A DNA stretch of 32,000 bases, from contig CP149973.1 of NCBI GenBank assembly GCA_029269845.2, positions 1,320,001 to 1,352,000 of the forward strand, in the 5' to 3' direction. This document shows positions 1 through 32,000 of this stretch, piece after piece (positions within the stretch are counted from its first letter, which is position 1; the number at the start of each line of letters is the position of its first letter). Origin of the DNA: Opitutia bacterium KCR 482. GTDB taxonomy: Bacteria; Verrucomicrobiota; Verrucomicrobiia; Opitutales; Intestinicryptomonadaceae. Below the pieces are notes generated by a model that was not told the origin of the DNA, did not search any database, and was given only the letters and a program-made list of their open reading frames with translations. The position numbers were made by a program, and so were the translations under genes.

Positions 1-189
1 CACACCGACGGAAAAAAAGACTACTACACGCCGCGTTTCGGCATTCTTTTTGACGATTCGGAATCTTGCGCGGCAATCGCAAACACGATGCACCACGGCT
101 ACACGGAAGCTCCCGTTAAGGCGGTAGGCAAATTCGAAAACTGCGAAGTCAAAGACAATCCGCACTCGCCGCACCCGCAAAACTACTGA
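1..189 (+). CDS. 3' end of an unidentified protein-coding gene (C-terminal 62 codons; continues off the left edge)
   Basis: Frame 1 is open from base 1 to TGA at 187-189 (...HHGYTEAPVKAVGKFENCEVKDNPHSPHPQNY*). Codon style matches neighbouring genes. No family recognised. Confidence 0.35.
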   Translation, partial: HTDGKKDYYTPRFGILFDDSESCAAIANTMHHGYTEAPVKAVGKFENCEVKDNPHSPHPQNY

Positions 190-202
190 TTCTGAATGGG
201 CG

Positions 203-242
203 AAAAAAAAACAAAACCGCAAGGCTGAATGCTTTGCGGTTT
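203..242 (-). terminator. Rho-independent terminator downstream of gmhA
   Basis: Perfect 9-bp stem AAACCGCAA (214-222) / TTGCGGTTT (234-242). On the minus-strand RNA it is followed by a U-rich run (complement of the A-run at 203-213). It lies 45 nt after the gmhA stop. Confidence 0.75.
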
Positions 243-286
243 GGGAAAGGGTTTGCGCGGGCGTTTGCATGAAGCAATCGCGCCGA

Positions 287-850
287 TTATCCTGCGGTTT
301 CCTGAACGAGGATATGAATTACTTTGATATGTATTTCCTGAACGCGGTCGGAGTATTCCGACATCGGCGCGCGGATTTCTATATCGGCGAGTTTTGCGAG
401 TTCGCCGCCGCCTTTGCCCGTCAGCGCCACCACAGTTATCCCCATTTCGCGCGCGGTTTTCGCCGCTTCGACAACGTTTTTCGAATTTCCGCTCGTGCTA
501 AGCGCAAGCAGGACGTCGCCTTTTTTGCCGACTCCCTCGACGTATCTTGAAAACACGATGTCGGGCGAGAAGTCGTTTACGGTGCATGTAAGATACGCGG
601 GGTCGTTGATTGCGATTGCGGGGAATGGGCGGCGGTTTTTTCTGAACCGCGCGGTAAGTTCTTCGGCAAAGTGCGTGGCGTCGCACAGCGAGCCTCCGTT
701 GCCGCAGGCTAGTATTTTATTGCCGCAGTCGAGGGCGATTTTCATCGTCTTTGCCGCGCTTTCGATTGCGTCGATTGTCGCGGGGTTGGATACGAATTTG
801 TCGAGCGCGTTTTGCGCCTCTTTTAGCGAATTTACGATGTCCTCTCTCAT
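287..850 (-). CDS. gmhA: D-sedoheptulose-7-phosphate isomerase (SIS domain; GmhA/DiaA family)
   Basis: Motifs CGNGGSLCDATHFAEEL, TCTVNDFSPDIVFSRYVE, LSTSGNSKNV, ALTGKGGG and QEIHIKVIH are typical of GmhA. I chose the ATG at 850 (MREDIV...) with GGAG 9 nt upstream. The track start at 886 would overlap the upstream ROK gene. Confidence 0.85.
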   Translation of the reverse strand: MREDIVNSLKEAQNALDKFVSNPATIDAIESAAKTMKIALDCGNKILACGNGGSLCDATHFAEELTARFRKNRRPFPAIAINDPAYLTCTVNDFSPDIVFSRYVEGVGKKGDVLLALSTSGNSKNVVEAAKTAREMGITVVALTGKGGGELAKLADIEIRAPMSEYSDRVQEIHIKVIHILVQETAG

Positions 851-851
851 T

Positions 852-1832
852 TTATTTCTCCGATTGCAAAATTCCGTTTGCCGCAACAGACACCGCCGCG
901 ATGTCGCCTATCGACTCGCCGAGAAGCGCGGGAACAACTTTGCATTTTTTTGCGGCGTTCGGCAAAGCTTCCGCGTCTATGATTTTCTGCATTTCCCTGC
1001 GGATAAGGTTTTCGGAGCGGGCGAAAATACTGCCGATGACTATTGTCTGAGGGTTCAGAATGTCGATTAGAATCGAGATTCCGAAGCCCAGTTTCCTCGC
1101 CGAAATTTTATACACTTCGATTGCCGTCGGGTCTCCCGCGTCGGCGGCTGCGGCTATGTTTTTTGCGCTCACCAAGTCCAATTCGGCGGGCGACGCGCAG
1201 AATGCGCACGCTTTGCCCTGCTGGAAAAGTTCCGCCGCCTTTGCCCTGCCGAGCTGGGCGATTCCCGAACCGCTGCAAAAACCCTCGAACGACCCCGCCT
1301 TTGCGTAGCCCACAGGCCCGAATTCCGACAGTCTGACGTGCCCGACCTCCCCCGCGTTGTCGTTTGTGCCCGCGTAGAGTTTGCCGTCGAGGATAAGCCC
1401 CGCGCCAAGCCCCGTGCCGAAGGTCATAAACACCATATTCTTGGAGCCTTTGCCCGCGCCGTAGAGCCATTCGGCGAGAGCGCATGCGTTGGCGTCATTT
1501 TGGAGGAATGTAGGCACGCCGAGTCTGCGGCGAACGATTTCGGTAATTTTAACGTTGTCCCAGCCTACGAGGTTCGGAGGCGACATTATCACCCCGCGCG
1601 AGCTGTCGAGCGGCCCACCGCAGCTTATGCCGACCGCCGAAACGCTCTTTGCGCGGGCTGCCGTCTTTTCGGCGGTTTCGAGGATTTTTTCAATCGTCGC
1701 CTCGGGATTGCCGACAATCGTCGGAAAGGACTTTTTTTCGAATATTTCGGGCGTTCCGCCGTCGGCGCGTTCGCGGGCGGCAACCACGGCGCATTTTGTT
1801 CCGCCGATATCGATTCCTATAAATTGTCTCAT
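852..1832 (-). CDS. ROK-family sugar kinase (glucokinase / N-acetylhexosamine kinase-like)
   Basis: N-terminal GIDIGGTK phosphate-binding motif, FGTGLGAGLILDG...GEVGH ROK core, AAGGAA RBS upstream of the ATG. The CxCGxxGC zinc motif usual in ROK kinases is not evident (GHVRLSEFGPVGYAKAGSFEGFC). The stop lies 1 nt from the gmhA start. Confidence 0.85.
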   Translation of the reverse strand: MRQFIGIDIGGTKCAVVAARERADGGTPEIFEKKSFPTIVGNPEATIEKILETAEKTAARAKSVSAVGISCGGPLDSSRGVIMSPPNLVGWDNVKITEIVRRRLGVPTFLQNDANACALAEWLYGAGKGSKNMVFMTFGTGLGAGLILDGKLYAGTNDNAGEVGHVRLSEFGPVGYAKAGSFEGFCSGSGIAQLGRAKAAELFQQGKACAFCASPAELDLVSAKNIAAAADAGDPTAIEVYKISARKLGFGISILIDILNPQTIVIGSIFARSENLIRREMQKIIDAEALPNAAKKCKVVPALLGESIGDIAAVSVAANGILQSEK

Positions 1833-1862
1833 AAAATTCCTTTTAGTTTAACGTTTAAGTGA

Positions 1863-1890
1863 AAATTAAAAGCTTCTTTTTCTTGGTCAA
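1863..1890 (-). promoter_or_regulatory. Candidate sigma70-type promoter for the ROK-gmhA operon
   Basis: On the minus strand: TTGACC (1890-1885), 16-nt spacer, TAATTT (1868-1863), set in an AT-rich intergenic region. The imperfect palindrome TTtAACGTTtAA (1847-1858) sits near the predicted transcription start and could be a LacI-type operator. Confidence 0.4.
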
Positions 1891-1917
1891 ACAAAAAAAG
1901 GAAAATTCGAAGCAAAA

Positions 1918-2934
1918 TTACGCGCCGAGGGTCGAAGCGCGTTCGACAATGTCAACCTTTACGATTTCCGTTTTAGGCTCAGCGGAGGGAGATGCTATGC
2001 GGCGCAGCACCGTTTCCGCGCCGACCGCCCCGATTTCCTCGCAATCGACATGCACCGTAGTAAGCGGCGGCGTGCAGCGGGTTGCAAGAACCGTGTCGTC
2101 GAAGCCGCAGAACGCGACGGCGTCGGGTACTTCAAAGCCCATCGACAGGGCGCGGCACATAAGCGAGGTCGCCAAATCGTCGTTGCTTGCGAGCACCGCG
2201 GTTGGCCTGTCGGGCAATTCGAGCAGTTTTTGAAGTTCGTCGCCGCCCTCTTCGTTAGTCGCGAAATTGCGCACAACTCTCGGCGCAAGCCCCGCGTTTT
2301 CGACAGCCGCAAGGTAGCCCTTAATGCGCATGTCGGTATTGAAGTCGGAATTGTCGTAGGCAAGATAGGCGATTTTTTTGTGCCCCTGCGCGGCGAGCCG
2401 TTCGACAAGTTTTTGCGTGGCGGAAAGCCCGTCGGTATAGATTGAGTCTATTCCGGCGTAGAAAGAATCGAGCATGAGCATGGGAAGCCCGCAGTTTTTC
2501 AGCGACTCCGCCGCGCCGTCGGGAATGCGCCCGAGAGCCACGATTGCGTCCGCCTTTCCGCGCGACACGAAGCGCGGCTGCGCCCCCGCCTCCGCCACGT
2601 CCTGCGGAATTTCGGAAAGCAGGATTTCGTAGCCCAGCTCAGACAGGCGTTTCTGGAATCCGCACGTCATTGTGAGGTAGTATTCGCTCTTGAAAATATC
2701 GACGTTCGGGCGGTAGAACACCAACGCCACCGTCTCCGACTTCCCCAAGCGCAGCGCGCGCGCCGACGGGTTCATTTTGTAGGAGTATTTTTTTACGATG
2801 TCCAAAATTTTGTCGCGTATTTCCTCGCCGAACAGCCCCTTGTTGTTGAGGACGTTCGAAACCGTCGTCGTGGAGCAGCCCGCGAGTTCGGCTATGAATT
2901 TGAGTGATACTTTTTTGTTGCGCGCCTGTTGCAT
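1918..2934 (-). CDS. LacI-family transcriptional regulator
   Basis: N-terminal HTH VSLKFIAELAGCSTTTVSNVLNNKG followed by a periplasmic-binding-protein-like sugar-binding domain. I chose the ATG at 2934 (MQQARNKK...). The 27 extra codons in the track (start 3015) are Cys/Arg-rich and look non-coding. Confidence 0.85.
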   Translation of the reverse strand: MQQARNKKVSLKFIAELAGCSTTTVSNVLNNKGLFGEEIRDKILDIVKKYSYKMNPSARALRLGKSETVALVFYRPNVDIFKSEYYLTMTCGFQKRLSELGYEILLSEIPQDVAEAGAQPRFVSRGKADAIVALGRIPDGAAESLKNCGLPMLMLDSFYAGIDSIYTDGLSATQKLVERLAAQGHKKIAYLAYDNSDFNTDMRIKGYLAAVENAGLAPRVVRNFATNEEGGDELQKLLELPDRPTAVLASNDDLATSLMCRALSMGFEVPDAVAFCGFDDTVLATRCTPPLTTVHVDCEEIGAVGAETVLRRIASPSAEPKTEIVKVDIVERASTLGA

Positions 2935-2968
2935 TATGGCGCAATTTTCACACGAGCCCGCCGCGCGT

Positions 2969-3100
2969 TCAAGCACAAAAAGACATCGCGTGCAACGCCG
3001 CAACCACGGCCGCAAGAACGGCGATTAGAAGCAGCCCCACAAGCACGTTTTTGAGTCGCAGGCGACGGGGTTTGGAATCGGTATCGGTGCGAGGTTTCAT
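2969..3100 (-). CDS. Possible 43-aa single-pass membrane peptide (below the ORF-track length cutoff)
   Basis: ATG at 3100 gives MKPRTDTDSKPRRLRLKNVLVGLLLIAVLAAVVAALHAMSFCA*: a basic N-terminus followed by one hydrophobic helix. No clear RBS. Same strand as, and just upstream of, the LacI gene. Confidence 0.25.
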   Translation of the reverse strand: MKPRTDTDSKPRRLRLKNVLVGLLLIAVLAAVVAALHAMSFCA

Positions 3101-3124
3101 ATTTTAAAAATCGGAAAAATTTAA

Positions 3125-3153
3125 TTGCCTTAAAGCGAAGGCGCGGCGATATT
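3125..3153 (+). promoter_or_regulatory. Candidate promoter for the ptuA-like operon
   Basis: TTGCCT (3125-3130), 17-nt spacer, GATATT (3148-3153). If real, it leaves a very short or absent leader before the ATG at 3164 and excludes the TTG at 3152 as the start. Confidence 0.3.
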
Positions 3154-3163
3154 GAAGCAAGCG

Positions 3164-4435
3164 ATGAGAATTAAATACATGCACGTCGAAAATTTCAGGG
3201 GGCTCGTCGACGAACGCATAGAGTTCGACGAATCCATGACCGTGCTCGCGGGCGGAAACGGCGGGGGAAAGTCGTCGCTGCTGGAGGCGATTTCCATAAT
3301 GCTTTCGTGGCTGCCCGCGGGGCTTCCGTCGGCGGAGCGCACGCCGATGAAGATACGGACTTCCGACATCACCGTAGGCAAAAGCTACTCGCGCCTCTCG
3401 ATGATTCTCGGCGAGCGGCGCAAGCCCGACATCTCGCTTGCGCTCGTCAAACGCGCAAACCGCTCCGCGCCGAAAATCGACGGCAACATGGACGGCGCGA
3501 AAAAATACGCCTCCGACATGCGCGTCATGCTCGACTCCCCGCGGGGCGTCTCCGCCGACATACCCGTTTTCGTCCACTACGGCACGCATCGCAACGGCCG
3601 CTCCGCGCCGCTTCCGATGCGCAACGCCGACCGCACGAGCGTCTACGCAAAGGCGTTCGACGCGGGGACGGACTTCGGCAAATTCTCGCGCTGGATTTCG
3701 AAAGCGGTGCTCGACCGACGCCGCGAAATGGAGGACGCCGCCGCCCTTCCGCTCAAAGCCGCGAACAGGCGGCGCGAGGAAATCAACCTGAAATACGCGT
3801 CGGTCGCCGCCGTCAAACGCGCCATCGCCGACTTCGGCGACTCCTACTGCGACTTTTCAGTAAAGGACGGCGCATTGTTTTTAGGCTCAAAAAACGTCCC
3901 CGCCGCGAACCTTTCCGACGGCGAAAAAACCGTAATCGCGCTAATCGCCGACATCGCCATGCGCATGGCGGTCGCAAACCCGCAGAAGAAAAACCCGCTC
4001 GACACCTCCGCAATCATTCTCGTAGACGAGCTTGACCTGCACCTGCACCCCGACTGGCAGACGGCGATTGCCGAACGCCTGCCGCGCATTTTCACAAACG
4101 CGCAGTTCATAATTTCGTCGCACTCGCCGTCGATAATGTCGCTTGCGAAGAGCCTGTACAGAATCAGGGGAGACGGCGGGGAGTCGCGCCTCGAACACAT
4201 AGACTCGGCTTTCGGCAGAAGCCCCGCCGACCTGCTTTCGTCGGTGCTCAACGCCTCGCGCGAATCCACTACCGCCGCGAAAATCGCGAAGATGTACGAG
4301 TTTATCGACGAGGGCAAATACGCCGCCGCCCGCGACATAATCAACGAGCTTGACAAACAGATTCCCGACGACCCCGAAGTCGTCCGCGCCGAATACCTCG
4401 TCCGCGCGCTGTCGGCAAGGAGCGGCGGCAAATGA
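3164..4435 (+). CDS. ptuA: ABC/SMC-type AAA ATPase, Septu PtuA-like (AAA_15/AAA_21, COG3950-like)
   Basis: Walker [10 protein letters not shown], signature-like [11 protein letters not shown], Walker [15 protein letters not shown] and H-loop SSHSPS. N-terminus [14 protein letters not shown] is typical of this class. The track start at 3152 is TTG, so I prefer the ATG at 3164. The stop overlaps the next start (ATGA at 4432-4435). Confidence 0.8.
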
Positions 4436-5166
4436 GATACATTCCCAAACCCGCCGAGTCGGAAGCCCCCGAAGCTTTCAAACGCTGGAAAAAACGCCAC
4501 CCCAACGCGAAGTATTCGTCGTTCCACAACGTGAGGGCGAAGTCGGCGTTGAAAGAGTCGCTGATAAGGCGGCAGAAATTTTTGTGCTGCTATTGCGAGT
4601 CGCGCATAACGGAGGAGACGTCGCACATAGAGCACATAGAGCCGCAGATGGGCGGGCTTTCCGCGCATACGATGGACTACGGCAACATGGCGGCGTCGTG
4701 CATAAAAGACCCCAAGAAATTCGAGGAAAAGTCCGAAGCCGCGCAGGCGGGCGTGGGCGTCTTGCGAGACGCCTACCTGCACTGCGGGCACGCGCGGGGA
4801 ACGCGCCCCGCGGCGTCGCCCTACGACCCCGTCGTGGACGAGCTTTTCCGCTACTCTTTCGGCGGCGAAATCAAGGTGTCGCCCGAACTTTCGGACGAAT
4901 CGAAAATCGAACTCGCGCGGGAAACTATCGACAACCTAAGGCTGAACGTCCCGACGCTCGCAAACCTCCGCAGGCTCGCCATGTACGAAACCGTGAAGCT
5001 GCTCGAAGCGGGAATACCGCCGGCGGTGATTCTGCGCGAAATCAACGGAAGGCTTCCGCCCTTCATAACGTCGGCGCAAAAGGCGGTGGAGGCATGGACG
5101 CGGGCGGCGGAAACCGCAGAAAAGTCGAAACAGGGAACACAATGCAAACAGGAAATTTCAAAATAG
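4432..5166 (+). CDS. ptuB: HNH endonuclease, TIGR02646-type, Septu PtuB-like
   Basis: HNH core [21 protein letters not shown] plus a downstream HCGH. About 240 aa and sited immediately after, and overlapping, an AAA_21-type ATPase. AAGGAG (4417-4422) lies 9 nt upstream of the ATG. Confidence 0.75.
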
Positions 5167-5984
5167 GCTGCCATCTCTCGTTCGCGGGCGGATACGCGCA
5201 AATGGGCAAAGACGCGCTTTCGATAGGCGCAAACGCATTCCAGTATTTCAGCCGCAATCCGCGCGGAGGAAAGACAAAGGACTTCGACCCAGCCGACGCC
5301 GAAAAGCTCAACGCAATCGCGGAGGAAAACGGCTTCGCGCCCTACCTCGTCCACGCGCCCTACACCTACAACCCCTGCTCGGCCGACGAAAAACTGCGCG
5401 TCTTTGCAAAAACCGCAATGGCGGAGGATTTGGAGCGGCAGGAAAACATCGGACACAGCTTCTACAACTTCCACCCGGGCTCGCATGTCGGGCAGGGAAT
5501 CGAGCGCGGAATAGAGCTTATTGTGGAGCTTCTGAAAGAGGTTTTGCCGAAGGCGAAAACGACTGCGGTTCTGCTCGAAACAATGTCGGGAAAGGGAAGC
5601 GAAGTCGGCGGAACTTTCGAGGAGATTGCCGAAATAATCGACGGCGCGGGAAACCCCGAAAACCTCGGCGTGTGCCTCGACACCTGCCACGTCTTTTCCG
5701 CGGGCTACGACATCGTAAACGACCTCGACGAGGTCCTCGCAAAATTCGACAAAACGGTGGGGCTTGCGCGGCTCAAAGCAATCCACCTAAACGACAGCAT
5801 GGCGCCCTTCGCCTCAAAGAAAGACAGGCACGAGACAATCGGCAACGGAAACATAGGTCTGGACGCCATAGTGCGCATAATCAACCACCCGCTTCTGCGG
5901 AATCTGCCGTTCTACCTCGAAACGCCGAACGACCTCGACGGCTACGCGCGGGAAATCGCCCTGCTGCGCTCAAAACGCGCATGA
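5142..5984 (+). CDS. nfo: Deoxyribonuclease IV / AP endonuclease family 2 (endonuclease IV)
   Basis: [13 protein letters not shown]-terminus and metal-ligand motifs [30 protein letters not shown] and ETP. Only the last 281 codons of the 544-codon track ORF are this gene. The ATG at 5142 lies 25 nt inside the ptuB-like CDS. Confidence 0.9.
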
Positions 5985-6706
5985 AACGCCGACGACGAAA
6001 GCCGAAAAACGCCGCGCTTAAAATCGCGCTCTGGGTTTTGAAACGCCGCTTTCTTGCGGCGTGCATTGCGGTTTTTATCGTGTTCGCGTTCGTCGGCAAA
6101 TGCTCGAAAAACGAATATTCGGCGCGGACTCCCGAAGAAATCGCGTACCTGAAATCGCTCAGGGCGAAGTACGCGGGCGCGGGAAGGCGCGTCGATTTGC
6201 GCTCGGCCGAACACTCCATAGCCGAAGCTTGCGCGTTCATAGCCGCCGCCGAAAACGACGTCCCCGACTGGGACACCCCCGACGCCCGCGCCCTGCTCTT
6301 GGCGACCGCCGTTGTGGAAAGCGACCTCCGCGCAAGGTATCAGGACGGCGGCGGCGACGCAATCGGGCTGTTCCAAGTGGAGTACGGCACATACCGCGAC
6401 CTCTGGCACAGGGCGATACGCTACAAACACCCACGACTCTACAAGGCAATGCGCGCGCGTTTCGGCGAGCCGCGCAGCGACGAAATCAGGTTCGAGGATT
6501 TGCAAAAAAACGACATTGTGGGCGCGATTTTCGCCCGCGTGAAATATTTCGAAAGCGGCGCGGAAATCCCCTCCGCCGACAATCCCGACGCGCAGGCGGC
6601 CGTCTACAAAAAGTATTACAACACGGCGGCGGGCAGGGGAGATGCGGAAATTTTCAAAAAAAAGACGCAAAAATACCTCCGCCCCGCCGCACAGGGCGGC
6701 AAATGA
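5981..6706 (+). CDS. Membrane-anchored lysozyme-like protein (putative lytic transglycosylase, SLT-like)
   Basis: The ATG at 5981 overlaps the nfo stop (ATGA). Basic N-terminus plus a TM helix ([15 protein letters not shown]). AVVESDL...[12 protein letters not shown]...YKKYYN resembles the E-S / GLMQ / AYNxG motifs of the SLT domain. Confidence 0.5.
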
Positions 6707-6824
6707 TTATTCCGTTTTTTTAAATCATTGCACTATTTTGACTTTTTGTTTCGAAGAAAAGTTTTTTTGCTTTCCAAGCCGCGGGTTTCCCGCTTGAATG
6801 AACGCCCAGAAAAGGGGAAACGAA

Positions 6825-7727
6825 ATGAACAAACTCGTCACCGAATTTACGGAAGATTCGCACTTGCAGGGCAACCGCTATTTCAGGGTGGTCCACGGCA
6901 AAACCGACAGGTCGCATTCGGTCGGGCTTCACAGGCACGATTTCGTGGAAATCATGTGGGTAAGAAGCGGCGGCGGACTCCTGATTTCGGGCGGCAAAAC
7001 GCGCAAATTTTCGGGCAACTTCCTCTACATTTCGAAGCCCAACGAAGTCCACGTCTTGGAGGCGGCAAACGGGGCGCAAATGCACTTCACATACGTTGCG
7101 GTCGCCCGCGGGCTGATGGACAAATTCCTGAACGAAATCCTCGCAGAGGAGGACGAATTTTCGCGCGAAAGGATCAGGGGGCTTTCGCTCAAACTCTCGC
7201 CGTTCGAGACCGCGTTTCTCGACAGGGCGGCGTCGGAGCTTGCTTGGCAGAACGACTCTCTTGTGGCGATTATCCGCTTCCTTACAAACATCTACTGGCA
7301 GTTGAAAAACACATTCGCCTCGGCCCTCCCCGAAATGCCCGACTGGCTCTCCGACGCCTGCATGCGAATCCGCAACCCCGAAAACCTCGCGCTGGGGCTT
7401 CCCAAATTCAGGGAAATCTGCGGCAAGGACATGTCTTACATAAACCGCGCAATGCGCAAATACCTCGACGCAACCCCGACGGAATTTGTGAACGACGCCC
7501 GCCTGCGCTACGCCGCGTGGCTGCTCGAAACGTCGTCGTACTCGGCGAGCGAAATTTCCGAAATCTGCGGATTTTCCGACCTCCCCTATTTCTGCCGCAA
7601 ATTCAGGGAGAAATACGAATCAACCCCAACGCAGTTCAGAAGCAGCGCGCTGGGAGCGGCGGAAAATTCGCACATCAACAACTCGTACAAAATGCGCAAC
7701 GTAAAAAAAGTGGTGGCGCAGGTGTAA
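6825..7727 (+). CDS. AraC-family transcriptional regulator (N-terminal cupin sensor, C-terminal HTH_18)
   Basis: Cupin-like HRHDFVEIMWV...EVHVL, with a C-terminal AraC HTH (ARLRYAAWLLETSSYSASEISEICGFSDLPYFCRKFREKYESTPTQFR). The ATG at 6825 has an AGGGGA RBS. The ATG at 6798 is an alternative start. Confidence 0.85.
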   Translation: MNKLVTEFTEDSHLQGNRYFRVVHGKTDRSHSVGLHRHDFVEIMWVRSGGGLLISGGKTRKFSGNFLYISKPNEVHVLEAANGAQMHFTYVAVARGLMDKFLNEILAEEDEFSRERIRGLSLKLSPFETAFLDRAASELAWQNDSLVAIIRFLTNIYWQLKNTFASALPEMPDWLSDACMRIRNPENLALGLPKFREICGKDMSYINRAMRKYLDATPTEFVNDARLRYAAWLLETSSYSASEISEICGFSDLPYFCRKFREKYESTPTQFRSSALGAAENSHINNSYKMRNVKKVVAQV

Positions 7728-7751
7728 ACTTTAACGGTAAGAATCAATATC

Positions 7752-8819
7752 ATGAAAAAACTCAAAGTGCTTGTAATAGGCTGCGGAAACATGGGCGCCT
7801 CCCATGCGAGAGTCTACAATAAATTGGACGAATTCGAGCTTGTCGGAATCGTGGACAGAAAGCGCGAGGCGGTGGACGCCTTCAACAAGTCGGTAAACGG
7901 CAACTACGCGCATTTCGAAGACGTAGACGCGGCAATCGCCGAAACAAAGCCCGATGTCGTGGCAATCTGCACATACCCCAATTCCCACGAAGCCCTCGCG
8001 ACAAAGGCGATAGAGGCGGGCTGCCATGTCTTCGTGGAAAAGCCGATTGCATCGACAGTCGAGGGAGCGAAAAGGGTCGCCGAGCTTGCGAAGTCGCGCG
8101 GCAAAAAAGTCGTGGTGGGCTACATTCTGCGCCACCACCCGTCGTGGATAAAATTCATAGACCTTGCGCACAAGCTCGGCAAGCCGCTCGTCATGCGCAT
8201 GAACCTCAACCAGCAGTCGCACGGCAAGGCGTGGGAAACGCACAAAAACCTGCTGCACTCGCTCACGCCCATCGTGGACTGCGGCGTGCACTACGCCGAC
8301 GTCATGTGCCAAATGACTCAGGCAAAACCGTTGAGGGTCAGCGGAATCTCCGCAAAAGTCTCCGACGAAATCGGCGCGGACGAACGCAACTACGGACAGT
8401 TCCAAGTGGCGTTCGACGACGGCTCGGTCGGCTGGTACGAGGCTGGCTGGGGCCCGATGATGTCCACAAACGCGTTCTTCGTAAAGGACGTGATTGGCCC
8501 GAAAGGCTGCGCGTCGATTTGCGCGAAGTCGGGCGAAAAATCGTCGGACGACATAGACTCGCACACAAAGACGAACACGATAAAATTCCACTCGGCGGAA
8601 GTCGCCGCAGACGGAAGCTTCGCAAAGGAGGACGAGTGGATTGACACGAAAGACGAACCAGTGCACGACGAACTCTGCGCGAGGGAACAGCTCTTCCTGC
8701 ACAACGCAATCGTAAACGACGCCGACTTGTCGAAGCACATAGAGGACGCCGTAAACAGCCTGAAAATCTGCCTTGCAGCCGACGAAAGCGCAAGAACAGG
8801 CAAGGTCGTCGAGCTTTAA
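7752..8819 (+). CDS. Gfo/Idh/MocA-family NAD(P)-dependent oxidoreductase
   Basis: N-terminal Rossmann motif KVLVIGCGNMG, then the EKP motif (VFVEKPIA) typical of the family. Length of 355 aa also fits. Confidence 0.85.
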   Translation: MKKLKVLVIGCGNMGASHARVYNKLDEFELVGIVDRKREAVDAFNKSVNGNYAHFEDVDAAIAETKPDVVAICTYPNSHEALATKAIEAGCHVFVEKPIASTVEGAKRVAELAKSRGKKVVVGYILRHHPSWIKFIDLAHKLGKPLVMRMNLNQQSHGKAWETHKNLLHSLTPIVDCGVHYADVMCQMTQAKPLRVSGISAKVSDEIGADERNYGQFQVAFDDGSVGWYEAGWGPMMSTNAFFVKDVIGPKGCASICAKSGEKSSDDIDSHTKTNTIKFHSAEVAADGSFAKEDEWIDTKDEPVHDELCAREQLFLHNAIVNDADLSKHIEDAVNSLKICLAADESARTGKVVEL

Positions 8820-8876
8820 GCGCAACTGCCGCCGCCTGCGACGCCGAAAAAATCGGGGCGCGGACGGCTGAAACAA

Positions 8877-8913
8877 AAGCGGAAACTTCCGAAGCGAAGC
8901 TTCCGCTTTTTTT
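8877..8913 (+). terminator. Rho-independent terminator after the oxidoreductase (probably bidirectional)
   Basis: AAGCGGAA (8877-8884) pairs with TTCCGCTT (8901-8908), with an inner CTTC/GAAG extension, followed by a T-run to 8913. It sits between convergent genes. Confidence 0.8.
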
Positions 8914-8938
8914 GCGCCGCGCAAAACGCCAAACGCCG

Positions 8939-10147
8939 CTAACGCGGGGAGACAAAGAAAAGCGGGCAGTCTTGCGAAACCGCCTTGAACGTCTCGAACG
9001 AAATCCACGAGGGCGCAACGTCGCCGTCGCTCCAAGAATCGGAAACCGCAAGCTCTTTCGTCGCCCTGTTGTAGCCAACGACAAGACACACATGCGCGGA
9101 ATCGGCGTTCATGCCGCCTATTTTCGGCTTCCGCTCCTTGCGGCAAAACTTCGCCCACTCTTTGAAGTCGGCGGCTTCGCGCTCCTTTGTGCGAGCGCGG
9201 CGGGCGGAAACGTATTCGGCGGGCGAAAACATCAGCCACAGCATGGGAACGCCCGCGTCGATATTCTTGGAAATTTGGGAGAAATCGCGCTTTGCGCCGC
9301 CGAATTTCAGCTTGTTCGCGCGGGCGATTTTCGAGATGGCGTCGGCAGCGTTGTCGAGCGTTGTGCCTCCGCCGACGCCCGTTTTGAAGAGGTCGGCAAG
9401 CTTGTGCATGTCGATGTCGGCAAGCCCGTTATGGAGGAGCAGCCGCTCGACCGTGGCGGGAAAGCAGTAGCCTTTCGCGCCCTGATTTACCATGGGAACG
9501 TTGACCACAACGTCGCCGTTTGCCGACTTTTCGACGGAGTCGGCAAGATTCTTTTTGCCCGAAGCCTGCTGTTTTTCGGCGGGCTTTTCGGCAAGCGCGG
9601 CGGGCGGAACGGCCTGCATTATAATGAACTCTTTGTCCTCGAACGCCACGCGGATTGTCGCCGACGGGCAATTCCACTGCTTTGCGCGGATTTTCGCCGC
9701 ACCGCCGCCGATGTGCGAGTTTTCGGCCGCGCCGAACGCCGCAGAAAGTTTTTTGAAAAGCTCCCTTGCGTCGGAGCGCATTTTTGCGGCGGTCCGGCTG
9801 TTCCATTTGCCGTCTTTTACGGAGTCGCCCTTGTTGAAAAAGACGATTTTCACCGACGAAATTTTGCCGTTGGCGTATTCGAATTTTATCTCGTTTGCGT
9901 CAACGCCGAATATTTTTTGACCTATGGCGCACGACAAAATTCCGCCGTCGCGCGTCTTGGTTTCGCCGCCGCCGATTTTCAGGCGCGATCTCAATTCTTC
10001 GGGCGATTCGCTCCAAATTTTTCCGTCGAGAAAAACGGGAACGCCCGCGACGGCGTCGATAGGCGGCGCGGCGAAAACCCGCGGCGCAAAAGCCGCAAAA
10101 AACAAGACAAGAAAAAACGCCGCCGCTTTAAAATATCCGCTTTTCAT
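8939..10147 (-). CDS. Secreted protein with a C-terminal papain-like (C39-like) cysteine peptidase domain
   Basis: The ATG at 10147 gives the signal peptide MKSGYFKAAAFFLVLFFAAFAPRVFAAP. The C-terminal half has NQGAKGYCFPAT (Gln...Cys), SAHVCLVVGYN (His) and SDSW, consistent with a papain-fold catalytic arrangement. The N-terminal ~200 aa are unassigned. Confidence 0.5.
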   Translation of the reverse strand: MKSGYFKAAAFFLVLFFAAFAPRVFAAPPIDAVAGVPVFLDGKIWSESPEELRSRLKIGGGETKTRDGGILSCAIGQKIFGVDANEIKFEYANGKISSVKIVFFNKGDSVKDGKWNSRTAAKMRSDARELFKKLSAAFGAAENSHIGGGAAKIRAKQWNCPSATIRVAFEDKEFIIMQAVPPAALAEKPAEKQQASGKKNLADSVEKSANGDVVVNVPMVNQGAKGYCFPATVERLLLHNGLADIDMHKLADLFKTGVGGGTTLDNAADAISKIARANKLKFGGAKRDFSQISKNIDAGVPMLWLMFSPAEYVSARRARTKEREAADFKEWAKFCRKERKPKIGGMNADSAHVCLVVGYNRATKELAVSDSWSDGDVAPSWISFETFKAVSQDCPLFFVSPR

Positions 10148-10281
10148 GGCGCAAAAATTAAACTTCCGCCAAAAAGACGCAAGACTTTTCGGGCAAGCAG
10201 CTCCTCCGAATTTCCCGCATTTTCTGACAAGCGCACAAAAACGCAATGGCATTCCAAACGCCGCGCACGACCGCTCGGCAC

Positions 10282-10315
10282 AAAAAAAAGGCGCGTCGGT
10301 ATTTGCCGATGCGCC
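10282..10315 (-). terminator. Rho-independent terminator of the DEAD-box helicase gene
   Basis: GC-rich hairpin at 10290-10315 (GGCGC.TCGG / CCGA.GCGCC, one internal mismatch on the minus RNA), followed on the minus strand by U8 (A-run 10282-10289). It lies 25 nt after the stop. Confidence 0.7.
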
Positions 10316-10339
10316 CGTTGGGTTAGATGTTTTGCGCCT

Positions 10340-11884
10340 TTATTTGCGGAGGCTATCTCTTAGTTTTTGCCAGAACGACGCTTTCTTTTTTCCGCCGCGC
10401 GTCCTGTCGGGGAGCGAAGTCATGCCCGCCGCCTTCATTTTGCGTTTGAGCATGCCGCCGATTTTTTCGCCGCCGCGTTTGCCGTTTGGCTTTGCGCCTT
10501 TCGTTGCGCCCTTGGCGTTCTGCCCCGCGTTTTTGGCGTCGGGCTTCGCCTGTTGGCGGATTTTCTTTGAGGGCACGCTTCCGCCGTAGTATTCGCCGCC
10601 GTCGGATTTTTTCTGGCACGAGCCTTTTGTGCGCGCATAATTCTTTTCGGCGTCGCGCTTTTTCTGTCCGCCGCCCGAAAGCTTTGCGGCAAGCGCGGTT
10701 TTGAGCGTCGCCGCGTTCTGCGCCGCCTCGGAATGGAAGGGGTTGTCCGCCATCACGTCGATGCGCTTTTTTATGAACTTTTCCACCGACTTGAAAAGCG
10801 GAGCGTCGTCGGAGGTGCAGAACGAAACCGATTCGCCGTCCGCCTCGGCGCGGGCGGTGCGCCCTATTCTGTGGACGTATGTTTCGGGGTCTTCGGGGAG
10901 GTCGTAGTTGACGACAAGCGACATGTCCTTGACGTCGATTCCGCGGGCGGCGATGTCGGTCGCCACAAGAATGTGCGACTCGCGCCGCTTGAAGCGTTCG
11001 AGCGCGTTTTTGCGCGCCGACTGCGACTTGTTTCCGTGTATCGCGTCCGCCTCAATCCCGATTCGGCAGAGACGTTTTGCCAGCTTGTTTGCGCCGTGTT
11101 TTGTGCGGCAGAAAATCAGCGCGAGCGAATCCGCCGATTTTTCGAGCCGCGCTTTCATCATGTGTTCGAGCAGGTCGAACTTGTTTTCGAGGTTCACGAA
11201 CGCGACCTTTTGCGCGATTTTATCGACGGTCGGCTTGTCGGGCGAAACCGAAATTTTTTCGGGGTTGTCCACAATGTTTTTCGCGAGAGCCTCGACCTCT
11301 TTCGAGAGCGTCGCGGAAAACAGCAGAGACTGGCGTTTTTTGGGAAGCTCGCGGCAGATTTTCCTGATGTCGTTTATGAAGCCCATGTCGAGCATTCTGT
11401 CAGCCTCGTCGAGCACGAGAAATTCCACGCCGCCGAATTCGAGCTTGCGCTGGTTGAAAAGGTCGAGCAGGCGGCCGGGGGTCGCCACAAGAATGTCCAC
11501 GCCGTTTGCGAGCAGTTTCACCTGCGGGTTTTGCGACACCCCGCCGTAAATTTTGCAGTGGCTTAAATCCATGCTTCTGCCGAAGAGGGCGATGTTCGAG
11601 TCTATCTGCTCGGCAAGCTCGCGCGTGGGGGTAAGAATCAGGGCGCGGAACTGTTTGGGGCGCGGATAGTTTCCGCCCTCTTCGAGCATCTGCATAATCG
11701 GGAGCGCGAATGCCGCGGTTTTGCCCGTGCCCGTCTGGGCGCAGCCGAAGAGGTCGCGCCGCGCCAAAATCACGGGTATTGCGCGCGACTGTATCGGCGA
11801 CGGTTTTTCGTAGCCCGCGTTTTCGACCGCGCGGAGCGTTTTTTCCGACAGCCCCAAGCCGCCGAAATTCGTTTTGTTTTCCAT
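10340..11884 (-). CDS. DEAD-box ATP-dependent RNA helicase (RhlE-like) with a Lys/Gly-rich basic C-terminal tail
   Basis: Q-motif GYEKPSPIQ, motif I AQTGTGKT, PTRELA, motif II DEAD (LVLDEADRMLDMGF), SAT and HRIGRTAR. The ATG at 11884 (MENKTNF) has an AGGAAA RBS. The 223 upstream codons in the track ORF are Arg/Ser/Pro-rich and antisense to the next gene, so I rejected them. Confidence 0.9.
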   Translation of the reverse strand: MENKTNFGGLGLSEKTLRAVENAGYEKPSPIQSRAIPVILARRDLFGCAQTGTGKTAAFALPIMQMLEEGGNYPRPKQFRALILTPTRELAEQIDSNIALFGRSMDLSHCKIYGGVSQNPQVKLLANGVDILVATPGRLLDLFNQRKLEFGGVEFLVLDEADRMLDMGFINDIRKICRELPKKRQSLLFSATLSKEVEALAKNIVDNPEKISVSPDKPTVDKIAQKVAFVNLENKFDLLEHMMKARLEKSADSLALIFCRTKHGANKLAKRLCRIGIEADAIHGNKSQSARKNALERFKRRESHILVATDIAARGIDVKDMSLVVNYDLPEDPETYVHRIGRTARAEADGESVSFCTSDDAPLFKSVEKFIKKRIDVMADNPFHSEAAQNAATLKTALAAKLSGGGQKKRDAEKNYARTKGSCQKKSDGGEYYGGSVPSKKIRQQAKPDAKNAGQNAKGATKGAKPNGKRGGEKIGGMLKRKMKAAGMTSLPDRTRGGKKKASFWQKLRDSLRK

Positions 11885-12023
11885 GTCTTTCCTTTCGGGG
11901 TTGCGCGCCCGAATGATAAATCGGAAACGTTCCGCAATCGGCGCGCCCGCACTCCGCCGCTTTCGGGCGTAAAAAATGCGATTGAACGACCATTTACAAT
12001 TTGCTATTGCTTGCAACATTATT

Positions 12024-13064
12024 ATGGAAAATTTTTCGGAAAAGATAACGTGGTTCATGCCGCGTCCGCCGCGCAAATTCCTCAAACGCGGCGCGGGTCT
12101 GCCGCGCGGGCGCGAGTTTTTTGCGTGCGGCAGGGACGCGTTGCGGAGGGCGTTAAAGCTCGAAAAATTTTGCCGCCCGCGCAGGCTCTGGATTCCCGAA
12201 TTTTTCTGCCCGAGCGTTGCGCGTACGCTCCGCGCCGACTTCGACGTGCGCTTTTTTTGCGACCTGCCCTCCGAACCGGCTCCGCGCTTCGAAACAATAG
12301 GCGCAGAAGACGGCGACGCCGTTCTCATTGTAAATTTTTTCGGGCTTCGCGACGCCGAGACATGGAGCGAATGGCTCTCCGAACACGGCGGGGTTGTGCC
12401 GATTTTCGACCACTCGCACGCGCCGTTTTCAAGCTGGGCGGAATCGGAAACGCGCGGGTATTCGTTTGCGTCGCTGCGCAAAACGCTTCCGCTGCCCGAC
12501 GGCGGCTTTCTGAAATCGGAAAGCCCCGCGAAGATGTTCCTTGCGGGCGGCACTCCCGCCGACTTCGCAGCCGACGCCGCGTCGGGCGAGCTGCTCGACT
12601 CGTTCGCGGGCTACGACGCCGCCGAGGCGTTCTACTATTCTGGCGAAAACAAGCTCGACGGACGCAGGGGGATTTCGAGAATGTCGAAGTACTCGCTTGC
12701 TGTCCTCGAAAATTTCGACGCGGGAAAGGCGGCGCGCGCTACGTTCCGCAATCTTAAAATTTTTTGCGAAAACCTCAAAGCGTCTAAAAACTACACCGAG
12801 CTGAACGCGGCGTTCGGAAACCTATCCGACCCGTTCCGCGCGTTCTCGCCCGCGCTCAAATTCGCCGACATGCGCGCGCGCGACAGATACCACAACGCGC
12901 TCTACGCGGCTGGCGCAAAGCCGTCAATCTACTGGGGCGGGCTGGGCAACGCGGTCTCGCCGCGCGCGCGGAAGGAAAGCGACACCACTTTCGTTATCCC
13001 GCTCGACTTCCGCCACTCGGAAGACGACGCGTTCAGGCTTGCGGAATTTGTGTCGAATCTCTGA
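12024..13064 (+). CDS. DegT/DnrJ/EryC1-like PLP-dependent aminotransferase-fold protein (divergent)
   Basis: The order of segments GRDALRRALKL, LWIPEFFCPSV, AVLIVNFFG, IFDHSHA and SFASLRKTLPLPDGGFL mirrors the DegT-family blocks, including the SF..K...GEGG Lys region. Start uncertain (ATG at 11976 or 12024). The 3' end overlaps the convergent gluQ by 32 nt. Confidence 0.5.
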   Translation: MENFSEKITWFMPRPPRKFLKRGAGLPRGREFFACGRDALRRALKLEKFCRPRRLWIPEFFCPSVARTLRADFDVRFFCDLPSEPAPRFETIGAEDGDAVLIVNFFGLRDAETWSEWLSEHGGVVPIFDHSHAPFSSWAESETRGYSFASLRKTLPLPDGGFLKSESPAKMFLAGGTPADFAADAASGELLDSFAGYDAAEAFYYSGENKLDGRRGISRMSKYSLAVLENFDAGKAARATFRNLKIFCENLKASKNYTELNAAFGNLSDPFRAFSPALKFADMRARDRYHNALYAAGAKPSIYWGGLGNAVSPRARKESDTTFVIPLDFRHSEDDAFRLAEFVSNL

Positions 13065-13914
13065 GTTCGCGCAGTTTTGCGGCGTCGAGGTTGCAAATCA
13101 GCATTTTGTTTTCGGCGGATTTCGACATAGACGACTTCGAAAGTTTTGCGCCGTCGCCGCCTCGCACAAGCGGGCAGTGGAAAAATTCGGGAACGGAAAA
13201 TCCCAACGCGCGGTACAGCAAAATTTGCCGCGCGGTCGAAAGAAGCAAATCCAATCCGCGCACGGCTTCGGTGATTTCCATGGCGGCGTCGTCCGCGACA
13301 ACGGCAAGCTCGTACGACGGCTCGCCGCTTTTGCGCCACACGAGGAAATCGCCGAAATCCGCGCCAGCGGCAAAGGACATTTGCCCGCAGTTGTTGTCGC
13401 AAAATCCGATTTCCGCGCCGAACGGCACGGCGAAACGCCAGTTTGCAAAACGCGGATTTTCAATGTCGGCGGTTCGGCGCGGATCGGAGCGCATTTCGGG
13501 GGGAAAGATTTTTTCGGGCGAAGCGAAGTCGAATTTTCTTTCGGGGAATTTTCCAGCCGCGGCGATTTCCGCCCGCGACGCTTCGCAGGGATACACAAAG
13601 CCCATGTCGGAAAGTTTTTCCACCAAGCTCCAATAATAGCCTAAGCGCAGGCTCTGCTCGTAGGGAGCAAACTTTCCGCCGACGCCCCAGCCCTCGTCCC
13701 AATCCAAGCCGATTGCGGAGATGTCCCGCGCGGCGGCGGCGGAATATTCGGGGCGGCAGCGGGCGCGGTCGATGTCCTCCATGCGTAAAACGATTTTCCC
13801 GCCGCGCCTGCGGGCGCGTTTCCACGCGGTTATGAACGTTGCGGCGTGCCCGACGTGCAGAAGCCCCGACGGCGTGGGCGCGATTCTCCCGCGGTATGTC
13901 GCGGAACGGCTCAT
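13033..13914 (-). CDS. gluQ: Glutamyl-Q tRNA(Asp) synthetase (GluRS catalytic-domain paralog)
   Basis: RIAPTPSGLLHVGH (HIGH motif), KLSKS motif, and a length of 293 aa with no anticodon-binding domain. The start overlaps the uvrC stop (ATGA at 13911-13914). Confidence 0.85.
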   Translation of the reverse strand: MSRSATYRGRIAPTPSGLLHVGHAATFITAWKRARRRGGKIVLRMEDIDRARCRPEYSAAAARDISAIGLDWDEGWGVGGKFAPYEQSLRLGYYWSLVEKLSDMGFVYPCEASRAEIAAAGKFPERKFDFASPEKIFPPEMRSDPRRTADIENPRFANWRFAVPFGAEIGFCDNNCGQMSFAAGADFGDFLVWRKSGEPSYELAVVADDAAMEITEAVRGLDLLLSTARQILLYRALGFSVPEFFHCPLVRGGDGAKLSKSSMSKSAENKMLICNLDAAKLRELRDSTQIPQA

Positions 13915-15419
13915 TGTTTGGGCGGGGAGGAGTCGGGAAAATTCGAGTCGAGAAATTCGCGCAGTTCGCGGGCGGTCTCGAAGCCTATTCCGTCAACCTC
14001 GCGCAGCTGCGCGATTGTCGCGGTCTTGATTTTCGCAATAGAGCCGAAATGTTTCAGGAGGGCGACTCTGCGCTTTTCGCCCAAGCCGCTGAAATCGTCG
14101 AGAATGCTCTCGCGGATTTTGCGCGAGCGCAGGGACTCGCTGAACGAGTTTGCGAACCTGTGCGCCTCGTCGCGCACGCGTTGCAGAAGCTTCAAGCCCT
14201 CGTGGCGGCGCGACAGCAGGATTTCCTCGAAATTGTCGGTTATAATTGTCTCTTCGCGCTTGGCAAGCCCCGCGATTGTCGGCGGCTTTATGCCCGCCTC
14301 GTCAAAGGCTTTCATCGCAGAAAACACCTGCCCCTTGCCGCCGTCGATTAGCACGAGGTCGGGCATGGGGCTGCCCTGTTCGGCGAGGCGCGAATACCGA
14401 CGCCCGACGACCTCTTTCATTGCGCGAAAGTCGTCGTTGCCGACGAACGACTTTATCTTGAAGCGGCGGTATTTATTCTTTGCGGGCTCGCCGTCGTCGA
14501 AATGCACCATCGACGCCACGCAGAAGCTTCCCGAAATGTGCGAGATGTCGAAGCATTCTATGCTGCGCGGCTCGCGCGGAAGTTTGAGCGTCTTTTTGAG
14601 CGAGTCCATCGCGAGAATCGCGACGTCTGCCGACGAGCGCGAGATGTCCGCCGAAACTCCGCCGCGGGCGTTTGCCTCGCGCGTTTCGAGCACCGCGGAA
14701 ACGAGGTCGCGCCACTTCGCCGCCTTTTCGTATTCGAAGGCTTCGGCTGCCTCGCGCATTTTCGCGGTGGCGTTTTCTATGATTTCGCCGTTTTTATCCT
14801 CCAAAAACGCGAGGGCGGCGGAGACGCGCTGCTTGTATTCCTCCTCCGACACCACGTTTTCGAAGCCCGAAATTTCTCCGCGGGCGTCGTCGTACAAAAG
14901 CCAGCGGCCGTCGTCGAGCCGCTTGGGGTGGGCGTCGGAAAGCAGAATGCCGAACTTCTTTTTAATTTCGTTGAGCGCGCCGCGCAACGCGGTCGTGCCG
15001 AGGTAGGGGCCGAAATACAGCGAGCCGTCGTCCTTGCGGTTGCGGGCGAACGTGAAGCGCGGGAGCTTCGAAAACATTTCGACGCGCAGGTGCAGGAAGT
15101 TTTTGTTGTCCTTTTCGAGCGTGTTGTAGCGCGGCTTCCACTGTTTGATTAGCTTGCTTTCGAGGATTAACGCCTCGGCTTCGGAGCGCGTGTTAACGAA
15201 GTCGAAGTCGGCAATGCAGTCTATCAGAGAGGAGACTTTCGGGTTGGACGCGCGGGTCTTGTACGACGCCGTGAAATACTGGCTCACCCTGCGGCGCAGA
15301 TTCAGCGCCTTGCCGATGTATATCACGTTTCCGAGCGAGTCTTTCATGATATACACGCCGCTTGTGGTAGGCAAACGCCTGACCTTTTCCGAAAGGGTAT
15401 GCCTGCCGTCGGAGTCCAT
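13911..15419 (-). CDS. uvrC: Excinuclease ABC subunit C (shorter than the ~600-aa norm)
   Basis: GIY-YIG N-terminus (SGVYIMKD...VIYIGKALNLRRRV), UVR motif (EYEKAAKWRD), the C-terminal endonuclease region (IECFDISH...LIDGGKGQ) and a terminal HhH pair (GLGEKRRVALLKHFGS...VDGIGFETA). Length 502 aa. The linker between the UVR motif and the IECFDISH block looks shortened. Confidence 0.85.
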   Translation of the reverse strand: MDSDGRHTLSEKVRRLPTTSGVYIMKDSLGNVIYIGKALNLRRRVSQYFTASYKTRASNPKVSSLIDCIADFDFVNTRSEAEALILESKLIKQWKPRYNTLEKDNKNFLHLRVEMFSKLPRFTFARNRKDDGSLYFGPYLGTTALRGALNEIKKKFGILLSDAHPKRLDDGRWLLYDDARGEISGFENVVSEEEYKQRVSAALAFLEDKNGEIIENATAKMREAAEAFEYEKAAKWRDLVSAVLETREANARGGVSADISRSSADVAILAMDSLKKTLKLPREPRSIECFDISHISGSFCVASMVHFDDGEPAKNKYRRFKIKSFVGNDDFRAMKEVVGRRYSRLAEQGSPMPDLVLIDGGKGQVFSAMKAFDEAGIKPPTIAGLAKREETIITDNFEEILLSRRHEGLKLLQRVRDEAHRFANSFSESLRSRKIRESILDDFSGLGEKRRVALLKHFGSIAKIKTATIAQLREVDGIGFETARELREFLDSNFPDSSPPKQ

Positions 15420-18007
15420 CAGAAAAACGAGAGCTGTTTGAAGTTGCTTTCGCCGTCGGGCGGAGTCTGGCGCGGGCGGCGTTTTGCCTTGGGCTTGCGG
15501 ACGCCGCCGAGGTTGTCAACAATGCCGTCGCCCTCGGCTTCAAGCTCGGAGAGAATGCGCTTTGCGCGGTCGATGACCTTTTCGGGAAGCCCCGCAAGCC
15601 GCGCGACCTGAATGCCGTACGACTTGTCCGCCGCGCCCTTTTCTATTCTGCGCACGAAAATTATTTCGTCGTTCCACTCCTTGACGCAGACGCGGTAGTT
15701 TGCCAGTCGCGGCAGGGTTTCCTCCAGCTTCGTGATTTCGTGGTAGTGCGTTGCGAAAAGCGTTTTCGGGCCCTGCGCGCCGTCGCCGTGAATGAACTCC
15801 GCGACAGCCCACGCGATGCTAAGGCCGTCGTAGGTGCTTGTGCCGCGCCCGATTTCGTCGAGAATGATTAGCGAGCGGTCGGTTGCGTTGTTCAAGATGT
15901 TCGCGGTTTCGTTCATTTCGACCATGAACGTGGAGTTGCCGCGCGAGAGTTCGTCGGACGCGCCCACGCGGCTGAAAATTCTGTCCACAACGCCCATGCG
16001 GCAACGCTTTGCGGGCACGAAACAGCCCGTCTGCGCCATGAGCGCGATGAGCGCGATTTGCCTGATGTACGTAGATTTGCCCGCCATGTTCGGCCCCGTA
16101 ATCAGGGCAATCTGCTCGCCCGACGACGAAAGGAAAGTGTCGTTGGGCACAAAGGAATCGGTGCGGGCAAGCCCCATGCCGTCGCGGCGGAGCATTTGCT
16201 CCACGACGGGGTGGCGGCCGTCGTAGATTTCTATTGCGTCGGACTCGTCGACATCGGGCTTGCAGTAGTCCCACTCGCGCGAGAGCTCCGCCCAGCCCCT
16301 GAAAACGTCGATTTGCGCGAGCAGCTCGGAGGTCGCGGCGAGCGCGTCGGAATATTGCAGAACGTCGGAGACAAGCTGCTGGAAAATCGCCTCCTCGCGC
16401 CGCTTGGAAAGCTCCTCCGCGTGCAGGATTTCGCGCTCCTTTTGGCGGAGCGACTCCGTCGTGAAACGCTCGGCGTTTGTCATCGTCTGCTTCCTGATGT
16501 ATTCGGGCGGGACTTGCGGGAGATAGGATTTTGTTATCTCGATAAAATACCCGAACGCGCCGTTGTATTTTACGCGGAGGTTTTTTATGCCCGTGCGGTT
16601 TTGCTCCTCGCGTTCGAGGTCGGCAAGCCACGTCATGTTGTCGCTCGAAAGCGAGCGCAGGCGGTCAAGCTCGGCGTCGAAGCCCTCGCGGATTGCGCCG
16701 CCGTCCTGAATTTTCGACGGAACGTCGTCGGAAAGCGCGCGCGAAAGAAGAGATTGCAGGGCGGAGAAATCGCCGATTTCAGCCGCCGCCTTTGAGCACA
16801 AAGAGCCGCCAACGCGCGACAAAATCTCCCTTATGGGCTCGAACTGCTCGACCGTCGTCTGTATCGCGGAAAGCTCGCGCGGGTTGCGCACTTTATTTTG
16901 CAGGCGCGAGAGTATCCTCGGAATGTCGCGAACCTGCGAAAGTCTTTCGGCAAGGCGCGAGCATTCGGCGGGGGCGGCGTAAAGCTCCCACACGGTGTCC
17001 TGCCTGCGCTTAATCTCGGCGGGTTCGATTGTAGGCGCGGAAAGGTACGCCTCCAAGAGCCTTGCGCCCGCCGCGGTCTGGGTTCTGTCCATGACGGAAA
17101 TCAGGCTGCCCTCTCGCCCGCCGGTCGTCGCCCTGAAAATTTCGAGGTTGCGCTGCGTGGAAGGGTCGATAAGCACGCACTTTTTGCCCGAAAACTTGCG
17201 GAGAGTCCTTAGGTTTTGCGGACGCCCGCGCAGGTTCTCGGTTGCGTAGAAAACGAGCGCGCCCGCGGGGCCCGTCAGCCGCGAGCCGCGGGCTATGCCG
17301 AAGCCCTCCAAGCCCAAGACTCCCAAAGTTTCGCGGATTTGCGCCGCCCCCCACGCGGGTTCGAAGCGGTAGTCGTGCAGAAGCGTTACGGGGGTGATGT
17401 CTATTATCCCCCTGAACAGCGAGTTCCACATCGAAAGCGCGGGGTCATCGCCCCAGCGGCGCGACGCGTCCTCGGGCAAAACTATTTCCTTGGGGCTGCA
17501 CGCCGAAAGTATCGGAAGGAAGTCGGCGGGTGTGTCGAACTCGGCGCAATAGAATTCGGCGGTGCTCAAATCGAGCCACGACGCGTAGAGTTTGTGCGCG
17601 GCGTCGATGTCCAACGCCATGACGAAGTTGCCGTGGCGGCTGTCGAGCTGGCTGTCTTCAATAGTAGTGCCGGGGGTGAGGATTCGCGAAAGCGAGCGTT
17701 TTACAAGCTGTCCGGGCTTGGGAATTTCGTTCTGGTCGCAGATGGCGACTTTCCTGCCCGCCGCGAGAAGCTTCGGAATATATTGGTCGGCGGCGTGGTA
17801 GGGAATGCCCGCCATGGGATAGTTCTGCCGCTTTGTGAGCGTTATGCCGAGTATGCGCGAGCCCTCCACGGCGTCGTCGTAGAACATTTCGTAGAAGTCG
17901 CCGAGCCTGAACAGCAGGATTGTGTCGGACGCAAGCGAGTTGCGCACGCTCCAATACTGCTCCATCATGGGGGTTTGTTTGTCGGACTTTTTTTCGCTCT
18001 TTGCCAT
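15419..18007 (-). CDS. mutS: DNA mismatch repair protein MutS
   Basis: N-terminal TPMMEQYW...GDFYEMF mismatch-binding motif, Walker A GPNMAGKST, Walker B LIILDEIGRGTS and the TH.HE motif ATHYHEI. The extreme C-terminus is QLSFF. The stop shares one base with the uvrC ATG (TGATG). Confidence 0.95.
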   Translation of the reverse strand: MAKSEKKSDKQTPMMEQYWSVRNSLASDTILLFRLGDFYEMFYDDAVEGSRILGITLTKRQNYPMAGIPYHAADQYIPKLLAAGRKVAICDQNEIPKPGQLVKRSLSRILTPGTTIEDSQLDSRHGNFVMALDIDAAHKLYASWLDLSTAEFYCAEFDTPADFLPILSACSPKEIVLPEDASRRWGDDPALSMWNSLFRGIIDITPVTLLHDYRFEPAWGAAQIRETLGVLGLEGFGIARGSRLTGPAGALVFYATENLRGRPQNLRTLRKFSGKKCVLIDPSTQRNLEIFRATTGGREGSLISVMDRTQTAAGARLLEAYLSAPTIEPAEIKRRQDTVWELYAAPAECSRLAERLSQVRDIPRILSRLQNKVRNPRELSAIQTTVEQFEPIREILSRVGGSLCSKAAAEIGDFSALQSLLSRALSDDVPSKIQDGGAIREGFDAELDRLRSLSSDNMTWLADLEREEQNRTGIKNLRVKYNGAFGYFIEITKSYLPQVPPEYIRKQTMTNAERFTTESLRQKEREILHAEELSKRREEAIFQQLVSDVLQYSDALAATSELLAQIDVFRGWAELSREWDYCKPDVDESDAIEIYDGRHPVVEQMLRRDGMGLARTDSFVPNDTFLSSSGEQIALITGPNMAGKSTYIRQIALIALMAQTGCFVPAKRCRMGVVDRIFSRVGASDELSRGNSTFMVEMNETANILNNATDRSLIILDEIGRGTSTYDGLSIAWAVAEFIHGDGAQGPKTLFATHYHEITKLEETLPRLANYRVCVKEWNDEIIFVRRIEKGAADKSYGIQVARLAGLPEKVIDRAKRILSELEAEGDGIVDNLGGVRKPKAKRRPRQTPPDGESNFKQLSFF

Positions 18008-18086
18008 TGAACTTTCCGTCGCTTATTATAGTCTGTATATTTAAAATTAATCCCCCGAAACATTCAACCATTGTTTCAACAAAAAA

Positions 18087-18308
18087 ATGCCAATCTACGA
18101 ATACAAGTGCAAAAAATGCGGCGAAAGCTTCGAAGCCCTCGTCCGCGGAACGCAAAAACCCGCATGCCCCAAATGCGGGTCGAAGAACCTTTCGAAGCTC
18201 GTGTCGGGCTTTGCGGTGTCGGTAAAATCGTCGGCGGCGTGCAAACATTCGGGCGGCGGCGGACACTCGCACGGCTGCTGCTGCGGACACTGCGGCTGCG
18301 GACACTAA
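18087..18308 (+). CDS. FmdB-family zinc-ribbon protein (CxxC_CxxC_SSSS type) with a Cys/His/Gly-rich tail
   Basis: MPIYEYKCKKCGESFE...CPKCGS is the family signature. The C-terminal tail is CKHSGGGGHSHGCCCGHCGCGH. Confidence 0.85.
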   Translation: MPIYEYKCKKCGESFEALVRGTQKPACPKCGSKNLSKLVSGFAVSVKSSAACKHSGGGGHSHGCCCGHCGCGH

Positions 18309-18328
18309 GCCCAAACACCCGCCGCGCA

Positions 18329-19270
18329 ATGCCGAAACTTTCCGACATCGTTCCCGCGCTTGCCGCCGCCGCGATTGCGACGGCCGGGCTTTGCTCGTGC
18401 TCGTCGGGCGACGCACCGCGCCCCGACAGGTCGGAATACGCCTACACGCTGTCGCAGAAAAAACTTCTCGACATCATCGAGGAGCAGGACAGGTTTTTCG
18501 AGCGCATAAGGGGAAAATCGCGCATGAGCCGCTCCGACGCGCTGTCGCTCAAAAGCAAAATCGACGCGCTTTGGGCGGAATATCTGGCTGAGTTTCCCGA
18601 CGACGTGGACGCGCTTGTGCTCAACGGAAAATTCCTCCGCGCCACGGGCGACGACGAGCTTTCGTACAAGCAGTTTTCGCATGCCGACGCGCTGTCGCCG
18701 AACCTGCCCGTCGTAAAACAGCAGCTTGCAAACTACGAAGCCGAACACGGGCTTGCGAAACACGCGTACGACAATATCCGCGCGGCGGTGTCGCTCGCGC
18801 CCGAAAATTCCGTCTACCGACTGCAACTCGCGCAGCTGATTCTATTCTTCCGCGAGGAGCTTATCGCAAAACACGGATTTTCGCAAGCCGCGCTCGACGC
18901 CGAGCTTTCGCAGTCCTACGCGCGCGCGGCTGAGCTTGAACCCGAAAACGGGGAAATCCGCAAAAAATACGCGCTCTCTTTCTACGACCTCGGCAGAGCG
19001 GACTGGAACGAAGCCCTGCGCCAGTGGGAGATTGTGCTTGAAAAATTTTCGCCCCTCAACATAGACAAACAAACCGCAAAGGCAAACAGGGCGCGGGTAC
19101 TCGTCGAGCTTGGGCGCGATGCCGAGGCGCGGGAAGCTCTCAAAACAATCGACGCGCCAGCCCTCCAAGCCGACAAACGCAAACTTATCGAAATCATAGA
19201 CTCCGCAAAAAACGGCGCGGAGCAAACCAAGACGGAAAGCGACTTTCAATGGACCTTCTTTCGGAAATAA
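18329..19270 (+). CDS. TPR-like helical-repeat lipoprotein
   Basis: The ATG at 18329 gives MPKLSDIVPALAAAAIATAGLCSCSS, a signal peptide with a Cys-containing lipobox-like end. The remainder is helical repeats with TPR-like A/L/Y/P spacing. The 86 upstream codons in the track overlap the FmdB gene and were rejected. Confidence 0.6.
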   Translation: MPKLSDIVPALAAAAIATAGLCSCSSGDAPRPDRSEYAYTLSQKKLLDIIEEQDRFFERIRGKSRMSRSDALSLKSKIDALWAEYLAEFPDDVDALVLNGKFLRATGDDELSYKQFSHADALSPNLPVVKQQLANYEAEHGLAKHAYDNIRAAVSLAPENSVYRLQLAQLILFFREELIAKHGFSQAALDAELSQSYARAAELEPENGEIRKKYALSFYDLGRADWNEALRQWEIVLEKFSPLNIDKQTAKANRARVLVELGRDAEAREALKTIDAPALQADKRKLIEIIDSAKNGAEQTKTESDFQWTFFRK

Positions 19271-19914
19271 GAACGGGCGGAATCCTCTACATTCTGCTTC
19301 TTATTGCAATCACCATGCACGAATACGGGCACGCAATCGTTGCCGACAAGCTCGGCGACAGGCTTCCGCGCATGGACGGGCGCACGACGCTCAACCCGAT
19401 TGTGCACATGGACATGCTGGGAACCGTAATCCTGCCGATTCTTACAATCGCGCTTACTATGCGAAGCGGCTTCCCGATGGTCTTCGGCTGGGGAAAGCCT
19501 GTGCGGATTATGCTCGACAACCCCGCGACGCGCAAACGCGTAGACTTCCTTTCGACGCTCGGCGGGGTATCGATGAACCTTGTTTTGGCGGGCGTGTCGG
19601 CGGCGTTGCTTGCGGCGTTCGAAATCGCGAAACTCCCCGATTTTGCGGAGGTCGCCGCGCTTTCGATTTACGTCAACTGCGTGCTTTTCGTCATAAACAT
19701 GATTCCCGTGCCGCCGCTCGACGGCAGCGTATTTTTGCGCCGTTTCACGAACATTTCGGAGGAGACGCTCGCGGCGGTGTCGCGCTGGGGAATCGTGATT
19801 CTGCTCGTTCTGCTGAACGTGCCGCTTACGTCGAAAATCATAATGTCGGCGGTCGGATACCTCGCCGCGCTGTTTTTCGCGGGGGCGTCGCTTGCAATTT
19901 CAATCTTCAAATAA
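19249..19914 (+). CDS. Peptidase M50 (site-2 protease family) integral membrane metalloprotease
   Basis: HEYGH (HExxH) in the first TM helix and NMIPVPPLDGS (NxxPxxxLDG) in a later helix, with multiple TM segments. The start overlaps the TPR gene by 22 nt. Confidence 0.85.
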   Translation: MDLLSEIRTGGILYILLLIAITMHEYGHAIVADKLGDRLPRMDGRTTLNPIVHMDMLGTVILPILTIALTMRSGFPMVFGWGKPVRIMLDNPATRKRVDFLSTLGGVSMNLVLAGVSAALLAAFEIAKLPDFAEVAALSIYVNCVLFVINMIPVPPLDGSVFLRRFTNISEETLAAVSRWGIVILLVLLNVPLTSKIIMSAVGYLAALFFAGASLAISIFK

Positions 19915-19915
19915 C

Positions 19916-20182
19916 ATGCCGATTTACAAATACGCAACAATAGAGGCGGACGGCTCGGACGGCGAAATTTTCGAGGTCGAACAGTCCATCTCGTCGAAGC
20001 CGATAACAAAGCACCCCGAAAACGGCAAGCCCGTCAGGAGGATTTTCGACAAGCCCAACATCAATATAGAATATACCGCAGGCAAAGAGAAATCGCTTTC
20101 CGACATGGGGCGCATACGCGCCGCGGGCTTCCGCGTGCTGAAAAAAGACAAAATTTCGGGCAAATACTACGAGGAAAAATAG
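19916..20182 (+). CDS. Small FmdB-like protein lacking all four zinc-ribbon cysteines
   Basis: The ATG at 19916 lies 1 nt after the M50 stop. MPIYKYATIEADGSDGEIFEVEQ...KHPENGKPVRRIF aligns to the MPIYEY-CxxC...CPxCG pattern, with the Cys residues replaced. Confidence 0.6.
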   Translation: MPIYKYATIEADGSDGEIFEVEQSISSKPITKHPENGKPVRRIFDKPNINIEYTAGKEKSLSDMGRIRAAGFRVLKKDKISGKYYEEK

Positions 20183-20267
20183 CCCCGACTTTCGCCGCGC
20201 AAGACGCCGCGACAGCTGGAAGCCGAGCCCCGACAAGCCCAGCCCTTCGCCGCGCCGCCGCAAATTC

Positions 20268-20311
20268 CCCAATATTGGGTTGACAAGTCGCGCCGCCGTG
20301 ATTGAAAAATT
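20268..20311 (+). promoter_or_regulatory. Perfect 12-bp palindrome abutting a consensus -35 hexamer (candidate regulated promoter)
   Basis: CCCAATATTGGG (20268-20279) is immediately followed by TTGACA (20280-20285). Only a weak -10 candidate follows (TGAAAA/AAAAAT around 20303-20310). It lies upstream of the signal-peptide ORF and secA. Confidence 0.3.
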
Positions 20312-20317
20312 ACAGAA

Positions 20318-20710
20318 ATGAAATCCGCATTTGCCGCACTGTTTTTCCTGCTGTCGGGAATATATTTCCTGACGGGCGCGGCATTGTGCAACCCCGCCAC
20401 GGCAAGCTCCGCGCCGCAGTCGGACTCGGCGTTCGTCCTTTCGTCCGAAGCGGGCGAGCTACACGCCGTAGCTCCGATAGTAAACTATTCCGTGCCCGAC
20501 AAACTGAGGGGCAAAAGGCGCGACGTCTTGGGAGACTCTTCGCTTGCGTCGGCTTTCGTTTTATGCGCGCTGACCGCGGTAATTTCGGCGGCGTTTTACA
20601 AAATATTTCTGTCGGCGGCGGCGCATGCCCAAACGCGCCTGTCGAAATCCCCGAATGCGAACATTCCGTTGGACGCGTTCAGAACGCGCCCGTTCGCGCT
20701 GCTAATCTGA
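20318..20710 (+). CDS. 130-aa hypothetical exported/membrane protein immediately upstream of secA
   Basis: N-terminal signal-like MKSAFAALFFLLSGIYFLTGAALC, a second hydrophobic segment SLASAFVLCALTAVISAAFYKIF, and the C-terminus ...NIPLDAFRTRPFALLI*. Codon usage (tcg/gcg/ctg-rich) matches the genome. The competing frame (20302-20715) is Arg-rich junk. Confidence 0.55.
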   Translation: MKSAFAALFFLLSGIYFLTGAALCNPATASSAPQSDSAFVLSSEAGELHAVAPIVNYSVPDKLRGKRRDVLGDSSLASAFVLCALTAVISAAFYKIFLSAAAHAQTRLSKSPNANIPLDAFRTRPFALLI

Positions 20711-20711
20711 A

Positions 20712-20800
20712 TTAGTTTGCAAGCCCACGCACTCGCTCCGCATCGGCGGAGCTTGGCACAAATGCTGGCGCATTCCGCCCGCGCAACACTTGCAAACTAA
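20712..20800 (+). promoter_or_regulatory. Structured leader that sequesters the secA translation-initiation region
   Basis: A 12-bp perfect inverted repeat, TTAGTTTGCAAG (20712-20723) / CTTGCAAACTAA (20789-20800), encloses a 7-bp hairpin GCTCCGC-ATCG-GCGGAGC (20735-20752) and a GGCG/CGCC hairpin (20767-20779). The right arm ends 4 nt before the secA ATG. Confidence 0.55.
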
Positions 20801-20804
20801 AAAA

Positions 20805-23579
20805 ATGGCAAACATTACATCGCTGTTCGCGCGGTTGAAAAACGCGAATTTCATGCGCAAAACGGCAAAAATTATCCGCAACATAGAGCGGTTCGAAAAA
20901 CAATACGCGGCTTTCGGAAAGCCCGACCTCCCCGCGAAGACGGGGGAATTCAGGCGCAGAATCGCGGGCGGCGAACGTCTTGAAAAAATCCTGCCCGAAG
21001 CGTTCGCGCTCGCGCGGACGGCGGCGCGGCTGATTTCGGGCGAAAGCTTTTCGGTCTGCGGACGCGAAGAAAAATGGGACATGGTGCATTACCGCGTCCA
21101 GTTGCAGGCGGGCATTGCGCTCGCCCGAAACTCCGTCTGCGAAATCGCGACGGGCGAGGGCAAAACGCTAATCGCAACTCTCCCCGCGTTCGTCTACGCG
21201 CTTTTCGGCAGGGGCTGCCACATCGCGACGGTCAACGAATACCTTGCGCGGCGCGACTGCGAGTGGATGCGCCCGCTCTACTCCGCTCTCGGGCTTTCGT
21301 GCGATTTCGTCTACGCGGGGCAGTCGGCGGAGGACAAAAAACGCGCCTACTTGGCAGACATAACCTACGGCACTGCCGCCGAATTCGGCTTCGACTATTT
21401 GCGCGACAACTCCACGACCCAATCCGCCGGCGAAAAGGTGCAGCGCGGATTCTTCTACTGCCTTGTCGACGAGGCCGACTCCGTACTTGTGGACGAAGCC
21501 CGCACGCCGCTCATAATTTCGGGCGGCGACGACGAAGCCTCGGAAAACCCCTTCGAAAAAATCCTGCCGAAAATACGCGCGCTCGTCGCCGAGCAGAACA
21601 AGCTATGCGGGGCAATCGCAGGCGAAGTCCTCGCAAAAATCACGAAAGCGGGCGCGTTCGACGAGTCCGACTTGGGGAAAATCGCGCAGGTAAAATACGG
21701 TGCGCCGCGCAACAAAATGCTCAAACGCATTCTAAAAACGGGGCTTGCCAATGTCGCGCTCGAAAAGCTCCAAACCGCGCTCGACACGAACTTGGGCGAA
21801 TTCAAAAAGCGCGAAATCTCCGAAGGGCTGTTCTACTGCGTTGACGAAAAAAACAACACAGCCTCCCTCACGAAAAATGGGCAGGATTTCCTCGAACCCG
21901 ACAACCCCGACGCTTTCACATTCCCCGACGCCGAAGCGAGGCTGCGGGCAATCGACGCCGACGCGTCGCTTTCGCCCGCCGAAAAGGCGGCGCGGAAATC
22001 CGAAACCGCCGAAGCCGTCTCGAAGACGGCGGAACGCCTGCAACTCGTCTCGCAGCTGCTCCGCGCGTTCTCGCTCTACGAGCGCGACGTAGACTACATT
22101 GTCCGCAACGGGAAAATCGAAATAGTAGACCCCAACACGGGCAGAGTCATGGAGGGACGCCGTTGGAGCGACGGGCTCCATCAGGCGGTGGAGGCCAAGG
22201 AGGGGCTGAAAATCGGCGCGGAAAACATCACCTACGCCACGGTTTCAATCCAAAACTATTTCCGCATGTACGCGTACCTTTCGGGCATGACTGGCACGGC
22301 GTCGGAGCTTTCCGAAGAATTCGCCGAAACCTACAAAATGTCCGCGCTCGAAATTCCGCCGAACAAGCCCTGCGTGCGAATCGACAACCCCGACATCGTT
22401 TTCCTAACGCGGGCGGAAAAATTCGCGCGGATTGTCGAAACCGTAAAATCGGTGCGGGCGCAGGGACGCCCCGTGCTCGTGGGAACGTCGAGCGTGGAGG
22501 AATCCGAAACGCTTTCGCGCATGCTGAAAATTGCGGGCGTACCCCACAACCTGCTCAACGCAAAGCACGACGCCCGCGAGGCGGAGCTTGTTGCGCGCGC
22601 GGGCGGGCGCGGCATGATTACGATAGCAACCAACATGGCGGGGCGCGGCACCGAAATCAAACTCGGCGACGGCGTAAACGAGCTTGGCGGACTTTTCGTG
22701 ATAGCCTCCGAGCACAACTACTCGCGGCGAATAGACAGGCAGCTCATGGGCAGATGCGCCCGGCAGGGCGACAACGGGCAGACGCAGTTCATCGTCAGCT
22801 TGGAGGACGAAATTTTCCGCAAGTACGCCGACGTTTCGCCATTCCAGAACGCGCTTCAAAAAAGGCACCGCAAGGGCGTGCCGTTCTACCACCCGCTCTT
22901 TGCGCGGCTCGTCGAAAAGACGCAGGACAAATTGGAGGGCGACTACTCCGCCGCCCGCAAAAACATGCTTCGCTTCGACAATCCCGCCAACAAACAGCGA
23001 GCCGCCACATACGCCGCGCGCGACGAAATACTCTCAGACGAACAGCTCGGCGCGTTCATGTCCGACGCCCTGCGCCGCGCGGTATCCGACGCCGTTTTTG
23101 AGGCGCTCCCCGCCGAAGACATGGACATTTCCGACGCCGACATCGCGGCTCTCGAAATCTCCCTGCGCTCCGGGTTCGCGTTCGCCGCGGACGCGTTCGA
23201 ATTCGGAGTCCGGCGAAAGGCGGACATCGCCGAAACGCTCGCAAGTCGGGCGGAGGAGTCGCTCGAAAAATCGCTCGAAATTTTCGGCGCGGAAAACGCG
23301 CTTAAAATCAAACGCTACGCCGCGCTGTCCGCGCTCGACTCGGCTTGGCGCGACCACCTTGCGCGGCTCGAAAACCTGCGCGAGGCAATCTACCTGCGCG
23401 GCTACGCCCAGAAAGACCCCTACTGCGAATTCGAGCGCGAGGCGTTCGACTCGTTCACGGAATTCTGGGGCGGTTTCAGAAAGTCGCTGTTCGGGCGCAT
23501 AAAGCGGTTCGCCGACAACGCGGCGGCGGCAATCCCCGACTCTACCTCGCGCGAACGCCGAAAGAGCCTTGTGCGCTGA
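20805..23579 (+). CDS. secA: Preprotein translocase ATPase SecA
   Basis: Motifs EIATGEGKTL (Walker A), LVDEADSVLVDEARTPLIISG (DEAD/Walker B), GMTGTA, TNMAGRGTEI and GRCARQGD. The track start at 20790 is TTG inside the hairpin arm, so I prefer the ATG at 20805 (MANITS...). No C-terminal Cys-rich zinc tail is visible. Confidence 0.95.
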   Translation: MANITSLFARLKNANFMRKTAKIIRNIERFEKQYAAFGKPDLPAKTGEFRRRIAGGERLEKILPEAFALARTAARLISGESFSVCGREEKWDMVHYRVQLQAGIALARNSVCEIATGEGKTLIATLPAFVYALFGRGCHIATVNEYLARRDCEWMRPLYSALGLSCDFVYAGQSAEDKKRAYLADITYGTAAEFGFDYLRDNSTTQSAGEKVQRGFFYCLVDEADSVLVDEARTPLIISGGDDEASENPFEKILPKIRALVAEQNKLCGAIAGEVLAKITKAGAFDESDLGKIAQVKYGAPRNKMLKRILKTGLANVALEKLQTALDTNLGEFKKREISEGLFYCVDEKNNTASLTKNGQDFLEPDNPDAFTFPDAEARLRAIDADASLSPAEKAARKSETAEAVSKTAERLQLVSQLLRAFSLYERDVDYIVRNGKIEIVDPNTGRVMEGRRWSDGLHQAVEAKEGLKIGAENITYATVSIQNYFRMYAYLSGMTGTASELSEEFAETYKMSALEIPPNKPCVRIDNPDIVFLTRAEKFARIVETVKSVRAQGRPVLVGTSSVEESETLSRMLKIAGVPHNLLNAKHDAREAELVARAGGRGMITIATNMAGRGTEIKLGDGVNELGGLFVIASEHNYSRRIDRQLMGRCARQGDNGQTQFIVSLEDEIFRKYADVSPFQNALQKRHRKGVPFYHPLFARLVEKTQDKLEGDYSAARKNMLRFDNPANKQRAATYAARDEILSDEQLGAFMSDALRRAVSDAVFEALPAEDMDISDADIAALEISLRSGFAFAADAFEFGVRRKADIAETLASRAEESLEKSLEIFGAENALKIKRYAALSALDSAWRDHLARLENLREAIYLRGYAQKDPYCEFEREAFDSFTEFWGGFRKSLFGRIKRFADNAAAAIPDSTSRERRKSLVR

Positions 23580-23630
23580 CGCATTTCAACCCCAAAAACG
23601 AAACTACAACAATACAAAAAAGGAAACAAA

Positions 23631-23798
23631 ATGAACATTCTTGCAGGCGCAGTCCCGCTCAACATGACGCTATCGCAAATGGCGTCGTTTTGCGGAGTGG
23701 GATTTTTAATAGTAATGGTTATTCTATCAGTACTTGCAATGTGCACTACGATAATCGGAAAGTTTTTCGAGTCGATAGACAACAAAAACAAGCAATAG
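23631..23798 (+). CDS. oadG: OadG-like small membrane subunit of a Na+-translocating decarboxylase (55 aa; below the ORF-track cutoff)
   Basis: The ATG at 23631 follows AAGGAAACAAA. The product is MNILAGAVPLNMTLSQMASFCGVGFLIVMVILSVLAMCTTIIGKFFESIDNKNKQ*. A single TM helix, the small size and the position directly upstream of the beta subunit all fit OadG. Confidence 0.55.
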   Translation: MNILAGAVPLNMTLSQMASFCGVGFLIVMVILSVLAMCTTIIGKFFESIDNKNKQ

Positions 23799-23831
23799 AG
23801 CGCAACAAAAAGTTAATGGGAAAGAATTATT

Positions 23832-25412
<1,581 letters not shown>

Positions 25413-25424
25413 ATTGACACGCGC

Positions 25425-25462
25425 CCGCCGATATTCGATTTTTCCACTTCAAATATCGGCGG
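25425..25462 (+). other. Intergenic stem-loop between oadB and the DUF2062 gene
   Basis: CCGCCGATATTCGA (25425-25438) / TCAAATATCGGCGG (25449-25462): a 14-bp stem with one mismatch and a 10-nt loop. No U-run follows, so it is not a canonical terminator. Confidence 0.5.
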
Positions 25463-25493
25463 CTTGCCGCAAAGTCAAACGGGAGAAACACTC

Positions 25494-25985
25494 TTGAAAA
25501 GATACATAAAAAGGAAATACCTCCAACTCTACCGCAAAATCGTGCACGAAAAGGCGTCGCCCGAATACATCGCGCGCGGCTGGGCGGTGGGAATGTTTTT
25601 CGGCTGCCTGCTGCCGTTCGGCGTGCAGCTTTTCTTCTCCGTGCCCGCGGCGTTTCTGCTGCGCGGGAGCAAAATCGGGGCGGTCGTGGGAACGTTCATC
25701 ACAAACCACTTCACGATTTTCCTGATTTACCCGCTGCAATGCTATTTCGGCTCGATGCTGATCGGCAACCCGCTTTCGTACGGCGACATCACAAGCGCGA
25801 TGTCGGAAGTTCTCGACAAGCAGGATTGGAACTCGCTGCTCGCGCTCGGCGGAAACCTCGTTGCGGCTTTCTTTGCGGGAGGCTTCGTGTTCGCGGCGGC
25901 GACGACGCCGATTACATACTTCGGCATAAAAAAGCTCGTCGAAAAATACAGAAACAAAAACGCAAAGCAGGCGGCGGCAAAATAA
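25494..25985 (+). CDS. DUF2062-family membrane protein
   Basis: KASPEYIARGWAVGMFFGCLLPFGVQ...FITNHFTIFLIYPLQ is the typical DUF2062 pattern. There is no ATG near the N-terminus. The TTG at 25494 has a GGGAG RBS 8 nt upstream, and the track's TTG at 25464 abuts the hairpin. Confidence 0.75.
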   Translation: MKRYIKRKYLQLYRKIVHEKASPEYIARGWAVGMFFGCLLPFGVQLFFSVPAAFLLRGSKIGAVVGTFITNHFTIFLIYPLQCYFGSMLIGNPLSYGDITSAMSEVLDKQDWNSLLALGGNLVAAFFAGGFVFAAATTPITYFGIKKLVEKYRNKNAKQAAAK

Positions 25986-26028
25986 CCGCGCAAAGCCAAG
26001 GCGTTGAAAAAGGCAATTTCCGGACAAT

Positions 26029-26059
26029 TCCCGACGGCAAAAGCTGTCGGGATTTTTTG
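26029..26059 (+). terminator. Rho-independent terminator ending the secA-oadGB-DUF2062 transcription unit
   Basis: A 10-bp stem TCCCGACGGC / GCTGTCGGGA (26029-26052, one G-U pair) with an AAAA loop, followed by T6 (26053-26058). Confidence 0.8.
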
Positions 26060-26193
26060 TGCTGCGGGGGAAATCCGCCCCGTCCTGTTTGCCTATTCCT
26101 ACCGCGCGGAAACGCCGCAAAAGAGCGCGGCAAACTTCACCCCACATCAAAAAAAACGTCGGCGCAAACTTGCAAAACCGCCGCGCAAAGACA

Positions 26194-26217
26194 CAAAAAA
26201 ACACCCGATTTCGGGCG
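26194..26217 (-). terminator. Probable terminator of the small minus-strand gene
   Basis: On the minus RNA, CGCCCG-AAAT-CGGGUG (26202-26217) is followed by U-rich sequence (complement of 26194-26201). It starts 13 nt after the stop. Confidence 0.5.
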
Positions 26218-26229
26218 TTTCATTTGTTT

Positions 26230-26454
26230 TTATTTCGACTCCGCGCGGTGTGCGGCGCGCCACTTTTCGCGATGGTTCATAATCCAATCGAGAAGGGCTC
26301 TGTCGTAGCCGATGTCATGCCCCGCCTTTTCGGATTCGAGCCATTTGTGTTTGAGAATTTCCTCGCGCTCCGCGAGAAATTCGCGGTAAACGCTCGAACG
26401 GCGCAACGACGTATCGTCGGGAGTAGTCGATTTCAGCCTTGTTCGTTTGGTCAT
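26230..26454 (-). CDS. Small conserved hypothetical protein (74 aa) with an HKW-x-ESEKAG-x-DIG motif
   Basis: The ATG at 26454 gives MTKRTRLKSTT...EILKHKWLESEKAGHDIGYDRALLDWIMNHREKW. I recognise the motif as a recurrent small domain but cannot name the family. The track's 36 upstream codons were rejected. Confidence 0.55.
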   Translation of the reverse strand: MTKRTRLKSTTPDDTSLRRSSVYREFLAEREEILKHKWLESEKAGHDIGYDRALLDWIMNHREKWRAAHRAESK

Positions 26455-26536
26455 AAATTGGGGTGTCCTATAATCCTTGTTGTAGGCAAGAGTGTGCCAC
26501 GCCCGCCCCCGACTGCAAGCAAATTCTAACGCCGAG

Positions 26537-26556
26537 AAAAACCGCCGACTGCGGCG
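26537..26556 (-). terminator. Weak terminator after the GH5 gene
   Basis: On the minus RNA, CGCCG-CAGU-CGGCG (26543-26556) is followed by U5 (complement of 26537-26541). It begins 2 nt after the GH5 stop. Confidence 0.4.
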
Positions 26557-26558
26557 AA

Positions 26559-27710
26559 TCACTTTGCGCGACCGACGAGAATTTCCGCAAGCTCCGGCGA
26601 AAGAATTTTCCGCGTGTCGTCGTCCACAAGGCTGAACCTGTTGCCGTCGTTGGGCGTGCTAAGATAATTCCAGACGCAATAGGAAATTCCGTTTTCTTTG
26701 AGGATTGAAATTACGTCGCGCATGTAGTTTTCGCGCGACTCTTTCGGCGCGTGGCGGATTGTCCCGAATTCGCCGCACCACAAAATTTTTTCGGGGTGTT
26801 TTTTTGCGAACGCGATTGCCGGCGAGAGCATTTTTTCGAGCCACGCCCTGTCCATGCGCTCCGCGCTTCCGTAGGGGTTTTTGTCTCCGCAAAATTCGGA
26901 AAACTCCGCATACGGCTTGATGTCGGACGGATAGCGCATAACCCTGTTGTAGGCAAGCGGCTTTGCCTGCAAAACGCCGCGCTGGTGGGTGAAGACATAC
27001 GGCTCGTAAAAATGAAATGTGTAGATTACGTTGGGGTCGTCGAAGAGCCGCAGGTCTTTGAGCCGCCACGCGGAATTCCACGACGTGGAGCCGACGATTA
27101 TTTTGCGCGTCGGGTTTTCCGCGCGGATTGCCGCCACCGTTTCCGCCGCAAGCGAATTCCATTTTTCGGGCGGCACGTTCAGAACCTCGTTGAGAAGCTC
27201 GAACGCAACCTGCGGCTCGGACGCAAACCTGCGCTCCATCTCAACCCACAACGCGACAAAGCGCGCGCGCAGTTCGGGAGAATCGAGGAGCGTCGCGCTC
27301 TCGGGAACGTCGCAATAGTTGCCGACCGCCTTGTGCAAGTTCAGCACGACGTTCAGCTTGTGCGCCTTTGCCCATTTTACAAAATTCTGCATCTGCCGCA
27401 TTGCGGACTCGCGGTAGACGCGCGGCGACTCCTCCACGACGATTTGGTCGAAGCCCAAGCGCACATGGTCGAAGCCGAGCGACGCTATGTATGCGACATC
27501 GGCTTCGGCAATGTACGATTCGAAATGTTCGAGGTCGCCGACGGTGATTTTAAACTTTTGGTCGTCGGGCAGAACATTCGGACGCTTGTAGTTTGTCAGC
27601 CAGCCGCCTACGCCCATGCCGCAGCGAAAGCCGTCAAACTCGGCGGCACAAAGCCCCGCAGCAGACAAAAGCAAAAATGCAAAAAAAACGAGTGTCGTAA
27701 ATTTCATCAT
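26559..27710 (-). CDS. Secreted glycoside hydrolase family 5 (cellulase/mannanase-type)
   Basis: The ATGATG at 27710 gives the signal peptide MMKFTTLVFFAFLLLSAAGLCA. Motifs DHVRLGF, FELLNEV (acid/base NE) and WCGEFG (nucleophile) match GH5. Confidence 0.85.
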   Translation of the reverse strand: MMKFTTLVFFAFLLLSAAGLCAAEFDGFRCGMGVGGWLTNYKRPNVLPDDQKFKITVGDLEHFESYIAEADVAYIASLGFDHVRLGFDQIVVEESPRVYRESAMRQMQNFVKWAKAHKLNVVLNLHKAVGNYCDVPESATLLDSPELRARFVALWVEMERRFASEPQVAFELLNEVLNVPPEKWNSLAAETVAAIRAENPTRKIIVGSTSWNSAWRLKDLRLFDDPNVIYTFHFYEPYVFTHQRGVLQAKPLAYNRVMRYPSDIKPYAEFSEFCGDKNPYGSAERMDRAWLEKMLSPAIAFAKKHPEKILWCGEFGTIRHAPKESRENYMRDVISILKENGISYCVWNYLSTPNDGNRFSLVDDDTRKILSPELAEILVGRAK

Positions 27711-27780
27711 AACGCAAAACCTTTCTTCAAGCGAGAATCGCACCGCCGACGCGCGGCGTCAAACTTTTCAAGGCTTAAAA

Positions 27781-27799
27781 ATATGCAACCGTTGCATAT
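27781..27799. promoter_or_regulatory. 19-bp perfect palindrome, candidate LacI-type operator in the GH5/LacI divergent region
   Basis: ATATGCAAC-C-GTTGCATAT: both 9-nt arms are perfectly complementary around a single central base. The core TGCAAC.GTTGCA resembles LacI/GalR-family operators. Confidence 0.55.
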
Positions 27800-27820
27800 T
27801 GCATTTGACGCATTTATAAT
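27792..27820 (+). promoter_or_regulatory. Sigma70-type promoter of the second LacI gene
   Basis: TTGCAT (27792-27797), exactly 17-nt spacer, consensus TATAAT (27815-27820). The -35 lies inside the right arm of the palindrome. Confidence 0.55.
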
Positions 27821-27865
27821 TTTTTGCAAAATTGAATTTAAAATTGCGCTAAAAAAAATACCGAC

Positions 27866-28864
27866 ATGCCCAGTAAGAGAAAAAACCTCGAAGCCGTTGC
27901 CGCGCTTGCAAAATGCTCCGCAAGCAGCGTGTCGCGCGCGCTGTCGGGTTCGGGATATGTGTCCGAAAAACTTCGGGCAAAAATACGCGCCGCCGCCGAC
28001 AAGTGCGGATACAGGCGGAACGAGCCGCTTTCACGCACAATGTCGGCGGTGAGGTCATCGCGCCCGAACATCGAGACGGTCGCATTTGTAAACACAAAAA
28101 GCGTGCGCGACGTATCGAAATCGTATTCGGCAATAGCAAGGTATGTGGCGGCGGCAAAGCGGCAGGCGGAGCGGCTCGGTCTGAATGTGTGCGACATTTG
28201 GCTCGGCGAAAAAAATTTCACGCCAAGCAAGTTCGAGAAAATCATGTCGGCGAGGGGCATTCGCGGCGGGATTATTTTCGGGCACTACTACAAGGACAGC
28301 ATTCCAGAAAACTTCAAAAAGGTTCTCGGCAAATTCAAGTTCGTATCGATGGGCGTGCGGGCTAACGCGCCCGTGGAGAAGTCGGTCTACATGGACAGGT
28401 TTTTGATTACGCGCGGCTTCACAGAGCGCATAATCCGCGCGGGATACAGGCGCGTCGGGTTTGTCGTGGAGCGCTTTGCCGACAGCTACGAAAACGGGAA
28501 ATTTTCGGGCGGCTTTTTGCGCGCGCAGCTTGCGCGCAAAAACGCGCATCCGATTCCGCCGCTGTTTTTCGGGCGCGACGAAAAAAACAACTTGAAGCGG
28601 CTTGAGGAATACATAGGCAGGCATTCGCCCGACGCGGTTTTCAGCTATTCGACGGATATTTCCGACACAATCGAAAGCGCGGATTTGCGCCCGTCAAAAA
28701 AGCCGAAATTCTTCCACTACGACGAACGCTATTTTTCGCCCGAAACGGGAGCGATAAAAAATCAAAGCGAAGTCGGGAAGCTTGCGGTTCTTACGCTTGC
28801 AGAAATTTTGCGCGGATACGCCGCGCCCGTCGCCGAAACCGCAATAGAGCCGAAGTGGAAATAA
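27866..28864 (+). CDS. LacI-family transcriptional regulator
   Basis: N-terminal HTH LEAVAALAKCSASSVSRALSGSGYVSEKLRAKIRAAADKCGY followed by a PBP-like effector domain. Transcribed divergently from the GH5 gene. Confidence 0.8.
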   Translation: MPSKRKNLEAVAALAKCSASSVSRALSGSGYVSEKLRAKIRAAADKCGYRRNEPLSRTMSAVRSSRPNIETVAFVNTKSVRDVSKSYSAIARYVAAAKRQAERLGLNVCDIWLGEKNFTPSKFEKIMSARGIRGGIIFGHYYKDSIPENFKKVLGKFKFVSMGVRANAPVEKSVYMDRFLITRGFTERIIRAGYRRVGFVVERFADSYENGKFSGGFLRAQLARKNAHPIPPLFFGRDEKNNLKRLEEYIGRHSPDAVFSYSTDISDTIESADLRPSKKPKFFHYDERYFSPETGAIKNQSEVGKLAVLTLAEILRGYAAPVAETAIEPKWK

Positions 28865-28915
28865 AAAGCCGCCGAGCGTTTTTTTGCTTTGGAGTCGGGG
28901 CGCGCGGAGAGCGCG

Positions 28916-29047
28916 TTAGAAGAATATCGAGAATGTTTTGGGGTCGCCGCTTTTGAAGTTGCCCGCGCCCGACATATCGCAGACTTTCGTCTTCACGGTG
29001 CCCTTGGTCTTCACGGTGCCCTTGGGCGACTTGCCCTTAACGCGCAT
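28916..29047 (-). CDS. Possible 43-aa Lys-rich small protein containing an internal tandem duplication
   Basis: The ATG at 29047 gives MRVKGKSPKGTVKTKGTVKTKVCDMSGAGNFKSGDPKTFSIFF*. Third-position GC and codon choice resemble real genes. No obvious RBS or promoter. The longer track ORF (to 29212) runs through the ppiB terminator and was rejected. Confidence 0.3.
   Translation of the reverse strand: MRVKGKSPKGTVKTKGTVKTKVCDMSGAGNFKSGDPKTFSIFF
28989..29024. repeat. Perfect 18-bp direct tandem repeat (2 copies)
   Basis: GTCTTCACGGTGCCCTTG at 28989-29006 repeats exactly at 29007-29024. It is in-frame (6 codons, KGTVKT) within the small minus-strand ORF. Confidence 0.9.
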
Positions 29048-29070
29048 TGTATTGTCCGCGTGTAATGGCA

Positions 29071-29112
29071 AAATATAAAAAAAGCGGCGCGGGAAAAACG
29101 CCCGACGCCGCT
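29071..29112 (-). terminator. Rho-independent terminator of the ilvB-ppiB unit
   Basis: AGCGGCG (29083-29089) / CGCCGCT (29106-29112) with an inner CGGG/CCCG extension. On the minus RNA it is followed by UUUUUUUAUAUUU (complement of 29071-29083, the first U overlapping the base of the stem). It lies 20 nt after the ppiB stop. Confidence 0.8.
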
Positions 29113-29132
29113 TCAAAACGGAAAAATCCGCG

Positions 29133-29615
29133 CTACGCTTCGACGACTTCCGCCGAAAGAATTTTCTGCTCTTCGACGGGTCTGTCCATGAAGCCCGTTT
29201 CGCAGTTTTCAATCTTCTTTACGACTTCGTAGCCCTCGGCGACTTCGCCGAAAATAGTGTGGTGCATGTGCAGCCACGGCGTGGGAACTGTCGTGATGAA
29301 GAACTGGCTGCCGTTTGTGCCGGGGCCTGCGTTCGCCATTGCAAGAAGTCCCTGCTTGTCGAAGCCGACGTTGGGGTCGCACTCGTCCTCGAACGCGCGT
29401 CCCCAGACGGACTGTCCGCCGCAGCCGCTTCCCGTGGGGTCGCCGCCCTGAATCATGAAATCCCTGATTACGCGGTGGAAGATGATGCCGTCGTAGTAGC
29501 CCTTTTGCGCGAGCTTAACGAAGTTTTCGCACGCCTTGGGCGCGATTTTCGGGAAGAGCTTCAGCTTGATGTCGCCCTGTGTTGTTTTAAGAATTACGAA
29601 AGTGTTTTCGTTCAT
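29133..29615 (-). CDS. ppiB: Cyclophilin-type peptidyl-prolyl cis-trans isomerase
   Basis: FHRVIRDFMIQGGDPTG, GQSVWG, LAMANAGPGTNGSQFFIT and HTIFGEV are cyclophilin signatures. The AAGGAA RBS overlaps the ilvB stop (12-nt gap). Confidence 0.9.
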   Translation of the reverse strand: MNENTFVILKTTQGDIKLKLFPKIAPKACENFVKLAQKGYYDGIIFHRVIRDFMIQGGDPTGSGCGGQSVWGRAFEDECDPNVGFDKQGLLAMANAGPGTNGSQFFITTVPTPWLHMHHTIFGEVAEGYEVVKKIENCETGFMDRPVEEQKILSAEVVEA

Positions 29616-29627
29616 TATAATTCCTTT

Positions 29628-31457
29628 CTATTTGTGTTTTGCAATTTCGCAGCCCCTGAATTTCGGGCACGACTGGCATTCAACGATGATGTCCTGCGCC
29701 GACTTGCCCGGGGGAATGAAGGGCAGAACGTGTTCGTCGTGCTCTACGACCACTTCGAGCAGGTAGGGCTTCTTTGAGGCGAGCATTTCGCGCATTGCCG
29801 AATCAAGCTCTTCGCGCTTCGACACGCGTTTGCACGCCCAGCCGTAGCCCTCGGCTATTTTGCGGTAGTCGGGGTAGATTGCATCGAGGTTGTCGGGCCC
29901 GCCCTGATTGTTCGGGTCGAGGGAAAGGTCGGTATTGCCGCGCGTGCCGCCGTACATCATGTCCTCCCACTGCATGACCATTCCGAGGAACTGGTTGTTG
30001 AGCAGAAGCACCTTGACGGGCAGCTTTTCCGCGACCGCCGTCGCCATTTCCTGAATGTTCATCTGAAACGAGCCGTCGCCGTCAACGTCCACGACGTTCG
30101 CTTCGGGACGCGCCGCCTTTACGCCGATTGCCGACGGAAGCCCGAAGCCCATCGTGCCCGCGCCGAGCGAGCTGATGAACTGGCGCGGCTTCGAGAACAC
30201 GAAGTTCTGCGGAGTCCACATCTGGTGCTGCCCGACGCCCGTCGTAACCACGACCTTGTCGTCCGACGCCTTGTAGAGCGCGGAAATCGCCTCCTGCGAT
30301 GTGAGGTTTCTGCGCTTGTTGAAAGAGAACGGATAGGGGTAGCGCGTTTTCCAGCACTTGATTGTATTGAGCCATTCGGAGAGGTCGGGCTTGGGTGTCC
30401 TGCCTTTTTTTGCGAGCTCAAGCAGGCGTTTGAGCGCGTACTTGACTTCGCTGTGGACGCCGAGCGCAACCTTTACGTTCTTGTTCTGTTCCGCGAAATC
30501 TATGTCGAGGTGCACGACTTTCGCGTGGGGCGCGAATTTGGAAACCGTGCCCGTAATGCGGTCGCTAAAACGCGTGCCGAACGCAAGCAGGAGGTCGGAA
30601 TTGAGAACCGCGCTGTTGCCCGCGAACGTGCCGTGCATGCCGAACCAGTAGAGGTTTTTGTCTTCGAGCGGGTTTACCGAGCCTATGCCCATGAGCGTGT
30701 TCGCCACGGGTATGCCGAAATATTTCGAGAACGCGTCAAGCTCTTTCGACGCCTCCGCCGCGATGATTCCGCCGCCCGCGTAGATTACGGGCTTCTTCGC
30801 CTGCGAGACCATTTCGAGAAGCTTTACAAGCTCTTCGTCGGAGGCATGCGGAATTTTCGGCAGTCCGGGGAGGTCGGGCTTTGCGTCGAAATCGGGCGAG
30901 ACCATCTGCTGCTGCACGTCTTTGGGAATGTCGATAAGCACCGGCCCGGGGCGTCCCGACTTCGCGATAAGGAACGCCTCCCTGATTGTCTGAGGAAGGT
31001 CGTTTGCGTCGAGCACCAAGTAGCTGTGTTTGACAACCGGCAGCGTCATTCCGAAAACGTCGGTTTCCTGAAACGCGCTTTTGCCGATGAGCGACTGGAA
31101 CACCTGCCCCGTGATTGCCACAAGCGGAACGCTGTCCATGTACGCGTCCGAAATCGCCGTAAGCAGGTTCATTGCGCCGGGGCCGCTTGTCGCCATGCAG
31201 ACGCCCACTTTGCCCGTCGAACGCGCGTATCCCTGCGCCATAAAGCCGCCGCCCTGTTCGTGGCGCGGAAGCACAACCCTTATTTTTTTCGTGCGCGTAA
31301 GGGCGTTGTGCATGTCGATAATCGAGCCGCCGGGGTATGCGAAAATCGTGTCCACGCCCTCGTTTTCGAGACATCTTACGACTACGTCCGTACCCTTCAT
31401 TAGTTTGGGCGCGGGTGCGGATTTCTTTGCAGTCGTTTTATTTGCCGTTTTTTTCAT
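29628..31457 (-). CDS. ilvB: Acetolactate synthase (acetohydroxyacid synthase) large catalytic subunit, ThDP-dependent
   Basis: GVDTIFAYPGGSI, HEQGGGFMAQGYAR, ATSGPGAMNL, the ThDP motif DGDGSFQMN...LNN and a central FAD-binding region. The N-terminal Lys-rich 19 aa may not be translated (alternative ATG at 31400). The C-terminus carries an extra CQSCPKFRGC tail. Confidence 0.9.
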   Translation of the reverse strand: MKKTANKTTAKKSAPAPKLMKGTDVVVRCLENEGVDTIFAYPGGSIIDMHNALTRTKKIRVVLPRHEQGGGFMAQGYARSTGKVGVCMATSGPGAMNLLTAISDAYMDSVPLVAITGQVFQSLIGKSAFQETDVFGMTLPVVKHSYLVLDANDLPQTIREAFLIAKSGRPGPVLIDIPKDVQQQMVSPDFDAKPDLPGLPKIPHASDEELVKLLEMVSQAKKPVIYAGGGIIAAEASKELDAFSKYFGIPVANTLMGIGSVNPLEDKNLYWFGMHGTFAGNSAVLNSDLLLAFGTRFSDRITGTVSKFAPHAKVVHLDIDFAEQNKNVKVALGVHSEVKYALKRLLELAKKGRTPKPDLSEWLNTIKCWKTRYPYPFSFNKRRNLTSQEAISALYKASDDKVVVTTGVGQHQMWTPQNFVFSKPRQFISSLGAGTMGFGLPSAIGVKAARPEANVVDVDGDGSFQMNIQEMATAVAEKLPVKVLLLNNQFLGMVMQWEDMMYGGTRGNTDLSLDPNNQGGPDNLDAIYPDYRKIAEGYGWACKRVSKREELDSAMREMLASKKPYLLEVVVEHDEHVLPFIPPGKSAQDIIVECQSCPKFRGCEIAKHK

Positions 31458-31512
31458 ATCGCTGTCTTTACTTTATTAAACATTTCAAGATAACACACAA
31501 TCGGGCGGCTTC

Positions 31513-31555
31513 AACAAAAAAAGTTCGCGTCTGGCGTGCGCCCTACGCGAACTTT
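31513..31555 (-). terminator. Rho-independent terminator of the gene at the right edge
   Basis: Perfect 10-bp stem AAAGTTCGCG (31520-31529) / CGCGAACTTT (31546-31555). On the minus RNA it is followed by a U-rich run. Confidence 0.7.
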
Positions 31556-31585
31556 CGGTTGTCGAAAAAAATCTTCAACCAGCGG

Positions 31586-32000
31586 CTATTTTTTTTCGCG
31601 GACAAGCAGCACATAGGCCTCCGTCCGGTCGCCATTGCGGCGTTTGACAATCTTCTTGCCGAGGCTTGCGGGAATGGTAAGTTTGCCGTCCGAAATCTTT
31701 ACAGAGTCGCTTACGTCGATTGCCTCTTTTTCGAGCAAATCCTGTGCGAGAACTTCCACTTTCTTGTCGGTGCCGAGTTTGAAGCTTATGTCGCCGTTGA
31801 CATCGAACAGGCAGATTTTTCTGTTAAGGCAGTCGAGGTTCACATCGACATCCGCGCATGGCGTGTAGATTCTGTCGGAATCCGCCGTCATTCGCGGAGT
31901 CATAGAAAGGGCGAACGAACCATTGGGGTGGAGCGTAGCCTGAACGTAGGGCTGCATTCCGTTGCGGGGCTTGACTTTCGGATTTTCGATGCCGCGCGAA
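31586..32000 (-). CDS. 3' portion of an unidentified protein-coding gene (open to the right edge)
   Basis: The frame stays open from 31999 down to the stop at 31586-31588 (...SRGIENPKVKPRNGMQPYVQATLHPNGSF...EAYVLLVREKK*). The internal ATG at 31957 is not necessarily the start. The beta-rich composition suggests a C-terminal sandwich domain. No family recognised. Confidence 0.4.
   Translation of the reverse strand, partial: SRGIENPKVKPRNGMQPYVQATLHPNGSFALSMTPRMTADSDRIYTPCADVDVNLDCLNRKICLFDVNGDISFKLGTDKKVEVLAQDLLEKEAIDVSDSVKISDGKLTIPASLGKKIVKRRNGDRTEAYVLLVREKK

Follow-up and report, generated by a model that had tools for sequence, protein, structure and literature searches.

In the SecM-secA system, an RNA stem hides the secA initiation region, and a ribosome that has come close to the 3' end of the ORF ahead of secA opens it (PMC10987492; PMC7897499). 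[quoted passage not shown] 2024), and when these were tested in vitro, ribosomes stalled with the stop codon in the A site (PMC10987492). Tests of the uORF-secDF2 system showed that arrest-free passing ribosomes transiently open such a stem, resulting in basal expression (PMC10987492). A masking mRNA structure is typical of SecM, MifM and VemP and was not found for ApcA, ApdA and ApdP (criteria of Sakiyama 2021, Fujiwara 2024). Four in silico criteria are available for monitoring substrates (PMC10987492; PMC7897499; Sakiyama 2021, Fujiwara 2024).

A locus that looks like a new candidate counterpart of SecM, the secretion sensor of E. coli, is found in Opitutia bacterium KCR 482, in the 32,000-nucleotide stretch of contig CP149973.1 that was analysed here (the window). 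An ORF of 130 codons (the upstream ORF) and secA are co-directional in this locus, with 94 nt between them (Table 1). Judged from the sequence, the reading that we favour, with moderate confidence, is that translation of secA is coupled to that of the upstream ORF, ribosomes finishing the latter unmasking the secA start region.

Table 1. Features of the upstream ORF-secA locus, with positions in the window.
Feature	Position	Strand	Basis or remark
Promoter-like motif: 10-bp palindrome CCAATATTGG, G, then TTGACA (-35-like)	20269..20285	+	read from sequence
Upstream ORF, 130 codons + UGA	20318..20710	+	ORF list; predicted small two-helix membrane protein, unnamed family
N-terminal hydrophobic segment, residues 1-24 (MKSAFAALFFLLSGIYFLTGAALC)	20318..20389	+	hydropathy windows; AlphaFold2 helix 2-23
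Best-conserved protein motif, residues 53-68 (PIVNYSVPDKLRGKRR)	20474..20521	+	conserved alignment columns
Second hydrophobic helix (TM2, ~residues 74-99), ending in conserved FY	20537..20614	+	hydropathy; AlphaFold2 helix 64-108
Basic C-terminal tail, variable in sequence, fixed in length	20600..20692	+	FY-to-C-terminus span of 36 aa including FALLI
Codons F126-A-L-L-I130 + UGA stop	20693..20710	+	C-terminal motif common to all six clades
P1 5' arm (TTAGTTTGCAAG)	20712-20723	+	inverted repeat; MFE fold
P2 hairpin (GCTCCGC-ATCG-GCGGAGC)	20735..20752	+	fold; clade alignment
P3 hairpin, core GCGGR...YCCGC	20763..20783	+	fold; covariation
P1 3' arm (CTTGCAAACTAA), spanning -16 to -5 of secA	20789-20800	+	inverted repeat; MFE fold
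AAAA spacer + secA AUG	20801..20807	+	sequence
secA, 924 aa	20805..23579	+	Pfam SecA_DEAD, SecA_PP_bind, P-loop_SecA, SecA_SW
oadG-like gene	23631-23798	+	weak NCBIfam oadG_fam match
oadB	23832-25412	+	OAD_beta annotated at related loci

By the criterion of conservation, the upstream ORF is a real, conserved gene. It starts with ATG and encodes 130 aa ending in ...FRTRPFALLI, and its homologs (29-98% identity) make up a tiny family, the members of which come from genomes of uncultured gut Opitutia/Opitutales-like Verrucomicrobiota and from metagenomes. No family match to the protein was found in Pfam-A (E <= 0.01) or NCBIfam. In the AlphaFold2 model (mean pLDDT 57), residues 2-23 and 64-108 are helical and the rest is disordered; coordinates, hydropathy and model agree with the preliminary description of this DNA, which had reported an ORF ending at 20710 with a signal-like and a second hydrophobic segment. 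In every clade of the family the protein begins with M-K and continues into a segment that is hydrophobic by hydropathy, and residues 1-24 are predicted from hydropathy to be a signal peptide or signal anchor. A lipoprotein is unlikely, as Cys24 is not conserved across the wider family. The PDKLRxKRR motif is kept throughout, with P53, D61, K62, R64, R67 and other positions invariant or nearly so, and F93 and Y94 at the end of TM2 are conserved in the alignment of homologs. Outside the conserved parts the protein changes fast, nonsynonymous changes being at least as frequent as synonymous ones within clade A.

The gene order upstream ORF-secA-oadG-oadB is kept in five of the six clades (A-E), and the genes 5' of the upstream ORF differ from clade to clade. 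An ORF with a predicted N-terminal signal and a conserved C-terminus 5' of secA, proposed earlier as something to look for in relatives, is present in all clades except F. The oadG-like gene and oadB lie 3' of the upstream ORF in each of the six clades, whether or not secA intervenes. In clade F there is no secA within 10 kb of the upstream ORF and no secA remnant, and the signal, PDKLRxKRR, TM2, 36-aa tail and LFALLI are all retained. The upstream-ORF protein is therefore more than a leader peptide for secA. A motif related to the promoter-like element of the window, AAATTnGGTTTGAC(T/A), is found 5' of the upstream ORF at a similar distance in every clade. Because a consensus promoter scan called no full promoter at 20269..20285, we only infer a promoter function for this element. 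A secA promoter inside the upstream ORF may be an alternative source of secA expression.

The C-terminus carries (F)ALLI directly before the stop codon in 6/6 clades, despite overall identities of 29-48% and with variation in synonymous codons, and the motif is the extreme C-terminus in every member. The stop codon is UGA in 5/5 secA-linked clades, and UAA or UAG in clade F, which has no secA; UGA is the stop of 6/16 genes in the window. The tail following FY is 38 aa long in clades B and C (counted manually for clade C, where a scripted pattern had picked an earlier FF) and 36 aa in the other four, and tail sequences do not align between clades. The C-terminus is thus 36-38 residues from the conserved FY that ends TM2, and about 105 from the N-terminal segment. 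Neither a RAGP-like motif nor the SecM arrest motif FxxxxWIxxxxGIRAGP occurs in the upstream-ORF protein sequence, and (F)ALLI is unlike all described stop-dependent arrest motifs, in line with the original remark that this C-terminus does not resemble known ones. The conserved element is (F)ALLI-stop; Pro125 (20690-20692), to which the original remark had pointed, is not conserved even in close relatives.

The perfect 12-bp inverted repeat first noticed in the spacer, thought to close a structure of ~89 nt with inner hairpins, was recovered at the same positions and in the MFE fold of 20690-20830, where the 12-bp stem encloses inner hairpins. The arms of this helix (P1) are 12 nt each, 100% complementary and 65 nt apart, and a single unpaired base (20711) separates the 5' arm from the stop codon. 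In the in silico fold, P1 closes an 89-nt three-way junction with hairpins P2 and P3, the window copy of P3 having one U-C mismatch. The energy of the P1 duplex (-19.4 kcal/mol) was reached in 0/3000 shuffles of the two end segments alone. Whole-spacer shuffles give p = 0.02 for the P1 duplex energy and p = 0.056 for the closing pairs of the MFE structure, and the z-score of the whole fold is only -1.68. The P1 12-mer is not a dispersed repeat within the window, and the spacer structure does not match any Rfam family.

Within clade A, paired columns vary far less than unpaired ones (7/54 vs 20/37, Fisher p = 4.5e-5). Most stem changes in this clade preserve pairing: one P1 pair has changed from A-U to U-A, and the seven base pairs of P2 are retained with one C-G to U-G change. 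A closing helix is found at the same place in the secA-linked clades A, B, C and D, with unrelated arm sequences. In B, C and D it starts 0-3 nt after the stop codon or includes the stop, and ends 2-9 nt before the secA AUG; these clades also have a hairpin at the place of P2. For the closing helix across clades, arm-only shuffles give a combined p of 2.6e-5 (0.003 without the discovery clade A), and whole-spacer dinucleotide shuffles give 0.04 (0.10 without clade A), with ~30% of the latter having a closing helix of at least six pairs. In clade B the helix is weak, at -8 kcal/mol (p = 0.21 for L001), and those of clades B and C are each not significant alone in arm shuffles. In clade E, where secA is downstream, there is no closing helix in the MFE, and a local hairpin lies over the secA start instead. 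Cross-clade support for P1 is moderate. P3 is conserved in clades A-D both in sequence (GCGG/CCGC) and in structure, with 95% of cells paired (at most 55% in slid controls) and two pairs changed on both sides; clade B has one compensatory pair. A covariance model built from clade A only picks out the spacers of the other three helix-bearing clades where expected, although weakly (E = 0.11 for D, 1.6 for C and 6.6 for B). Covariation, the check initially suggested for the arms, is seen in P3 and in the flipped P1 pair of clade A; the cross-clade p-value of the closing helix depends on the null used.

The secA start at 20805 is supported by the four SecA Pfam domains and by an N-terminus conserved in relatives (MANITSLFARLKN / MDISALFARLKN / MTDIQALFARLKN), and thus the placement of the P1 3' arm over positions -16 to -5, as initially described, is upheld. 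The start region is A-rich and has no Shine-Dalgarno (SD) sequence. Its predicted opening cost of 12.9 kcal/mol is the highest of the 16 window genes (2.5-10.3 kcal/mol for the others), making it the most structured start region among them despite 29% GC. The P1 5' arm comprises nucleotides 2-13 after the stop, and 9 of its 12 nt lie in the ribosome channel when the stop is in the A site, a count made with a ribosome footprint size taken from general knowledge. By the same count, the arm would be inside the channel only with codons 128-130 in the P site or at termination. Holding the footprint of a terminating ribosome single-stranded lowers the in silico cost of opening the secA start by 1.6-6.2 kcal/mol, as would be expected from the earlier proposal that a ribosome at the ORF end covers the 5' arm and frees the secA start.

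In the coat-to-replicase coupling of phage MS2, the long-range 'Min Jou' pairing masks the start and upstream translation opens it, with no arrest needed. The same layout is found here in silico, in that the secA start is paired to a segment that ribosomes translating the upstream ORF must unwind. In the coupling that we favour, the secA start would be poorly accessible on free mRNA. A ribosome decoding the last three codons of the upstream ORF and UGA would pull the 5' arm of P1 into its channel, P1 would melt, and the secA start would become free for a new 30S subunit. SecA output would then scale with the frequency and duration of ribosome occupancy at the ORF end. Because (F)ALLI-UGA is invariant and the tail after TM2 is fixed at 36-38 aa, the dwell time at this point can be conjectured to be tuned by the nascent chain. 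The case for coupling is weakened because a structure filling a short spacer abuts both genes for space alone, because secA-linked clade E has no closing helix in its MFE, and because about 30% of whole-spacer shuffles form such a helix while that of clade B is weak. Termination-reinitiation, which the preliminary description considered the conservative reading, is unlikely since the 94-nt spacer is structured; unmasking of the start fits better. The SecM-like layout proposed there stands with respect to the conserved ORF 5' of secA and the closing helix in four clades; in clade E that helix is missing from the MFE. With these comparisons the layout appears better supported than the sequence alone could show, and the SecM-like interpretation as a whole is partly supported.

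Nested within the coupling, and not additional to it, is the tentative possibility that the upstream-ORF protein is a true secretion or insertion monitor. The (F)ALLI chain would stall the ribosome with UGA in the A site, P1 would stay open and SecA would be induced. TM2, which would be ~31-36 residues from the peptidyl-transferase centre during the stall, or the loop upstream of it would engage SecA-SecYEG or YidC, pull the chain and release the stall; SecA synthesis would thus go up when export capacity goes down. The features sought by all four in silico criteria for monitoring substrates are found: a small unannotated ORF directly 5' of secA (in clades A-E, not in clade F), an N-terminal hydrophobic signal (by hydropathy, in all clades), a C-terminal motif conserved as protein with synonymous codon turnover, and a spacer of more than 30 aa after the localisation signal. 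The length of the tail together with its unconserved sequence is as expected of a ruler of roughly exit-tunnel length, UGA is the stop in all secA-linked clades vs 6/16 window genes, P1 would be unwound only during decoding of L-L-I-stop, and the remaining protein is fast-evolving. However, retention of the protein from signal to LFALLI in clade F means that the motif is under selection for a role other than cis control of secA. Conservation is highest in the mid-protein PDKLRxKRR and TM2, unlike in SecM, MifM or VemP, and FALLI lacks a Pro, Gly or Trp of the kind in known arrest motifs. It is doubtful, although conceivable, that (F)ALLI-UGA represents a new, proline-free arrest motif acting at termination, carried in gut Verrucomicrobiota by a monitoring substrate with two helices. 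The 36-38 aa tail would in that case serve as exit-tunnel ruler, the chain would be pulled and the stall released as TM2 inserts or SecA exports the KRR loop, and the stall would keep the closing helix of the three-way junction open for use of the SD-less secA start. If so, clade F would use the same stall for another output on the oadGB genes, or the function would be in trans.

We consider it rather unlikely that the spacer RNA acts independently of upstream-ORF translation, as a secA 5'-UTR element that would be a stabiliser, a site of processing or the target of a regulator, for example SecA. The ORF would then encode an ordinary small membrane protein that acts in trans, with a possible link to the oadGB sodium pump. 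E. coli SecA represses its own translation. Maintenance of the protein without secA in clade F is consistent with such an RNA, and conservation of the PDKLRxKRR-TM2 core points to a protein-level function; P3 is conserved in A-D as a protein-binding hairpin might be, and the local hairpin of clade E masks the secA start without the stop-proximal region. However, the P1 5' arm is 0-3 nt from the stop, or includes it, in four clades, its sequence and that of its partner differ wholly between clades and yet remain complementary, UGA is found in every secA-linked clade, and the RNA has no Rfam match. Very improbable, in our estimation, is that the fold is due to chance or is a by-product, the stem being an inverted repeat that happens to occur in an AT-rich spacer and the similar folds of relatives reflecting the general tendency of ~100-nt RNAs to pair their ends. 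The frequency of closing helices in dinucleotide shuffles, the low z-score of the whole fold, and the individually non-significant helices of clades B and C would fit this, but the perfect 12-bp stem is never reached in arm shuffles, stems are strongly protected relative to loops within clade A, compensatory changes are seen in P1 and P3, and the secA start is more structured than that of any other window gene despite its low GC.

As in SecM-secA of E. coli and other Gammaproteobacteria, a gene for a small exported protein (here predicted to be exported) is directly 5' of secA in the same direction, and a stem, here predicted from sequence, is placed between the genes over the secA initiation region. 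However, there is no sequence relationship to SecM (the Pfam scan includes a SecM family, with no match). The stall site of SecM, Pro166, is five codons ahead of the stop, and the conserved (F)ALLI here abuts it. A second TM helix and a conserved motif in mid-protein further distinguish the upstream-ORF protein from SecM. The secA region predicted to be masked here is without a Shine-Dalgarno sequence, and the masking element is not a simple hairpin but the helix that closes a three-way junction. MifM-yidC2 of Bacillus subtilis similarly has a membrane-anchored upstream ORF, with the MifM C-terminal region controlling a hairpin that masks the downstream start; its TM segment gives the force-sensing input, a counterpart of which is only proposed here. 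The two differ in that the only TM helix of MifM is N-terminal, its stalling takes place at several acidic codons in a row ahead of the stop, and the gene it controls is yidC2 and not secA; there is no homology.

The predicted long-distance pairing over a downstream start is shared with MS2, although that system is viral, its masking partner is inside the upstream coding region and not just past the stop, and it has no link to protein export. In the E. coli tna operon, the nascent chain of the short ORF TnaC blocks release at UGA, affecting downstream genes. TnaC requires free tryptophan, ends in Pro and acts on Rho-dependent transcription termination, whereas the output proposed here would be the initiation-masking helix. 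FALLI and PDKLR were not found in the text and supplements of PMC10987492, a text search outside which falls the image-only Supplementary Fig. 12 (Verrucomicrobiota candidates). [quoted passage not shown] They share with the upstream ORF an N-terminal localisation signal, a conserved motif at the very C-terminus, and a lineage that uses SD poorly.

To judge from sequence, the 130-codon ORF that precedes secA in the window is a real gene and not an artefact of GC-rich sequence. Ten relatives at 45-98% identity came from a search of 5.8 billion proteins, and a handful more from a profile search of 1.84 billion cluster representatives; with a second profile search, the family grew to about 17 clusters in total. 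No name and no Pfam or NCBIfam family is attached to any of them. According to the genome records, the hosts belong to uncultured Opitutia/Opitutales-like Verrucomicrobiota; at least one contig bears the label of a human-gut metagenome. The related loci (L handles in the table) were sorted into six roughly equidistant clades, A to F, between which ORF identity is 29-43% and SecA N-terminal identity 59-72%; clade A includes the window. Homologs were found for the 20318 frame only; an ORF in another frame (20302-20715) and ORFs on the minus strand over the spacer are therefore considered spurious. Frameshifted or truncated versions of the ORF on metagenome contigs (P0007 and P0020) may be assembly errors or occasional pseudogenes.

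All members share a common build: Met-Lys, a hydrophobic segment of about 20 residues and an acidic loop, then the core P-x-x-x-[YS]-x-x-P-D-K-L-R-x-K-R-R, a second hydrophobic helix (TM2) ending in F-Y, and a basic tail with (F)ALLI at the C-terminus. The AlphaFold2 model has two helices with the rest disordered, at low confidence (mean pLDDT 57). A lipoprotein was rejected, as there is no conserved lipobox at Cys24 and the preceding residues. The last four to five residues are invariant while their codons vary (CTG/CTT/TTG; CTA/CTG/CTT/TTA; ATC/ATT), and thus selection on (F)ALLI acts on the peptide, not the RNA. Outside the C-terminus the protein evolves fast, nonsynonymous codon changes in clade A being at least as frequent as synonymous ones. 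From the conserved FY to the C-terminus, the tail is unalignable between clades and nearly constant in length: 36 residues in clades A, D, E and three sub-lineages of F, 38 in clade B, and 38 by manual count of the sequence in clade C. The ORF ends in UGA throughout the five secA-linked clades, against 6 of 16 window genes (chance about 0.007 with the clades taken as independent). The SecM-like reading of the preliminary description is partly supported: the layout is real and conserved, a signal-peptide-like ORF with a conserved C-terminus preceding secA in clades A to E, and the proposed arrest is possible. Pro125, which it singled out, is rejected as the arrest residue because it is not conserved: the position holds Thr in near relatives and one of Ile, Leu, Tyr or Gly in the others. 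The conserved element is (F)ALLI.

The gene order ORF, secA, oadG-like gene (about 53 aa), oadB is found across clades A to E, except that clade C contigs end inside secA, so that only the ORF-secA order is visible there. The ORF-secA spacer is 93-115 nt long in the secA-linked clades. In clades A, B and E, the contigs are long enough to show the oadG-like gene and the gene for a sodium-pumping decarboxylase beta subunit after secA; there is no apparent reason for secA to lie between the ORF and a sodium-pump operon. Upstream neighbours are an M50 peptidase-like gene and a zinc-ribbon gene in clade A, a rhamnosidase and a SASA gene in clade B, and a Sel1-repeat gene in clade E. In the window, two small FmdB-type zinc-ribbon genes enclose a TPR-repeat gene and the M50 peptidase-like gene, and this block stands before the ORF in clade A only. 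A promoter-like motif, AAATTnGGTTTGAC(T/A), is conserved in all clades 30-50 nt upstream of the ORF start, suggesting that the ORF is the first gene of its transcription unit. A consensus promoter scan of the window found no promoter at this motif. As part of the motif, a perfect 10-bp palindrome, CCAATATTGG, lies directly against the TTGAC in clades A and B; a -35 element preceded by an upstream element is one possible reading, an operator another.

Features of the ORF-secA locus and its relatives (window positions unless a related locus, L0xx, is named)
Feature	Location	Strand	Remarks
FmdB-type zinc-ribbon genes	18087-18308; 19916-20182
TPR-repeat gene	about 18329-19270
M50 peptidase-like gene	19249-19914
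AAATTnGGTTTGAC(T/A) motif	20269-20285; L001 about 3951-3966; L019 about 330-342; L021 about 3478-3492; L024 upstream of 2268; L028 about 3481-3492
ORF	20318-20710	+	130 residues, C-terminus ...FRTRPFALLI, then UGA
Mini-hairpin	20702-20715		CUAAU-CUGA-AUUAG
P1 5' arm	20712-20723	+	TTAGTTTGCAAG; starts after 1 unpaired base past the stop codon
P2	20735-20752	+	7-bp hairpin inside the P1-closed junction (MFE fold)
P3	20763-20783	+	second hairpin inside the P1-closed junction (MFE fold)
P1 3' arm	20789-20800	+	CTTGCAAACTAA; perfect complement of TTAGTTTGCAAG; arms 65 nt apart
secA	ATG 20805	+	924-aa protein with all 4 SecA Pfam domains
oadG-like gene and oadB	23631-25412; equivalent positions in L001, L002, L028		downstream of secA
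Clade A	window, L008, L011-L018, L023		secA downstream; arms 5' TTAGTTTGCAAG, 3' CTTGCAAACTAA
Clade B	L001-L005, L009, L010		secA downstream; arms 5' TTTTCCCGTAT, 3' ATACGGAAAA
Clade C	L019, L020		secA downstream; arms 5' TTGCC...GTCTGTT, 3' AACGGAC..GGTAA
Clade D	L024, L025		secA downstream; arms 5' TGATTGTG, 3' TACAATCA
Clade E	L028		secA downstream
Clade E spacer	L028 3939-4053		115 nt
Clade F	L021, L022, L026, L027, L029-L031		no secA downstream
Clade F loci without secA	L021 3501-4424; L029 3501-4230; L031 10001-10924

The ORF, the 12-bp inverted repeat and the secA start lie where the preliminary description had placed them, and the MFE fold of 20690-20830 uses all 12 bp of the closing stem (P1), which closes a junction with the inner hairpins P2 and P3. 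Only AAAA separates the 3' arm from the secA ATG. The excess of P1 over chance varies with the null model chosen: none of 3000 shuffles of the two end segments reaches the duplex energy of -19.4 kcal/mol, while against whole-spacer shuffles p = 0.02 for the duplex energy and 0.056 for the closing pairs in the MFE fold, and the z-score of the whole fold is -1.68. A permissive Rfam scan of 20200-20900 found no family, the top match being a sub-threshold U4 snRNA on the minus strand. An intrinsic attenuator is not supported, because a signal scan found no terminator-like or promoter-like site in the spacer. The arm is not a dispersed repeat or MITE, as the exact 12-mer occurs at the two arms only. 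TTG 20790 was rejected as the secA start, since SecA N-terminal conservation favours ATG 20805. A mini-hairpin spanning the ORF stop, seen in clade A only, would compete with the outer four P1 pairs.

Within clade A, the consensus fold consists of P1, P2 and P3 (27 pairs), and columns vary less when paired (7/54) than when unpaired (20/37; Fisher p = 4.5e-5). Four of the six variable pairs stay paired (C-G to U-G, G-C to G-U twice, and an A-U to U-A flip in P1, with an A-A intermediate in two sequences). Between clades, the P1 arms fall out of register in a MAFFT alignment, and the closing-helix arms have no shared sequence. In single-sequence folds of clades B, C and D, a closing helix begins 0-3 nt past the stop codon or takes in the stop codon itself; it reaches to 2-9 nt before the secA AUG, and two hairpins lie within it. 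P3 keeps a GCGGR/YCCGC core in clades A to D, with 95% of cells paired (at most 55% in slid controls) and two pairs changing on both sides; clade B has an additional U-A to C-G exchange. A covariance model built from clade A only matches the D, C and B spacers at the right positions, weakly (E = 0.11, 1.6 and 6.6). With arm-only shuffles, p is 0.03-0.21 in clade B, 0.06 in C, 0.008 in D and 0.10 in E, combining to 2.6e-5 over all clades and 0.003 without the discovery clade A. End closure by at least six pairs arises in about 30% of whole-spacer dinucleotide shuffles, and against this background the clades combine to p = 0.04, or to 0.10 when clade A is left out. Thus P1 is well supported in clade A, and the closing helix is plausible in clades B to D. 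In clade E, the most divergent secA-linked clade, folding predicts it to be absent or altered: the best fold lacks it and shows two separate hairpins, one directly behind the stop codon and one, local, over the secA start. This may represent a different wiring of the same control.

The 16 gene starts in the window mostly have A-rich leaders with a weak (GGAA or AGGA) Shine-Dalgarno sequence (SD) or none, and secA has none; this lineage seems to rely little on SD pairing. Where the SD is weak or absent, initiation can be expected to rely on a start region free of structure. Opening -18 to +12 is predicted to cost 12.9 kcal/mol for secA, more than for any other of the 16 genes (2.5-10.3), in a start region of only 29% GC. 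Holding the footprint of a terminating ribosome single-stranded lowers the predicted cost for secA by 1.6-6.2 kcal/mol across clades. If the ribosome's footprint reaches about 15 nt 3' of the first P-site base, the 5' arm of P1 lies inside it only with codons 128, 129 and 130 in the P site, and P1 would therefore be unwound exactly during decoding of Leu-Leu-Ile-stop. With UGA in the A site, 9 of the 12 nt of the arm would be inside.

Translational coupling of secA to the ORF by unmasking is the reading towards which we lean, by a little over even chances. Ribosomes completing the ORF would melt P1 and leave the secA start open to a fresh 30S subunit, and SecA synthesis would track occupancy of the last ORF codons. 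The anatomy, the clade A conservation and the energetics of this coupling are in silico observations; SecA output would be expected to depend on ORF translation. In the tested uORF-secDF2, ribosomes that do not arrest still melt the masking stem briefly, and basal expression results (PMC10987492); plain coupling would therefore suffice. The fallback of the preliminary description, termination and reinitiation by the same ribosome, is judged unlikely, as 94 structured nt would have to be crossed between the genes. It is also improbable that the spacer structure is pure chance, given the protected stems of clade A, the compensatory changes and the outlying opening cost of secA. A rather unlikely alternative is that the structure is a 5'-UTR element of secA that works without the ORF, perhaps as a stabiliser or as the binding site of a regulator, for example SecA itself. 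In that case the ORF would code for a membrane protein with a separate role, possibly connected with the oadGB genes, which lie downstream of the ORF in every clade whose contigs reach that far.

That the ORF is a full secretion monitor is doubtful, if slightly less so than an independent 5'-UTR element. The four features that serve as in silico criteria in the field are all present in the family: an unannotated small ORF upstream of secA, an N-terminal localisation signal, a conserved C-terminus and a spacer of more than 30 residues (PMC10987492; PMC7897499). A tail of constant length and variable sequence is the expected look of a tunnel-length ruler, and the uniform UGA of the secA-linked clades also speaks for a monitor. 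TM2 ends about 31-36 residues before the C-terminus, the range at which membrane insertion pulls the nascent chain in arrest-peptide force-profile work. However, FALLI is unlike any known arrest motif, and the mid-protein motif is conserved more strongly than in SecM, MifM or VemP. Clade F, with ORF identities down to 54% among its members, also argues against a monitor. It keeps the signal, PDKLRxKRR, TM2, the 36-aa tail and LFALLI, but has UAA or UAG stops and no secA nearby: none lies within 10 kb of the ORF, and the spacer has no secA remnant by tblastn or blastn. The oadG-like and oadB genes come directly after the ORF. In L021, a clade F locus, a hairpin and U-run follow about 35-65 nt past the stop codon; another, L029, is without them. 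Since clade F keeps the tail motif without secA, the motif is selected for something beyond secA control in cis.

Feedback on SecA through an upstream monitor ORF is textbook nascent-chain sensing, and recent surveys find monitor ORFs to be patchy and lineage-specific, with few motif types, mostly proline-rich. If a monitor, the ORF would add a hydrophobic, proline-free motif adjoining the stop codon, and a topology in which a tunnel length separates the second TM helix from the stall point. It would also exemplify RNA masking in a lineage that hardly uses SD, and extend this type of control to the Verrucomicrobiota, a phylum common in the gut and with hardly any molecular genetics. Even plain coupling by unmasking would predict the way in which an essential gene is translated without an SD. 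The fixed-length tail and the clade without secA provide clean natural controls. FALLI, PDKLR or an Opitutales candidate is not mentioned in the arrest-peptide survey texts and parts of their supplements, a body of text apart from Supplementary Fig. 12 of PMC10987492, an image showing Verrucomicrobiota candidates. In logic, the closest systems appear to be the stop-codon-arrest uORFs of Bacteroidota and Firmicutes (PMC10987492). ApcA, ApdA and ApdP, cited in the preliminary description, have no predicted masking hairpin (PMC7897499). The arrangement resembles SecM-secA, but the ORF is no SecM homolog, having no Pfam match and no RAGP motif. In RNA logic, it seems closest to the masking stems of SecM, MifM and VemP, and to phage MS2, in which long-range masking is opened by upstream translation.
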